Of a stretch of DNA of 64,000 bases, positions 1 to 64,000 are shown one piece after another. Each line of letters begins with the position of its first letter. Positions within the stretch are counted from its first letter, which is position 1. The DNA comes from Bacteroidia bacterium (GTDB lineage Bacteria > Bacteroidota > Bacteroidia > UKL13-3), in the NCBI GenBank assembly GCA_044351265.1, contig JBILGC010000006.1, positions 3,167 to 67,166 of the forward strand, read 5' to 3'. The translations under genes were made by a program, and so were the position numbers. The notes below the pieces were generated by a model. It did not search any database and was not told where the DNA came from. It was given only the letters and a program-made list of their open reading frames with translations.

Positions 1-2
1 GC

Positions 3-1370
3 GCAGAAGAGTATATTATTGAAGCATTAAAATGGCTTGGTATTACTCCTGATGAAGGGGTAGGATTTGGCGATGGCCCACACGCACCATACCGCCAAAG
101 TGAGCGCAAGCCTCTGTATAAGCAATATGTTAATCAGCTTATTGACGCTGGGCACGCATATTATGCTTTTGATACGGCAGAAGAATTAGAAGCCATGCGT
201 GAGCGACTTAAAGCTTCTAATGTAGATGCCAAGTATGATGCCATTACACGTTCCGCAATGAAAAACTCACTTACCCTTCCTGAAGATGAGGTTAAGCGAA
301 AGCTGGAAAGTGGTGAGCCATTTGTGGTGCGCATAAAACTGCCTAGAAAAGAAGAAGTAAAATTTCATGATGAAATACGCGGCTGGGTTAGCTTCAACAC
401 TTCGCAAATGGATGATAAGGTCTTGTACAAGAGCGATGGAATGCCCACTTATCACATGGCTAATGTTGTTGATGATTATCTGATGCAAATTTCTCATGTT
501 ATACGCGGTGAAGAGTGGCTGCCTTCTGCACCTTTACATGTTTTGTTATATCGTTATCTGGGTTGGGAGGAAGTAATGCCAAAGTTTGCTCATTTGCCAT
601 TGTTGCTCAAGCCTGAAGGTAACGGTAAATTAAGCAAACGCGATGGTGACCGGCTTGGTTTTCCCGTTTTTCCATTGGAGTGGAAAGACCCAGTAAGCGG
701 AGAAATCTCAAGTGGATATAGAGAAACAGGCTACTTACCCGATGCAGTTGTTAACCTACTTGCCTTTCTTGGATGGAATCCGGGCACACAACAGGAAATG
801 TTTAGCATAAATGAGCTAATAATAGCATTTACTTTAGATAGGGTAAGCAAATCGGGGGCTAAGTTCGACCTTAATAAAGCCAAGTGGTTTAATCAGCAAT
901 ACATCAGAAAAACAGATGACAAGTTACTTGCTGATGCATTAGATAAAATATTGCAGCAACAGGCAATACATGCCGATAAAGAGTACGTGCCAGCTGTTTG
1001 TAAATTGGTTAAAGAAAAAATTACTTTTATTAGTGATTTGTGGACTTACAGCCAATACTTTTTTATAGAACCTGACAAGTATGATGAAGGTGTGGTTGCA
1101 AAAAGGTGGAATGAAAAGTCGGCACTGGTATTGCACGCATTGGTAGATGCATTTAATGCTTTGCCCGCCTTTAATCCGGCTGAAATAGAATTGGCATACA
1201 ATGAAACTTTGGCTAAGAATGAAGTAGCTAATAAAGATTTTTTGCAATTATTTAGGGTAATGCTATCCGGTGTGGGCTCGGGGCCTCCTGTGTTTGAAAT
1301 GGCTGCCTTGTTTGGCAAAGAAAATACCATCAAGCGTTTGCAAAATGCATTAACTAAATTAGCAGCCTAA
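3..1370 (+). CDS. gltX: Glutamate--tRNA ligase (5' end truncated by window edge)
   Basis: Frame open from base 3 (AEEYIIEALKWLG...). Motifs PYRQSER, DGMPTYHMANVVDD, ISHVIRGEEW, KLSKR (KMSKS equivalent). Confidence 0.97.
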   Translation, partial: AEEYIIEALKWLGITPDEGVGFGDGPHAPYRQSERKPLYKQYVNQLIDAGHAYYAFDTAEELEAMRERLKASNVDAKYDAITRSAMKNSLTLPEDEVKRKLESGEPFVVRIKLPRKEEVKFHDEIRGWVSFNTSQMDDKVLYKSDGMPTYHMANVVDDYLMQISHVIRGEEWLPSAPLHVLLYRYLGWEEVMPKFAHLPLLLKPEGNGKLSKRDGDRLGFPVFPLEWKDPVSGEISSGYRETGYLPDAVVNLLAFLGWNPGTQQEMFSINELIIAFTLDRVSKSGAKFDLNKAKWFNQQYIRKTDDKLLADALDKILQQQAIHADKEYVPAVCKLVKEKITFISDLWTYSQYFFIEPDKYDEGVVAKRWNEKSALVLHALVDAFNALPAFNPAEIELAYNETLAKNEVANKDFLQLFRVMLSGVGSGPPVFEMAALFGKENTIKRLQNALTKLAA

Positions 1371-1381
1371 TTAGCATCGGT

Positions 1382-1996
1382 ATGAAAACATCAAGTTCTG
1401 CCATTTTAATATTGCTGTTTATGTTAAGCGGTTGTGCAGCGCACTTCGATCGTTATCCGGGCGAGAAACTCAGCAGCATTCCTTCCGAATTGCACGGAGA
1501 GTATTTTTTCCATGAGAAGCCTGCTATACTTTATATGTTTAAAAAAGACAGCGCTGCTGTAAGGATAATGGCTGATCGAATTATACCTATACCTGGCTCA
1601 AAAGCAGGAGGTGAGCCGCTAATACTTGGCGATACAGTGGCGTTTTCTAAGTTTGGTAAATATTATGCACTGAGCCAGAGGGATGAAAATATACCAAACG
1701 CATGGACCGTTTCAGTGGTGAAGGCTGATAAGAATAATCTGTATTTTTATAGTATAGAAGACAATGCAGACTACAGCGAAAAACTATTTAAGCTTTTTGT
1801 TAGTGAAACATTTGCAAGGCAATCGGATGGTTCTTATAAAAGAGTAGTGGTGCCCAATGAAGTGAAGATGCGCAACCTGAAGCATTCTGCATCCGACACT
1901 ACCGTGGTTTTTAAAATGGGAGAAGAAAGCCTTAATTTCCTGTTTGAAAAATATGTTTCAAAAGAAAAGCCGCTACATTTGCGCAGGGTAAAATAA
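1382..1996 (+). CDS. Hypothetical lipoprotein
   Basis: 204-aa ORF with hydrophobic signal and LSGC lipobox, packed between gltX and the next gene. Confidence 0.75.
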   Translation: MKTSSSAILILLFMLSGCAAHFDRYPGEKLSSIPSELHGEYFFHEKPAILYMFKKDSAAVRIMADRIIPIPGSKAGGEPLILGDTVAFSKFGKYYALSQRDENIPNAWTVSVVKADKNNLYFYSIEDNADYSEKLFKLFVSETFARQSDGSYKRVVVPNEVKMRNLKHSASDTTVVFKMGEESLNFLFEKYVSKEKPLHLRRVK

Positions 1997-2005
1997 TTAA
2001 CAAGC

Positions 2006-2413
2006 ATGAATAGACCCATACGTGTATTGGTTGCTAAAGTAGGATTAGACGGGCACGATAGAGGAGCAAAAGTTATAGCCACCGCATTAAGAGATGCAGG
2101 CATGGAAGTAATTTATACAGGCCTGCGCCAAACACCTGAAATGGTTGTGCAGGCAGCCCTGCAGGAGGACGTAGATGTAATTGGTGTGAGCATCCTTTCA
2201 GGCGCACACAATACTGTTTTTTCTAAAATGATTGAACTAATGAAAAAAGAAGGACTGCAAGATGTTTTGCTTACAGGCGGAGGCATCATTCCCGATGATG
2301 ATATGAAAGCCCTTCAAGAATTGGGCGTTGGCAAGTTGTTCGCTCCGGGAGCGCACACACACGAAATCGCAGATTATATTAAAGATTGGGCCACCACCAA
2401 CCGTTCCAACTGA
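2006..2413 (+). CDS. Stand-alone cobalamin-binding subunit of methylmalonyl-CoA mutase family
   Basis: [14 protein letters not shown] (DxHxxG B12 motif), [15 protein letters not shown]. Confidence 0.93.
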
Positions 2414-2557
2414 TTTTAAAAATGCTTTTTTGTGAAGAAAAACGCTATTGCCGACACTTTTATTATGAAAAAATCCACTTAACCTTGCATCAATAAATCT
2501 AAAATGCTGTACCTTGTACGTAGCATGAAATGTAAATAGCAATACCATTACTTAATT

Positions 2558-3334
2558 ATGCATCAAAACATTTTAACAAAAACAGAGAACGAAATATTTT
2601 ATATCATAATCAATCGTGAAAGTAAACTCAATGCCCTCAACATTCAAACCTTGGCGGATATTAAACATGCTGTACTTAGCACGTATGAAGACAATGCGAT
2701 AAAAGGAGTAATTATTACAGGTGCCGGCTCTAAGGCTTTTGCAGCAGGTGCTGATATTGAAGAGTTTGCTAATTTTAATATTGAGGAAGGCACCCGTATG
2801 AGTGCAGAAGGGCATGCAGTATTGAATGCTATTGAGAAGAGCCCTAAGCCTGTAATTGCTGCAGTAAATGGGTTTGCTTTAGGAGGGGGTAATGAACTTG
2901 CAATGTCATGTCATCTGCGCGTTGCGTCAGAGAATGCTAAATTCGGACAGCCTGAAGTGAACCTTGGCATCATTCCGGGTTATGCCGGCACACAGCGCCT
3001 GGCCCAGCTCATAGGGCGCGGCCGTGCACTTGAATTATTAATGACAGCAGACATCATCAATGCTCAGGAAGCGTATCGCCTAGGTTTGGTTAACCATGTT
3101 ACTCAGCTCGATCAGCTCATTCCTAAGTGTGAAGAAATTTTAAACAAAATCAAAACCAAGTCTCCATTGGCCATATCATCCGTTATACGTTGCGTTAACG
3201 CATACTATGAAAAGAAACTTGACGGAAGCCATGTTGAGATAAACGAGTTTGGAAATTTCTTTGGCAGCGAAGATTTTAAAGAAGGAACACAAGCCTTTTT
3301 AAACAAGCGCCCTGCCGCATTTAAAGGAAAATAA
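2558..3334 (+). CDS. Enoyl-CoA hydratase/crotonase family protein
   Basis: AFAAGADI, AVNGFALGGGNEL, FGQPEVNLGIIPGYAGTQRL. Confidence 0.95.
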   Translation: MHQNILTKTENEIFYIIINRESKLNALNIQTLADIKHAVLSTYEDNAIKGVIITGAGSKAFAAGADIEEFANFNIEEGTRMSAEGHAVLNAIEKSPKPVIAAVNGFALGGGNELAMSCHLRVASENAKFGQPEVNLGIIPGYAGTQRLAQLIGRGRALELLMTADIINAQEAYRLGLVNHVTQLDQLIPKCEEILNKIKTKSPLAISSVIRCVNAYYEKKLDGSHVEINEFGNFFGSEDFKEGTQAFLNKRPAAFKGK

Positions 3335-3354
3335 TAAGCCAATTAATCAAACCG

Positions 3355-3380
3355 AAGGCTGCTTTAAAGGCGGCCTTTTT
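3355..3380. terminator. Intrinsic terminator between convergent genes
   Basis: AAGGCTGC...GCGGCCTT stem followed by a T run. Confidence 0.6.
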
Positions 3381-4038
3381 ATGATGCATGGGCCTCCTGC
3401 AAAAAAGCCACCAGGGGGTGCATGGCCTTGAATCCCAGTATAATGGATTTAATTATAGCTTCATTGCCAATACTTTTTTCATCAAATTGCATTTCGGCTA
3501 AAAAGCTTTTGTGCTTTAGATATTCAATTGCAGGGTTGTTTGCATCATAGCCTTTTGGCGGCCTGGCAAGTTTCTCGCCACTCAAACTGCCGAATAGTTT
3601 TTTAAACGTTTTATCTGAAATAATTTTTTTAAAGGCATCCGTATTATAATCTATCTCCTGCCTGATGGCAGCCAGCATTGCCGCTTCAGGCATGTAGGCC
3701 CCTCCGGCAATAAAACAATTACCGGGTTCTATGTGCAGATAGTACCCGCAAAAAGGGGCCTTTTTTCCTCCTTTGTTTATGGCAATACCAAAGTTGGTTT
3801 TGTAGGGCGATTTATCTTTTGAAAACCGTACATCTCTGTTTATTTTAAACACACAATCTTTGGGCCCTACAACCGATACAGCGGGGTCAAACTTAGCAAC
3901 CGCATCAATAAACATTTGCGCTAATTCAATCCATTCCTTTCGAAGCAATTCATACTCTTTTCTATGTAAATCGAACCACACCTTATTGTTATTTTTTCTA
4001 AGCAGCCTTAAAAAGCCAATTACTTTTTTTAAGTCCAT
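3379..4038 (-). CDS. DUF2461 (TIGR02453) family protein
   Basis: NNNKVWF, INRDVRFSKDKSPYK, GYYLHI motifs. Confidence 0.9.
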   Translation of the reverse strand: MDLKKVIGFLRLLRKNNNKVWFDLHRKEYELLRKEWIELAQMFIDAVAKFDPAVSVVGPKDCVFKINRDVRFSKDKSPYKTNFGIAINKGGKKAPFCGYYLHIEPGNCFIAGGAYMPEAAMLAAIRQEIDYNTDAFKKIISDKTFKKLFGSLSGEKLARPPKGYDANNPAIEYLKHKSFLAEMQFDEKSIGNEAIIKSIILGFKAMHPLVAFLQEAHAS

Positions 4039-4128
4039 CGTCTTTAAAATTTAGGGCAAGTTAAGGAAATGATTATTTTTGTTAGCCCTAGTGCAGCCGT
4101 TGTTTAATTGCGGCATAAACCAATAAAT

Positions 4129-4902
4129 ATGTTCGATAGAGAAAGACCCAGTTTTGAAGATAGCAATAACGTAACGGTGCAACGTTGTTTTTATGCTTAT
4201 GAGTTCGCACGTGAATTTGTGAAGGGAAAACAAACCGCTGATATTGGTTGTGCAGATGGCTATGGCACACAATATTTGGCAGATTACACATTAAGCACCA
4301 TTGGAGTAGATTACAGCGAAGCCACCATTGCCATTGCACGCCAAAAACATAAGGCCAAACAAAATTTAACTTTTAAATCGGGAAGTGTGCCTCCCATTCC
4401 ATTGGAGAGTGAAAGCGTGGAGGTGGTAACTGCATTTCAGTTTATTGAGCATATAAACGATAGGGTGGGTTTTATGAAAGAGGTGCACCGTGTGCTCAAG
4501 CCCGGAGGTGTTTTTTTATGCACCACGCCCAATATTAAAATGAGTATTGCACGTAATCCTTTCCATGTGCATGAGTATACTTTTGATGAAATGCAGCAAG
4601 AAATTTCATCAGTGTTTACACATTTTGAGCTTAAAGGCTTACAAGGCAATGAAAAGGTAAATAAGTATTATGAAGAAAATGCCCGCTGGGCAAAAAAAAT
4701 ACTGCGCTTAGATCCGCTGGGCATTCATAAAATGGTTCCTGCATCGTGGCTGGTTAAGCCCTATAATTTTTTAACCACTTTAATGCGCAAGGATTTAAAA
4801 GATAACAATAACGATACCCTTCATATTACATCAAAGGATTTTTATCTCGCTACCGATAGGCTCGATTTTACCTGGGATATTTATGTGATTGCAAGAAAAT
4901 AA
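4129..4902 (+). CDS. Class I SAM-dependent methyltransferase
   Basis: DIGCADGYG motif I, FQFIEH, RVLKPGG, NPFHVHEY. ATG 4129 preferred over TTG 4108. Confidence 0.9.
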   Translation: MFDRERPSFEDSNNVTVQRCFYAYEFAREFVKGKQTADIGCADGYGTQYLADYTLSTIGVDYSEATIAIARQKHKAKQNLTFKSGSVPPIPLESESVEVVTAFQFIEHINDRVGFMKEVHRVLKPGGVFLCTTPNIKMSIARNPFHVHEYTFDEMQQEISSVFTHFELKGLQGNEKVNKYYEENARWAKKILRLDPLGIHKMVPASWLVKPYNFLTTLMRKDLKDNNNDTLHITSKDFYLATDRLDFTWDIYVIARK

Positions 4903-4928
4903 GGGTTGTGGTTTGTAAAGTTTTGCGG

Positions 4929-5264
4929 ATGAAAATCATATTATTATTTAGCAGTATTCTAATTCTTGTTTCAGATACATCCGCTCAAACCATTTTTACG
5001 GTTGATTACCAGTCGCAGGCAGATGTAAAAGTATTTGTGGTAGACTTTGAAAGCCGTGCTGATTTGCTGGTATACAAAACCAAATACAGAAGCGAAGCAA
5101 GCGACAATGAGGGCCTTTGGCATTTTGTAAATTATCAATCGCAAGCACAGAAGAAAATATTTTTTGTTAAGCATCAGTCTCAGGCTGATTTGCTCATTTA
5201 TTTTACACCCTATAAAAGCAAGGCCGGATGGCGCAAATCCGGTAAGAAGCAATTGTTGTATTAG
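4929..5264 (+). CDS. Secreted DUF6150-like protein with 13-aa internal repeats
   Basis: Signal peptide, then repeats such as VDYQSQADVKVFV, VDFESRADLLVYK and GLWHFV. Confidence 0.75.
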   Translation: MKIILLFSSILILVSDTSAQTIFTVDYQSQADVKVFVVDFESRADLLVYKTKYRSEASDNEGLWHFVNYQSQAQKKIFFVKHQSQADLLIYFTPYKSKAGWRKSGKKQLLY

Positions 5265-5429
5265 ATAAGCGGCTGCTGCCTCTTTGCTTCTGTTTTATTC
5301 ATGCAATTAACGTTTGTGAGGCAAGATTATCGTTCCATTATTTACCCAATTGGTTTATCATTTTCTACGGGCCATTGCTGACATCTTTTAATCGAGGATT
5401 AAAATAATTTTTGAATCCAATGTTTAATG

Positions 5430-5455
5430 ACTAATTTTGTCATGACATTATTAGT
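5430..5455 (+). promoter_or_regulatory. -7 promoter element (TAATTTTG, 5432-5439) embedded in a 26-bp imperfect palindrome; putative operator
   Basis: ACTAATTTTGTCA|TGACATTATTAGT with a perfect TGTCATGACA core, 6 nt before the HTH-Fic ATG. Confidence 0.65.
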
Positions 5456-5461
5456 ATAGCG

Positions 5462-6514
5462 ATGAAATATCTAATCAAATCGGCTCGTGAAAAAAAGGGC
5501 TTGCTGGTGCGCGAGGTAGCGCAGGAGTTGAATATTGATCAGGCTTTGGTAAGCAAATTTGAAAGCGGAGCCCGAAAGCCCACCCGTGAGCAGGTAATTA
5601 AGCTGGCCTCGCTCCTTGGCTTGAATGCGAATGACTTACTGGTGCAGTGGCTTAAAGAAAAAATTATCTATGAAATAGGAGACGATGCATTGGCCCTCGA
5701 AGCTATGATGGCTGCTGAAGCTGAATTGAAAATGAAGCACTCGTATGGCGCTAAAGCACCCATACCTAAAGCCATAAAATCGGTGTTGAAGGAAATAGAT
5801 GCGTGTAAAAAGAAACTGAATACGCTGCGTGAGTTTGATAGCTACCGCATTGCACAGGCGCTAGAACTGGAGTATACTTTTGAAAGTAACCGCATAGAAG
5901 GCAATACGCTTACGCTTAAAGAAACTAATCTGGTCATTAACGAAGGACTTACTATTAGTGGAAAAACTATGCGCGAGCACCTGGAAGCTATTAATCACAA
6001 GGAGGCCATAGATTATATGAAATACCTGATTGATAAACATTCAGAAATCAATGAACGGGAGGTTTTGGCTATTCATAACCTTATTCTGCGTGGTATTGAT
6101 CAGGCCAATGCAGGCCGGTATCGCCATGTTCAGGTGATGATAAAAGGAAGTAGCCATACACCACCAGCACCTTATCTGGTAACTAAGCAAATGGAAGATT
6201 TGTTTATCTGGTATGAAACAAATAAGCGCAGTTTACACCCGGTGCTACTGGCTGCCGAAATGCATGAACGACTGGTAACTATTCATCCCTTTGTAGATGG
6301 CAATGGCCGCACTTCGCGCCTGGTGATGAATCTGATATTGCTGAAACACGGCTATGTGATTGCCAATATAAAAGGTGATAGCAAAAGCCGCATGGCTTAT
6401 TACAATGCGCTCGAAAAGGTACAGACAGGAGGCAGCAAAATTGATTTTATGCAGCTGATAGCTGCCTATGAGCTGGAAGCTATTGCGCGGTATGTTTCAA
6501 TTCTAAATAAATAA
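5462..6514 (+). CDS. XRE-type HTH fused to class II Fic (Fido) AMPylase
   Basis: N-terminal HTH (REVAQELNIDQALVSKFESGARKP), inhibitory SNRIEG helix, catalytic HPFVDGNGRTSR. Confidence 0.93.
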   Translation: MKYLIKSAREKKGLLVREVAQELNIDQALVSKFESGARKPTREQVIKLASLLGLNANDLLVQWLKEKIIYEIGDDALALEAMMAAEAELKMKHSYGAKAPIPKAIKSVLKEIDACKKKLNTLREFDSYRIAQALELEYTFESNRIEGNTLTLKETNLVINEGLTISGKTMREHLEAINHKEAIDYMKYLIDKHSEINEREVLAIHNLILRGIDQANAGRYRHVQVMIKGSSHTPPAPYLVTKQMEDLFIWYETNKRSLHPVLLAAEMHERLVTIHPFVDGNGRTSRLVMNLILLKHGYVIANIKGDSKSRMAYYNALEKVQTGGSKIDFMQLIAAYELEAIARYVSILNK

Positions 6515-6542
6515 AAAAGACCAACATGTTTGGTCTTTTTTT
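6513..6542. terminator. Bidirectional intrinsic terminator (Fic / paaD)
   Basis: AAAAAAGACCAA-catgt-TTGGTCTTTTTT. Confidence 0.8.
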
Positions 6543-7026
6543 ACACCACCGGCTTAAATCCTTCAAACGCCTGTAAGCAATTGTTGCAATAATGCATACT
6601 GCGGCAAAGCGTAGGACCAAAGGGCGATTTCATTTCGGTGTTTTTGCTGCCGCAAAACGGACATTCAGTATGTTCCAATAGTTCTTGCGTTACTTCTCCC
6701 TGATGTTTTACGGGTGGTGCCAAGCCGTGTTTCTTCAAACACATCAACCCACGTGCTGTAAGTTTATTGCTGTCCCAGGGTTTATCAAATGTAGTTACCA
6801 CTTCTACAGTTTCAATACCCATTTCTTTCAACCGCTCGGCTACCATATTTTCCATCATTTTAATGGCCGGACAACCGGTAAAAGTAGGAGTCATTTCCAC
6901 AAATACATTGCTTTCGCCACGCACTTCTACTTTGGTAATTATGCCCATATCCACTATACTCAATGTAGGTATTTCGGGGTCTTTTACCACCTCAAGGGCT
7001 TGCCATATTTGGGCTTCGGTTAGCAT
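6541..7026 (-). CDS. paaD: Phenylacetyl-CoA epoxidase maturation subunit PaaD
   Basis: VKDPEIPTLSIVDMGI, TPTFTGCPA, CPFCGS...FGPTLCRS..YCNNC. Confidence 0.93.
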   Translation of the reverse strand: MLTEAQIWQALEVVKDPEIPTLSIVDMGIITKVEVRGESNVFVEMTPTFTGCPAIKMMENMVAERLKEMGIETVEVVTTFDKPWDSNKLTARGLMCLKKHGLAPPVKHQGEVTQELLEHTECPFCGSKNTEMKSPFGPTLCRSMHYCNNCLQAFEGFKPVV

Positions 7027-7036
7027 GTTGATTTGA

Positions 7037-7153
7037 TTAGAAGGTTGGGAAAATTAGAAGGTTACAAGGTTTAGAAAGATTAGAAGGTTGAAAAGTTAAA
7101 CGGTTGCTTTGATTAGTCAATAACTTTCTAACCTTTCAACCTTCTAACTTTAA
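7037..7153. repeat. Inverted pair of 8-nt tandem arrays forming a hairpin (empty element) in the paaC-paaD spacer
   Basis: About 8 units (TTAGAAGG, TTACAAGG, TTGAAAAG...) at 7037-7103 and reverse-complement units at 7121-7153. 7080-7098 pairs with 7129-7147 at 18/19 positions. Confidence 0.85.
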
Positions 7154-7161
7154 AATCCCTC

Positions 7162-7911
7162 CTACCACTCCGCAGTCGGGTCAATTTTAAACACTTCGCT
7201 CATTTCATCCAGTAAGGGTTGCAGGTGCTCGGTGTGCATACCTTTACGCCCGCCATACAAAGGTTGCCATGAGGTTTCATCGGGTATAGTAAGCGTTGCT
7301 TTGGTAAGGATAGGTGAAATAATACCCAGCCAGCGTTTTTTCAATTCGGCTTCACCTTCAAATATTTTTTCGCTAATGAGTTGTTGCTCGTGTTCGCTTG
7401 CTTCAAACATTCCCAATGCGTAATCCCACGCTTCGTTTAATGCATTTTGCATACGAATATGGCTTTCTTCGGTAGCGGCACCCATTTTGGTTATCCATGT
7501 ATTTGCATGAAACACGTGGTATTTCAATTCACCTTTTACTTTGCGGGCAACTTTAGCCAGTGGCTCGTAGCTTGAATTGGCAAGCATATCAAAACGCAAC
7601 TGATCGGCCGTATCAAAAAGAAAATGACGTATAGTACTGAAATCGTATTCGCCATTTGGCAACTCCACAAATTGGCTGTTGTGAAACTGATTGGCATTGC
7701 GGGTAAAAGCAACGGTATCGGGTTCCTGCTCACCCAGTTGATGCAGCAATTGATAGAGCGCTTGTGCTTGTCCAATTTTGTCCTGCGCCATAGATGAAAA
7801 CGCGATGTCTTCTTCCAGTATGGGTCCAAGCCCGGTCCATTCGCTGTTGCGGTGGCCAAGTATCAGCAGGTCGTCTGCCATTTTATAGAGGAGGTCTTTG
7901 ATGTGGTTCAT
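7162..7911 (-). CDS. paaC: Phenylacetyl-CoA epoxidase subunit PaaC
   Basis: ADDLLILGHRNSEWTG, PILEEDIA, KGELKYH, DPTAEW C-terminus. Confidence 0.95.
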   Translation of the reverse strand: MNHIKDLLYKMADDLLILGHRNSEWTGLGPILEEDIAFSSMAQDKIGQAQALYQLLHQLGEQEPDTVAFTRNANQFHNSQFVELPNGEYDFSTIRHFLFDTADQLRFDMLANSSYEPLAKVARKVKGELKYHVFHANTWITKMGAATEESHIRMQNALNEAWDYALGMFEASEHEQQLISEKIFEGEAELKKRWLGIISPILTKATLTIPDETSWQPLYGGRKGMHTEHLQPLLDEMSEVFKIDPTAEW

Positions 7912-7922
7912 TTGTTTTTTAA

Positions 7923-7979
7923 TTACAAGGTTGAAAGGTTTGATAGTTGCAAAGTTGTAAGCGTTAGAAAGTTGAAATT
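7923..7979. repeat. Solo 8-nt tandem array in the paaB-paaC spacer
   Basis: TTACAAGG TTGAAAGG TTTGATAG TTGCAAAG TTGTAAGCG TTAGAAAG TTGAAATT. Confidence 0.8.
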
Positions 7980-8021
7980 TTGGTGCGCTGGGCTACACTT
8001 CATCGAATGGGGTCTGCGCTG

Positions 8022-8393
8022 CTATCCCTTTTGTTCTTTTTTATATTTATTGATTTTCTCCATCACTTTATAGCCACCTGCTTCGCGGTATTGTTTTTCG
8101 GGTACGGTTTCAAAAATATCGGAGTCATCATAGTCAGAAGTAAACACATCGGCAGAGCGTACCACCCAAATATTTACACTCACTCCCCTGCGACCGAATT
8201 GTTCTTTGCCAAACAGCAAAGCCATTTCTGCATTGGGTGCGTGAACGATGCCAACATGCATATGCTGGTCGCCACGTTTTTTCTGGTGAAATACTTCATA
8301 TGTTTCCCACTGATCCAGTTCGTTCAGGGGTTTTATTTCATTGTTGAGTTCTATCTGTGCGCGGTTTACGCGAGGGTCGAGGGATTTGATCAT
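8022..8393 (-). CDS. paaB: Phenylacetyl-CoA epoxidase subunit PaaB
   Basis: WETYEVF, HVGIVHAPNAEMAL, GRR...NIWVV, KQYR; position in paa operon. Confidence 0.9.
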   Translation of the reverse strand: MIKSLDPRVNRAQIELNNEIKPLNELDQWETYEVFHQKKRGDQHMHVGIVHAPNAEMALLFGKEQFGRRGVSVNIWVVRSADVFTSDYDDSDIFETVPEKQYREAGGYKVMEKINKYKKEQKG

Positions 8394-8405
8394 TGCCTTT
8401 TATTA

Positions 8406-8459
8406 TTACAAGGTTAAAAAGATTAGAAGGTTATGAAAGTTGGAAAAATTACAAGGTTG
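8406..8459. repeat. 8-nt tandem array at the 3' end of the four-helix-bundle gene
   Basis: TTACAAGG TTAAAAAGA TTAGAAGG TTATGAAAG TTGGAAAAA TTACAAGG TTG; the last unit contains the ORF stop codon. Confidence 0.8.
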
Positions 8460-8844
8460 GGCTACTATTTTGTTTCCGATGTGCTGATAAATACTTCAGG
8501 AAGTTTTTTATACTTTTAGAAATAACAAGTACACGTTCTACCAATTGTTGATGGGTTTGGTCATCAATTTGTTTTGTTCGATGAAATGCGTGTAGCATAC
8601 CGCGAACCTCACCCGCTGAACCTTTAGCATAACGAAGGAAGCGAATAAATTGGAGGTTGTTTTCATATTCGAATCCTTCTGCAATATTATTTGATATAGA
8701 TAATGTTGCTCTGATTAACTGATCTCTAATGCCAAGTTCAAACTTAAATCCGGGACCTTTGGAGGCTTCATACACATCAACGTAAAGGTCGATTGCACGA
8801 TTCCAAATATCCAGGTCTTCAAATGTTTCAACTTTCTCAGTCAT
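8449..8844 (-). CDS. Four-helix-bundle protein (TIGR02436 / 23S rRNA IVS protein / Avd-like family)
   Basis: FEDLDIW, RDQLIRATLSISNNIAEGF, FIRFLRYAKGSAGEV family motifs. ATG 8844 preferred over TTG 8856. Confidence 0.92.
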   Translation of the reverse strand: MTEKVETFEDLDIWNRAIDLYVDVYEASKGPGFKFELGIRDQLIRATLSISNNIAEGFEYENNLQFIRFLRYAKGSAGEVRGMLHAFHRTKQIDDQTHQQLVERVLVISKSIKNFLKYLSAHRKQNSSPTL

Positions 8845-8857
8845 TCCTCTAATCAAT

Positions 8858-8880
8858 CTTTCAACCTTCTAACTTTCCAA
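8858..8880. repeat. Inverted 8-nt array arm upstream of the four-helix-bundle gene
   Basis: CTTTCAACCTTCTAACTTTCCAA; 8858-8876 is identical to 7133-7151. Confidence 0.8.
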
Positions 8881-8886
8881 ATTTAA

Positions 8887-9876
8887 TTATGCTAAAGGCA
8901 CTACATATTTCGATTGAGGGGTGTTGAGCGCTTCGCGTACCCAGCGGCCACGTTCTTCGGCATTTCTGCGCACAGCAAGTCTTTCTGCATTACAAGGGCC
9001 ACCACCATTGATTACACGTTTAAATTCATCCCAATCCGGTTCGGTGTATTCCCACTTACCTGTTTCTTCGTTCTTTTTCAGATTCGCATCAGGCACGGTT
9101 AATCCCAAATCCCATATTTTAGGTACATACATGTTCAAGAATTGCTGACGCATATCGTCATTGGTAGCCATTTTCACTTTCCAGCGCATTAATATTTCAG
9201 TATGGTTACTGATTTTATCGCTTGGTCCGAAGAAGTGCATGATAGGCGGCCACCAGCGGTTAAGCGCTTCTTGCACCATTTTGCGCTGGGTAGGTGTACC
9301 TGTAGCAAGGGTTACTACATTATCGTGTCCGTATTTTAAATGGAAGCTCTCTTCTGTACAAATACGATCGAGCGCACGGCAATAAGGTCCGTAGCTTCCT
9401 TTGGCATTGGCCACCTGATTGATAATGGCGCCTGCATCAATTAACCACGCAATGATGCACGCATCAGCCCAGGTAAATGCCGGATAGTTAAATACATTTG
9501 AATATTTTGATTTGCCTGTAATCAAATCATTGATCATGGCTTCGCGGCTTTTGCCGAGCGTTTCAGCTGCGCTGTATAGTAACTGGGCATGACCAACTTC
9601 ATCCTGTACCTTGGCCATTAATGCCAGCTTGCGCTTAAAGCCCGGAGCACGTGTAATCCATGTTCCTTCGGGTAATGCGCCAATAATTTCAGAGTGACCA
9701 TGCTGTTCAATCATGCGAATGAGCTGCTTGCGGTACTCGCGAGGCATCCAGTCTTTGGGTTCAATTTTTTCGCCACGTGCAATGCGGGCTTCGAATTCGG
9801 CTAGTTTAACGGGATCCTCTCCGTCAATAATTGACTTTGGTTTTTCGTTAGGGTCGATGTAGGCGTTTCCGTACAT
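8887..9876 (-). CDS. paaA: Phenylacetyl-CoA epoxidase catalytic subunit PaaA
   Basis: [40 protein letters not shown] di-iron ligands. Confidence 0.97.
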
Positions 9877-9915
9877 AGTATTTGTTATTACGAGTTTGTT
9901 ATTGCGGTTTTAATA

Positions 9916-10527
9916 TTAAGGTGTGTAATGGGGGTCGGTAATTAATTTTTTGCGTATGCCACAAATGATAATATCGGCTAGTTTTTTGGCTATTTGAGAT
10001 GGGTTCATGCTGCCATCCGCTTTATACCATTGGTGAATCCAGTTTACAGATGAAAGGATGGTAAGTGCAGCAAACTTTTCATCTACATCATCAAACAAAT
10101 CTTCGGTTGCGCCATCTTTTACAATTATCCGGAATTGTTGTTCATAGCTGTCGCGCAGCTTTCTGAATTCACTCAACTTAGGCTCTGGCAGGCTTCTCCA
10201 TTCTGATAAAAAAACAGCTGTGTTATCTAGATTTTCGCAGGTAATTTGGACATGGTATTGAATGGCCATACGCAGGCGTTCTTCCGCATTGAAGTAGATA
10301 TCGTTTACCTCTTTTAACGCTGTAATAAAACGGTCGGCCATGTCAAAACAAATAGCAATAAGAATTTCTTCTTTTGATTTGATATGGTGATAGAGGCTGG
10401 CAGCTTCAATACCCAGATCGGAAGCAATATGACGCATGCTGGTTGCCTCATAGCCCTTGTTTTTAAACAACCGGGCAGCCACCTGCATGATTTGTTCTTT
10501 TCTATTGATAGTCAACGTTTCTGCCAT
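9916..10527 (-). CDS. TetR family regulator (PaaR-like), first gene of paa operon
   Basis: TetR HTH (KGYEATSMRHIASDLGIEAASLYHHIKSKEEIL), directly upstream of paaA. Confidence 0.9.
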   Translation of the reverse strand: MAETLTINRKEQIMQVAARLFKNKGYEATSMRHIASDLGIEAASLYHHIKSKEEILIAICFDMADRFITALKEVNDIYFNAEERLRMAIQYHVQITCENLDNTAVFLSEWRSLPEPKLSEFRKLRDSYEQQFRIIVKDGATEDLFDDVDEKFAALTILSSVNWIHQWYKADGSMNPSQIAKKLADIIICGIRKKLITDPHYTP

Positions 10528-10531
10528 TTTA

Positions 10532-10555
10532 CCTAACGTTTGTTAGGCAAATATA
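10532..10555 (-). promoter_or_regulatory. paa operon promoter (-7 TATATTTG at 10555-10548) and adjacent palindromic operator CCTAAC-N4-GTTAGG
   Basis: Inverted repeat at 10532-10547 lies between the -7 box and the TetR start codon. Confidence 0.75.
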
Positions 10556-10620
10556 AATAAACTTTTCAATTTGCCAAGTGCCAGGTGGTTTTCAGGCAAT
10601 CGGCTAAATGGTTGAAAGCT

Positions 10621-11331
10621 TTATCTAATTAAAAAAAGGCAAGGTTTTTTGTGCAGATCAGGAAGAGGAATAAGTTTCCAATCCACTATTTTTTTTGTTT
10701 CTATGAGTTGGTTGTGAGAGGTAAGACTACAGGCTATGGTTAGCAAGGTATCATTTTTTAATTGGTCTATGATGTCTTTAAGAAGTTGATTGTTTCTGTA
10801 TGGGGCCTCCATAAAAATTTGGGTATAACCTTTTTTATGTGCCTGTTCTTCTATTTCCTTCATCATTTTAACCCTAGCTGCTTTTTCAATAGGCAGGTAT
10901 CCATGAAATACGAATTGCTGACCACCCAACCCGCTGGCCATAAGCGCCAGCATTATGCTTGAAGAGCCTGGAAGCGGCACCACTTTTATGCCGTTTTTAT
11001 GACATGCCATAACAACCCCATGACCGGGGTCGGCAATGCATGGGGTGCCTGCATCAGACATTAGTCCCACATCAAACCCTTGCATAATAGGCGCAATGAG
11101 TTGTGGCAAATCTTTTTGCAAAGTGTGTTCGTTGCAAAGTTGTATCTGAATGTTTGCCTGGTGTGTGTTTATGTTTAGCCTCTTAATAAGCGCTCGGCCC
11201 GACTTCTCGCTCTCCATAATAAAATGTGAAATATGGCGCACTTGCTGCCGTGTTGTTTCCGGGATAAAATCGTTCCCGGCTTCATCATCTAATACATGCG
11301 GAATGAGAAAAAGTGTGCCTGTTTTTATCAT
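10621..11331 (-). CDS. RsmI-like tetrapyrrole-methylase-fold SAM methyltransferase
   Basis: SDAGTPCIADPG, PLPGSSS, GQQFVFHGYLP, QIFMEAPYRN. Confidence 0.88.
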   Translation of the reverse strand: MIKTGTLFLIPHVLDDEAGNDFIPETTRQQVRHISHFIMESEKSGRALIKRLNINTHQANIQIQLCNEHTLQKDLPQLIAPIMQGFDVGLMSDAGTPCIADPGHGVVMACHKNGIKVVPLPGSSSIMLALMASGLGGQQFVFHGYLPIEKAARVKMMKEIEEQAHKKGYTQIFMEAPYRNNQLLKDIIDQLKNDTLLTIACSLTSHNQLIETKKIVDWKLIPLPDLHKKPCLFLIR

Positions 11332-11491
11332 GCATCAAAATTATATATCTGTGGTTTGTTAAGGTCTGTTTTCAGGGCTTTGGATAAATAAAATTGTTAA
11401 GTGCCTGAAATAAAGAGCATTGCTTTTGGGGTGGAATTTGACTTATATGGCGCATGCGCGTATTTTTGTCGACTTTTCAAAAACTATACTC

Positions 11492-13609
11492 ATGTCGATA
11501 TTAGAGAGAATCAGAACAAAATCAGGACTTGCTATTGCGGTAGTAGGGGGTGCATTGGCACTATTTGTAATTTCAGATGCGTTGCAAAGCAACTCAAGTC
11601 TGTTTGGTAGCAATAACAATACAGATGTAGGTGAGGTTGACGGAGACCCGATTTCCTACAAACAGTTTGAGGCCAAAGTTGAGCAGAATGCCGGCTTTTA
11701 TAAGCAGCGCTCTCAGCAAGAAGCGCTTGATCAAGCAACCATGGATATGTTGCGCGAGCAAACCTGGAACCAGGTTATACAGGAAAATATTTATGCAAAG
11801 GAATTTGAGCAACTTGGTATTAAAGTAACCAACGATGAGTTGTTTGAAATGATACAAGGCGAAAATCCGCACGAGCAAATAAGAACGGCACCTATTTTTC
11901 AGAATCCGCAAACAGGTCAGTTTGATCGTTCGCTCGTAATTCGTTTTCTAAAAAATATCACTGAGTCTACAGATGAGGCAGCCAAAGCACAATGGGTAGC
12001 TTTTGAAGATGGACTTGTAAAAGAAGCAGAAGCAAAGAAGTATGCTGTTCTATTTAGGAAAGGTATTTACGCAACATCGCTCGAAGCAAAGTTTGCTTAT
12101 CAAAATAGAATGAAATCTGCCGATGCAGAGATTGTTGCATTAAATTATTTTTCGGTACCAGATACTACAATTGTTGCAGACGATGCGGAGTTAAAATCAT
12201 ATTTCAAAAAGAACTATGATAAGTACAAGGAAAAAGAAAATATGCGCAAGCTGGATTTTGTTTTGTTTGATGTAGTTCCAACAACACAGGATAGTACCGA
12301 TATTAAAAAGTGGGTAGAAGAAAAAACGGTTGAGTTTGCCAATACCACCAATGATACATTGTTTGTTGACGCCAATAGCGAAACACCTTTTGATACGCTG
12401 GCCCATCCTTTTTCCTTCTATCCTGAAGAAGTGCAGGGACGTTTGTTCCGCGATTCGGTTGGAAGTATTATAGGCCCTGTGTTTAAAGATGGAAAATATA
12501 AAGTGTATAAAGTTGCAGGGGTAAAAAGAGACAGCACCTTCCAGATGCGTGCTAGCCACATTTTATTCAAAACAGAAGGGCCTACAAAAGAAGATAGCTT
12601 GAAAACCTTGAAGAAGGCTCAGGATGTTATGGCTGAAATAAGACGTGGTGCAGATTTTGGTGAAAAAGCAGCCATGTATGGAACTGACGGAACTTCCTCT
12701 CGCGGTGGCGATTTAGGATGGTTTGCCGAAGGTCAAATGGTTAAAGAATTTAATGATTATGTGAAGCGCGGTAAAAAAGGCGATATGGGCATTGTAAAAA
12801 CACAATTCGGGATTCATATTGTAAAAATAACTGAAGATAAAACGAATAAAACTGTTTGTGCGGGCCTATTGGAGCGTGCGGTAAAGCCGAGCCAGAATAC
12901 TCAAAATAGCGCCTACAACGATGCAAGCCAGTTTGCTGCCTCAGCTCAAAACCCTGAAGCATTTGAGAAATTTATAACTGAGAAAGGCTTGGCTAAACGC
13001 AATGCAGAGGTAAAAGAAAACGATAAAACTCTGGCAGGCTTACCGGAAGCCAGAGAAGTTATTAGATGGGCATTTAGTGCCAAGAAAGGAAACGTATCAG
13101 ATGTTTACGCTATCAGCGATAAATTTGTTGTGGCAGTGCTTACCGGAATTAAAGAAAAGAATAATGCAAATTTTGATGATGTGAAAGAGCGTGTCCTGGC
13201 TGATTACAGAAAAGAAAAGAAAGCAGAGCAACTCATAGAAAAAGCAAAAACGGCTATGGCCGGTACCACTAATCTAAATGATATTGCTACCAAATTGCAA
13301 GTAGCTGTTACTCCTCTTGCCGGTCAAACATTTGAGAATGCAAACATTGCTTACATTGGTCCGGATAATTCTTTTGTTGGAACCTTAATGGGAACAAAGA
13401 CCACAGGAAAAATTGCAGGCCCTGTTAAGGGAGATAATGCAGTTTATGTTTACACTGTTTCAAAATTTAATGAAGCACCTGCAACAACCGACTATACACA
13501 GTATAAGTCAGAGGCTCAGCAGGCCCTGTCATCCAGAGTAGAGTACGCTTCTTTTGAAACACTGAAAGACCTGATGAAGGTTAAGGATAATCGTTTCATG
13601 TTTTATTAA
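11492..13609 (+). CDS. PpiD-like membrane-anchored periplasmic chaperone / parvulin PPIase
   Basis: N-terminal TM, SurA-like domain, RASHILF...GGDLGWF...TQFGIHIVK. ATG 11492 lies downstream of -7 box TATTTTTG at 11461. Confidence 0.9.
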   Translation: MSILERIRTKSGLAIAVVGGALALFVISDALQSNSSLFGSNNNTDVGEVDGDPISYKQFEAKVEQNAGFYKQRSQQEALDQATMDMLREQTWNQVIQENIYAKEFEQLGIKVTNDELFEMIQGENPHEQIRTAPIFQNPQTGQFDRSLVIRFLKNITESTDEAAKAQWVAFEDGLVKEAEAKKYAVLFRKGIYATSLEAKFAYQNRMKSADAEIVALNYFSVPDTTIVADDAELKSYFKKNYDKYKEKENMRKLDFVLFDVVPTTQDSTDIKKWVEEKTVEFANTTNDTLFVDANSETPFDTLAHPFSFYPEEVQGRLFRDSVGSIIGPVFKDGKYKVYKVAGVKRDSTFQMRASHILFKTEGPTKEDSLKTLKKAQDVMAEIRRGADFGEKAAMYGTDGTSSRGGDLGWFAEGQMVKEFNDYVKRGKKGDMGIVKTQFGIHIVKITEDKTNKTVCAGLLERAVKPSQNTQNSAYNDASQFAASAQNPEAFEKFITEKGLAKRNAEVKENDKTLAGLPEAREVIRWAFSAKKGNVSDVYAISDKFVVAVLTGIKEKNNANFDDVKERVLADYRKEKKAEQLIEKAKTAMAGTTNLNDIATKLQVAVTPLAGQTFENANIAYIGPDNSFVGTLMGTKTTGKIAGPVKGDNAVYVYTVSKFNEAPATTDYTQYKSEAQQALSSRVEYASFETLKDLMKVKDNRFMFY

Positions 13610-13610
13610 T

Positions 13611-14384
13611 ATGTTGGCCTATCAGGTTTTTGGTACAGGCCCGCAAACCATTGTATTACTTCACGGATTTTGTGAAAACAGCACCTGCTTTAACGAGCAG
13701 GTGTTTTTATTAAAAGACCGCTTTAAGGTGGTGTGTATTGATTTGCCGGGCTTTGGTTTTTCTGCCAATGCAGAAGCAAATACTATGGAAGAAATGGCTG
13801 ATGCTGTTTATGAGCTCATAACCGAGCTACAACTAACCAAACCTGTTTTATTTGGACACTCTATGGGAGGTTACGCTGCGCTGGCGCTTGCCAAAAAACA
13901 TGAGAGCGCATTATGCGGCTTAGGGCTTATTCACTCTACTGCTTTGCCGGATAGCGAAGAGAGAAAGCAAAAGCGTAACAAGTCTATTGTGTTTATAAAA
14001 ACAAATGGCACCAAAGCCTATGTAACACCATTTATTCCTCCACTCTTTCATCCGCAATATGCAAATCAAAAAAGAGTAGATGTGTTAACTCAAGAAGCTG
14101 CACAAATTTTACCTGAAGCGCTGATAAGGGCTTTGGAGGCTATGCGCAGCAGGCCGGATTCAACACAATGGCTCAGGCAAACTGATTTGCCCGTTTGCTT
14201 TATTGCCGGAGCACATGATGCAATCATTCCTTTTGCAGATATGGCTTCTCAGGCGGCATTGTGCAAGCAAGCTTCTTTTTATTTTTTGCAAAACAGCGCA
14301 CACATGGGTATGATTGAAGAGGCAGAACAATGTAGCCAAAGCATAGCAGATTTTTGTGCCGGCATAGCACCCGATAAGCAATAA
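13611..14384 (+). CDS. Alpha/beta fold hydrolase
   Basis: LLHGF, DLPGFG, GHSMGG nucleophile, GAHD, AH. Confidence 0.93.
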   Translation: MLAYQVFGTGPQTIVLLHGFCENSTCFNEQVFLLKDRFKVVCIDLPGFGFSANAEANTMEEMADAVYELITELQLTKPVLFGHSMGGYAALALAKKHESALCGLGLIHSTALPDSEERKQKRNKSIVFIKTNGTKAYVTPFIPPLFHPQYANQKRVDVLTQEAAQILPEALIRALEAMRSRPDSTQWLRQTDLPVCFIAGAHDAIIPFADMASQAALCKQASFYFLQNSAHMGMIEEAEQCSQSIADFCAGIAPDKQ

Positions 14385-14415
14385 AAAAGGCTGCCCTGAA
14401 TTGGAACAGCCTTTT
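14383..14415. terminator. Bidirectional intrinsic terminator
   Basis: AAAAAAGGCTG...CAGCCTTTT between convergent genes. Confidence 0.75.
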
Positions 14416-14433
14416 CAATGTGAGAGGCAAGAA

Positions 14434-15687
14434 TTATTTTAGCTTAAATGCTTTCTTTACTTTGTCTACGTAATCCAATTTTTCCCAGGTAAATAGTTCA
14501 ACTTTTTTGCTCATCTTTTTTCCATCAGGGCTGGTAAAAGTTTTGGTTACTACTTCATTTTTGCGGCCCATGTGTCCGTATGCAGCGGTTTCACTGTAAA
14601 TAGGGTTGCGCAGTTTTAGGCGTGTTTCAATACCATAAGGAGTCATGTCAAATATTTTCTCTACCAGCTTGGCTATTTCTCCATCACTCATTTTAACATT
14701 AGCTGTACCATTGGTATTGATATAAATACCCATTGGATCTTTAACGCCAATGGCATAGGATACTTGCACAAGCACTTCCGAGCATACACCGGCAGCTACC
14801 AGATTTTTAGCGATATGACGTGTAGCATAAGCAGCACTGCGGTCAACTTTGGAAGGGTCTTTTCCGGAGAAAGCACCACCTCCATGCGCACCTTTACCAC
14901 CATAAGTATCAACAATAATTTTACGACCGGTAAGTCCGGTATCTCCGTGAGGTCCGCCAATTACAAATTTGCCTGTGGGGTTAATATGGTATTTAATATT
15001 GTTATTGAACAGCTTTGCAAATTTTTTGTATTTAGCCTTTACGCGTGGAATCAAAATATTGATGATATCGGCTTTAATTTTCGCTTGCATCTGAGCTTCG
15101 GTAGCAAAATCATCATGCTGGGTAGAAACAACAATAGAGTCAATGCGCACCGGTTGGTTTTTGTCATTATACTCAAGTGTAACCTGTGATTTGGCATCGG
15201 GGCGCAGGTATTTAATTTGTTTGTTTTCTCTGCGCAGGGCTGCAAGTTCTATCAGTATTTTGTGTGCCAAATCGAGTGCAAGCGGCATATAATCATCAGT
15301 TTCTGCAGTGGCATAGCCAAACATCATTCCCTGATCACCGGCACCTTGGTCTTGTTTTTTCTTACGATCAACACCTTGATTTATATCTGCACTTTGCTCG
15401 TGGATAGCAGAAAGCACGCCACAGGAGTTTGCCTCAAACATATACTCACTTTTGGTATAGCCAATTTTCTTGATTACCTCGCGTGCAATGCTTTGCACAT
15501 CAAGATATGCTTTGGATTTAACTTCGCCTGCCAATACCACCTGGCCGGTTGTTACCAGCGTTTCGCAAGCAACTTTTGAATCGGGATCGAAAGCAAGAAA
15601 ATGATCAATAAGGGCATCCGAAATCTGATCGGCAACTTTGTCGGGGTGCCCTTCACTTACCGACTCTGATGTAAATAAATACGACAT
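14434..15687 (-). CDS. metK: S-adenosylmethionine synthetase
   Basis: [35 protein letters not shown]. Confidence 0.98.
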
Positions 15688-15822
15688 GTTATTTTAGCGT
15701 GTTTTAAAATTTAAATAGGATAAAAGCACGGCAAAAATACATATTTCAATGAAGTATCAAAGAGTTTGAAAATTAATGCATCACAGCAATGAAAACCCGC
15801 TTCACGTATGTAACTTTGAACC

Positions 15823-16389
15823 ATGCAGGATATTGAGCCACATTTCAGGTGGAGGGATTTTTACCGCTCTGAAGACGACCGCTTTTCGCCCTTTTACCAA
15901 AAGGAATACAGTGAGTTTGAATATACCAATCAGGTATATAATTATTTACTGCATCCGCAATGGGATTTCTTTGGTTCGCCTACCTTATACATTAAAATCA
16001 TTTATGCCGATTATCAGCAAGGGTATGCCATTATTGAAATGATTGGCGAGTGGAATGATGCCATTACTAATGATATCATGTATCTAAAACGCGATGTGCT
16101 GGAAGTGCTTATGGAAAACGGAATAGATAAGTTTATTTTAATAGGCGAAAACGTATTGAATTTTCATGCAAGTGATGACAGCTATTATGAAGAGTGGTTT
16201 CAGGATATTGAAGAAGGGTGGATTGTTGCACTTAATTTTCAAGAGCATGTGCGTACTGAATTTACACAGGCCAATATTGATTACTTTATGATATTTGGCG
16301 GAGAGTTGGATCAAATGATATGGAGAAAGCTAAATCCACTTCAATTATATGCACAAGTGCAGCATACCATGCAACGCAGATTGGGGTAA
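15823..16389 (+). CDS. Conserved Bacteroidota hypothetical protein
   Basis: 188-aa aromatic/acidic ORF (IEPHFRWR..Y, HPQWD.FGS.TLY, IGEWND) with its own -7 box TAACTTTG at 15811. Confidence 0.8.
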   Translation: MQDIEPHFRWRDFYRSEDDRFSPFYQKEYSEFEYTNQVYNYLLHPQWDFFGSPTLYIKIIYADYQQGYAIIEMIGEWNDAITNDIMYLKRDVLEVLMENGIDKFILIGENVLNFHASDDSYYEEWFQDIEEGWIVALNFQEHVRTEFTQANIDYFMIFGGELDQMIWRKLNPLQLYAQVQHTMQRRLG

Positions 16390-16538
16390 GATATAACGAT
16401 TATCGAATGCACAGATCAAATTCTTTCACTCACAATCAGCAACAAATACTTTTTCGTAAACAATAATTGCTGCTTTGAGTTGATTCGGTAATGTCCTATC
16501 ATTGTTTTAAAGCTTCCTAAAAGGTACTAAAGGTTAAT

Positions 16539-19412
16539 ATGGCAAAGGCAAAACAGGCACTAAATTCAGCGTTACAAAGAACCGAAGAGGAATATATTGA
16601 TGTATTGGGTGCGCGTGAGCATAACCTGAAAAATATTGATGTACGCATTCCAAGAAATAAACTGGTTACCATAACCGGATTAAGCGGAAGCGGTAAGTCT
16701 TCCTTGGCATTTGATACCATTTTTGCCGAAGGTCAGCGGAGGTATATGGAAAGTTTTAGTGCCTACGCCCGCCAGTTTATTGGCAATATGGAGCGGCCCG
16801 ATGTAGATAAAATTAATGGCCTATCGCCTGTAATTTCTATCGAGCAAAAAACGGTAAATAAAAATCCGCGTTCAACTGTTGGCACCATAACCGAGATTTA
16901 TGATTTTATGCGCTTACTGTTTGCGCGCGTAGCCGATGCATACAGTTATGTTAGCGGAGAGAAGATGATTAAAATGACGGAGGAGCAAATTATTACTAGC
17001 ATTATTCAGCGATTTGAAAATAAAAAAATTTCCATACTTGCTCCACTTATTAAAGGCAGAAAAGGTCATTACCGAGAGCTGTTTGAACAAATACGCAAAC
17101 AGGGTTTCACCAAGGTTCGTTTAGATGGAGAACTAAAAGATTTAGTACCGAAAATGCAGGCTGACCGCTATAAAATTCATGATATTGAGGTGCTGATTGA
17201 CCGCATAGAGCCAAGAAAAGATGCGCGTTTCAGAATTGGCGAGAGTGTACGCAGCGCTTTAAAAGCAGGCAAAGGCACAATGGTTTTGCTGGAGGGCGAA
17301 GGCAAATCGGAGAAGGCATTTCACTTCAGCAAATTTTTAATGGACCCCAAAAGTGGTATCAGTTATGATGAGCCACAACCCAACACGTTTTCTTTTAACT
17401 CTCCTTACGGAGCTTGCATTAAATGTGATGGTTTGGGTGTGGTGAGTGCGTTGGATGAACACAATATTATTCCGGATAAAACTTTAAGCATAAACAAAGG
17501 CGCTATTGTTCCTCTTGGCGAACCGCGTGATAACTGGACTTTTTTGCAGCTGCGAGAGTTGGCCAAAAAATATAAATTCAGTTTTGCCGACCCGGTAGAG
17601 AAAATAAAACGCGAAGCACTAGATGTTATTTTACACGGAAGCGAAGAACCTATTGTGGTGCCCTATACTTATAACAGTGGCTATACACAAAATTTTAGTT
17701 CAAACTGGGAAGGGTTGATTCCTTTTATTACACGCCATTATCATGCCCGCAGCTCAGATAGTGTGGTGCGTTGGGCCGAGGAGTTTATGACCATAGATAA
17801 ATGCTCGGATTGTGGTGGTGCGCGTTTAAAACAAGAAGCACTGCACTATAAAATAGGTGATAGAAATATAGCAGAGCTGGCTGGATTAGAAATAACTGCG
17901 CTTGCCGATTGGTTTAATGATGCCGAGAAATATTTGGATGAGAAACAGCAAAAAATCGCAACAGAAATTTTAAAAGAAATAAGAAGTAGAATAAAATTTT
18001 TACTGGGTGTGGGCATAGATTATCTTACCCTAAATTCTCCTGCACGCACGTTAAGCGGTGGTGAAGCACAACGAATCAGGTTGGCTACACAAATAGGTTC
18101 TCAATTGGTGGGAGTGCTCTATATATTGGATGAGCCTAGCATAGGTCTGCACCAGCGGGATAATAATAGATTAATAGACTCTCTGAAAGAATTGCGGGAT
18201 GTAGGCAACAGTGTAATAGTTGTAGAGCATGATAAGGATATGATGGCTGAGAGTGATTTTATTCTGGATTTAGGTTATGGCGCAGGTATACATGGCGGAC
18301 ATATTGCTGCACAGGGAACTTTAGCCGATATTATGAAAGCAGATTCTCTTACTGCACAATACCTAAATGGAAAAAAAGAAATTGAAGTACCTGCTATACG
18401 CAGAAAGGGCAATGGAAAAAAGTTGAACATTACAGGAGCAACGGGTAATAATTTAAAAAACGTGTCGGCAGAGTTTCCCTTGGGCAAATTTATTTGTGTT
18501 AGCGGAGTGAGTGGCAGCGGCAAATCAACACTTATTAATGAAACGCTTTACCCCATTCTTCGTCAGCATTTTTATGGTTCACATCAGAAACCGCTTGCTT
18601 ATAAAAAAGTGACCGGGCTTGAGCACTTGGATAAGGTTATTGAAATTGATCAGAGTCCAATTGGCCGCACACCAAGAAGCAATCCGGCTACCTATGTTGA
18701 AGTATTCAGCGATATAAGAAATTTGTTTGCCAACTTGCCTGAAGCAAAAATACGAGGCTACAAACCCGGAAGATTTTCATTCAATGTTAAAGGGGGCCGC
18801 TGTGAAACATGCCAAGGTGCAGGCATGCGCACCATTGAGATGAATTTTTTGCCTGATGTGTATGTTACGTGTGAAACTTGCAACGGCAAACGGTATAATA
18901 GAGAAACGCTGGAGGTTCGATATAAAGGTAAAAGCATAAATGACGTGCTGGATATGCCCATTGAAGAAGCGGTTGTATTTTTTGAAAACACGCCCCATAT
19001 TCTCAGAAAAATTGAAACCCTACATCAAGTAGGTTTGGGATATATAACGCTTGGGCAGCAAAGTACCACACTTAGCGGGGGTGAGGCTCAGCGGGTAAAA
19101 CTGGCAACTGAATTGAGCAAGCGCGACACAGGAAATACTTTTTATATTTTAGATGAGCCAACCACCGGCTTGCATTTTGAGGATGTACGCGTATTGCTTG
19201 ATGTATTGCAAAAACTGGTTGAAAAAGGCAATACCGTTTTGGTAATTGAGCACAATATGGATGTGATAAAAGTTGCAGACCATTTAATTGATCTTGGACC
19301 TGAAGGAGGCAAATATGGCGGTGAAATTTTATGCGAAGGTACACCGGAAGATATTTGCAAAAACAAGCGCAGCCATACCGGAAAATTTTTAAAGAAAGAA
19401 CTGGGAATATAA
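16539..19412 (+). CDS. uvrA: Excinuclease ABC subunit A
   Basis: Two Walker A motifs (GLSGSGKS, GVSGSGKS), two LSGGEAQR signatures, zinc fingers. Confidence 0.98.
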   Translation: MAKAKQALNSALQRTEEEYIDVLGAREHNLKNIDVRIPRNKLVTITGLSGSGKSSLAFDTIFAEGQRRYMESFSAYARQFIGNMERPDVDKINGLSPVISIEQKTVNKNPRSTVGTITEIYDFMRLLFARVADAYSYVSGEKMIKMTEEQIITSIIQRFENKKISILAPLIKGRKGHYRELFEQIRKQGFTKVRLDGELKDLVPKMQADRYKIHDIEVLIDRIEPRKDARFRIGESVRSALKAGKGTMVLLEGEGKSEKAFHFSKFLMDPKSGISYDEPQPNTFSFNSPYGACIKCDGLGVVSALDEHNIIPDKTLSINKGAIVPLGEPRDNWTFLQLRELAKKYKFSFADPVEKIKREALDVILHGSEEPIVVPYTYNSGYTQNFSSNWEGLIPFITRHYHARSSDSVVRWAEEFMTIDKCSDCGGARLKQEALHYKIGDRNIAELAGLEITALADWFNDAEKYLDEKQQKIATEILKEIRSRIKFLLGVGIDYLTLNSPARTLSGGEAQRIRLATQIGSQLVGVLYILDEPSIGLHQRDNNRLIDSLKELRDVGNSVIVVEHDKDMMAESDFILDLGYGAGIHGGHIAAQGTLADIMKADSLTAQYLNGKKEIEVPAIRRKGNGKKLNITGATGNNLKNVSAEFPLGKFICVSGVSGSGKSTLINETLYPILRQHFYGSHQKPLAYKKVTGLEHLDKVIEIDQSPIGRTPRSNPATYVEVFSDIRNLFANLPEAKIRGYKPGRFSFNVKGGRCETCQGAGMRTIEMNFLPDVYVTCETCNGKRYNRETLEVRYKGKSINDVLDMPIEEAVVFFENTPHILRKIETLHQVGLGYITLGQQSTTLSGGEAQRVKLATELSKRDTGNTFYILDEPTTGLHFEDVRVLLDVLQKLVEKGNTVLVIEHNMDVIKVADHLIDLGPEGGKYGGEILCEGTPEDICKNKRSHTGKFLKKELGI

Positions 19413-19462
19413 ATGAAGCGCTTCAAGGGTTTGAGATAATCAATTATACTTTTCGCAAACGC

Positions 19463-20050
19463 TTACATGGTTGATAAATCATGCACATCATCATCAATAA
19501 ATATTCGCTTATACCATTCATGAGTTGTGTTTTTTAATCGTGTAAAACTATCAATTAGGTGTTTGTTTTTGGTGCGGTAACCAAATGCAGGAATAAATTC
19601 TGCATACACAATGATGTTGCTACCATTGGTTAATAAAAACCCAACACAATAGCTGTATTCAATTAACCAACTGCTATGCTCCAATATTCTTGATGTCTTT
19701 GCCCTGTCTTTTGAAATACGCAGGTGTTGTATGTCTTCTATAACAAGGGTAATGTTTTTATCATGTTCGGTAATGGTAATGCCCGTAGAGGAAATAAGCA
19801 TAGAACCTGTTTTGGTAAAAGTGCGCAAGTATTTTTTTTCTAAGCGGTATCCAATAATATAAACCACCAATGCAAGCAAGCTAAACAACAAAATGGCATC
19901 ATCATCATATTCCGATAACATTATACCCAAACAAACAATAGCAATAACCAACGCACCAAATGCGCTTGCATATAATCGCCATTTTTTTACCGGAACAGTT
20001 GCCGGTGCCAGTAGGTTATAGCCAACAGGTTCTGTAAAAAGCTGTTTCAT
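19463..20050 (-). CDS. Hypothetical membrane protein (2 TM segments plus soluble domain)
   Basis: 195-aa ORF with two hydrophobic segments; -7-like TATCTTTA at 20068-20061. Confidence 0.7.
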   Translation of the reverse strand: MKQLFTEPVGYNLLAPATVPVKKWRLYASAFGALVIAIVCLGIMLSEYDDDAILLFSLLALVVYIIGYRLEKKYLRTFTKTGSMLISSTGITITEHDKNITLVIEDIQHLRISKDRAKTSRILEHSSWLIEYSYCVGFLLTNGSNIIVYAEFIPAFGYRTKNKHLIDSFTRLKNTTHEWYKRIFIDDDVHDLSTM

Positions 20051-20206
20051 ATTGCTTTACTAAAGATATTTTGTAACTATAGATTATTTAATTCAAATTT
20101 TCTCAATCAAAAATTTACCCATTTCATTGTCGAGCCATTCAAACAGTTTGATGGTAGGGGTTTAGAAAAAAAGTTTATGTTTGCACACTAAAAATAAACG
20201 ACTGTT

Positions 20207-21259
20207 ATGAGTAAAACAATTGAATTATTAGGAGATAAGGCCGACAGCCTTTTAAAACACGAATGTAAAACCATCAGCAAAAATAATATCCATGCACCGG
20301 GACCCGATTTTGTTGAACGTATTTTTGGTCCGTCTAATCGCAATCCTCAGGTATTGAGAAGCCTTCAGGCTTTATACGGAACAGGCCGTTTGGCCAACAC
20401 CGGTTATCTATCCATTCTTCCGGTAGATCAGGGCATTGAGCATTCTGCAGGAGCCTCTTTTGCACCTGCTCCCCAATATTTCGACCCGGAAAATATTGTG
20501 AAACTGGCCATTGAAGGCGGTTGCAATGCGGTTGCTTCAACTTATGGCGTGTTGGCATCATGCTCACGCAAGTATGCACACAAAATACCATTCATTGTTA
20601 AAATTAACCATAACGAGTTCCTGTCTTATCCAAATAAGTTTGACCAAATTATGTTTGGTTCGGTGGATGAAGCATGGAATTTAGGCGCTGTTGCTGTTGG
20701 CGCCACCATTTATTTTGGTTCAGATGAATCAGCACGTCAAATTCAGGAAGTTGCGGCAGCATTTGAACGTGCGCATGAATTAGGTATGGCTACCATTTTA
20801 TGGTGTTATTTGCGCAATGGTTCATTCAAGAAAGACGGGGTAGATTATCATACCTCAGCAGATTTAACCGGACAAGCGAACCATCTGGGTGTAACAATTC
20901 AGGCCGATATTATCAAACAAAAATTACCAAGCAACAACGGGGGTTATACAGCCCTCAATTTTGGTAAAACCCATGATAAGGTTTATACCGAACTTTCATC
21001 CAATCACCCCATTGATTTAACCCGCTATCAGGTAGCCAATTGCTATATGGGTCGTCAGGGTTTAATCAATTCAGGTGGCGAAAGTAAAGGCGCAAGCGAT
21101 ATGGCTGAAGCTGTTTTCACTGCAGTAGTAAACAAACGTGCCGGTGGACAAGGTTTAATATCAGGACGCAAGGCATTTCAGAAGCCGTTAAAAGATGGCG
21201 TGGCATTGTTAAATGCCATTCAGGATGTTTATTTAGATAATTCTATTACCTTAGCGTAG
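20207..21259 (+). CDS. fbaB: Class I fructose-bisphosphate aldolase (FbaB/DhnA)
   Basis: [17 protein letters not shown] Schiff-base Lys, [10 protein letters not shown]; -7 box TATGTTTG at 20176. Confidence 0.95.
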
Positions 21260-21270
21260 TAAATATAAAT

Positions 21271-21314
21271 AGCTTGTGGTTGGTTAGGTTAACTTAATCA
21301 ACCATTTGCTTTTT
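21271..21314 (+). terminator. Stem-loop / probable terminator after fbaB
   Basis: TGGTTGGTTAGG-TTAA-CTTAATCAACCA stem followed by a T-rich tail. Confidence 0.55.
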
Positions 21315-21340
21315 ACAAGCAAACAATAATTAGCAAAGAA

Positions 21341-22183
21341 ATGAGTTGGTTTAAACGTGTAAAAGAAGGTATCATTACCCCAACCGATGAGAAAAAGTCG
21401 GTACCCGATGGCCTTTGGCACAAATGCCCGCGTTGCAAAAAAGCGGTGGTGGCCAAGGATCATGAAGCCAACTGCTATGTTTGTCCATCATGCAATTATC
21501 ATGACAAGATAGGATCAGCAGAATATTTCAGTTTGTTGTTTGATGAAGGGGTATTTACTGAACTTTTTGCTAACATCAAGCCAACAGATCCCTTAAGTTT
21601 TTTTGATACCAAGGATTATAAATCTAGATTAACAGAATCACAGAAAAAATCCGGACTAACTGATGCATTGCGCGTGGGTGTTGGCAAAGTTGAGGAAATG
21701 CCTTTGGTAATAGCATGCATGGATTTTAATTTTATTGGCGGCTCAATGGGCAGTGTAGTTGGCGAAAAAATTGCCCGCGCTATAGATTATGCCCGCGAGA
21801 ACAGAATACCTATTATGGTTGTTTCCAAATCGGGTGGTGCGCGCATGATGGAGGCGGCATTTTCCTTAATGCAAATGGCCAAAACCTCTGCAAAACTGGC
21901 ACTGCTTGCGAAAGAAGGCATTCCTTATATCTCCTTGTTAACCGACCCTACAACAGGCGGTGTTACCGCATCCTTTGCCATGTTGGGCGATTTTAATATA
22001 GCCGAACCCGAAGCTTTGATTGGCTTTGCAGGGCCGCGTGTTATCCGCGAAACCATTGGTAAAGATTTGCCTAAAGGCTTTCAGAGCTCAGAATTTTTGT
22101 TGGAGCATGGTTTTGTTGATATGATAGTAAATCGCACGGAGTTAAAAAGCAGTTTGGGCAAGCTACTCAAAATGCTAGCTTAG
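21341..22183 (+). CDS. accD: Acetyl-CoA carboxylase carboxyltransferase beta subunit
   Basis: PDGLWHKC zinc finger, [31 protein letters not shown]. Confidence 0.97.
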
Positions 22184-22212
22184 GGAAGATTGAGGTAAAT
22201 AGCCTTGGGAGA

Positions 22213-22243
22213 TTTGGCAATACCACAAATTTGCCTATCTTCG
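22213..22243 (+). promoter_or_regulatory. Bacteroidota housekeeping promoter for rpsO
   Basis: -33 TTTG (22213-22216), 19-nt spacer, -7 TATCTTCG (22236-22243). Confidence 0.7.
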
Positions 22244-22285
22244 CAGCCCAATTATTTATTTTTAAACGATTAATTACTTAAAACA

Positions 22286-22561
22286 ATGCATTTGACCACT
22301 GAAACGAAGCAAGGAATCTTCGAAAAGTACGGTAAAGCCAAGTCGAAATCCGACACAGGCTCTGCTGAGAGTCAGATCGCGCTGTTTACCCACCGCATCA
22401 ACCACATTTCAGATCACCTGAAAACCAACAAAAAGGATTTTTCGGCTGAATTGAGTCTGGTGAAATTAGTAGGTAAAAGGCGTGCACTACTCGATTATTT
22501 AATGAAAACTGATATCTTCCGCTATAGGGCGATAATCAAAGAACTAGATATCCGTAAGTAA
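22286..22561 (+). CDS. rpsO: 30S ribosomal protein S15
   Basis: DTGSAESQIALFT..I..HL, LVGKRRALLDYL; upstream of pnp. Confidence 0.97.
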   Translation: MHLTTETKQGIFEKYGKAKSKSDTGSAESQIALFTHRINHISDHLKTNKKDFSAELSLVKLVGKRRALLDYLMKTDIFRYRAIIKELDIRK

Positions 22562-22641
22562 AAAATGGGTATTACAGGAAGCAGGATACAGCATAGGATT
22601 AACAATCCCATCAAAACCTTATTCCAAACACATTAAACATT

Positions 22642-22675
22642 AAAAGCAGGGCCTTTAAAGCTCTGCTTTCTTTTT
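22642..22675 (+). terminator. Intrinsic terminator after rpsO
   Basis: AAAGCAGGGC...GCTCTGCTTT stem plus T tail. Confidence 0.75.
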
Positions 22676-22744
22676 ATAAAAGGTACACTTTGGCCGGCCG
22701 CACCGGAAGTGTGCTGATGTAAAACGCGGCAAGATGTAAATTAT

Positions 22745-24952
22745 ATGCAAGCAACAACAAAAACATTTGATCTGGGGGATGGAAGGTCCATCTCTATCGA
22801 GACAGGAAAATTAGCCAAACAGGCCGATGGTTCAGTGGTGGTTCGTATGGGCGACACCATGATTCTGGCAACAGCCGTTTCGGCTAAAGAAGCCAAAGAA
22901 GATGTGGATTTTATGCCACTTACCGTAGATTATCAGGAAAAATTTGCTGCCGTAGGCCGCATTCCTGGAAGCTTTCACAAGCGCGAAGCCAAGCTAAGCG
23001 ATTATGAGGTGTTGGTTAGCCGTTTGGTAGACCGTGCACTGCGCCCGCTTTTCCCTGAAGATTATCATGCAGATACACAAATTATGCTGCAGCTTATTTC
23101 TGCAGATAAAAATTTACTACCCGATTGTTTGGTGGGATTAGCCGCATCATCTGCACTGATGGTTAGCGATATTCCTTTTAACGGACCAATATCAGAGGTG
23201 CGCGTAGCACGTATTAACGGGCAGTTTAAACTTAACCCTACCATTAGTGAACTTGCCCAGGCCGATATGGATCTGATAGTAGCAGGAACCGAGCACGACC
23301 TAAACATGGTTGAAGGAGAGTGCGCTGAGGTGAGCGAAGCAGATATGCTTGAAGCACTGAAGGTGGCACACGATGCCATTAAAATGCAGTGTAAAGTGCA
23401 ATGGGAACTTTGCGAAATGCTTGGCGGACGCAAGCCTGCGCGAGTATACAATCATGAGCGTCATGATGAAGAGCTGGAAAAGAAAATTCGTGATTTTGCT
23501 TACGATAAAGTTTATGCTGCAGCCAAATCAAGATTAGGAAAATCTGAAAGAAGTGCGGCATTTAAAACCATACGTGAGGAATTTGTAGCAGCAAATTATC
23601 CTGAAGGCAGCGAAACAAGCCCTGACAAGTTTTTAATTAATAAATATTTTCACCACGTAGAGTATGATGCAGTGCGTGCCATGATTTTAAACGATAGAAC
23701 ACGCTTGGATGGCCGCAACTTGGATCAGATACGCCCCATTTGGAGTGAGGTAAATTACTTGCCTGCTGCACATGGATCGGCTGTATTTACCCGTGGTGAA
23801 ACACAATCGCTAACAACTGTTACGTTGGGAACGAAACTTGATGAGCAATTATTGGATGCACCAATGAATGCAGGCTATTCAAAATTCCTACTGCATTATA
23901 ATTTCCCTTCATTCTCCACCGGAGAGGTAAAACCCAACAGGGGTCCGGGAAGAAGAGAAATCGGTCATGGAAATCTGGCACTTCGCGGATTAAAAAGGGT
24001 GTTGCCAGGTTTAGAGGAAAGCCCTTATACCATTCGTATTGTTTCTGATATTTTAGAATCTAACGGCTCATCTTCAATGGCTACTGTTTGCGCAGGATCT
24101 CTTGCATTAATGGATGCCGGTATAAAAATTAAAGATGCGGTTAGCGGAATAGCGATGGGCTTAATCACCGATGAAAAAACAGGAAAATACGCTGTGTTGT
24201 CTGACATTCTTGGAGATGAAGACCATTTGGGCGATATGGACTTTAAAGTTGTAGGTACAAGCAAAGGTATTGTGGCTTGCCAAATGGATATTAAAATCAA
24301 CGGATTAAAATGGGAGATGGTTAATGAGGCATTAAATCAGGCTAAGGCCGGTCGTTTGCACATCATGGGCGAAATGAACAAAACCATTGCCAAACCCAAT
24401 CCAGATTACAAACCACATGCACCACGCATACAAACCATTATAATTGATAAGGAGTTTATTGGTGCAGTAATTGGCCCAGGAGGCAAAGTAATTCAAGGTA
24501 TACAAAAAGATACGGGTACAACCATTTCCATTACCGAAGTAGATAATAATGGAATTGTAGAAGTTGCCGCCACCAATGGTGAGAGTATGCAAAAAGCAGT
24601 AAATATCATTAAGGGTATTGTGGCAGTGCCTGTTGTTGGTGATGAGTATATAGGTAAAGTAAAAACCATTGTTGACTTTGGTGCATTTGTAGAAATTCTC
24701 CCGGGTAAAGATGGCTTGTTGCACATCAGTGAAATAAGCTGGAAACGTTTGCCTAGCATGGAAGGAGTTTTGCAGGTAGGTGAAGAAATAAAGGTGAAGT
24801 TGATTGAGATAGATAAGAAAACAGGTAAGCTCAAGTTGTCGCGTAAGGCATTGTTGCCAAAACCTGAAGGTTTTACAGAGGCTCCCAGAAGAGAGCGCAG
24901 GGAAAGACCGGAAGGAGATAGCAATCCGACACAACCGGAAGCCAATGCTTAA
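22745..24952 (+). CDS. pnp: Polyribonucleotide nucleotidyltransferase
   Basis: [36 protein letters not shown] and S1 domains. Confidence 0.98.
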
Positions 24953-24957
24953 CACAT

Positions 24958-24993
24958 AAAAAAGCCGTCCCGATTTCTAGGGACGGCTTTTTT
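24958..24993. terminator. Bidirectional intrinsic terminator after pnp
   Basis: AAAAAAGCCGTCCC...GGGACGGCTTTTTT. Confidence 0.88.
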
Positions 24994-25032
24994 GTTTAGT
25001 TAGGTGATTAGTGCATCTGTTGATTCACTTTG

Positions 25033-26154
25033 TTATACGTGATAGGTTCTGTTTTTCCACTTAAAATTGAAAGGCAGGAAGTAAAATATCTGCGTACACA
25101 AAGCAACACAAATGCTGTATACCTCATAGGTGAGGAGGTAATCAAAATTTTTACGTGAATCTATTTTACTTTTTAGCATATAAACCGATAAGGATTGCAG
25201 CAGCAGTTTGATGCCGTAAAAAATCAGACCCAATTTAAGGTTGTATAAAAACAGTACGATAATTGCCGGACCAAATAACCCGAAAATGCCGAAAAAGATC
25301 CACCAATATAAAGGCAATTCTCTTGCACCTACCAGCCAGCGCTTGCGCTGATGCATCAACAATTGAAAATCATCAACCGGAGCCGAACGATTGATTACGT
25401 TCTTGTTCATTATGTTTAAGGTATCAAAACCATGCGCACGTACTTCTTTAAAAAGTTTAAAATCTTCTGTTACAGAAAAATCTATATGCTCATACCCTCC
25501 TGTGCTCCAGTATGCATCCTTGGTAATAGCCATATTATTCCCGATGGCCGTGCATTTTAAGCCATAATAGTCAAAACTGCGCAGCAAGCCCATAAAATAC
25601 ATCCAGTCTATCTCCTGCATCCGGCCCATTCTAGTGCCATTATCTTCAACAATAGTAGTTCCGGAAACAATGCCAATATTGTTGCTGAAAAAACCAACCA
25701 TTTCTCGCGCCCACTTTTCATGAACAGCCACATCGGCATCGGTTATCAGATAAATTTCACCAGTTGCCAGATGTGCCAAATGTGCCAGCACATTGGCCTT
25801 GCCTTTGGCCTTGCCTAGGTTGCCCGTTATCGGTATCATTTTAAATAATGACTTATCACCAATAAATGCATTAATTAATTCTGCAGTATTGTCTTCTGAC
25901 TGATCTTCACCAATCAAGAATTGAATTTTTTCTTTTGGATAATCTAGCTTATTTAAAGCATTCAAACAGCGGATAATATGCTTTGACTCATTGCGTACAG
26001 CTACCAGAATACTGATTAAAGGCAATTCATCATCCGTTGGTTTTTTGGGCGCCTCATCTGTTTTATGCCACAGCGTGGCTGCCATATTTAACAGTTGAAG
26101 GCTTATGTATAAGCAAAGCAAGATAACTGATATGTAAACCAACCACTGACTCAC
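25033..26154 (-). CDS. GT2 family membrane glycosyltransferase
   Basis: SILVAVRNE, TDAD, TED, QRKRW motifs, TM segments; 4-nt overlap with upstream gene. Confidence 0.9.
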   Translation of the reverse strand: MSQWLVYISVILLCLYISLQLLNMAATLWHKTDEAPKKPTDDELPLISILVAVRNESKHIIRCLNALNKLDYPKEKIQFLIGEDQSEDNTAELINAFIGDKSLFKMIPITGNLGKAKGKANVLAHLAHLATGEIYLITDADVAVHEKWAREMVGFFSNNIGIVSGTTIVEDNGTRMGRMQEIDWMYFMGLLRSFDYYGLKCTAIGNNMAITKDAYWSTGGYEHIDFSVTEDFKLFKEVRAHGFDTLNIMNKNVINRSAPVDDFQLLMHQRKRWLVGARELPLYWWIFFGIFGLFGPAIIVLFLYNLKLGLIFYGIKLLLQSLSVYMLKSKIDSRKNFDYLLTYEVYSICVALCTQIFYFLPFNFKWKNRTYHV

Positions 26155-26777
26155 AGGGCAGTAAAGGTAAATCCTTTTTTAGAAAAATGGCTGAGCATGG
26201 AAGGCAGCATGCGCATCATATTTGCAGCAGCCTTTTCGCTATCATGAAAAACAACGATTGATCCTTCTTCTGTTAGCCTTATGCAATTATCAAGGGCAAC
26301 CTTAACATTTAAGTTTTTATCAAAATCACGGGTTAGTACATCCCACATTACAATCTGATAATTCTTTTTTAAGGCACGTGATTGTGTAGCGGTAATGCGC
26401 CCATATGGCGGCCGGAATAAATTAGATTTAATAAATGAGGCTGCCATTTCAATATTCTCGTAATACAGTCGGTTTTTTGTGCGCCAACCATTTAAGTGAT
26501 TAAAGGTATGATTGCCTGTACGATGGCCTGCCTGAAGTATCTGCGCATATGTTTCAGGAAACTTCCTGACATTATCTCCCACACAAAAAAAAGTTGCCTT
26601 TGCATGATATTGGGCAAGTGTTTGAAGCACCCACGGGGTAATAGTTGGGTGGGGCCCGTCATCAAAAGTCAGGTATATCTTTTTATCATGGGTTTTTACC
26701 TTCCAGGTAAGAGATGGCATTAACTTCATGAAAAAAGAAGGTATTCTGTGTTTTAGGGTTATTTTTGCTGCAAACAT
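26151..26777 (-). CDS. Polysaccharide deacetylase (CE4/NodB)
   Basis: YLTFDDGP, GNHTFNH, FRPPYG, IVVFHD. Start uncertain; ATG 26777 chosen. Confidence 0.9.
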   Translation of the reverse strand: MFAAKITLKHRIPSFFMKLMPSLTWKVKTHDKKIYLTFDDGPHPTITPWVLQTLAQYHAKATFFCVGDNVRKFPETYAQILQAGHRTGNHTFNHLNGWRTKNRLYYENIEMAASFIKSNLFRPPYGRITATQSRALKKNYQIVMWDVLTRDFDKNLNVKVALDNCIRLTEEGSIVVFHDSEKAAANMMRMLPSMLSHFSKKGFTFTAL

Positions 26778-28209
26778 GCTCGCACGAAAATATATTTCTG
26801 TTACCACATTTCTGCTATGTGCGCTTATGAATCAGGCATTATATGCCCAGCAAACATGGACCCTGCAGCAATGCATTGATCAGGCATTGCAAAACAATAT
26901 AGCCATTAAGCAAAGAATATATAACCTAAAAAGCAGTGAAGCAGATTTGCTTCAGAGTAAAATCAATATACTGCCATCTATCAATGGGCAGCTAACCAAT
27001 AACTTTAATACAGGTTTTTCCATCAATCCGGTAACCAACCAAACGTTATCTGACGCTACATTTAGAAGTAATAATTTTATACTATCGGGCTCGATGACGC
27101 TCTTCAGTGGTTTTCAGAACACCAATTCTATCAGGCAACAGCAGGTAACTGTTAAAGCAGCAGAGGAAGATGTGCAGGCAACGAAAAATAATATTGTACT
27201 GGCCGTTGCCAATGCATTTATGGGCGTTTTGATGAATGAAGAAGTGCTTAAGGCCAGAGAATTACAAATAGCTTCAACCAAGGAGCAATTGCAGCGGCAG
27301 CAAAAATTATTTGAATTGGGGGGCTCTAATAAAGTGCGCTTGCTTCAAATAAAAGCACAATTGGCCAACGAGGAATTGCAACTTGTAACCGCGCAAAACC
27401 AATTGCAGCAGTCATACTTAACACTATGGCAAGCCATGAACATCAATCCTGACAGCAGCAATAAAATTCTGTGGCAGCAAAACATGGATAATAAAGTTGA
27501 GGATGAGATACGCAATGCCGATCAGATTTATGAAGCATTTAAGCAAAACAGCCCTGAACTAAAAGCTGCACATTACCGCACACGTGCTGCAGAAATAAAT
27601 CAGTTTATTGCACAGGGGGGCCGCAGTTTTAGAATCAATATGAATGGTGGCCTCAATTCATTTTACACTACACAAAATTTGCGTGGTAAAGGCGATCCTG
27701 TTTTAGCATCATCGATTATTGGCGTAGATGGTTCAGGAAATTTTATTTATTCAATTCCTTTTCCTCGATATTCCGAAACAGAGATTACACCATTTAATAC
27801 TCAATTTGACCGTAATTTGGGAAAGAGTCTTGGTTTTAATTTGAGTATACCTATATTAAACGGATGGCAAACAAACAATGCCATACAAAAAGCTCGCATC
27901 AACCAGGAAATTACCAAGCTCTCCGAAAAACAAACCCAGTTGGATGTGTATCGCAATATCAATCAGGCATACCTAGATTTCAAAGCAGCGCAAAAGCAGT
28001 ATGAGGCAAGCAAGCTGAGTTATGATGCAAATAAGGAAGCCTATGATTTGGCCAATAGCCAGTTTACGCTGGGCGCCATTAATACCAACGATTATATTAC
28101 TTCTAAAAATCAGTTTCTTTCAGCAGAAACGTCATTACTGCAGGCAAGATTTCAGTTGATGTTTCGCAGAAAAGTGCTCGATTTTTATTTAGGTAAACCA
28201 TTAAACTGA
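26776..28209 (+). CDS. TolC family outer membrane efflux protein
   Basis: WTLQQCIDQALQNN, two TolC repeats, LDFYLG C-terminus. ATG 26776 follows -7 box TATTTTTG at 26760. Confidence 0.92.
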   Translation: MLARKYISVTTFLLCALMNQALYAQQTWTLQQCIDQALQNNIAIKQRIYNLKSSEADLLQSKINILPSINGQLTNNFNTGFSINPVTNQTLSDATFRSNNFILSGSMTLFSGFQNTNSIRQQQVTVKAAEEDVQATKNNIVLAVANAFMGVLMNEEVLKARELQIASTKEQLQRQQKLFELGGSNKVRLLQIKAQLANEELQLVTAQNQLQQSYLTLWQAMNINPDSSNKILWQQNMDNKVEDEIRNADQIYEAFKQNSPELKAAHYRTRAAEINQFIAQGGRSFRINMNGGLNSFYTTQNLRGKGDPVLASSIIGVDGSGNFIYSIPFPRYSETEITPFNTQFDRNLGKSLGFNLSIPILNGWQTNNAIQKARINQEITKLSEKQTQLDVYRNINQAYLDFKAAQKQYEASKLSYDANKEAYDLANSQFTLGAINTNDYITSKNQFLSAETSLLQARFQLMFRRKVLDFYLGKPLN

Positions 28210-28237
28210 TAATTCTTACATTTGAATACAAGGAACT

Positions 28238-29614
28238 ATGTCGAAGAAAAGCAATAAACTTATTTGGTATCTAATTGGCGCAATTGTGTTAATCATTGTA
28301 CTTATTGTATTAGGTAAAAGTGCAGGATGGTTAGGAAAGGAAGAAGGAATAAAAGTGAGTGCAGATAAAGTGAGCCTCAAAACCATTATAGAAACAGTTT
28401 CGGCCAATGGAAAAGTGCAGCCTGAGGTAGAAGTAAAAATCAGTTCAGACGTATCTGGCGAGGTGCGCGAGTTAAATGTTAGGGAGGGCGACTCCGTGCA
28501 GGCAGGCCAATTGCTTGCCATTATTGATCCTGAATTGTATCAGTCTGCTCTTGATCGTGCAGAGGCATCATTAAATAACTCAAGAGCTAATTTGGCAAAT
28601 GCAAAAGCACGTTTGGTGCAGGCTGAGGCGAGGTTTAATGAAATTCAATTGCAGCATCAGCGTAATATTAAACTGCATGAGCAAAAGCTAATTTCCGATC
28701 AGGAATTTGAAAACTCGCGCTCTAACTACAATACCAACAAAGCAGAAGTCGAAGCTTCCAAACAAACAGTGCTTGCCTCTCAGTATGGAGTGCAAAGCAT
28801 GGAGGCTACCTTAAAAGAAGCTAGAAAAAATTTAACACGTACCGAGATATTTTCACCAGTTAATGGTATTGTATCCAAATTGAATATTGAAAAGGGAGAG
28901 CGTGTAGTTGGGACCTCACAGATGGCAGGAACAGAAATGATGCGTATTGCCAATTTAAATGATATGGAGGTAAGTGTGGATGTGAACGAAAACGATATTG
29001 TGAAAGTTAGTTTAAATGATACAACTTTAATTGAAGTTGATGCATACAACAACCGCAAGTTTAAAGGCATTGTTACAGAGGTTGCCAACTCTGCTTCTAC
29101 AACAGCACAAACTACATCAGACCAGGTTACAAACTTTGTGGTAAAGATCCGTATACTGCGCACTTCATATGAAGATTTGCTTTCAAGGGCAGGGAAAAAG
29201 CGAGCCGTTTTCAGGCCTGGTATGTCGGCATCAGTGGATATACAAACTGCAACCGCTGCAAACGTAACTTCGGTGCCAATTGAGGCAGTAACCATCAGAA
29301 GCAAATCAGAGTTAGATATTACAGCACAGACAAGCAAGAAGTCTCAAACAAAGAATGGAGAAGTAGCAGCTAAAAAGGATGAAGCGGAAGTTGTTTTTGT
29401 TTTAAAGGATAACAAGGTTTCCTTACAACAAGTAAAAACGGGCATACAGGACGATAAATACATTCAGATAACTGAAGGGGTAAGTGCGGACGAGGAAATT
29501 GTAACTGGCCCATACAGTGCCATATCACGCACGTTAAAAAATGGCGATGAAGTAACCAAGGTAAGAAAAGAGGAGTTGTTTGAAATAAGCAAATCCGGTG
29601 GATCCAATGAATAA
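28238..29614 (+). CDS. Efflux periplasmic adaptor (MacA/HlyD-like)
   Basis: N-terminal TM, VREGDSVQAGQLL lipoyl halves, coiled hairpin, FRPGMSA. Confidence 0.92.
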   Translation: MSKKSNKLIWYLIGAIVLIIVLIVLGKSAGWLGKEEGIKVSADKVSLKTIIETVSANGKVQPEVEVKISSDVSGEVRELNVREGDSVQAGQLLAIIDPELYQSALDRAEASLNNSRANLANAKARLVQAEARFNEIQLQHQRNIKLHEQKLISDQEFENSRSNYNTNKAEVEASKQTVLASQYGVQSMEATLKEARKNLTRTEIFSPVNGIVSKLNIEKGERVVGTSQMAGTEMMRIANLNDMEVSVDVNENDIVKVSLNDTTLIEVDAYNNRKFKGIVTEVANSASTTAQTTSDQVTNFVVKIRILRTSYEDLLSRAGKKRAVFRPGMSASVDIQTATAANVTSVPIEAVTIRSKSELDITAQTSKKSQTKNGEVAAKKDEAEVVFVLKDNKVSLQQVKTGIQDDKYIQITEGVSADEEIVTGPYSAISRTLKNGDEVTKVRKEELFEISKSGGSNE

Positions 29615-29619
29615 ATTGA

Positions 29620-30648
29620 ATGATTAACGACAGGCCTAAACATATTGCTGTAATTGGTGGTGGAAGCTGGGGAACGGCTATTACCAAAATCCTGAGCGAA
29701 CACAAAAAAGCAGCCGGAAGCAACATAGAAAATTTGCAGTGGTGGATAAGAAACGAAGAAACAGCGGCTTATATTCGTGCAAACAGACACAACCCAAAAT
29801 ACATAAGCTCTGTTGAAATTCATCCGGAGATTGTGAGTGTTTCCAGTAACTTACAGGAGATAATCAATACATCTGATTTAATTGTGATGGCTGTTCCAAG
29901 TGCTTTTTTAAAGGAAGCACTCCAAAGTGTAGACGCTTCATTCATCAAAAATAAATACATTGTTTCTGCCATTAAAGGATTGCTTCCTCATAGCAGACAA
30001 ATTGTAGCTGATTTCTTAATGGCTGAGTATGGCTTGCCACATGAGCAACTCATGGTTATTTCAGGGCCTTGCCATGCCGAAGAAGTTGCTGCAGAAAAAT
30101 TATCATACTTAACCATTGCCGGTTTGGATGCAAATGCAACAGCATATTTTGCATCATTGCTTGCCTGCAGATATATACGCACTATTATTTCTAATGATAT
30201 TACAGGAACAGAATATGGTGCAGTGCTAAAAAATATTTACGCAGTGGCAAGCGGTATTTGTCATGGTCTTGGATTTGGAGACAATTTTCAGGCAGTGCTT
30301 ATCTCTAATGCCATCCGAGAGATGGAACGCTTTTTATATGCAGTTCATGCACATCCGCGTGAAATCAATCACTCTGCATACTTGGGAGATCTATTGGTAA
30401 CGGCATACTCGCAGCACTCGCGCAACCGCACATTTGGTAATATGCTGGGCAAGGGATACACTGTTAAATCTGCCCAACTCGAAATGAATATGATAGCCGA
30501 AGGTTATTATGCAACTAAAAGCATGCATGAATTGAACAACAGCAAACTCAAAGTAGATATGCCAATTATGGAAGCTGTATATGGTATTATTTATGAGAAT
30601 AAATCAGCTCGGCAGGAAATTAACAGGCTTTGCGAAAAGCTTATTTAG
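29620..30648 (+). CDS. gpsA: NAD(P)H-dependent glycerol-3-phosphate dehydrogenase
   Basis: GGGSWGTA, SGPCHAEE, LKNIYA, LGDLLVT, SRNR. Confidence 0.95.
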   Translation: MINDRPKHIAVIGGGSWGTAITKILSEHKKAAGSNIENLQWWIRNEETAAYIRANRHNPKYISSVEIHPEIVSVSSNLQEIINTSDLIVMAVPSAFLKEALQSVDASFIKNKYIVSAIKGLLPHSRQIVADFLMAEYGLPHEQLMVISGPCHAEEVAAEKLSYLTIAGLDANATAYFASLLACRYIRTIISNDITGTEYGAVLKNIYAVASGICHGLGFGDNFQAVLISNAIREMERFLYAVHAHPREINHSAYLGDLLVTAYSQHSRNRTFGNMLGKGYTVKSAQLEMNMIAEGYYATKSMHELNNSKLKVDMPIMEAVYGIIYENKSARQEINRLCEKLI

Positions 30649-30684
30649 CAACTTTCATTAGTGCCTGCCAAATACCAAATTCAA

Positions 30685-33408
30685 ATGCACCGGATTAAAA
30701 TTAACACCATATTTTTTCTGCTATTGTTTATTTGGCAAGCAAATAAGGCTTGTTCTCAGCCGATACAATTTACATTAGGAACAGGAACTTCCTATAATTC
30801 TTCAACAGGATACCCCGCTCCTTACGGCAACTTCTACTGGGGTGCAAGGCATCAGTTTCTTATACGCGCAAGTGAGTTGCAGGCGTTGGGAGCAACGGGA
30901 CAACGAATCATTACTGCACTTGGTTTTAATGTTTTTGCCCCCATCAGCGGAGCACTTGTTGATTTTCAGATTAAATTAAAGCAAACAACGCTTACTGCTT
31001 TTCCAACAACCGGTTTTGTATTTGAAACAGGAACCACTACTGTTTTTGGTCCAACAGCTATACCCACAGCAGCAGGCTGGAATATGCACAACTTTCAAAC
31101 ACCTTTTATCTGGAATGGAACATCTAATATTTTGGTAGAGATTTGTTTTAATAACAATGATTATACAACCAACGCACAAACCTATTTTTCTGCTACTTCT
31201 TTCGGCAGCAGCATTTACATCAGAGATGATGCCGTAGGGGTATGTGTACGCACATCCGTTACCCGCTCTACCAACAGGCCCAATATGCGCCTAACTATGA
31301 GCGTGCCATTACCACCGGTGGCGCGTATAACCGCTCCGGACACCGTGTATGTCAACAGGCCGGTAACCATCACTTCTCAAAGCGAAAATGCCATGCGCTA
31401 TTATTGGAGGATTGATCCTGCAAACACCAATACACTTTGCAACAATATCGGGTGTTTCACTGATACGGTACCAACCAATATTACAACCACATTTACCCAG
31501 CAGGGATTATACAAGATAACCCTTATTAACCGGGGCTATCTTGGAGATACTGCGAGTGCTGTAAAATTTATTTATGCTGATACTACACGAAGAAAACCAA
31601 AGGCCAACTTTTTTGCTTCAACCCGCTCTGCAGGTGTTTTTGATCAGATATTATTTTATGATTCCAGCATGTTTGGTGCATTCGGGTGGGAGTGGAGCAT
31701 TAACCCGCCCTGTGTTACCTGCGGGCAGTTTCCGAATGTTTTTACACCATCGGTAGATGTGCAGCAACCTATACTTAATACGTTTGATCCGGGGCTGTAT
31801 GATATTTGCCTTGTTGCATGGAATGATAAAGGTTTTGATACCATTTGCAAGCCACAATACATCAATATACTCTCTTCGTTTTTTATGTGTAACGGCACAG
31901 ATTCTTTTACCAATGAGAACTTTGGAATGGTAACCGATGTAGGCGGTGCTGCCTCAAATTATCAGATAGGGCAAATTGGCCAGTGCAACGCAGGATTTGT
32001 AATTAATCCTGAAACATGCGCAGATACATTGCTTCTTTATATCGATAAGTTTAGGCTAAGAGATTTGGATACCTTGGAAATAAGAAGCGGCACTTCAAAA
32101 ACAGGACCTATTATTGCTAGGTATAGTGGCGGTAATTTATCACCTTCACAAAAAAGCATTAAAATTCCTACAGGCAGCGCATTTATGCGCATGAAAACGG
32201 GTGCAGGCACAACCACAGCAGGTGATAGCGGCTTTGCCATCAGATGGAGCATCGCACCTGCAGCAAAAATTTTTCAGACGGCAACTTCCTTTTGTCCGAA
32301 TGATTCTATGTTTTTAAAAACCATTACTCGCAGTGGCAGAAATTATCAATGGACTTATAACGGTCAATCGGCAAGTAATGATTCATTCATCATTGCACGC
32401 GATGAAGGCACCTACGGATTAACTGTTAGTCAAGCGGGTTGTGCGGCATCAAATCAAATTACACTTGCACAAAAAGAGGCGCCTCAGGTCATTGCCATTG
32501 CCGACTCCAACATGCTTCAGTGTGTAGGCACAAATGCATTCACGTTTATTAATCGTTCAACTATATCAAAGGGTAGTTTAATGAATACTTGGATTATCAG
32601 CGATGGCACGCAACAAAAAACAGATACCCTTAAGAAAACATTTTCCAAGGCCGGAGTATATCAGATTATACAAAGTGTGGTTTCAGATTCGGGTTGTGTT
32701 TCTACCAACAGTTATATTATCCGTGTAAAAGAAAAACCTGATGCTGCCATTATCTATTCTCAAACGCCTGAGATATGCAGCTACGATAGTTTATTACTGC
32801 TTGCATCTTCCACCCAGGCATTGCAGTATGAATGGTTTATAAACGGCACGTCACAACTTGCTGCGGAAAGCTATTATGCAAAGGCCGGCCAAAGTATACG
32901 GTTGAGGGTAACCGATATGTTTGGGTGCGACAGTTTAACAGCGCCTTTGGTTATTAAAGAAAGAGCATCGCCAAGCAAGCCTATAATTGTGCGCAATGGA
33001 GCATACCTGCAGGCCATAACGGGCAACAGCCGTATTGCATGGTATCTGGGAGTTACGGCATTATCTGATACATCAAAACAAATTATACCACCTCAAGATG
33101 GATTATACATGGTGGTATCAGATAGCAATGGTTGTATTGCAACTTCTAACAGGTATGTAGTTACATTTACCAGAGTAACAAATGCATTGGAGCAAAATCA
33201 GGTAAGAGTATACCCCAATCCGTTTTCGGATGTATTGCGCATAGAATCTACTTTAAAAGGCCATTATATGATAACCGATATAACAGGCAGAATATGTAAG
33301 GCGGGAGAAATACGAGAAGGTTTGAATACGATTACCACTACCGAGTTTAAGGCTGGGGTTTATATTTTGCATATTGATAAAACGTATATTCGGATAGTAA
33401 AACAATAA
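30685..33408 (+). CDS. Large T9SS-secreted protein with PKD/Ig-like and CUB-like modules
   Basis: Signal peptide; PKD-like KPKANF..W.W..PG.Y; CUB-like DTLEIRSG...IARYSG...GF.I.W; C-terminal VYPNPF...GVYIL type A sorting domain. Confidence 0.85.
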   Translation: MHRIKINTIFFLLLFIWQANKACSQPIQFTLGTGTSYNSSTGYPAPYGNFYWGARHQFLIRASELQALGATGQRIITALGFNVFAPISGALVDFQIKLKQTTLTAFPTTGFVFETGTTTVFGPTAIPTAAGWNMHNFQTPFIWNGTSNILVEICFNNNDYTTNAQTYFSATSFGSSIYIRDDAVGVCVRTSVTRSTNRPNMRLTMSVPLPPVARITAPDTVYVNRPVTITSQSENAMRYYWRIDPANTNTLCNNIGCFTDTVPTNITTTFTQQGLYKITLINRGYLGDTASAVKFIYADTTRRKPKANFFASTRSAGVFDQILFYDSSMFGAFGWEWSINPPCVTCGQFPNVFTPSVDVQQPILNTFDPGLYDICLVAWNDKGFDTICKPQYINILSSFFMCNGTDSFTNENFGMVTDVGGAASNYQIGQIGQCNAGFVINPETCADTLLLYIDKFRLRDLDTLEIRSGTSKTGPIIARYSGGNLSPSQKSIKIPTGSAFMRMKTGAGTTTAGDSGFAIRWSIAPAAKIFQTATSFCPNDSMFLKTITRSGRNYQWTYNGQSASNDSFIIARDEGTYGLTVSQAGCAASNQITLAQKEAPQVIAIADSNMLQCVGTNAFTFINRSTISKGSLMNTWIISDGTQQKTDTLKKTFSKAGVYQIIQSVVSDSGCVSTNSYIIRVKEKPDAAIIYSQTPEICSYDSLLLLASSTQALQYEWFINGTSQLAAESYYAKAGQSIRLRVTDMFGCDSLTAPLVIKERASPSKPIIVRNGAYLQAITGNSRIAWYLGVTALSDTSKQIIPPQDGLYMVVSDSNGCIATSNRYVVTFTRVTNALEQNQVRVYPNPFSDVLRIESTLKGHYMITDITGRICKAGEIREGLNTITTTEFKAGVYILHIDKTYIRIVKQ

Positions 33409-33411
33409 ACC

Positions 33412-33753
33412 ATGAATGCCGCAGAAGAATTTAATGAATACCGCTCTAAAATGAATGAGCGATTGATGGGTTCAGACAACTTGGTATTAAAAAGGCTATT
33501 CAATTTAGATACCAATACCTATGAGGATGGTGCCTTGCCGGCAGTAACCAAAGAAATGCTAGGGCTGGTAGCCTCTATGGTTTTGCGCTGTGATGATTGC
33601 ATTAAATACCATTTGGGTAAATGCCATGAGTTGGGCGTAAGCACGGCACAGGTTTATGAAATTTTTGCTGTTGCCAATATTGTAGGCGGCACCATTGTAA
33701 TTCCGCATACCCGCAGAGCAGCTGAATATTGGGATGTGCTGGAGGGAAATTGA
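33412..33753 (+). CDS. Carboxymuconolactone decarboxylase / AhpD family protein
   Basis: TKEMLGLVASMVLRCDDCIKYH (CxxC..H). Confidence 0.9.
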   Translation: MNAAEEFNEYRSKMNERLMGSDNLVLKRLFNLDTNTYEDGALPAVTKEMLGLVASMVLRCDDCIKYHLGKCHELGVSTAQVYEIFAVANIVGGTIVIPHTRRAAEYWDVLEGN

Positions 33754-33763
33754 TTAACCTATT

Positions 33764-35275
33764 TCACCACAAGACCACCTTATTGGTTACGATGGTTTGG
33801 TTAATGGTTACGTGCACAAAATAAACGCCACGTGGCCAGTTTTCTACATCTACGTTTTTTGTAGAACCTTTTGATTGAAAAACCACTTTGCCTTGTGCAT
33901 CAAAAACCTCTATGAGTGAAAGTGCCTCAGCACAATTAAAAAATAATTGTGTTGAAGCAGGATTGGGATAAACCATTAATTGTTTAGGCATTTCAAGATT
34001 AGGATTTAATCCTGTTGGGCTACCTCTGTAAATTCTCATGATAAAACGGTTACTCTCATCGGAGCTCATATAAATATCACCATTGGGTGCAATAGCTAAA
34101 CCAACAGGTCTGCCCCAATACACGCGATTAATGCTATCGGTAATAAATCCTGTACAAAAGTCTGCTACATAATTTACAGTAGTATCCGTTGCACTGCTCA
34201 AATCAAGATAAACCAACTTGTAACCTTTATAATTTTGAGGTGTATTCCATGAACCACGTAGCGCTGATAGCATGCCATTTCTCATTGCAGTTGGGAAAGT
34301 ATTGTTTAAAAAAGTAAGTGCCATAGGAGCTGTATGTGCCTGTATGAGTGCAGCAGGTTCTATCATTTTTGCCACCTTGCCACTATCTGCAGCTACTATA
34401 GGTTTGAGTGCAGCGTAATCGGAATGTGCATCAAAGTTGAACCAAACTTGGTTTGCATAAGCAAAAGGATAGCCGTAAAATCCTTGGTCTCTGATGATGT
34501 CAATCCACTCAGGCGGGATAAAATCGCCTTGCCTATCGCTACCATTATTGTTGGCCCATAACCTACCTGTTTGTGGATGCACTGCCATACCTACTGCATT
34601 CCGCACACCGCTTGCAAACACACGACCATTTTTCCCGTTTTCATCATACTGTTCTATTACTGCACGGTAATCTTCTCTGCATACGTTGCATAAAGAACCA
34701 ATAGACACATATACTTTTTTCTGTTCAGCATCGAACACTATTGATCTTGTGCGATGTCCACCCACAGGCTGTGCAGCGCGCCATCCTATGCTGTCAATAA
34801 AAATGCTTCGGGATTCAAAAATACCATCGCTGTTTGCATCAGTAAGTTTCCATACTTTTTGTTCTTCTGTAACATACATCTGTCCGTTATAAAATTTTAC
34901 ATCATGGTTATTTACAAAACCGGTTGCGGCCACACGTGCAGAATCTGCTACACCATTTCCATCTGCATCGGGCAGGGCATAAATTTTTCCGTTATTATTG
35001 GTAAACATATCACTTACGTGCAATACACCGGCACTATTAAAAGCCAAAAACCGTGGTTTGTTTAAACCCCCGGCATAAAAAATGGTAGCCTTATATCCGG
35101 CAGGTAAATAAACGGTGTAGTTACCCGGCATGGTTGATTTAAAAGCGGCAGGTACTTCTACGGTTACCGGCTGCAAGCCCAGTGATTGTGTGGGTGTCAT
35201 ATTCACGGTGCCGGGCTGGGCACAAATTCCAATGCTAAGCACCAGCAAAAAAGTAATGCTAGAAATCCGTATCAT
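33764..35275 (-). CDS. PQQ-dependent sugar/sorbosone dehydrogenase-like beta-propeller with T9SS CTD
   Basis: GGHRTR, SIGSLCNVC, ASGVRNAVG, YGYP, AHTAP, RGSWN, GRPVG; C-terminal VYPNPA...GVYFV. Confidence 0.88.
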   Translation of the reverse strand: MIRISSITFLLVLSIGICAQPGTVNMTPTQSLGLQPVTVEVPAAFKSTMPGNYTVYLPAGYKATIFYAGGLNKPRFLAFNSAGVLHVSDMFTNNNGKIYALPDADGNGVADSARVAATGFVNNHDVKFYNGQMYVTEEQKVWKLTDANSDGIFESRSIFIDSIGWRAAQPVGGHRTRSIVFDAEQKKVYVSIGSLCNVCREDYRAVIEQYDENGKNGRVFASGVRNAVGMAVHPQTGRLWANNNGSDRQGDFIPPEWIDIIRDQGFYGYPFAYANQVWFNFDAHSDYAALKPIVAADSGKVAKMIEPAALIQAHTAPMALTFLNNTFPTAMRNGMLSALRGSWNTPQNYKGYKLVYLDLSSATDTTVNYVADFCTGFITDSINRVYWGRPVGLAIAPNGDIYMSSDESNRFIMRIYRGSPTGLNPNLEMPKQLMVYPNPASTQLFFNCAEALSLIEVFDAQGKVVFQSKGSTKNVDVENWPRGVYFVHVTINQTIVTNKVVLW

Positions 35276-35350
35276 ACAAAGGTGTATTAATGCAATGCAA
35301 GATAAATTTACTTTTCAAACACCTGCAATGGTTTTTTACATACCTGCTGC

Positions 35351-35428
35351 CTTCGACAAGCTCAGGCAGCGGAATATCAAGCTCACGCAGCGGGTTATCA
35401 CAAGGGGGTTGAGCCCGTCTAAACCACC
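35351..35428. repeat. Degenerate Bacteroidota REP-like (CTTCGACAAGCTCAG-type) repeat remnant
   Basis: CTTCGACAAGCTCAGGCAGCGG, a second partial direct copy CAAGCTCACGCAGCGG, and a degenerate inverted copy GGTTGAGCCCGTCTAAACC. Confidence 0.6.
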
Positions 35429-35481
35429 GATTCTGTATCCTGCTTTTTATTTTAAACCCATACCTATACCTTTGTATCCGC

Positions 35482-35859
35482 TTGAATAAATTTTTTACAT
35501 ATCTGCTATCTCTACATTTTCTGCTTGTTGGCATATTGCCGGAGCAAAGCCTGCATGAGCTTAACAAAATTCCTACGCTGGTGCAGCATTATTTTCACCA
35601 TACACAGGAAGAGAAGCAGCAATTGTCGTTCAGCGAATTCTTGCTGATGCACTATGGTAATTCAGAACACCGTAATCAGGAAGACCATGATGACCTTCCT
35701 TTATTTGCGCACCATTGCAGTTGTCAGCTATTTGTTCATCAGGAAGTTTATTTTAACGAACCTCAAGGCATACCGGTTGTTTCAACCAGTTTACCGTATC
35801 AACCAAAATCGTATAGTATATTGCCGGATAAAGGCATCTTTCAGCCTCCGCGCGTGTGA
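35482..35859 (+). CDS. His/Cys-rich leader protein upstream of heavy-metal RND operon, ending in IFQPPR
   Basis: TTG start just after -7 box TACCTTTG (35467-35474); hydrophobic N-terminus; HYFHH, LMHY, DHDDLP, HHCSC; C-terminal IFQPPRV. Confidence 0.8.
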   Translation: MNKFFTYLLSLHFLLVGILPEQSLHELNKIPTLVQHYFHHTQEEKQQLSFSEFLLMHYGNSEHRNQEDHDDLPLFAHHCSCQLFVHQEVYFNEPQGIPVVSTSLPYQPKSYSILPDKGIFQPPRV

Positions 35860-35927
35860 GTTTAATTGAGCTGCAATTAGCGGGTTCACTTTCCAACTTT
35901 TTTCATTATAAACTTAAATAAAAAATT

Positions 35928-38900
35928 ATGCTTGAGCGTATCATAGCGTTCAGCATCAAGCAAAAGCTACTTGTGGGTGTAATGATTGCAGCCTTAATAG
36001 GCGCAGGCGTATACTCCCTTACACGATTGCCAATTGATGCTGTTCCGGATATAACCAATAATCAGGTGCAGGTTATTACCCAAAGTCCAAACCTGGCACC
36101 GCTGGAAATAGAAAAATACATTACTGCACCGTTGGAGTTGGCTACTGCCAATATACCCGGTATTGTTGAAACACGATCTATTTCCCGTTTCGGACTTTCT
36201 GTTATCACCCTTGTGTTTAATGATGATGTGGATGTGTATTGGGCACGTGCACAGGTATCAGAGCGTTTAACAGATGCAAAGGAGCTAATTCCTGCAGGTA
36301 TGGGCTCTCCTTCACTTGCTCCGGTAAGCACAGGCCTAAGTGAAATATTTCAATATACCTTGATTGTTGAATCCGGTTATGAAAACAAGTACAATCTGAT
36401 GGATTTACGCACCATACAGGATTGGAATGTGCGCAGGGAATTGCTTCGCGTGGCGGGAGTGGCTGATGTGAGCAGTTTTGGTGGATATCTGAAACAATAT
36501 GAAGTAAAAGTAAATCCGGAGCTGCTTAAATCAACCGGTGTAACGCTGGATGAATTGTTCGATGCGCTTGAAAAAAGCAGCAGTAATACCGGTGCTGCCT
36601 ATCTTGAAAAAGCAGATAAGGTATTTTTTATACGAGGTCTTGGAATAGCTACCGGAAAAAAAGATGTAGAACAAACTGTGGTACGCAATGTGCAGGGTGT
36701 GCCGGTATTGGTGAAAGATGTTGCATTAGTTGAGGATGGCAGCAGCATACGCTACGGAGCCATGAGTATGGATGGCAAAGGAGAAGTAGCAGGCGGCATT
36801 TTACTTATGCTTAAAGGAGAGAATTCTTCAGAAGTAATTAGAAGGGTGAAGGATAAAATAGCAGACATTCAAAAGTCATTACCGAAGGGAGTGCGTATAG
36901 AGCCTTTTCTCGACAGAGAAGAACTTGTTTCAAGGGCCATTCATACGGTTTCTAAAAACCTGATTGAAGGAGGGTTGATTGTCATCTTTGTACTCGTATT
37001 GTTGCTTGGCAATTTCCGTGCAGGCCTTATTGTCGCTTCCGTTATTCCGCTTTCTATGTTGTTTGCCTTATGCATGATGGTGTTGTTTGGTGTAAGCGGT
37101 AACTTGATGAGTCTTGGTGCAATTGATTTTGGATTGATTGTGGATGGAGCCGTGATTATTGTAGAAATAGTTGTGCGTAAGCTTGCTGAAAAAGTGAAAG
37201 AAGCAAAGCAGGAATTAACCCATGCTGTTTTTGAAGATACCATTTTTTCCGGAGCAAAGGAAATCATGAGCAGTGCTTCCTTTGGGCAGTTTATTATTTT
37301 AATTGTATATGTACCCATTTTGGCACTTGCAGGAATTGAAGGTAAAATGTTTAAGCCAATGGCGCTTACGGTTATATTTGCTATTGCAGGAGCATTCATT
37401 CTGTGTCTAACTTATGTTCCCATGATGTGCGCCTTGTTTCTGAGCCGTAAAACAGAAGAAAAAGAAAACGTGGCAGATAGAATCATTCATAAGCTTAAAG
37501 GTATTTACTATCCAGCATTGAATGGGGTCTTGAGGAATGCAAAAGCAGTTATTGCTGTGTCATTTGTTTTGCTGGCAGGTGCAGTTTTACTGTTCAATCA
37601 GCTGGGCGGTGAATTTATTCCTGAGTTGAATGAAGGTGACTATGCCATTGAAACAAGAATGCTTCCCGGTGTTTCGCTCACACAATCTCTTGCGGTTGCG
37701 CAGCAGGTTGAAAAGATGTTGCTGGACAGCTTCCCAAATGAAATAAAAAAATGCGTATCAAAAATAGGCACATCAGAGATTCCAACAGATCCTATGCCGC
37801 TTGAGGCAATGGATATTATTGTGGTATTAAAACACAGGGATGAATGGAAGCGCGCTTCTAGTAAAGAAGAACTGGATATGCTACTGGCTGATGCCCTTAG
37901 TCAGTTTCCCGGAGTAATGTTTTCGCTTCAACAGCCTATACAAATGCGTTTTAATGAATTGATGACATCCGCTAAAACAGATGTGGTTGTTAAATTATAT
38001 GGCAATGATTTATCCGTTCTTACGGGCAAAGCCGATGAAATAGCTAGTATTGTTTCTCGTATTAATGGCACAGGCGATGTACAAGTGCAGAAGGTGGAGG
38101 GATTGCCACAAATACAGATAGAATATAATCGGTCTCAGTTAGCCAACTACGGTATAACCGTGCAGCAGGTTAATGATGCCATTCAAACTTCTTATGCGGG
38201 CAAAAAAGCAGGGGTAATATTTGAAGAAGATCGCAGGTTTGATTTGGTGGTACGTTTTGCAGAGCCTTATCGCAGTACTATTGAAAGTCTCAACGATTTG
38301 ATGATTACTACCCAAAACAGCCAGCAAATACCTCTTAAGGAAGTAGCAACAATAGAAATCAAGAATGGCCCGGCAGAAATTGCAAGAGACAATACCAAGC
38401 GCAGAATAAATATTGGTTTTAATGCCAGAGGAAGAGATGTGGCAGGTATTGTGCATGAATTGCAAAGCAAGGTGAATACACAGTTAAAATTGCCCGCAGG
38501 ATATTCATTGCATTATGGTGGCCAGTTTGAAAATTTGGCACATGCCAGCAAACGGCTAAGCATTGTGCTACCGCTTGCGCTATTGGTTATTTTCTTCTTA
38601 CTGTATCTCAGTTTTCATTCACTCAAGCAGTGTTTGCTTATTTTTTCTGCCATACCACTGGCAGCAATAGGAGGTGTGGTTTCACTGTGGCTGCGTGATA
38701 TGCCTTTCAGTATTTCTGCCGGTGTTGGTTTTATCGCACTTTTTGGAGTAGCAGTGCTCAATGGTATTGTTCTGATTGGCTATTTAAACCAATTGCAAGC
38801 AGAGGGTTGTGATGATGTGATGACTCGTATACACAAGGCGCTTGATGAGCGTTTCCGTCCGGTTATTATGACTGCCCTTGTAGCCTCTCTTGGTTTCTTA

Positions 38901-40232
38901 CCAATGGCCTTATCACATGGTGCTGGTGCAGAAGTACAAAAACCACTAGCTACAGTAGTTGTTGGAGGTCTCATCACCTCTACACTTCTTACGTTACTGG
39001 TGCTGCCGGTATTGTATTATATCACCCATCTTTCAAGAAAACCAAAAGCAAGCAAAGCAATGCTTGCACTATTTTTATTCATTGTTCCTGTTCTTACGCA
39101 AGCTCAAACCGAGGCACCAACTATGGATTTTTGTGTTAAGCAGGCGCTGCAGTATCATCCCTCATTGAAGGCTGCCGGAAAGTTTATTGAAGAACAGAAA
39201 GGCGCAAAGAAAGCGGCATTTAATCCGCCCACATTAGATGTTCTCATTCAGTCACCTACCGGAAAAGATTACAGACCTTCTATACTTCAAACCATTGATT
39301 TTCCTTTGGTTTATGCAAGACAAATCCAAGCAGCCGGTGCTGCTGTTGAAGCGGCTGTTCTAAAACAGCAGTTGGCAGAGATAATATTAATTAGGGCAGT
39401 AAAAGAGGCATACAATGACTGGCAGTATGAATCTGAAAGAATGCAGGATTTACAATTGCAAGACAGCCTATTCTTTATGGTGAGCACCGCATCAGCAAAG
39501 CGATATGCAGGAGGCGATATTGCCTTAGTTGAGCGCATGAATGCAGAAGCAGCCTATGCCATCATCCATCAAGAACTTATTGCTGCTGAAACCCGTATGA
39601 AAAATGCATGTATACGGTTACAGGCCATTACTGGATTAACCCAATTAGCCAGCCCTCCGGCAAGGCAATCAAAGGCACAAGCTGATAGCTCATGGCTAAA
39701 TTCAGGAAACGATAAGCATCCGGGTATTCAATTGCAGGATGCACTCATTCGTTCCAACGAGAAAGAACTTAGCGCAGCACGCTGGCGTATGGCTCCCGGA
39801 TTATCGTTTGGATATTTTAATCAGGCAGATGGCAATGTGCCTAATACTTATCGCTGGCAAATTGGTGTGCGTGTGCCTGTTTTATTTTGGGGCTATACTG
39901 GTAAAATTGCTGAATCAAAAGCCCGATTGGAAATGAATCGTTACGAAAGGTCTTACTTGCTCATTAAGCAAAACACAGAAGTAAAAGAAGCAATTAATCA
40001 ACTTCAGGCTTCTGAGATAACATTGCAGTATTATGAAACAACCGGATTGAAGCAAGCTGAGGAATTAAGGAGAGTAGCAGGTAAAAGTCTTGCTTCGGGT
40101 GAAATTGGTTTTACTGTTTATGCAAATGGTATGGAACGTGCAGGTCGCATAAGGATAGCCTATCTGGAGGCGCTTAAAAACTATAATCAGTCCGTATATC
40201 AGTTAGAATTTTTAAAAGCACTAGTAAAATGA
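35928..40232 (+). CDS. CusA/CzcA heavy-metal RND transporter fused to C-terminal TolC-like domain
   Basis: LPIDAVPDITN, GAIDFGLIVDGAV, RFRPVIMTA, GAEVQKPLATVV, then about 390 aa of OMF-like domain. Confidence 0.95.
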   Translation: MLERIIAFSIKQKLLVGVMIAALIGAGVYSLTRLPIDAVPDITNNQVQVITQSPNLAPLEIEKYITAPLELATANIPGIVETRSISRFGLSVITLVFNDDVDVYWARAQVSERLTDAKELIPAGMGSPSLAPVSTGLSEIFQYTLIVESGYENKYNLMDLRTIQDWNVRRELLRVAGVADVSSFGGYLKQYEVKVNPELLKSTGVTLDELFDALEKSSSNTGAAYLEKADKVFFIRGLGIATGKKDVEQTVVRNVQGVPVLVKDVALVEDGSSIRYGAMSMDGKGEVAGGILLMLKGENSSEVIRRVKDKIADIQKSLPKGVRIEPFLDREELVSRAIHTVSKNLIEGGLIVIFVLVLLLGNFRAGLIVASVIPLSMLFALCMMVLFGVSGNLMSLGAIDFGLIVDGAVIIVEIVVRKLAEKVKEAKQELTHAVFEDTIFSGAKEIMSSASFGQFIILIVYVPILALAGIEGKMFKPMALTVIFAIAGAFILCLTYVPMMCALFLSRKTEEKENVADRIIHKLKGIYYPALNGVLRNAKAVIAVSFVLLAGAVLLFNQLGGEFIPELNEGDYAIETRMLPGVSLTQSLAVAQQVEKMLLDSFPNEIKKCVSKIGTSEIPTDPMPLEAMDIIVVLKHRDEWKRASSKEELDMLLADALSQFPGVMFSLQQPIQMRFNELMTSAKTDVVVKLYGNDLSVLTGKADEIASIVSRINGTGDVQVQKVEGLPQIQIEYNRSQLANYGITVQQVNDAIQTSYAGKKAGVIFEEDRRFDLVVRFAEPYRSTIESLNDLMITTQNSQQIPLKEVATIEIKNGPAEIARDNTKRRINIGFNARGRDVAGIVHELQSKVNTQLKLPAGYSLHYGGQFENLAHASKRLSIVLPLALLVIFFLLYLSFHSLKQCLLIFSAIPLAAIGGVVSLWLRDMPFSISAGVGFIALFGVAVLNGIVLIGYLNQLQAEGCDDVMTRIHKALDERFRPVIMTALVASLGFLPMALSHGAGAEVQKPLATVVVGGLITSTLLTLLVLPVLYYITHLSRKPKASKAMLALFLFIVPVLTQAQTEAPTMDFCVKQALQYHPSLKAAGKFIEEQKGAKKAAFNPPTLDVLIQSPTGKDYRPSILQTIDFPLVYARQIQAAGAAVEAAVLKQQLAEIILIRAVKEAYNDWQYESERMQDLQLQDSLFFMVSTASAKRYAGGDIALVERMNAEAAYAIIHQELIAAETRMKNACIRLQAITGLTQLASPPARQSKAQADSSWLNSGNDKHPGIQLQDALIRSNEKELSAARWRMAPGLSFGYFNQADGNVPNTYRWQIGVRVPVLFWGYTGKIAESKARLEMNRYERSYLLIKQNTEVKEAINQLQASEITLQYYETTGLKQAEELRRVAGKSLASGEIGFTVYANGMERAGRIRIAYLEALKNYNQSVYQLEFLKALVK

Positions 40233-41371
40233 AAAACATAATATATATCTCCGCATGCATCTGTCTATTGGTAGCCTGCAACAACGCAGAAAGGCCCTTA
40301 GATGTAAGTCAAGCCGATTCGGTTGCGCCAAAAATTACCATCGAAGAGAATCGTTTAAAATTGTTGGGTATTGAAAGTTGCCCTGTTCTGATGAGTGAAG
40401 TTAATACTACAGTTAGCTCTCCAGGCAAGGTTGTAATTCTCTCTCAGTACCAATCATCCGTTACACCCCGCATTAACGGAACGGTTGAAAAAATTATGGT
40501 ACTCGAAGGACAAAAAATAAAGAAAGGCCAATTGCTGCTCACCATTAGCAGCAATGAATTTATACAGTTGCAGGAAACTTTTTTAACCACTCGAAGCGAG
40601 CTAGAGTTTATCAAGGCTGACTTTGAGCGACAAAGAAAACTTCGTGAAGAGAATGTTATTGGCGAAAAGGATTTTCAATTGATTAAGACAAAGTATCAAA
40701 CATTACAGGCGCGCATGCGCGCTGCTGAGGCAAACCTCCGTATGCTGAATATGGATATAAAAAAGCTGGCAGACGAAGGTGAAATATCTCCTTATCTAGA
40801 GATTCATGCACCCATCAGCGGATACCTACTCACGCTTCCTTCTACAATCGGTATGAGCGCCTCAGCCACAACAGAGTTAGCACACATTATCAGCTTGGAT
40901 AAACTACATGCCGATATTTTTGTGTACGAAAAAGATATTGACCAAGTCTTTGAAGAGCAGGAAGTAGATATTGAGTTCGTAAATCAAGCAATTCCAAAAA
41001 CCAAGGGAAGGGTTGAATTTATTGGCAGAGGTATTGATCCCGTGAAAAGAACGGTTGTTGTGCATGCCGTTTTTCTTTCACCCAAAGGAAATGTACTTCC
41101 GGATATGACCTTAAAGGCAACTTTTAAAGGCACCAAAAGCATGCAGCTCACCATTCCATCTGCAGCCGTGATAAGAGATGGAAATGCTGAGTATGTTTAT
41201 GTAAAGCAGGCAAACAATGCATTTATGCGTGCGGATATAACCATTAATGGAGGCGATGACCATACAGTATTTATTGAGCCAACCGCACAACTGAAAGAAG
41301 GAACAGCTGTAGTTTGTAAAGGGAGTTTACTGATTGATGGGGAGATGAAAAAAGATGGAATGGAAGAATAA
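40229..41371 (+). CDS. CzcB/CusB-like RND periplasmic adaptor (lipoprotein)
   Basis: LVAC lipobox, lipoyl motifs (VLEGQKIKKGQLL, APISG); ATGA overlap with cusA. Confidence 0.92.
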   Translation: MKNIIYISACICLLVACNNAERPLDVSQADSVAPKITIEENRLKLLGIESCPVLMSEVNTTVSSPGKVVILSQYQSSVTPRINGTVEKIMVLEGQKIKKGQLLLTISSNEFIQLQETFLTTRSELEFIKADFERQRKLREENVIGEKDFQLIKTKYQTLQARMRAAEANLRMLNMDIKKLADEGEISPYLEIHAPISGYLLTLPSTIGMSASATTELAHIISLDKLHADIFVYEKDIDQVFEEQEVDIEFVNQAIPKTKGRVEFIGRGIDPVKRTVVVHAVFLSPKGNVLPDMTLKATFKGTKSMQLTIPSAAVIRDGNAEYVYVKQANNAFMRADITINGGDDHTVFIEPTAQLKEGTAVVCKGSLLIDGEMKKDGMEE

Positions 41372-41604
41372 AGTAAACTTCTGTATAAGAGTTAGGCGTT
41401 TGGTATAAGCGTTTTTGAGATTTGTGTAATAGCAGTTTTAAACCATTATATCAACGCAATTGAGTTTATATAACTGTAAACATTTCAACGTTGGAGTCTT
41501 TTGGTCTTCTATCTGTTTTTACGGTTAACAAAAGAGATGAATCAAAGACTAATAGATCTATTTACTTATTTTGTATATAAAGGAAAATTCAGCCAACATC
41601 CAAC

Positions 41605-41991
41605 TCAATTCATCCGAAAAGGCGCGATAAGGGTAAAGCGTGGAATACGTGCCTCAAAGAGTTTGCCATCCATTTGTCTTTCCATCAGGTAAGTTCCATG
41701 CATGGTGCCAATATCAGAAATTAAATTGCATCCCGACACATAGGAGTGGCTTTCTCCGGGTTCAAGAACAGGTTGCTGGCCTACAACTCCTTCGCCTTCT
41801 ACTTCACTTTTTTCAAAAGCAATATCGTTTATGTACCAATGTCTGCGAAGCAACTTTACCGTAAAATCTCCATGATTCTCAATGGTTATGCGATAGGCAA
41901 ACATATGGCCCTCTCTCGAGCCTGATAAGCGGTCGTTCTGATAGGCTGTTTCAACCGTAATTTTTACGTCATGCGTTATTGCTGTATGCAT
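41605..41991 (-). CDS. apaG: ApaG family protein
   Basis: FAYRITIEN, LLRRHWYI, VEGEGVVGQQP, YVSGC...GTMHGTY. Confidence 0.95.
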   Translation of the reverse strand: MHTAITHDVKITVETAYQNDRLSGSREGHMFAYRITIENHGDFTVKLLRRHWYINDIAFEKSEVEGEGVVGQQPVLEPGESHSYVSGCNLISDIGTMHGTYLMERQMDGKLFEARIPRFTLIAPFRMN

Positions 41992-42110
41992 AATCTTTAT
42001 AAAAGCGAATCGAATTACGGCAAACTTTGCCCCAATTCCAAGGGTATTGTATGGAAAATTTCCTGCACGGGATGGCAAATTCAATTCGGACTAAGCGCAC
42101 CTAAGTTTAT

Positions 42111-42161
42111 TTAACATTCCCTTCACAATCAGATAGCATTGTGCTAACCTGTTGCTAACAC
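42111..42161 (+). promoter_or_regulatory. Five 11-bp-period direct repeats (Pho-box-like)
   Basis: TTAACAT (42111), TTCACAA (42122), ATAGCAT (42133), CTAACCT (42144), CTAACAC (42155); degenerate -7 GAATTTTG at 42181. Confidence 0.6.
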
Positions 42162-42205
42162 AGGCTTTAAAAGCCGAACAGAATTTTGTGAAACCCAATT
42201 AAAGA

Positions 42206-43051
42206 ATGAGCAAACGCAAGTTAAAGCTGGCTGTATTATCTGATATACACCTGGGCACCATAGGGTGCAGAGCAACAGCCGTTAATCAGTATCTCAAATC
42301 TATCGACCCTGAAATTCTAGTGTTAAATGGCGACATTATTGATATGTGGCAGTTTAAAAAGCGATACTGGCCCGAGTCTCATATGAAAGTGGTGCAGCGT
42401 ATATTTAAAATGATGGCCAATGGCACACGGGTGTTTTATCTCACCGGAAATCATGATGAGATGCTTAGAAAATTCACCGATTTTAAGTTAGGGAATCTGG
42501 AGTTACGAGATAAACTGGTGTTGAATCTTGATGGAAAAAAAGCATGGATTTTTCATGGCGATGTATTTGATGTAACCATGAAGAGCAGCAAGTGGCTAGC
42601 TAAACTTGGTGCAGTTGGGTATGATACCCTAATCTGGATTAATACCATTGTAAATGGAGTTTCTGAAAAGATGGGCAAGGGCAGGGTCTCGCTTTCAAAA
42701 AAAGTGAAAAACAGCGTTAAGCAAGCCATTAAGTTTATTGATGATTTTGAGCAAACCGCTATTGATATGGCTATTTACCATGAATATGATTATGTAGTAT
42801 GCGGGCATATTCATCAACCCACTAAGCGTTTATATGTAAATGAAAATGGTCAGACGCTTTATCTCAATTCCGGTGATTGGATAGAAAATTTAACTGCTTT
42901 GGAATACAATAATGGAGAATGGGTAATTTATCATCACCCGGAAAAGCACGAAGAACTTGTTATGGAAGAGGATGAATTGATGGTGAAACTACCATCTATG
43001 CAGCGCATGTATGAGTTAATCACTACTCGCCAAGTTGCATTCAATACCTGA
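42206..43051 (+). CDS. Metallophosphoesterase of LpxH-like/PlcP family (probable PlcP-type phospholipase C)
   Basis: SDIHLG, NGDIID.W, GNHD, HGD, CGHIH, YLNSGDW. Confidence 0.85.
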   Translation: MSKRKLKLAVLSDIHLGTIGCRATAVNQYLKSIDPEILVLNGDIIDMWQFKKRYWPESHMKVVQRIFKMMANGTRVFYLTGNHDEMLRKFTDFKLGNLELRDKLVLNLDGKKAWIFHGDVFDVTMKSSKWLAKLGAVGYDTLIWINTIVNGVSEKMGKGRVSLSKKVKNSVKQAIKFIDDFEQTAIDMAIYHEYDYVVCGHIHQPTKRLYVNENGQTLYLNSGDWIENLTALEYNNGEWVIYHHPEKHEELVMEEDELMVKLPSMQRMYELITTRQVAFNT

Positions 43052-43067
43052 TTTATTTTATCACATC

Positions 43068-44075
43068 ATGAAAATACTATTCGCTATACAGGCTACAGGT
43101 AATGGACACATCAGCAGGGCAAGAGAGGTATTGCCATACTTACTCAGGCACGGAGATGTTGATGTATTAACCAGCGGTAGGCAAGCCGAAGTAACATTGC
43201 CCGTTCTGATTAAATACAAGCATAGGGGTGTTGGCTATACGTTTGGCAAGGATGGAGGCGTTGATATCATTGATTCTATAAAGCATTTTCGGCCGTTTCA
43301 TTTTATTAAAGATGTTTTTAGTTTTCCGGTTGAGCAATATGATTTGGTTATAAATGATTTTGAGCCGGTAACAGCATGGTCATGTAAGTTAAAAGGTAAA
43401 CCATGCATTGCTTTAAGTCATCAGTCGGCATTTTTATCAGCGAAGACGCCAAGGCCAGCAAAAAAAGACAAATTTGCCGAAATAGTCTTTAAACATTACG
43501 CACCTTCAACTGCGCAATACGGATTTCATTTTAAGCCTTATGATCATTTCATTTTTACTCCGGTTATAAGAAAAGATATTAGAAAACTGGAGCCTTCAAA
43601 TCAAAACCATATAACCGTTTATCTGCCTGCACACGAGGATGCTTGCTTGATTCCTAACTTTATTAAGCAAAAAGATGTGATGTGGCATGTTTTTTCAAAG
43701 CATAGTAAAAGTGCATATACCTTAGAGAATATTCAAGTGAAACCCATAACGAGTGAAGCTTTTACCGAAAGTTTAGCAGCCGGCAGCGGGTTGCTAACGG
43801 CAGGAGGTTTTGAGAGTCCGGCTGAAGCTATTTATCTGCGTAAAAAAGTTTTAGCCGTACCTATGCATAATCAGTATGAGCAATTATGCAATGCAGAAGC
43901 TATGAAAGATATAGGTGTAACTGTGGTTAAAAAAATAGATGCCTCTTTTGGTGCACACCTTAATAGTTGGTTAAACTTTGCCACACCACCGGCTATTCAT
44001 TATGCCGATCACACAGAACGAATTATTGAGCAACTGATTTCTGATTATTCGCGCAAATGGGCATTTGCTGTTTAA
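43068..44075 (+). CDS. MJ1255/VC2487-like GT-B glycosyltransferase
   Basis: QATGNGHISRA, INDFEP, GGFE...EA, QYEQ.CNA. Confidence 0.88.
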   Translation: MKILFAIQATGNGHISRAREVLPYLLRHGDVDVLTSGRQAEVTLPVLIKYKHRGVGYTFGKDGGVDIIDSIKHFRPFHFIKDVFSFPVEQYDLVINDFEPVTAWSCKLKGKPCIALSHQSAFLSAKTPRPAKKDKFAEIVFKHYAPSTAQYGFHFKPYDHFIFTPVIRKDIRKLEPSNQNHITVYLPAHEDACLIPNFIKQKDVMWHVFSKHSKSAYTLENIQVKPITSEAFTESLAAGSGLLTAGGFESPAEAIYLRKKVLAVPMHNQYEQLCNAEAMKDIGVTVVKKIDASFGAHLNSWLNFATPPAIHYADHTERIIEQLISDYSRKWAFAV

Positions 44076-46033
44076 TTTCCCAGATTTGCTATGCCGTTCA
44101 GAATAATTGAAAGGTCTTTCCCTGTATTATAATCCCTAGCATACATAAAATTTATCTTATTTAATGCTCCCTCATTTACCTCGCGGTTGGGATAAGCATC
44201 CATTGGCGTAAGCACATTTTTTTTCAGTTTAGGAAGCGTGGTATTGGCTGAATGGCTTATGTATCCTACCCACGTTTTATCTCCTATAAGTACCGAGAAA
44301 ATATTGCTGAGAAAGTTTAAGCGTTTTTTTACCACGGTAAGCAATACAGGTAGCAGCGGAAGAAAACACAAAGACAGCAATACATCCAGTATTCTTTTTT
44401 TGCGCAGTTGCAAAGAGTTGTTCAGGGCAAGGCTAATCTCAAGGGTATAAAAATCTCCCTGAGTGTTTTTGCTATTACTCCCAATAATAAACAAGCTTTC
44501 TTCCGGCACAATTTTAAACTGAATGTCAGGCCTGCGTATTTGCCCCATCCAGGTAATAATCTGATGCGCAGAAATATCGCGAGAACAAAAGATAATTTCC
44601 TCTACCTTAAATAAATCAACCACATCCGCAAGGTTTTCTGTTGTACCCAGATAGCAGGAATCAGATATTTGAGGCTTGCTCATGCTAATATACCCTGCAT
44701 AGTCGCAGGATGCTTTTACTTTCATAAGCAAGTCGTATACACGTGCTGACTCCTCACTGCTTCCCACAATAATGGTTTTGGTAGCAGTTTCCATAGTGAG
44801 GCTAAACTTTTTATATTGAATAGCATACCACCACAACCGGTTTAGATAAGCTGCAATAGTAGCCCACGCAGCACCAAATAAAATGAGTGCTCTTGAGAAA
44901 CGATATCCTTCAGGCACAAATGCATAGAAAACTGCAATGGCAATTGTGCCATAAAATACGCCATGCAGCACTGTTGAAAAAGAGCGGGTTTTATCATAAG
45001 CACCACTTAAGTATAAACCTGCAAGCCAAAGCAGGGTATATATAATGCCATTCACTTTCATAAATGCCAGCGGATATTGTATGCCTTCACCAAACCTTAC
45101 TTGCTGTGCCCAGTATAACTGTATCACATACATGCCTGCATAAATCAGCAAGGCATCGGCAAGTGGTTTAAGCATATTTTTAGCAAACCGCATAAGCAAT
45201 GAAAGCGCAGCTCTGATATAAATGGCGAGATTGATAAGAAAACCAAAAGTGGCTGCATGTTTTTGAGAATAGTGTTTGCGGGCAAACGTAACCATAGCTC
45301 TATAAAACACAAATACATAATTGATGCTTGATTTTTTTGTGCTTTCGCCTTTGTAATGAATGATAGTGGTGTGCGGAAAGTAATAATTTTTAAATCCGTT
45401 TAAGGTAATGCGGTAGCTCAGATCAATATCCTCTCCATACATAAAATAGTCTTCATCCAGTAAGCCAATTTTATCCAGTACAGATTTGCGCAACATCATA
45501 AATGCACCAGCAAGCACATCCACATTGTTTATTTCATCATTATTTAAGTAACCCAAGTGATAGCGGCCAAATCGCTTAGACTTAGGAAAAAGTGAAGACA
45601 GGCCAAACATTTTGTAAAATGCAACTTCCGGTGTTGGCAATCCTCTTTTAGATTCAGGCAGAAAATGCCCTTTTCCATCTATCATTTTTACACCCGTAGC
45701 TCCGGCATCAGGTGTCTTGTCCATAAATTGAATCACCTTTCTGAAACAGTCTTCCTCAACCACTGTATCTGGATTTAGCAGCAATACATATTCGCCTTTA
45801 CTTTCTCTTATGGCTTGATTATTTGCTTTAGAAAAACCAACATTCTCCTGGTTTTCAATTAATCTTACTTCAGGAAATGCGCGTCTTACCATTTCGCAGC
45901 TGCCATCGGCAGAATGATTATCTACTACCAGAATTTCTGATTCAATTCCTATACATGCTTTTCTCACAGCATATAGCGCCTGCTCTAAAAAATAGCGCAC
46001 ATTGTAATTTACTATAACAACAGAAAGTTTCAT
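44072..46033 (-). CDS. GT2 glycosyltransferase with C-terminal membrane / Rossmann / sugar-transferase-like region
   Basis: SVVIVNYN, VVDNHSADGS, LLLNPD, FMYGEDIDL, then TM helices. Confidence 0.9.
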   Translation of the reverse strand: MKLSVVIVNYNVRYFLEQALYAVRKACIGIESEILVVDNHSADGSCEMVRRAFPEVRLIENQENVGFSKANNQAIRESKGEYVLLLNPDTVVEEDCFRKVIQFMDKTPDAGATGVKMIDGKGHFLPESKRGLPTPEVAFYKMFGLSSLFPKSKRFGRYHLGYLNNDEINNVDVLAGAFMMLRKSVLDKIGLLDEDYFMYGEDIDLSYRITLNGFKNYYFPHTTIIHYKGESTKKSSINYVFVFYRAMVTFARKHYSQKHAATFGFLINLAIYIRAALSLLMRFAKNMLKPLADALLIYAGMYVIQLYWAQQVRFGEGIQYPLAFMKVNGIIYTLLWLAGLYLSGAYDKTRSFSTVLHGVFYGTIAIAVFYAFVPEGYRFSRALILFGAAWATIAAYLNRLWWYAIQYKKFSLTMETATKTIIVGSSEESARVYDLLMKVKASCDYAGYISMSKPQISDSCYLGTTENLADVVDLFKVEEIIFCSRDISAHQIITWMGQIRRPDIQFKIVPEESLFIIGSNSKNTQGDFYTLEISLALNNSLQLRKKRILDVLLSLCFLPLLPVLLTVVKKRLNFLSNIFSVLIGDKTWVGYISHSANTTLPKLKKNVLTPMDAYPNREVNEGALNKINFMYARDYNTGKDLSIILNGIANLGN

Positions 46034-46172
46034 GTAATAACCGAACGAATATATAAATAGTTAGGCGTTTTATTATCAGCGTAGGTGTTAAGGGTGCACT
46101 ATTCGAAATGAGTATAATAGCATTTTTGACAGGCGGTTGTTTTTTTATCTTACTGAACGGATAAACTTGTAA

Positions 46173-46778
46173 TTAATGCAGATAAGGTACTCTCAGCGCA
46201 ATGCTTCGGCCAAGCGTAATTTCATCCGCATATTCCAGTTCTCCGCCAATTGAAATCCCTCTGGAGATTGTGCTTAGCGACACCCCCAGGTCTTTTAGTT
46301 TTTTTGATAAGTAGAACACAGTTGTATCACCTTCCATGGTTGCGCTTAAGGCCATAATGACTTCCGTGGTATTTTCTTTCTTAATACGTTCGGTGAGTTT
46401 ATCAATATTCAGACTATCTGGTCCAACTCCATTTGCTGGCGAAATAAGTCCGCCAAGAATATGATAAGTGCCATTGAACTGATTGGTATTTTCAATGGCT
46501 ATTACATCCCGTAAATCTTCTACTACACAAATGAGCTGCTGATTGCGTTTGGGATTATTACAAATATTGCAAACCTCGGTATCGCTAACATTTCCGCACC
46601 TGTTACAGTATTTTATTTCGGTTCTTAGGCGCATAATAGCCTCACCCATTTTTATGGCATCCTGCTCTTGCTGTTTAAGTATATAAAGGACCATTCGCAT
46701 AGCTGATTTTTTGCCAATGCCGGGAAATTTGGAGAGCTCATTAACGGCCTCTTCTATGAGATGCGAAGGATAATTCAT
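46173..46778 (-). CDS. recR: Recombination mediator RecR
   Basis: PGIGKKSA, C4 zinc finger, ICVVE, EGDTT, GGELEYAD; -7 TACATTTG at 46792-46785. Confidence 0.97.
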   Translation of the reverse strand: MNYPSHLIEEAVNELSKFPGIGKKSAMRMVLYILKQQEQDAIKMGEAIMRLRTEIKYCNRCGNVSDTEVCNICNNPKRNQQLICVVEDLRDVIAIENTNQFNGTYHILGGLISPANGVGPDSLNIDKLTERIKKENTTEVIMALSATMEGDTTVFYLSKKLKDLGVSLSTISRGISIGGELEYADEITLGRSIALRVPYLH

Positions 46779-46879
46779 GCACTGCAAATGTATTTTTAAT
46801 GTCCTATTTTTTAGCGTATGTGCAAGGGTTGTGGTTAACTATTTTTTATCAAGCAGGCCTTTAATTTAGTTTTGTTTGT

Positions 46880-48319
46880 ATGTCGCCATTGTTATTATTT
46901 TCCTTTATTGTTATTTACTTTCTTGTGCTTCTGGGTGTGGCGTTTTACACATCCCGTAATTCCAATAACGAAACCTTTTTTATAGGGAATAAAAGCAGCA
47001 ACTGGATGCTGGTTGCTTTTGGAATGATAGGCACATCGCTAAGCGGGGTTACTTTTATCTCTGTTCCCGGAACGGTAGGGGTAGCAGGATTTAACTACTT
47101 TCAGGTGGTGCTGGGCTATTTCCTTGGCTATCTAGCCGTAGCTTATGTGCTGTTGCCTTTATATTATAAGCTAAACCTAACTTCTATTTATCATTATCTC
47201 GACCATAGATTTGGTAAGCACAGCTATAAAACAGGAGCTTTATTTTTTATCATTTCCAGAACGATGGGTGCTACCCTGCGTCTGTATTTGGTTATTAATG
47301 TTATGCAGCTCTTTATACTCGATCAATTGGGTGTGCCATTTATGGCCACCACCCTTATTATTCTTTTAATGATTTTGTTGTATACGTTTAAAGGTGGTGT
47401 AAAAACAATTGTGTGGACCGATACACTTCAAACATTTTTTATGTTGCTGGCTTTGGTGGTTTGTGTTGGCTATATCTTACAAGATTTGGATCTAACTCTT
47501 AGCAGTGCATGGACGAAGTTAAACGACTCCGGTTATACAGGAATATTCGGGACGAACGCAATGGATAAAAAATTCTTTTTGAAACAGATTATAGGTGGAG
47601 CATTCATTACCATAAGCATGACAGGCCTTGATCAGGAAATGATGCAAAAAAATATCAGTGTAAAAACACTGGGCGATTCTCAAAAAAATATGATCACGTT
47701 TAGTACCATTATGGTTTTGGTAAATTTCTTGTTTCTACTTTTGGGGGGGCTTTTATATTTGTATGCAAATCACAATGGAATAACTGTAACCGGAGATGAT
47801 TTATTTCCAACTATTGCCTTGCAATATTTGCCACCGGCTATTTCTATAATATTCATTATCGGTCTTATTTCAGCATTGTTTCCCTCAGCTGATGGTGCCA
47901 TTACTGCCTTAACTTCCTCTTTCTGTATAGATATATTAGGAATTCAGCGCAATGAAAAATTAAGTGAAACCCAAAAATCAATCACCAGAAAAACCGTTCA
48001 CCTAACTTTTGCTGCCATATTTGTGGCGTGTGTTTTTGTGTTTAAAATTATTAACAACAAATCCATTATTACTATTTTATTAGATGTAGCCGGTTATACT
48101 TACGGACCTCTTTTAGGTCTGTTTACATTTGGTATTTTAACTAAGCGCAGCTTAAATGATAAATTGGCACCTGTTGTTTGTTTGCTGGCACCTGCGCTTT
48201 GTTATATGATACAATTAAATGCTCCGGTTATTTATGGCAATTACCAAATTGGTCTTGAAATGCTGATACTAAATGGTGCGATGACTTTTGGTGGATTATG
48301 GATGGTCAGTGCAAAGTAA
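46880..48319 (+). CDS. Sodium:solute symporter family protein
   Basis: Multi-TM; GTSLSGVTFISVPG, GGVKTIVWTD, GLDQEMMQK. Confidence 0.93.
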   Translation: MSPLLLFSFIVIYFLVLLGVAFYTSRNSNNETFFIGNKSSNWMLVAFGMIGTSLSGVTFISVPGTVGVAGFNYFQVVLGYFLGYLAVAYVLLPLYYKLNLTSIYHYLDHRFGKHSYKTGALFFIISRTMGATLRLYLVINVMQLFILDQLGVPFMATTLIILLMILLYTFKGGVKTIVWTDTLQTFFMLLALVVCVGYILQDLDLTLSSAWTKLNDSGYTGIFGTNAMDKKFFLKQIIGGAFITISMTGLDQEMMQKNISVKTLGDSQKNMITFSTIMVLVNFLFLLLGGLLYLYANHNGITVTGDDLFPTIALQYLPPAISIIFIIGLISALFPSADGAITALTSSFCIDILGIQRNEKLSETQKSITRKTVHLTFAAIFVACVFVFKIINNKSIITILLDVAGYTYGPLLGLFTFGILTKRSLNDKLAPVVCLLAPALCYMIQLNAPVIYGNYQIGLEMLILNGAMTFGGLWMVSAK

Positions 48320-48337
48320 CAGTAGAATATTGTTGCT

Positions 48338-48853
48338 CTAAGGTTGCTTTTTTAGCACTGCACGCTGCAAAAAACGCATGGCATAACTGTTAACTGCATG
48401 AACCCCATCTTTGGTTTTACTATTAGATGCCGGTTTGGAGGAGCCTGATACAATTTCATAAAAAAGTATTCCTTCTTTTATCTCATAGGTGCACGATAGG
48501 ATGCTTCCTTCTACATCGAATAAGGCATAGAGCTTTTCTCCCATTCTGTTCATATGTATCAGGATGCCATCACCTTCATCAAGCATATATTTTCCTTCTT
48601 CTTCATTTTGAAGGCGCACGGTGTAATTTTTAATCACGGGTTTTTCTGAAGCATATGTTGTTTTCCATAACCATAAACTATCTGATAGTTTTTTAATTTC
48701 CATTTGCATCATTACCCGCTGCACTTGTCTGCGCGACCCTATTATTTCAAGTTCGCCTTTCCAGTTGCCCTCATATGGCTGAAGGAATGAGATTTGTGCC
48801 TGGCTGATAGCAGCGGAAAGTAGCAATAAAATCAGCATAAAAAATTTACTCAT
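48338..48853 (-). CDS. Hypothetical secreted protein
   Basis: Signal peptide, G.WKGELEI, Y.LDE.DGI; start uncertain. Confidence 0.7.
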   Translation of the reverse strand: MSKFFMLILLLLSAAISQAQISFLQPYEGNWKGELEIIGSRRQVQRVMMQMEIKKLSDSLWLWKTTYASEKPVIKNYTVRLQNEEEGKYMLDEGDGILIHMNRMGEKLYALFDVEGSILSCTYEIKEGILFYEIVSGSSKPASNSKTKDGVHAVNSYAMRFLQRAVLKKQP

Positions 48854-48884
48854 ATCTGATAGAGCTGATGCTGCCGCTATTTTA

Positions 48885-49214
48885 TTAAGAAGCCTTGTCT
48901 TTGGATGCATCAATAAAGCGTGTGCCGTTTAGTATTTCAAAATATAATTTAAAGTCTGCCATCAGACTAAATAGGGGATATTGAAAAGTAGCAGGCTTAT
49001 TTTTTTCAAAGAAGAAATGACCTGCCCATGCAAAAGCATATCCGCTAAGCGGACAAAAAATCAACCAAAAGAAATCACCTGACCAAACGGCCACCAGTAA
49101 AAAGTAAAAAAACAGGGTAGTTCCAATTACATGCAGTAATCTGCAATTTTTATTTTGGTGCTCCGCGAGGTAGTGCGGATAGAAGTCGTTAAAATGATTA
49201 AACCTTTTTTCCAT
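48885..49214 (-). CDS. DUF962 (Mpo1-like) membrane protein
   Basis: FYPHYLAEH, LHVIG, AWAGHFFFEKNKPATF. Confidence 0.9.
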   Translation of the reverse strand: MEKRFNHFNDFYPHYLAEHQNKNCRLLHVIGTTLFFYFLLVAVWSGDFFWLIFCPLSGYAFAWAGHFFFEKNKPATFQYPLFSLMADFKLYFEILNGTRFIDASKDKAS

Positions 49215-49215
49215 A

Positions 49216-49818
49216 TCACAAAATAAAGTACATCAAACAAAAACCCAAGGCAAATCCTGAAAGCAGTTGCTGTGGTGTATGTGCATTTAGCCACAAACGT
49301 GCCGAAGCGGTAATACCGGTAGCTATAATGGCAGGAATTAGAAACAGGCGCACATCTGCACTTCCGGCTTGCGCAGCAGCGGCAATAACAGCTGTAAGCA
49401 AACCAAAGGAGGCCATATGTATGCTTATTTTATTAAAGTGATTAATGACGAGCAACCCCACCACCACCGATGCTGATGCCAGCAGGAAAGCATTTATAAG
49501 TGCAGGTGAATGTAAGCGTTGAAACAAATAAAAATTTAGCAGATACATGGCTGCTGTAAGCATATACGGTCCCCTGCGCTCATCAACTGAATGAAGCATC
49601 ACAGATTGAATCTGGCCAAACCATTTCATTATAAAAATATACACCACAGGCACAATGGCTGTGCTTGTAAACACAAAACCCAGATAAAACAAGCGGGCCG
49701 GTGTTGATAGCACATAATCTAAGTAAGGGAAAAGCCGAATGAGCGCATAGAACGAAACGAGGTTTACAAAAATGGGATGGAAGAGAATGGAAAGAAAGAG
49801 CGCAAACCTTGAATTCAT
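49216..49818 (-). CDS. PAP2-like multi-pass membrane protein
   Basis: LFHP, ERR.P, KISIH, SARL.LNAHT motifs. Confidence 0.75.
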   Translation of the reverse strand: MNSRFALFLSILFHPIFVNLVSFYALIRLFPYLDYVLSTPARLFYLGFVFTSTAIVPVVYIFIMKWFGQIQSVMLHSVDERRGPYMLTAAMYLLNFYLFQRLHSPALINAFLLASASVVVGLLVINHFNKISIHMASFGLLTAVIAAAAQAGSADVRLFLIPAIIATGITASARLWLNAHTPQQLLSGFALGFCLMYFIL

Positions 49819-49856
49819 TTTCAATGCAGATATATTGTTAGTTGCAATTTGCAAAG

Positions 49857-52523
49857 CTATGCATCATAACCAAGGTTAGGAGCCAGCCACCTTTCAACAG
49901 TAGCTAAGTCCATTCCTTTGCGTTTGGCATAATCTTCTACCTGATCTTTACTGATTTTGCCTAAACCAAAATATTTGCTTTCCGGATGGGCAAAGTAGTA
50001 ACCACTTACACTCGCAGCGGGATACATGGCAAAGTTTTCAGTAAGTTTAATATCTACTTTCTCTTCGGCCTGCAGCAAATGAAACAATAAACGCTTTTCT
50101 GTATGATCAGGGCAGGCCGGATAACCCGGAGCAGGCCTAATTCCGGTATAACTTTCATTAATCAAGTCTTCATTGCTCAGGTCTTCATTTTTTGCATAGC
50201 CCCAAAATTCCTTACGCACACGTTCGTGCATTCTTTCTGCAAATGCCTCTGCTAATCTATCGGCCACGGCTTTAATCATAATGCTGTGGTAATCATCGTG
50301 GTCTTTCTCGTATTGCTCTACGAGTTTTTCTATACCAATACCGGCTGTTACGGCAAAGCCCCCCATGTAGTCATTTTCATCGGCTACAAAATCGGCTAAG
50401 CAATTGTAGGTTTGTCCTTCGGCTTTTTCACTCTGCTGGCGAAGAAAATGAAATACGGCTTCACCATTTTCAGTTTGCAGCACAACATCATCACCTTTTT
50501 TTCTAGCCGGCCAAAAACCAATTACACCTTTGGCTTTCAAAAGTTTTTTTGCAATCACTTCATCCAGCATCTTATTGGCGTCAGCAAATAATTTGCGTGC
50601 TTCTGTTCCTATAATTTCATCATCCAATATTTTAGGATAACGTCCGGCTAGTTCCCAAGTCATGAAAAACGGAGTCCAGTCGATATACGCGCGTAAATCT
50701 TCAAGCGGGTAATCATCAAAAATTTGTATTCCTTTAAATGTTGGTTGCACAATATTTGTTGCTGAAACTGAAATGGCTGTGCTACGTGCTTTATCTATGC
50801 TTACAAAATTCTTTTCACGCTTACGGTTTTTATAATCTTCTCTAAACTGTGCGTATTCGTTTTTTAGTTGTTGTTGTACAATGGGCCTCTGCTCTTTGCT
50901 AATCAGGCTTTGAGCCACGGGCACACTTTTACTGGCATCTAGCACATGCACCACAGGACCGCTGTAATTGGGATCTATTTTAACGGCCGTGTGCACACGA
51001 GAGGTAGTGGCACCTCCAATAAGCAGTGGCATATTCATTCCCAAACGTTCCATTTCCTTTGCTACATATACCATCTCATCTAGGCTGGGAGTGATGAGTC
51101 CGCTCAAGCCAATCACATCTACGTTTTCCTGTTTGGCTCTTTCAAGAATTTTATCGGCAGGCACCATCACACCCATATCAATTATTTCAAAACTGTTGCA
51201 AGCTAGCACCACACCAACAATATTTTTTCCAATATCATGTACATCTCCCTTAACAGTTGCCAGCAATATTTTACCTTGGCCACCGCCTTGAGCAGCACCA
51301 GAAAGTCTTTTCTCTTCTTCAAGATAAGGTGTTAAGTATGCCACAGCTTTTTTCATTACGCGAGCACTCTTTACCACCTGCGGCAAAAACATTTTACCCT
51401 GACCAAACAAATCTCCCACCACATTCATGCCGGCCATAAGCGGACCTTCAATTACATGCAGTGGTTTACCATATTTCTGTCGTGCTTCTTCCGTGTCGGC
51501 ATCTATATAATCTATAATGCCTTTAACCAAAGCGTGGCTCAATCTTTCTTCAACAGTAGCTTTGCGCCACTCCTCATCAATCACTTTCTCTTTCCCTTTT
51601 CCTTTCACTTTCTCCGCATATTCAAGCAAGCGCTCAGTAGCATCATCTCTTCTGTCAAGCAACACATCCTCCACATAGGTAAGCAAGTCCTTATCTATTT
51701 CATCATACACTTCAAGCTGGCTTGGGTTTACAATACCCATATCCATTCCATGTTTAATGGCATGATACAAAAATGCAGAGTGCATGGCTTCTCGCACTTT
51801 ATCGTTGCCTCTAAAAGAAAAAGACACATTACTTACGCCACCACTGATTTTAGCACCCGGTAAATTTTCTTTTATCCACTTGGTTGCATTAAAAAAGTCG
51901 AGCGCATTTTTTCTATGCTCTTCCATTCCTGTAGCTACAGGAAAAATATTGGGATCAAAAATAATATCGCCTGCGGGGAAGTGAACCTTTTGTGTTAGGA
52001 TTTTATAGGCACGTTCAGCTATTTCAATACGTCTTTCATAATTATCTGCCTGGCCTTTTTCATCAAAAAGCATGACTATAACAGCCGCGCCAAATCGCTT
52101 AATTGTTTTGGCTTCACGAATAAATTCTTCTTCTCCTCCTTTGAGCGAAATGGAGTTAACAACACATTTACCCTGGATGCATTTTAATCCGGCTTCAATA
52201 ATTTCCCATTTAGAAGAGTCAATCATTACAGGTACACGCGCAATATCAGGTTCTGACATAACCAGATTTAAAAAACGGGTCATTGCATCAGCACCGTCAA
52301 TCATGCCTTCATCCATGTTCACATCAATTATTTGTGCACCGCCCTGCACTTGTTCACGTGCAACTTCTAGGGCATCTTCGTATTGACCTTCTTTAATGAG
52401 GCGTAAAAACTTTTTTGAACCGGTAACATTGGTTCGCTCACCAACATTAATAAAGTTGGAACCCTCGAAAATGGTGAGGGGCTCTAATCCGGAAAGGCGG
52501 AGTGTATAATCGGTTTTAGCCAT
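49857..52523 (-). CDS. metH: B12-dependent methionine synthase, C-terminal part (pterin, cap, B12, reactivation domains)
   Basis: [33 protein letters not shown]; no N-terminal homocysteine-binding barrel. Confidence 0.95.
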
Positions 52524-52649
52524 TAAGTACTTTAGAAATCGCGGCAAGATAACAAATAGCACTTAGAGTGCATAGCCTATAAATCTTATCAGATTTATTC
52601 ATTTTAATGAAAAGAATGCAGCCTGAACAGGGAGTAGAATGAGTTATAG

Positions 52650-53684
52650 TTAGGTAATAAGCCATTCCTGCCCATTGCCTTTCTGGCTGTAGTTCAACTT
52701 GCCTCTTGAAACCACCAAAGGCGAAGTAAAGTTATTGGTATAAAGTCCGCCTGTGCCCAATCCCTGAGGCATAGGGTTATTTTTGGCAGAAACCCACTGT
52801 GCAATGATATTAAGGCCAATTGCAGATTCGAGTGCAGAGGTTGCCCACCAGCCTATTTGCATTTTACGTGCTATGTTTATCCATGCATCGGCAGCGTGCA
52901 AACCACCAATAAGGGTAGGTTTGAGAATAAGATAGTGGGGTCGGATTTGTTTAAGGAGTTTTTCTCCTGCCTCATGTGTAAGGCCAATAAGCTCCTCATC
53001 CAATGCTATCTGGATTTGCGTTTTTTTAACCACCTCTTCAAGCAATTCTGCCTGTCCGGGTTTAACCGGCTGCTCAATCGAATGTATTTCAAAGCGCGAC
53101 AGGTCTTGTAGTTTTTCAAACACATCATCTTTAGAAAAGGCACCGTTGGCATCCAATCTTATTTCGCAAGTAAATGCGTTAAAACGATTACGGAATTTCT
53201 CAAGCATGCGGCATTCTTCATCAAAATCAAGTGCGCCAACCTTAAACTTAATGCAATTAAAACCCAAGTCTATTTTTTCAACTGCTTGCTTCAGCATTGC
53301 TTCTGCATCATCCATCCAAACCAATCCGTTAATGGGAATGGGTAAACCTTTATAGAAAGGATTCTCTCCATAACAGAAAGGAGTGTTATTTAACAAACCC
53401 AGCTGAGCAGCTTCAAAGGCAAAGCGCAAAGAAGGGAAACCATCAAGTGGCAGCATATCCGCAGCAAGGCCATCGTTTACCAGATTACAGCAATTTTGCA
53501 ACTGCATTTCAAAGTCGCTGGTATCATCAATACTTAAACCCGGAAGTGGCGAGGCTTCGCCATAAGCTGTTTTATTGTTTTTTGTTAATGATACAATCCA
53601 TGCTGTATGAGTTTGCATTTCGCCCCTTGAGGTTCGGGCAGGTTTATTAAATTGCAATAGATGCTTAAAGTATTTTGCTTGCAT
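52650..53684 (-). CDS. menC: o-Succinylbenzoate synthase (enolase superfamily)
   Basis: GEASPLPGLS, KFKVG, RLDANG, IEQP, ALDEEL, GLGTG; adjacent to menA. Confidence 0.88.
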   Translation of the reverse strand: MQAKYFKHLLQFNKPARTSRGEMQTHTAWIVSLTKNNKTAYGEASPLPGLSIDDTSDFEMQLQNCCNLVNDGLAADMLPLDGFPSLRFAFEAAQLGLLNNTPFCYGENPFYKGLPIPINGLVWMDDAEAMLKQAVEKIDLGFNCIKFKVGALDFDEECRMLEKFRNRFNAFTCEIRLDANGAFSKDDVFEKLQDLSRFEIHSIEQPVKPGQAELLEEVVKKTQIQIALDEELIGLTHEAGEKLLKQIRPHYLILKPTLIGGLHAADAWINIARKMQIGWWATSALESAIGLNIIAQWVSAKNNPMPQGLGTGGLYTNNFTSPLVVSRGKLNYSQKGNGQEWLIT

Positions 53685-53686
53685 AC

Positions 53687-54643
53687 TTATTTTAATAGCT
53701 GAATCGCTTGCATAAGCTGAAAAACTTTGATAAGAGCGAGTGAAAAATAAAAAGCGGCAGCTAGCAGAAGTGTTGCCAGCGAAAGCTGTTTAAGAAATCT
53801 GTTATAAGCTACTGAAGGAGGTGTTTGCCATAGTTGATAAGCATGTATGATTAATACAACTGCAGGAATAAGCATCAGCGCATGAGGCAGGTAAAAATCA
53901 CAGCGGAAATAAATAAGCCAGCAGATAGAAGCAGCTACAAGCAACAACAAATGGTACACTTTTGCTAGGCGCTCTCCCCACAACACAGGCAGAGTAAATT
54001 TACCACTGTTTTTATCGTTCTCAATATCGCGTATGTTATTTACATTCAGAACGGCTGAGCAAAGTAATCCTATTGCAGCAGCAGGCAGTAGAATTGGCCA
54101 GTTATCTGCCCAGGTAAAACGAATGCCTGAGTTTAGTAAAAATGTACCTACAACGGCAACCGGACCAAAGAATATAAATACAAAAATATCTCCCAATCCT
54201 GCATAACCATATGCGTTTTTACCAACGGTGTATTTAATTGCTGCAACAATGGCAGCCAAGCCTAATACAAAAAAAGCAGCAAAGGCGTAATTGGTTTGTC
54301 CATGCGTAGCTTGCCAGAGTAAAGTTGTTCCAAGGGCAAGGCTAAGCAACACAAAAAATATAACCATTCTAAGCATGGCTGCAGGCTTAATGATACCGCT
54401 TTGCAGCGCACGCATATTACCAATGCGTTTATCATTATCGGTGCCCTTCATAAAATCTCCGTAATCGTTTGCCAGATTAGACAATACTTGTAGACTTACT
54501 GCTGTAAGCCAACATAATAAGGTAATGGACCAATTGGTACTGTAATAGGTATCAGCTAGCGCTACTCCTGTTAATACAGCCGCAGTGGCCAGCGGAAGTG
54601 TTCTAAGCCTAAATGCCGATATCCATGTTTTGATGAGTGCCAT
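53687..54643 (-). CDS. menA: 1,4-dihydroxy-2-naphthoate prenyltransferase
   Basis: RLRTLPL, NLANDYGD..KGTD, NNIRDIEND...GK.TL. Confidence 0.93.
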   Translation of the reverse strand: MALIKTWISAFRLRTLPLATAAVLTGVALADTYYSTNWSITLLCWLTAVSLQVLSNLANDYGDFMKGTDNDKRIGNMRALQSGIIKPAAMLRMVIFFVLLSLALGTTLLWQATHGQTNYAFAAFFVLGLAAIVAAIKYTVGKNAYGYAGLGDIFVFIFFGPVAVVGTFLLNSGIRFTWADNWPILLPAAAIGLLCSAVLNVNNIRDIENDKNSGKFTLPVLWGERLAKVYHLLLLVAASICWLIYFRCDFYLPHALMLIPAVVLIIHAYQLWQTPPSVAYNRFLKQLSLATLLLAAAFYFSLALIKVFQLMQAIQLLK

Positions 54644-54670
54644 GTGGGTGGCGAAAGTACAGAAAACAGA

Positions 54671-55954
54671 TTAGTTTTTGAGCCAGGCTTCAGGATCGAG
54701 TTTCTGACTCATATTCCAAATTTCAAGATGCACTTCCGTTACATCTTCTTCTTCATCGGTAAGCACTGTGCCAATGGTATCGCGTGTATCTACCTCCTGA
54801 CCTTCTTTAACCAATACGCTGGATAATTTTGCATATGCAGTAAAGTATTTACCATGACTGATAAGTACAATTTTACCCATGCCCGGAATAGAGAAAATAG
54901 ATTTAACCTTACCTTTAAAAACGGCTCTGACACTAGCACCTGGCTGTGTTGAAATGTCTACACCATTATTATTAACCACCACACCTTTTAATGTAGGGTG
55001 TGCATGTGTACCAAATTGCTCAGAAATATATCCCTTCTCCACCGGCCAAGGCAGGCTATTGCGGTTACTTTCAAAATCATTAGATAATTTAAGCGCCTCC
55101 GGTGTAAGGTACATTTCCTTTGCCATAGCTTTAGGTGCTTCTTTTTTTGCCGCACCTGCCGGTTCTTCTTTTCTACGAGCCTCTTCTTCACGTTTGCGCG
55201 CAAGCTCAATTTCGCGAGCAATTAAATCGCCAATTGCTTTGTTTAATTTTTTGGCTGATTTTTCATTTTCTGCAAGAATTTTACGCAACTCGCCTTCACG
55301 TGCTTTGAGTTTAGCCAAAACCTGACTCTCTTCCTGTTTATCTTTTTCTAGTTCCTTCTTCTCCTCTTCTTTTAATCCTAAAATGGCCATTTTCTCATTT
55401 TTAATGGCAATCATTTTGGTAAGTTCTGCCACAATAAGTTGTTGGGTTTGTAAAATTACTTTTGCCTGATTTTTGCGGTAATCACTGTATTGATTGAGAT
55501 ATGAAATACGCTTTAGCGCCTGATTGAAACTCTTGGCCGAAAACACAAACAGCATTTTATCGTACACGTTTCTTGTTTTATAAGAGGCTCTGATACTTTT
55601 AGCATACTCTTCCTTGAGACGCACCATATCTCTTTTTAGAGAATCAAGTACGGTCTGCTGTTCAAGAATTTGAATGGATACGGCATGTAGTTGTTCTTGA
55701 ACATTATTGATTATTTTCTCGCGGGTGCGAATCTGATTATTGATTGTTTTAAGCTGAGAAAGCGTGGTTTTTTGTCTGGTGCGGGTTTCTTCCAGAACCT
55801 TTTTGGTTTCCTTGATTTTATCGGTCAGCTCCTTGCGCTTATTTTCCAGCTCCTTTCGCTGTTGCTGTATATTCTGAGCCAATGTGGGAAAGGCCGCCAA
55901 AAGCAACAAAGCAAAAACAATGGATAACGTAATATGAAATCGAAATGGTCTCAA
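54671..55954 (-). CDS. EnvC-like coiled-coil / degenerate M23 murein hydrolase activator
   Basis: Long coiled coil, LPWPV.KG, NNGVDI (lacks the HxxxD ligand), C-terminal LDPEAWL. Confidence 0.88.
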   Translation of the reverse strand: MRPFRFHITLSIVFALLLLAAFPTLAQNIQQQRKELENKRKELTDKIKETKKVLEETRTRQKTTLSQLKTINNQIRTREKIINNVQEQLHAVSIQILEQQTVLDSLKRDMVRLKEEYAKSIRASYKTRNVYDKMLFVFSAKSFNQALKRISYLNQYSDYRKNQAKVILQTQQLIVAELTKMIAIKNEKMAILGLKEEEKKELEKDKQEESQVLAKLKAREGELRKILAENEKSAKKLNKAIGDLIAREIELARKREEEARRKEEPAGAAKKEAPKAMAKEMYLTPEALKLSNDFESNRNSLPWPVEKGYISEQFGTHAHPTLKGVVVNNNGVDISTQPGASVRAVFKGKVKSIFSIPGMGKIVLISHGKYFTAYAKLSSVLVKEGQEVDTRDTIGTVLTDEEEDVTEVHLEIWNMSQKLDPEAWLKN

Positions 55955-56095
55955 CGCAAATAATTTATTTACCGCAAAGTTGCCTGCTGTAATAATATGA
56001 TGCCTGTTTTTTTCTGCCGATATGTTGATAAGCTATATTTACGGATGAGGAGACTGCGGCTGGTGAACAATAGAAATAAAGTATGCAAAGAGCTA

Positions 56096-56893
56096 TTAGA
56101 ACTTAATCAGTTCAAACGATTTGGGAATACTGAATAACAGTTCTTTTTTCTTCTCAAATGTAAACTGAGTTGCCTCCAACTCAAATTGAATGTTTTTTTC
56201 TGATTGTATATTGATATTCCATCTGGCCGGGAATGCAGATGATTTATGAATATGCGGATTGCTGTAATCAATCATGATTTCTTTGGTACCGTTTCTCTCC
56301 CACAATTTGGTTCTGGAGGGTTTAAGTGTGTTCATAGCATAGGTAACCGCCTGAGCTCGGTTGCCTGCTAATGGCTGTGTGATCGTAACCTGCGGCATAA
56401 TTGTATCTGCAAGGCTTACTGTAGTATCATGAAAATATAAGGCATTACCCGCAATCAGGTTTTGCAGTTGTGTAAATGCTAAAGGCAATTGGGTTATTTT
56501 TTGCAAATAGTCATAACCTGCGATAATGGCTTTTCTATGCAGCAAATCAAGCACCACAACAGAATCGGGCGTGGCCAGCACACGTGCTACATTCAATCCT
56601 AAAACTGCAGAAATAGAAAAAAGCACATAACGGTCTTTTTCCATGGTGATAATTGCATCCAGCTCTTGCTTTTGTTCGCCTTCAGTATAAATCAACTTGC
56701 TTCTACACTGGTAATAGTCAAACGTATTTTCATTAGCCTGAATATTTTTAAGCAGATTCTGTAGCGCATCGTTCCCCGTTTTGGTAATATGTGCACCAAG
56801 GGTTTTACCAATTATTGTTTTTGAGGATTTACAGCCTAAAGAGAATAATATAAACATCGCTGCGGCAATAAAGATGGCATGTTTATTCCACAT
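56096..56893 (-). CDS. DUF4292 family lipoprotein
   Basis: SLGC lipobox, AR...TPDS, LQNL..G, FSIP; usual dut-NTase-TPR-DUF4292-EnvC order. Confidence 0.8.
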   Translation of the reverse strand: MWNKHAIFIAAAMFILFSLGCKSSKTIIGKTLGAHITKTGNDALQNLLKNIQANENTFDYYQCRSKLIYTEGEQKQELDAIITMEKDRYVLFSISAVLGLNVARVLATPDSVVVLDLLHRKAIIAGYDYLQKITQLPLAFTQLQNLIAGNALYFHDTTVSLADTIMPQVTITQPLAGNRAQAVTYAMNTLKPSRTKLWERNGTKEIMIDYSNPHIHKSSAFPARWNINIQSEKNIQFELEATQFTFEKKKELLFSIPKSFELIKF

Positions 56894-58589
56894 ACTTTTT
56901 CTCTTTTATTTTTTTATCCAGTGTTTCACTTTCTGAGCCAAGTTCTTTTGCTTTATTCCAAAACTCAAGTGCTTTTTCAGATTTATTTAATTTAAAAAAC
57001 ACGTCACCCATATGTTCCACTACTTCTGCGCTGTTAGGTGAAGCGGCCAAGGATTTTTCAATATACTCTTTCGCGAGTTCAAATCTTTTTTGTTGAAACA
57101 ATATCCAGCCATAGGTATCAAGATAAGAAGAGTTGCTAGGATCTAAATCCAGACTGCGTTTAGACATTTCTTCTGCTTTTTCCAACTGTGTTTTACCCAG
57201 ACTAAGGAAATAAGCATAATTATTTAATGCATAAGCATTGTTTTTATCTATTGTAAGTGCTTTTTCATAAGCAGCATAGCATGCAGAATCATTTTTCAAG
57301 TAGTGATTGGCATCACCAAGATTGGAATACAATTGTATGAGCACTTCATCATTACCTTCAGCAAGCTCTATTCCTTTGCTTGCGCTATTTACCGCTTTTT
57401 CATATTCCTTTAACTGTATGCTGGCAATGGAATAATAGGCAAAAAACAATACTTCCATGGGAAAATATTCTATCGCCTTTTCACAGTCCGACTGCAATAG
57501 TTTATTGTCGCGCATTTCACCACTGCAATAAATCATTTGTTGCCATGCGACCAATGTATTTGGCTCCAGTTCAACGGCCCGCTGATATTTATATCTTGCT
57601 TCTTTGAATAGTTTATCCTGCACATACAAATCGCCTATAACCATATGTGCTGTTGCTTCCTGCGGATTCCCCTTGGCAAATGCATCGGCCAATTCATAAC
57701 ATTTTAGGCGGTGGCCATCTGCTTTTCCGTTGGCAATATAATTTACTAAAATGGCTAGTTTTGTTTTTACTTCAACATTGGTTGATTGCATGCCTAAAAG
57801 GGTATGCTTGTACCAATTCGCTTCATCGTTTTTGCCATTATAATAATCAGCATAAGCAAAATGCGCGTAGCCATTTCCTGGCTCCAATTCAAGTATTTTA
57901 TCATACAGCTTAAGGGCCTCTGCAGTTTTGTTGCTATTCATATATAAATCAGCCAGCATTCCCAGGTATCGTGTTTCGTTTGGCTTAAGCGCAATGAGCT
58001 TTTGTACCTCCTTAATAGCCTTAGATATTTTATTCTGCGCCATATAAATCTGTTCTTTTTGCCGGATTACATCCTCATTTACGCCAATTACTTTTTCCAG
58101 TTTATCTAGCGTTTGAATGGCGGATTTATATTCTCTGCCGCGGGCAAATAGATAAGCAGCTTCTGTTAAATGACTAGCTTCGTTCTCGCGCTTGCTTAAA
58201 AGTAAATGCTGCTTACCAGCGTCATTGTATTTTTTTCTTGCTTGGTAAATTTCGGTAAGCAGTATTTGATACCAAATATTTTGGCCATCAATTTGAATGG
58301 CTTTTTGAGCAAACATCTCCGCATCAATCATCAGCCCTTTGGAATAATATACATCTGCTAGCATATAATATACGGCTGCCTTTGTATCATCTAAGTATAA
58401 ACAGGCTTTAAAATAATTTATGGCTTCATCATAATTACCCAATATTTTTTCTTTGTTGCCATTAAAAAAGGAGGCATCAAATTGTATTTGTTGCTGCTCG
58501 CTGAGGGCTTGTTTCTTTTGGGCCCGTGCTTCAGGCAGCAGAAACAGCAGTGCCAAAGTAAGCAGGATATGTAGGGTGTATCTTTTCAA
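56883..58589 (-). CDS. Tetratricopeptide repeat protein (exported)
   Basis: Signal peptide, multiple TPRs, ALNNYAYFL, YLDTYGWIL. Confidence 0.9.
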   Translation of the reverse strand: MKRYTLHILLTLALLFLLPEARAQKKQALSEQQQIQFDASFFNGNKEKILGNYDEAINYFKACLYLDDTKAAVYYMLADVYYSKGLMIDAEMFAQKAIQIDGQNIWYQILLTEIYQARKKYNDAGKQHLLLSKRENEASHLTEAAYLFARGREYKSAIQTLDKLEKVIGVNEDVIRQKEQIYMAQNKISKAIKEVQKLIALKPNETRYLGMLADLYMNSNKTAEALKLYDKILELEPGNGYAHFAYADYYNGKNDEANWYKHTLLGMQSTNVEVKTKLAILVNYIANGKADGHRLKCYELADAFAKGNPQEATAHMVIGDLYVQDKLFKEARYKYQRAVELEPNTLVAWQQMIYCSGEMRDNKLLQSDCEKAIEYFPMEVLFFAYYSIASIQLKEYEKAVNSASKGIELAEGNDEVLIQLYSNLGDANHYLKNDSACYAAYEKALTIDKNNAYALNNYAYFLSLGKTQLEKAEEMSKRSLDLDPSNSSYLDTYGWILFQQKRFELAKEYIEKSLAASPNSAEVVEHMGDVFFKLNKSEKALEFWNKAKELGSESETLDKKIKEKKYVE

Positions 58590-58591
58590 AT

Positions 58592-59605
58592 TCAGGGCAT
58601 CACGGTGGTATAGTCGCCAATGCTCAGGTCTTTACTCTCACCATGGTATTCAACATGGTTACCTAACATTGCATTGTTTATCACGGCATTCTTAATGCTG
58701 CTGTTATTCTGAACTATACAATTTCCAACAACCGAGTTTTCTATAATGCAGCCATCACCGATAGATGCATAAGGTCCAACTACAGAACGTATGAGTTTCA
58801 CATTCTTACCTATAAACGAAGGCTGAATAATTGTAGATTGATTTATTTCTGCACTTTCGTCAATCATTTTAGCACCATCATTATGCATATGATGCAGGAT
58901 GCGGCCGTTGGTATAAACAGTTGAGTTTTTGTTTCCGCAATCCAACCATTCTTGCACTTTACCGGGTTCAAACTTCAGGCCTTTTTGTTTCATATTCTCC
59001 AGCGCATTGGTAAGCTGGTACTCGCCCTTCTCCATGATTTTATTATCGAGCAGGTATTGTAATTCATTGCGCAGGTTAGCGCCATCTCTGAAATAATAAA
59101 TGCCAATAATGGCTAAATCACTCACAAATGTTTGAGGTTTTTCTACAAAGTCGGTGATTACCCCTTCATCATTCAGTTTTACCACACCAAACTGACGCGG
59201 GTCTTCAATTTGCTGAACCCAAATTATGCCGTCCTTATTGCGGTCAAGCTTAAAGCCAGCCTTAAACAAAGTATCTGCAAACACCACCAATACATTTCCA
59301 TCAAGCGATTCCTTGGCGCACATAATGGCATGTGCAGTTCCCAGAGCCTCGTACTGATAATAAATGCTTCCTTTGGCACCTAACTTTTCAGCAACTGCAA
59401 TTAGGCTTTGCTCAACGGATTTACCAAAACTTGGATGAATGATATAAGCCACTTCTTCAATGCCTTCGCCACAAACCTCTTCCAGATCTTCAATAATTTT
59501 TTGAACAATGGGTTTCCCTGCAACAGGAATTAGCGGTTTGGGAATAGTTAAGGTATGTGGCCTCATTCTCTTGCCCATACCTGCCATAGGTACAATAATC
59601 TTCAT
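58592..59605 (-). CDS. Sugar-phosphate nucleotidyltransferase
   Basis: PMAGMGKRMRPHT...PKPL, LGTAHA, VEKP, WLDCG, C-terminal left-handed beta-helix. Confidence 0.92.
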   Translation of the reverse strand: MKIIVPMAGMGKRMRPHTLTIPKPLIPVAGKPIVQKIIEDLEEVCGEGIEEVAYIIHPSFGKSVEQSLIAVAEKLGAKGSIYYQYEALGTAHAIMCAKESLDGNVLVVFADTLFKAGFKLDRNKDGIIWVQQIEDPRQFGVVKLNDEGVITDFVEKPQTFVSDLAIIGIYYFRDGANLRNELQYLLDNKIMEKGEYQLTNALENMKQKGLKFEPGKVQEWLDCGNKNSTVYTNGRILHHMHNDGAKMIDESAEINQSTIIQPSFIGKNVKLIRSVVGPYASIGDGCIIENSVVGNCIVQNNSSIKNAVINNAMLGNHVEYHGESKDLSIGDYTTVMP

Positions 59606-59649
59606 TTTGCTTTACTTATGCTTCTTTAAGCCAACTTATCAGTAATTAT

Positions 59650-60081
59650 TTATTTTCCTGTACTTCCGTAACCACTTGCGCCACGTGTGGTTTCAGAGAG
59701 CGAGTGTGTTTCATTCCAATGCACCTTTGCATGAGATGCAACAATCATCTGGGCTATACGCTCACCATTTGCAATTGTAAAATCTACATCGCCAAAGTTA
59801 ATGAGCAGTACTTTTATTTCACCACGATAATCGGCATCAATGGTCCCGGGGGAGTTGAGAACGGTAACCCCATGTTTTAATGCTAAACCGCTTCTTGGTC
59901 TAATCTGTGCTTCAAACCCCGGAGGGAGCTCAATATACAACCCTGTGGGAATAAGTGCTCTTGCGCCTGGTTTAATAATGACAGGCTCAGAAACAAATGC
60001 CCTTATATCCATACCGGCAGCATGGGTTGTTTCATAAGCCGGCAAGGCATGGTTTGATTGATTGATGATGCTAATTAGCAT
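59650..60081 (-). CDS. dut: dUTP diphosphatase
   Basis: [34 protein letters not shown]; -7 TATTTTCG at 60102-60095. Confidence 0.97.
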
Positions 60082-60262
60082 AGGAATAACCAAGCGAAAA
60101 TAGGCTTTTTATTTAAATAATTTTGTTGATGAACAAAACACTGAATGCATATGCCATTTAAGAGGTTAAAGCTGCGTTTATGTAACTCTGATTTTTTCAG
60201 GTTTTGAAACCAAGATTTTAAAAACGATTCATATAAATTTGCCAAACTAATTGCTTAAAAAC

Positions 60263-61285
60263 ATGAAAAAACTATTTACTACTGTTTTATCACTGGCACT
60301 TTTAACACCTGCTTTTGCTCAAATTCAAATTGTAAGAACTGATTTTGGAGACACAGGTGATAAGATTTATGTTGGAGGCCAGATAGCATTTCCTGCTCCT
60401 CTTAGCGCGGGCGCTGCAGGTGCAAATAAAATATGGGATTTCAGTGCATTGAAGCCAGAGTATTTCGATAGCACCACTTTTATTTCTGCTAGCGGTCTTC
60501 CTAATGCACCTGAAGAAGCTACCCACGGGATTATAACGGGAGAAGACACCGCATACTTTATTGTAAATAACGATGCTGTTACAACTATTATTCAACCACA
60601 GGAATTACCGGGATTTGAAGGTAAATTGCGAGCACTGGCTTTTCCACTAGATTATTTAGATAGCTTTAGTGATACCGTTAAAATAGCCATTTTTGGTACA
60701 CCAGCAGACTTTGGTATTCCATTTCCTGCCGATTCAGTTCGCATCATTGGTAATGTAATTTCAGAAAGTGTAGCAGATGGTTACGGCACTTTGAAAACGC
60801 CTACCGATAACTATGAAGTGCTGCGTGTAAAGGCTGAAATTAGAACCAACGTAGCTATCGGATTTAAACTATTGGGCAGCTGGAATAATTTTGGTAACCA
60901 AATTGATACGACCAGAACCATTTCTTGGTATGCAAAGAATGGTGTTTATGCCATAGCTACAGCGAATTTAGATTCTACCGGTTTTATAAGTGATTTAGAA
61001 TGGCAGGTTGATTCTATTTATGAGATTATTCCTACAGGATTGTCTTCTGTATTTAATGATGATGTAGATTTTAAAATGTATCCAAATCCTGCCTCATCTA
61101 TTTTGAATATTGAAATGGCTTACCAGGTAAAACAAGGTATAATACTTGATTTGAGCGGAAGAGAAGTGATGCAGTTTACCGGAAACAGCGTTAATATAGC
61201 ACAATTGGGTAATGGTTTATATCAGGTATTAATTAAAACCGAAAACGGATTAGGTTGTAAACGACTACTAATTCAACATGAATAA
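60263..61285 (+). CDS. T9SS type A sorting domain-containing protein
   Basis: Signal peptide, GANKIWDFS, DGYGTLKTP, C-terminal MYPNPA...GLYQV. Confidence 0.88.
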   Translation: MKKLFTTVLSLALLTPAFAQIQIVRTDFGDTGDKIYVGGQIAFPAPLSAGAAGANKIWDFSALKPEYFDSTTFISASGLPNAPEEATHGIITGEDTAYFIVNNDAVTTIIQPQELPGFEGKLRALAFPLDYLDSFSDTVKIAIFGTPADFGIPFPADSVRIIGNVISESVADGYGTLKTPTDNYEVLRVKAEIRTNVAIGFKLLGSWNNFGNQIDTTRTISWYAKNGVYAIATANLDSTGFISDLEWQVDSIYEIIPTGLSSVFNDDVDFKMYPNPASSILNIEMAYQVKQGIILDLSGREVMQFTGNSVNIAQLGNGLYQVLIKTENGLGCKRLLIQHE

Positions 61286-61289
61286 TTAT

Positions 61290-61316
61290 AAAAAAGGGCT
61301 CACCAGAGCCCTTTTT
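61290..61316. terminator. Bidirectional intrinsic terminator
   Basis: AAAAAGGGCTC-acca-GAGCCCTTTTT. Confidence 0.88.
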
Positions 61317-61414
61317 AATTGTATACCGATGAACGAAAAAGTTGTGATTGAAATGGATGTATAATCTCTTCACGCAGATAACCGTCACGCAAGGCGGGAT
61401 GAAGTGCGTGTGTT

Positions 61415-63208
61415 TTAAATCCTTAATCCAATCCCCAACTCCTTCAACTGCTTCTCATCAATCGTACTTGGCGCATCAATCATTGTGTCCCGACCGCTGT
61501 TGTTTTTAGGGAAAGCAATGAAATCGCGGATAGAATCGGCTCCGCCAAAGAGGGAACACAACCTGTCAAATCCAAAAGCAATTCCCGCATGTGGTGGTGC
61601 TCCATACTGAAACGCATCCATTAAAAACCCAAATTGTTTCTGTGCTTCTTCGTGGCTAAATCCAAGCAACTCAAACATTTTAGCCTGTAAATCCTTGTTG
61701 TATATACGCACACTGCCACCGCCTACTTCTACACCGTTTATGACCATATCGTAAGCATTGGCTCTGGGCAATTTTATCTGACCGGGGCTTCTGTCTGTTA
61801 ATATTTCTTCTATGTGCTCTTTGAGCATTTGGTTAATCAGATATAAATCTTCAGGCTTGGGCGATGTAAATGGATGGTGCATGGCAAAATAGCGGCCTTC
61901 TTCTCCGTTATATTCCAGCAAAGGAAAATCTATTACCCACAAGCAGGAGTATGTATCTTTATTGCGTAAATCAAGTCGTGTACCCATTTCCAATCGCAGT
62001 TCCCCTAATGCTTTTCTGGTCTTTTCTTTTTCTCCTGCCAATACTAGAATCAAGTCTCCCGGTTGGGCTTGGCATTTTTCGACCCATAATTTTAATGCAG
62101 CTTCATCGTAAAATTTATCTACTGATGATTTAATGCTGCCATCATCATTAACCCTTGCATACACCAAACCATTTGCACCAATCTGCGGACGTTTTACAAA
62201 ATCGGTAAGCTCATCCAGTTGCTTGCGGGTATATTCAGCGCAACCTTTGGCACAAATAGCCACAACAAGTTCTGCGTCATCAAATACTTTAAAGTTTTTG
62301 CCTTTTACCACCTCATTCAATTTCACAAACTTCATATCAAAACGTGTATCGGGTTTATCGCTGCCATAATAGCGCATGGCATCTGCGTAAGTCATTCGAG
62401 GTAAAGATTCAATATCAATTCCTTTTACTGTTTTAAACAAATGCTTTATCAAACCTTCAAACATTTGCAGCACATCCTCCTGTTCTACAAAGCTCATTTC
62501 GCAATCTATCTGCGTAAATTCAGGTTGACGGTCGGCACGCAGGTCTTCATCTCTGAAACATTTTACAATCTGGTAGTATTTATCAAAGCCGCTAACCATA
62601 AGCAGCTGTTTAAAAGTTTGCGGTGATTGAGGCAAGGCATAAAACTCACCCGGATTCATGCGGCTGGGCACCACAAAATCACGAGCTCCTTCGGGGGTTG
62701 ATTTAATTAAAACCGGGGTTTCTACTTCTATAAATTCTTTTGCATCCAGATACACACGGGTTTGTTTAGCCACCTGGTGGCGCAGTTGCAGGTTGGATCT
62801 AACAGATGCCCTGCGCAAATCCAAATAGCGGTATTTCATACGCAAATCATCACCACCATCTGTATTTTCTTCAATGGTAAAAGGTGGTGTTGCAGCTTCA
62901 TTCAGAATTTTAAAATCGCTTACACTAATTTCAATTTCACCTGTTGGTATCTGGTTATTCTTACTTTCTCGCTCTTTAACCATGCCGCTAACCTGCAACA
63001 CAAATTCGCGTCCGAGTTTTCTTGCACCCATGCAGAGGGTTTCGTTGCTGTCCATATTAAATGCAAGTTGGGTAATGCCGTAACGATCTCTTAAATCAAT
63101 AAAAGTCATTCCGCCTAAATCTCTGCTCTTTTGCACCCAGCCGCAAAGGGTTACCGTTTTGCCGGCATCTGCAATTCTCAATTCTCCGCAGGTATGTGTT
63201 CTTAGCAT
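61415..63208 (-). CDS. aspS: Aspartate--tRNA ligase
   Basis: [48 protein letters not shown]. Confidence 0.98.
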
Positions 63209-63318
63209 AGCTTGTTTCGTTCATTAATAGAATGGGCGAAAATACTAAAAGCATAGGTTAAATTGCATACTTCATGCGATTCCATTTCCTAAAAAGTAGT
63301 AAGTTGCATGTCAAATAA

Positions 63319-63768
63319 ATGATGAGCGAATTATTTACTGACGAATATTTTATGAAGTTGGCTTTGGCAGAAGCACGCAAGGCTTATGATGCAGGTGAGG
63401 TGCCCGTTGGAGCCGTAGTAGTGGCTAACGATAGAATTATTGGCAAAGGACATAACCTAACAGAAAAGTTGAATGATGTAACTGCGCATGCAGAAATGCA
63501 AGCCATTACTGCAGCAGCTAATTATCTTGGTGCCAAGTACCTAACGGAATGTACTTTGTATGTTACCCTTGAGCCTTGTGTAATGTGTGCCGGAGCACTT
63601 TTTTGGAGCCAGATACCAAAGGTGGTTTATGGAGCTTCCGATGAGAAAAGGGGTTATGGAAAGTATGGTGCCTTGCTGCATCCGCAAACAAATATTATTT
63701 CAGGAGTGATGGCAGAAGAGTGCAGCATATTACTGAAGGAATTTTTCAAGCAATTAAGAGAAACTTAA
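63319..63768 (+). CDS. tadA: tRNA adenosine deaminase family protein
   Basis: GEVPVGA, TAHAE, TLEPCVMC. Confidence 0.9.
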   Translation: MMSELFTDEYFMKLALAEARKAYDAGEVPVGAVVVANDRIIGKGHNLTEKLNDVTAHAEMQAITAAANYLGAKYLTECTLYVTLEPCVMCAGALFWSQIPKVVYGASDEKRGYGKYGALLHPQTNIISGVMAEECSILLKEFFKQLRET

Positions 63769-63819
63769 TCTGTGCGTACTTGTTTTAAGTATATTCGCAA
63801 CGCTTAAATAAAATAAATT

Positions 63820-64000
63820 ATGGCATTTGAATTACCAAAACTAACTTATGCGTATAACGCACTTGAACCGCACATTGATGCTCGTACTATGGAAATACAC
63901 CATACCAAGCATCATCAGGCCTATATCACCAATTTAAATAATGCGATAGCAGGCACGGACGCAGAGCAATTAAGTATTGAAGACATTTGTAAAAATATAA
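63820..64000 (+). CDS. Fe/Mn superoxide dismutase (3' end truncated by window edge)
   Basis: Not in the ORF track. Translates as [35 protein letters not shown]; -7 TATATTCG at 63790. Confidence 0.95.

Follow-up and report, generated by a model that had tools for sequence, protein, structure and literature searches.

How does a small gene reside inside a tightly packed protein-coding operon, and what is the purpose of the inverted repeat arrays that enclose it? The question is raised by the paa operon of a Bacteroidia bacterium (GTDB lineage UKL13-3), in which a four-helix-bundle gene framed by arrays of a degenerate 8-nt unit lies between paaA and paaB, and in which related arrays occupy the other spacers. 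We refer to the whole stretch of DNA analyzed, 64,000 nt of contig JBILGC010000006.1 (GenBank assembly GCA_044351265.1), as the window, and compare its paa locus with the rest of the genome, with genomes of the same bacterial family, and with more distant bacteria.

The inserted gene and the arrays of the paa spacers

The genes, arms, and arrays discussed here are collected in Table 1. A terminator scan places a terminator-like hairpin after paaD (6513-6541), which is the sole convincing one; within the paa spacers, terminators and promoters do not rise above shuffle expectation. Contigs assembled from RNA libraries bridge paaA, the 5′ arm, and the ORF, as well as the ORF, the 3′ arm, and paaB; as assembled contigs they are blind to transcript ends and may contain DNA. 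The region 7005-7125 is uncovered by contigs in all four RNA runs, and several contigs stop at the arms, to which we attach no meaning because short-period repeats break assemblies.

Table 1. Features of the paa operon, in minus-strand order, and related arrays on other contigs of the assembly
Feature	Position	Strand	Evidence and remarks
TetR gene	9916-10527	(-)	Upstream of paaA
paaA, upstream host gene	8887-9876	(-)	PF05138, E 5.9e-83
5′ arm of cassette	8846-8881	(-)	C-poor, about four 8-nt units, reaches the start codon of the bundle gene; repeat families D3, I2/I5/I8; paired in the MFE structure
Four-helix-bundle gene	8449-8844	(-)	131 aa from ATG at 8844; PF05635 / TIGR02436
3′ arm of cassette	8406-8459	(-)	G-poor; extends into the final codons of the ORF; D1, D2; paired in the MFE structure
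paaB, downstream host gene	8022-8393	(-)	PF06243, E 1.4e-25
One-armed G-poor array, paaB|paaC spacer (7912-8021)	7921-7976	(-)	D2, I1, I7; without partner arm
paaC	7162-7911	(-)	PF05138, E 5.5e-75
ORF-less hairpin, paaC|paaD spacer (7027-7161)	7036-7155	(-)	I3 and I4; fold
paaD, last gene of the operon	6541-7026	(-)	PF23451 and PF01883
Non-paa clusters of the octamer unit	C10:3897-3928 and C70:9023-9046		Intergenic

The product of the inserted gene matches the PF05635 profile with 88.5 bits (cut-off 33.8; profile positions 1-105 of 106), the TIGR02436 profile with 88.2 bits (cut-off 24), and PDB 2gsc_A with E 1.7e-7, which identifies it by sequence as a member of the 23S rRNA intervening sequence (IVS) protein family. 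By eye, its translation contains RxxxSxxxNxxE, with a residue other than G at the leading position of the family motif GxxRxxxSxxxNxxE given in the accessible part of PMC3936711. The available literature describes a homopentameric barrel for both 2GSC and Avd. With a pI of 8.0 and a net charge of +1, the focal protein is close to neutral, and the set as a whole is only mildly basic, with a median pI of 8.6. The ratio dN/dS is 0.08 between the focal ORF and its orthologue in genome G003 and lies between 0.02 and 0.23 in all 13 of the 13 computable pairs of cassette ORFs, indicating purifying selection. None of the genome's own PF05635 matches lies beside an rRNA gene in the flanks read, and PADLOC gives no defense-system match.

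The initial annotation of the window described the paaA|paaB insert as the full form, and the arrays at the other two junctions as empty and solo forms, of one element. Letter-for-letter comparison confirms its arm positions and the three exact blocks that link the copies, of 19 nt (7133-7151 = 8858-8876), 15 nt (7075-7089 = 8418-8432), and 13 nt (7921-7933 = 8447-8459), and both repeat search and folding find the full, empty, and one-armed pattern to be real. The repeat search of the spacers returns direct families D1-D3 and inverted pairs I1-I5 and I8, including a 26-nt inverted pair with 85% complementarity and 16 nt between its halves (7080-7105/7122-7147). In mRNA sense, the ORF-less hairpin runs from a C-poor arm (7122-7155) through a 16-nt loop to a G-poor arm with further G-poor units (7036-7105).

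Folding of the sequence from the paaA stop to the paaB start gives an MFE of -123.1 kcal/mol with the arms paired around the ORF (z = -3.35; 0/100 shuffles as good). The cassette arms pair over ~35-40 bp in this predicted fold, with the paaA stop codon 6 nt ahead of the base of the stem and the end of the 3′ arm ~20 nt short of the paaB start codon. The paaC|paaD spacer folds with -42.5 kcal/mol (z = -5.0; 0/200 shuffles as good), and no structure is found in the paaB|paaC spacer (z = +1.1; 175/200 shuffles as good), in agreement with its having a single arm. A known RNA family was considered for the paaC|paaD hairpin and rejected, as Rfam offers only sub-threshold matches to miRNA hairpins there (let-7, scoring 34 bits where the gathering score is 53.5).

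Distribution and anatomy of the arms

The initial annotation noticed no such octamer arrays elsewhere in the window than in the paa spacers. A regular expression for the degenerate unit finds 61 units in the window, 19 of these in 7000-8900, and only five clusters with at least three in-phase units in the 2.41-Mb assembly. Three of the five lie in paa spacers, but the arrays are limited neither to the paa operon nor to four-helix-bundle genes, because intergenic arrays exist on contigs C10 and C70 (Table 1), where Rfam reports nothing. The genome's own paaC|paaD hairpin has matches only in the paa spacers and on these two contigs. A strict k-mer search for arrays elsewhere gives matches for 6/90 cassettes, among them both cassettes of this genome and the G004 type, all at C10:3775-3996, where three arm types stand side by side. 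The homologous region carries other purine-rich arrays in genomes G002 and G004 and none in G001, and it is therefore not a conserved hub.

We identified 136 PF05635 matches in the bacterial family, with at least one in each of its 31 genomes (31/31), and used the 90 intact genes to measure pairing between the 80 nt upstream and the 80 nt downstream of each gene. In this lineage, family genes commonly stand between inverted short-period arms: pairing reaches -35 kcal/mol or lower for 24/90 PF05635 genes vs. 6/327 ordinary ORFs of 100-173 aa from the focal genome, two of the six being that genome's own two PF05635 genes, and it reaches -40 kcal/mol or lower for 14/90 vs. 0/327. In addition, 23/90 fall below the first percentile of 600 mismatched arm pairs, and z is above -2 in 42/90. 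The pairing thresholds are passed by about a quarter to half of PF05635 genes, depending on the threshold, and these counts overstate the support since kin genomes are not independent. Shuffles, mismatched pairs, and gene controls together rule out chance or low complexity as the source of the arms.

The layout extends beyond the bacterial family. PF05635 occurs in 64/81 genomes of a phylum-wide Bacteroidota sample, with up to 16 copies, and in 30 loci taken from 30 different genomes, 29 of which have both 80-nt flanks, pairing at or below -40 kcal/mol is found in 12/29. Among the control genomes, Bacteroides thetaiotaomicron also has a PF05635 match. PF05635 genes on two cyanobacterial plasmids, from Nostoc and Calothrix, have the same layout, with arms that are G-rich upstream and C-rich downstream. 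Neighboring genes are co-directional for 65 of 88 PF05635 genes. A full-text literature search, conducted outside most subscription journals and supplements, did not find the layout described beyond rRNA.

The arms share an anatomy rather than a sequence. Strong short-period self-matches are present in 23/90 downstream and 7/90 upstream flanks and in 0/300 control flanks for each side; 25 of these 30 flanks have a 7-nt period. The polarity of the arms is fixed, the 5′ arm being G-rich and C-poor (G exceeds C in 28/30 stems) and the 3′ arm G-poor. In 25 cassettes, a median of 5 nt lies between the upstream stop and the beginning of the 5′ arm, and a median of 10 nt between the end of the 3′ arm and the next start, so that stop and start are separated by 20 unpaired nt compared with a linear distance of 503 nt; the inserted segment begins and ends with the arms, which abut the stop and start codons of its neighbors. 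Arm sequences are locus-specific, with no terminal repeat in common between loci. Cognate arms outpair the arms of same-site orthologues in 35/49 comparisons (mean difference -4.7 kcal/mol), indicating that the arms co-vary between orthologous cassettes, and arm divergence K is lower than dS in 11/14 arm comparisons (both arms, seven pairs).

Pairing of the arms in mRNA around the ORF, as first proposed, is predicted by the fold, but the wobble counts carry no sense-strand signal: 30 ungapped stems contain 12 G.U vs. 31 A.C mismatches, with no enrichment for sense RNA, and 24 gapped stems contain 13 vs. 19 (P = 0.38). In the absence of a wobble bias, a role at the DNA level fits equally well.

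Junction alleles and competing readings

Relatives do include junctions that lack the insert, as had been expected. Of 21 loci of the bacterial family, 7 have a paaA|paaB spacer of 1-13 nt, and the spacer measures at most 22 nt in 24/67 wider Bacteroidota loci, where some gap lengths are inflated by divergent paaB N termini, indicating that insert-free junction alleles exist. In Pontibacter and Adhaeribacter, the paaA|paaB junction is occupied by ORF-less hairpins. Inserts of ~1.4 kb at the paa junctions of other genomes were considered as cassettes and rejected, as they consist of ordinary genes and lack arms of this kind. In a check for target-site duplication, the divergence between occupied and tight junctions prevented alignment over the insertion point.

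Such polymorphism would be expected of an active mobile family, in which MITE-like hairpins accompany an autonomous ORF-bearing form and the bundle protein is an end-binding mobility factor for reactions catalyzed by host enzymes. It would account for the arms being the exact termini of the inserted segment, for two genomes of a single genus differing at paaA|paaB, with a junction of 1 nt vs. an ORF-less hairpin of 124 nt, for two cassette types with only 42-47% protein identity at one paa junction, each found in genera g1 and g8, and for arrays of cassette units elsewhere in the genome, with the three arm types at C10. A few different-site pairs also have both related proteins and related arms (e.g., L066/L067 and L100/L103), and 94 different-site arm pairs have at least one 11-mer in common, vs. 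26-37 pairs in shuffles, with several in common in only a handful; this sharing suggests old moves. We nevertheless consider an active family unlikely, and the earlier claim that the elements are now colonizing junctions is not supported. Near-identical dispersed copies, the mark of MITE or REP-like elements, are not found: 2.41 Mb contain five array clusters, the closest same-genome, different-site protein pair is only ~77-79% identical, and 34/45 closest protein pairs are formed by same-site genes of different genomes. The arms are unlike between loci, the ORFs evolve like host genes, the genome's own hairpin has few matches, all named above, and the ORF-less hairpin tested in the related genome G023 has one copy in its own genome and none in a congener. 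No transposase or reverse transcriptase (RT) is linked, as the initial annotation stated: the genome's single RT (PF00078, C82:3882-4472) is retron-like and on another contig, which argues against RT-dependent mobility, and an IS200/IS605 Y1 transposase is not found in the 95.6%-complete assembly. Altogether, the sequences give no sign of recent or ongoing transposition.

The arrays could instead be intercistronic signals selected by the host, similar to REP/BIME elements, with a G-free leader aiding initiation, a hairpin stabilizing or uncoupling the upstream message, and the bundle gene as a passenger. Bacteroidota initiate without Shine-Dalgarno pairing, and a G-poor array lies ahead of every paa start codon, and the ordinary leaders of this genome are likewise G-poor (G makes up 13.8% of the 50 nt preceding start codons); the occurrence of one-armed and ORF-less versions and the proximity of the 3′ arm to the next start point the same way. 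What makes this reading quite improbable is that strong pairing and short-period arrays are tied to PF05635 genes and nearly or wholly missing from the controls, that cyanobacteria have the same layout with a C-rich downstream arm, and that, as far as the accessible literature goes, the layout recurs in an rRNA, where translation is not involved. There is an even slimmer chance that the arms form a site defined by its structure in DNA, a hairpin or cruciform comparable to integron attC, whose conserved shape permits exchange or deletion of whole cassettes. Locus-specific sequence with conserved complementarity, the missing wobble bias, and the apparent swap of cassette types at one junction are what such a site predicts, but the focal locus has no linked recombinase, and a fixed arm polarity relative to the ORF and the next start is easier to explain at the level of RNA or translation.

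A proposed stem-enclosed cassette and its known counterparts

We give roughly even odds (probability ~0.5) to a resident, stem-insulated cassette of IVS type lodged in mRNA, consisting of a PF05635 (S23p/Avd-family) gene closed off by two inverted arms of short tandem units. In the transcript the arms would pair into the predicted stem and loop out the ORF, leaving ~26 unpaired nt rather than ~495 nt between paaA stop and paaB start, so that the insert would hardly disturb a junction measuring 1-13 nt in relatives without it. The G-poor 3′ arm may also provide the next gene with an unstructured leader, and the stem may be cleaved, as in rRNA, by RNase III, whose gene is present in the genome. 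By analogy with Avd, which binds RNA near its own gene, the cassette protein probably binds its own stem. The ORF-less hairpin at paaC|paaD and the single arm at paaB|paaC would be reduced copies of the cassette's unit type, and cassettes would be passed on vertically or exchanged as whole alleles via the highly conserved flanking genes. Several observations speak against this reading: the wobble counts carry no RNA signal, the pairing thresholds single out about a quarter to half of the family genes, arrays of cassette units also lie away from any family gene, and the focal protein is almost neutral in charge.

More tentatively, the PF05635 protein and its periodic inverted arms may constitute one self-contained module, in which a pentamer clasps the stem that encloses its own gene. 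If so, the module could reside harmlessly in any transcript, be it rRNA, as in the classical IVS, or a tight operon junction; a very large orphan family would have a function, with rRNA IVSs as a special case, and such cassettes would be the stock from which the Avd of diversity-generating retroelements (DGRs) was recruited. PF05635/TIGR02436 ranks among the most frequent families of small genes annotated as "hypothetical" in Bacteroidota and cyanobacteria, and to our knowledge Avd and the rRNA IVS are its only functional anchors. A conserved cis-anatomy, comprising a repeat-built stem, fixed polarity, and codon-abutting ends, offers a testable handle on the function of the family; it would also explain the tolerance of long inserts within tightly coupled operons and would place inserts in mRNA and intervening sequences of rRNA in a single class.

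Avd, which has been linked to PF05635 (PMC10053308), is a pentameric four-helix-bundle barrel, all five protomers of which contact an 11-bp stem-loop RNA directly downstream of avd, whose 3′ end pairs with the downstream RNA, according to the accessible part of the report (bioRxiv 10.1101/2023.10.23.563531). The cassette protein belongs to the same fold family; unlike a DGR, the cassette gene has neither an adjacent RT nor a template/variable repeat pair.

The resemblance to ORF-bearing rRNA IVSs noted in the initial annotation is reinforced by the recurrence of stem-enclosed PF05635 genes. In the Coxiella 23S IVS, a 28-bp terminal stem occurs together with tandem GACAGAT heptamers (PMC4990558, accessible text). 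The paa cassette shares with the IVSs of Leptospira and Coxiella the protein family encoded inside the loop and the terminal inverted repeats that enclose the ORF in a long stem. Short tandem repeats of strain-variable copy number lie just upstream of the ORF in such IVSs, and the 5′ arm of the paa cassette likewise varies in unit number, by one extra unit in the G003 orthologue. The paa cassette differs in its host transcript, a protein-coding operon (paaA|paaB) rather than an rRNA helix, and in its ORF, which evolves under apparent purifying selection whereas that of Coxiella is reported, in the material available, to be decaying and untranslated; RNase III cuts rRNA IVSs and may cut the paa cassette.

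REP/BIME and Correia-type elements are short inverted-repeat hairpins that are co-transcribed in operon junctions, some of them being cut by RNase III or stabilizing upstream mRNA. The paa-type hairpins resemble these in being inverted repeats at operon junctions, but whereas REP/BIME and Correia elements are multicopy and have a common sequence, paa-type hairpins are single- or few-copy, locus-specific, built from tandem units, and often equipped with an ORF.

The cassette in the paa operon

Annotated features at the focal locus
Feature	Position	Strand	Remark
TetR gene	9916-10527	-	
paaA	8887-9876	-	
131-aa ORF, PF05635/TIGR02436	8449-8844	-	profile matches
paaB	8022-8393	-	
paaC	7162-7911	-	
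paaD	6541-7026	-	terminator-like hairpin after paaD
HTH-Fic fusion gene (PF02661 + HTH_3)	5462-6514	+	convergent with paa operon end

The ORF product scores 88.5 bits against PF05635 (cut-off 33.8) and 88.2 bits against TIGR02436, and aligns to 2gsc_A, a Xanthomonas protein of known structure, at E = 1.7e-7. Read in mRNA sense, the spacer between paaA and the ORF consists of about four 8-nt units and is C-poor; the G-poor run of the ORF|paaB spacer is complementary to it. Both arms recur in the paaC|paaD spacer, 16 nt apart, and G-poor units only in the paaB|paaC spacer; the three exact blocks that the initial annotation reported between these spacers are all identical. Its proposed pairing of the arms around the ORF is supported by the predicted fold of the RNA from paaA stop to paaB start (z = -3.35, equaled by 0 of 100 shuffles), in which the stem would leave 6 + 20 unpaired nt between the two genes. 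The ORF-less paaC|paaD spacer is predicted to fold at -42.5 kcal/mol (z = -5.0), and folding prediction gives no structure for the one-armed paaB|paaC spacer. The 8-nt unit is rare, with five clusters of at least three units in the 2.41-Mb assembly, three at the paa locus and two in other intergenic regions (contigs C10 and C70).

In assemblies of four lake-water RNA libraries, contigs link paaA through the 5' arm to the ORF in three runs, link the ORF through the 3' arm to paaB in one run, and cross the paaB|paaC spacer in three runs; none among the four libraries joins across the whole cassette. These contigs fit cotranscription, with DNA carry-over possible and processing invisible in contigs.

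Complementary arms around PF05635 genes

Every one of the 31 genomes sampled from the same bacterial family has PF05635 matches, 136 in total; we analyzed the flanks of 90 uninterrupted genes, most of which are, by eye, flanked by inverted short-period arrays with a locus-specific unit. The scan of family genes for such arrays, suggested by the initial annotation, returned strong flank pairing (-35 kcal/mol or below) in 24 of 90 PF05635 genes vs. 6 of 327 ordinary ORFs of 100-173 aa, two of these six being the own genome's family genes; at -40 kcal/mol or below, the counts are 14/90 and 0/327. Pairing falls under the first percentile of 600 mismatched arm pairs in 23 of the 90 genes, and 38 have z < -3 against shuffles. 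Short-period self-matches occur in the downstream flank of 23/90 genes and the upstream flank of 7/90, vs. 0/300 controls in either case. Among the 30 periodic flanks, 25 have a 7-nt and 3 an 8-nt period, placing the focal cassette in a minority. Of 30 well-defined stems, 28 carry a 5' arm richer in G than in C.

Both neighbors lie on the same strand for 65 of 88 genes, by a crude ORF call. Across 25 cassettes with clear stems and codirectional neighbors, median distances are 5 nt from the upstream stop to the beginning of the 5' arm and 10 nt from the end of the 3' arm to the next start, so that paired arms would shrink a median gap of 503 nt to 20 unpaired nt. A view in which the arms act as RNA only is weakened by two observations: wobble-type mismatches in the stems show no sense-strand excess, and the PF05635 protein set is only mildly basic.

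In a phylum-wide sample, 64 of 81 genomes carry the family. Thirty loci, each from a different genome, were compared; most have the arm anatomy, and 12 of 29 measurable ones pair at -40 kcal/mol or below. The layout extends to two cyanobacterial plasmid genes (Nostoc, Calothrix).

The window's own genome carries a second intact PF05635 gene (C52:1454-1829) between two 2-oxoacid:ferredoxin oxidoreductase subunit genes, with arms of 7-nt period and a unit unlike the focal one; this junction is also occupied in relatives G011, G019, and G047. Interrupted or fragmentary matches at C41:16341-16532, between serC-like and serA-like genes, and at C109:7551-7705 look like decayed cassettes. Elsewhere, C10:3775-3996 holds three adjacent arrays in one divergent intergenic region of ~590 nt, their units matching the own kor-junction and paa cassettes and the alternative paa type of G002/G004. 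A ~120-nt GC-rich segment lies upstream, and an Rfam search of the region returned nothing. In G002/G004 the homologous region spans 215 nt and bears different purine-rich arrays; in G001 it is 100 nt long and array-free. We also observe a nested ORF-less periodic hairpin, one arm type inside another (C124:2096-2329), a one-armed 7-nt array of ~10.7 units adjoining a small acetyltransferase-like gene (C6:85756-85830), and an ORF-less hairpin with 7- and 14-nt units at 2053-2164 of high-GC contig C113 (2697 nt), which is probably in the bin from another organism.

Junction variation and history of the cassettes

The 21 same-family loci in which both paaA and paaB are seen show four junction classes: 7 have 1-13 nt, 6 have 43-124 nt and no ORF, 6 a PF05635 gene, and 2 an unrelated ~1.4-kb gene. 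Alleles lacking the insert, for which the initial annotation had proposed looking, exist; a single genus includes both a 1-nt junction and, in a second genome, a 124-nt hairpin that lacks an ORF and is built of the same unit type. Of 67 loci sampled more widely in Bacteroidota (paaB nearby; from 80 fetched), 24 have a junction of at most 22 nt and 4 a PF05635 gene flanked by arms of its own, the gene being interrupted in 2 of these; Pontibacter and Adhaeribacter have ORF-less periodic hairpins there. Hymenobacter species (L161, L174, L177) have a different, GC-rich palindromic, nonperiodic element at this junction. Inserts of ~1.4 kb occur at paaB|paaC (L010, L011, L014, L019, L028) and paaA|paaB (L025, L028). 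Three of the six inspected (all but L014) contain an intact ~450-aa ORF, encoding a multipass membrane protein (L019, L028) or a secreted protein whose C-terminal domain is of sorting type (L028). In L010, L011, and L025 we found no long ORF, and periodic arms are not evident at the displayed insert ends.

Same-site orthologs have dN/dS of 0.02-0.23 in 13 pairs, three more being saturated. Arm divergence is below the adjoining ORF's synonymous divergence in 11 of 14 comparisons (window vs. relative G003: arm K 0.045 and 0.057, dS 0.46). Arms pair better with their own partner than with those of same-site orthologs in 35 of 49 cases, so the arms of one cassette change together.

Present-day colonization of junctions by a full, empty, and one-armed element family is not supported: no current transposition was seen, and 34 of the 45 closest protein pairs are from the same site in different genomes, the best same-genome, different-site pair being ~77-79% identical. 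The G023 hairpin has one copy in its genome, and the own paa hairpin is matched only at the paa spacers, C10, and C70. We read these data as long residence of the cassettes, their vertical inheritance, and exchange of alleles. A few different-site pairs with related proteins and related arms suggest that whole units moved in the distant past. The paaA|paaB junction hosts two cassette types, with proteins only 42-47% identical and different arm units, both found in genera g1 and g8, where paaA is 92-99% identical; the pattern resembles allele swapping by way of the conserved flanking genes, or else a dimorphism of long standing.

Relation to known systems

A multicopy MITE is ruled out by the five array clusters in the assembly and the single- or few-copy hairpins. 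The focal cassette is not a diversity-generating retroelement (DGR), since no reverse transcriptase is linked, as initially annotated; the assembly's only one (C82:3783-4790, 335 aa) has a G-poor 8-nt array after its stop codon and looks retron-like from a structured noncoding stretch upstream. PF05635 members have been reported inside CRISPR-Cas loci, e.g., between cmr3 and cmr2 (PMC3936711), and within inserts in the rRNA of CPR bacteria (bioRxiv 10.1101/2024.02.27.582315); the portions of these accounts consulted do not describe arms. A search of a partial full-text literature turned up no account of this layout beyond rRNA, and an earlier one is possible.

The strongest outside anchors for a mechanism are the Coxiella 23S rRNA intervening sequence (IVS) and the DGR protein Avd. 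In the parts of the sources consulted, the Coxiella IVS has a 28-bp terminal stem, is excised by RNase III, and carries tandem heptamers in variable number preceding an ORF of the PF05635 family (PMC4990558). Avd, of the same fold, uses all five protomers to grip an 11-bp stem-loop located directly downstream of the avd gene, whose 3' end pairs with downstream RNA (bioRxiv 10.1101/2023.10.23.563531). The focal cassette would work like an rRNA IVS but is not lodged in rRNA, the defining feature of the IVS.
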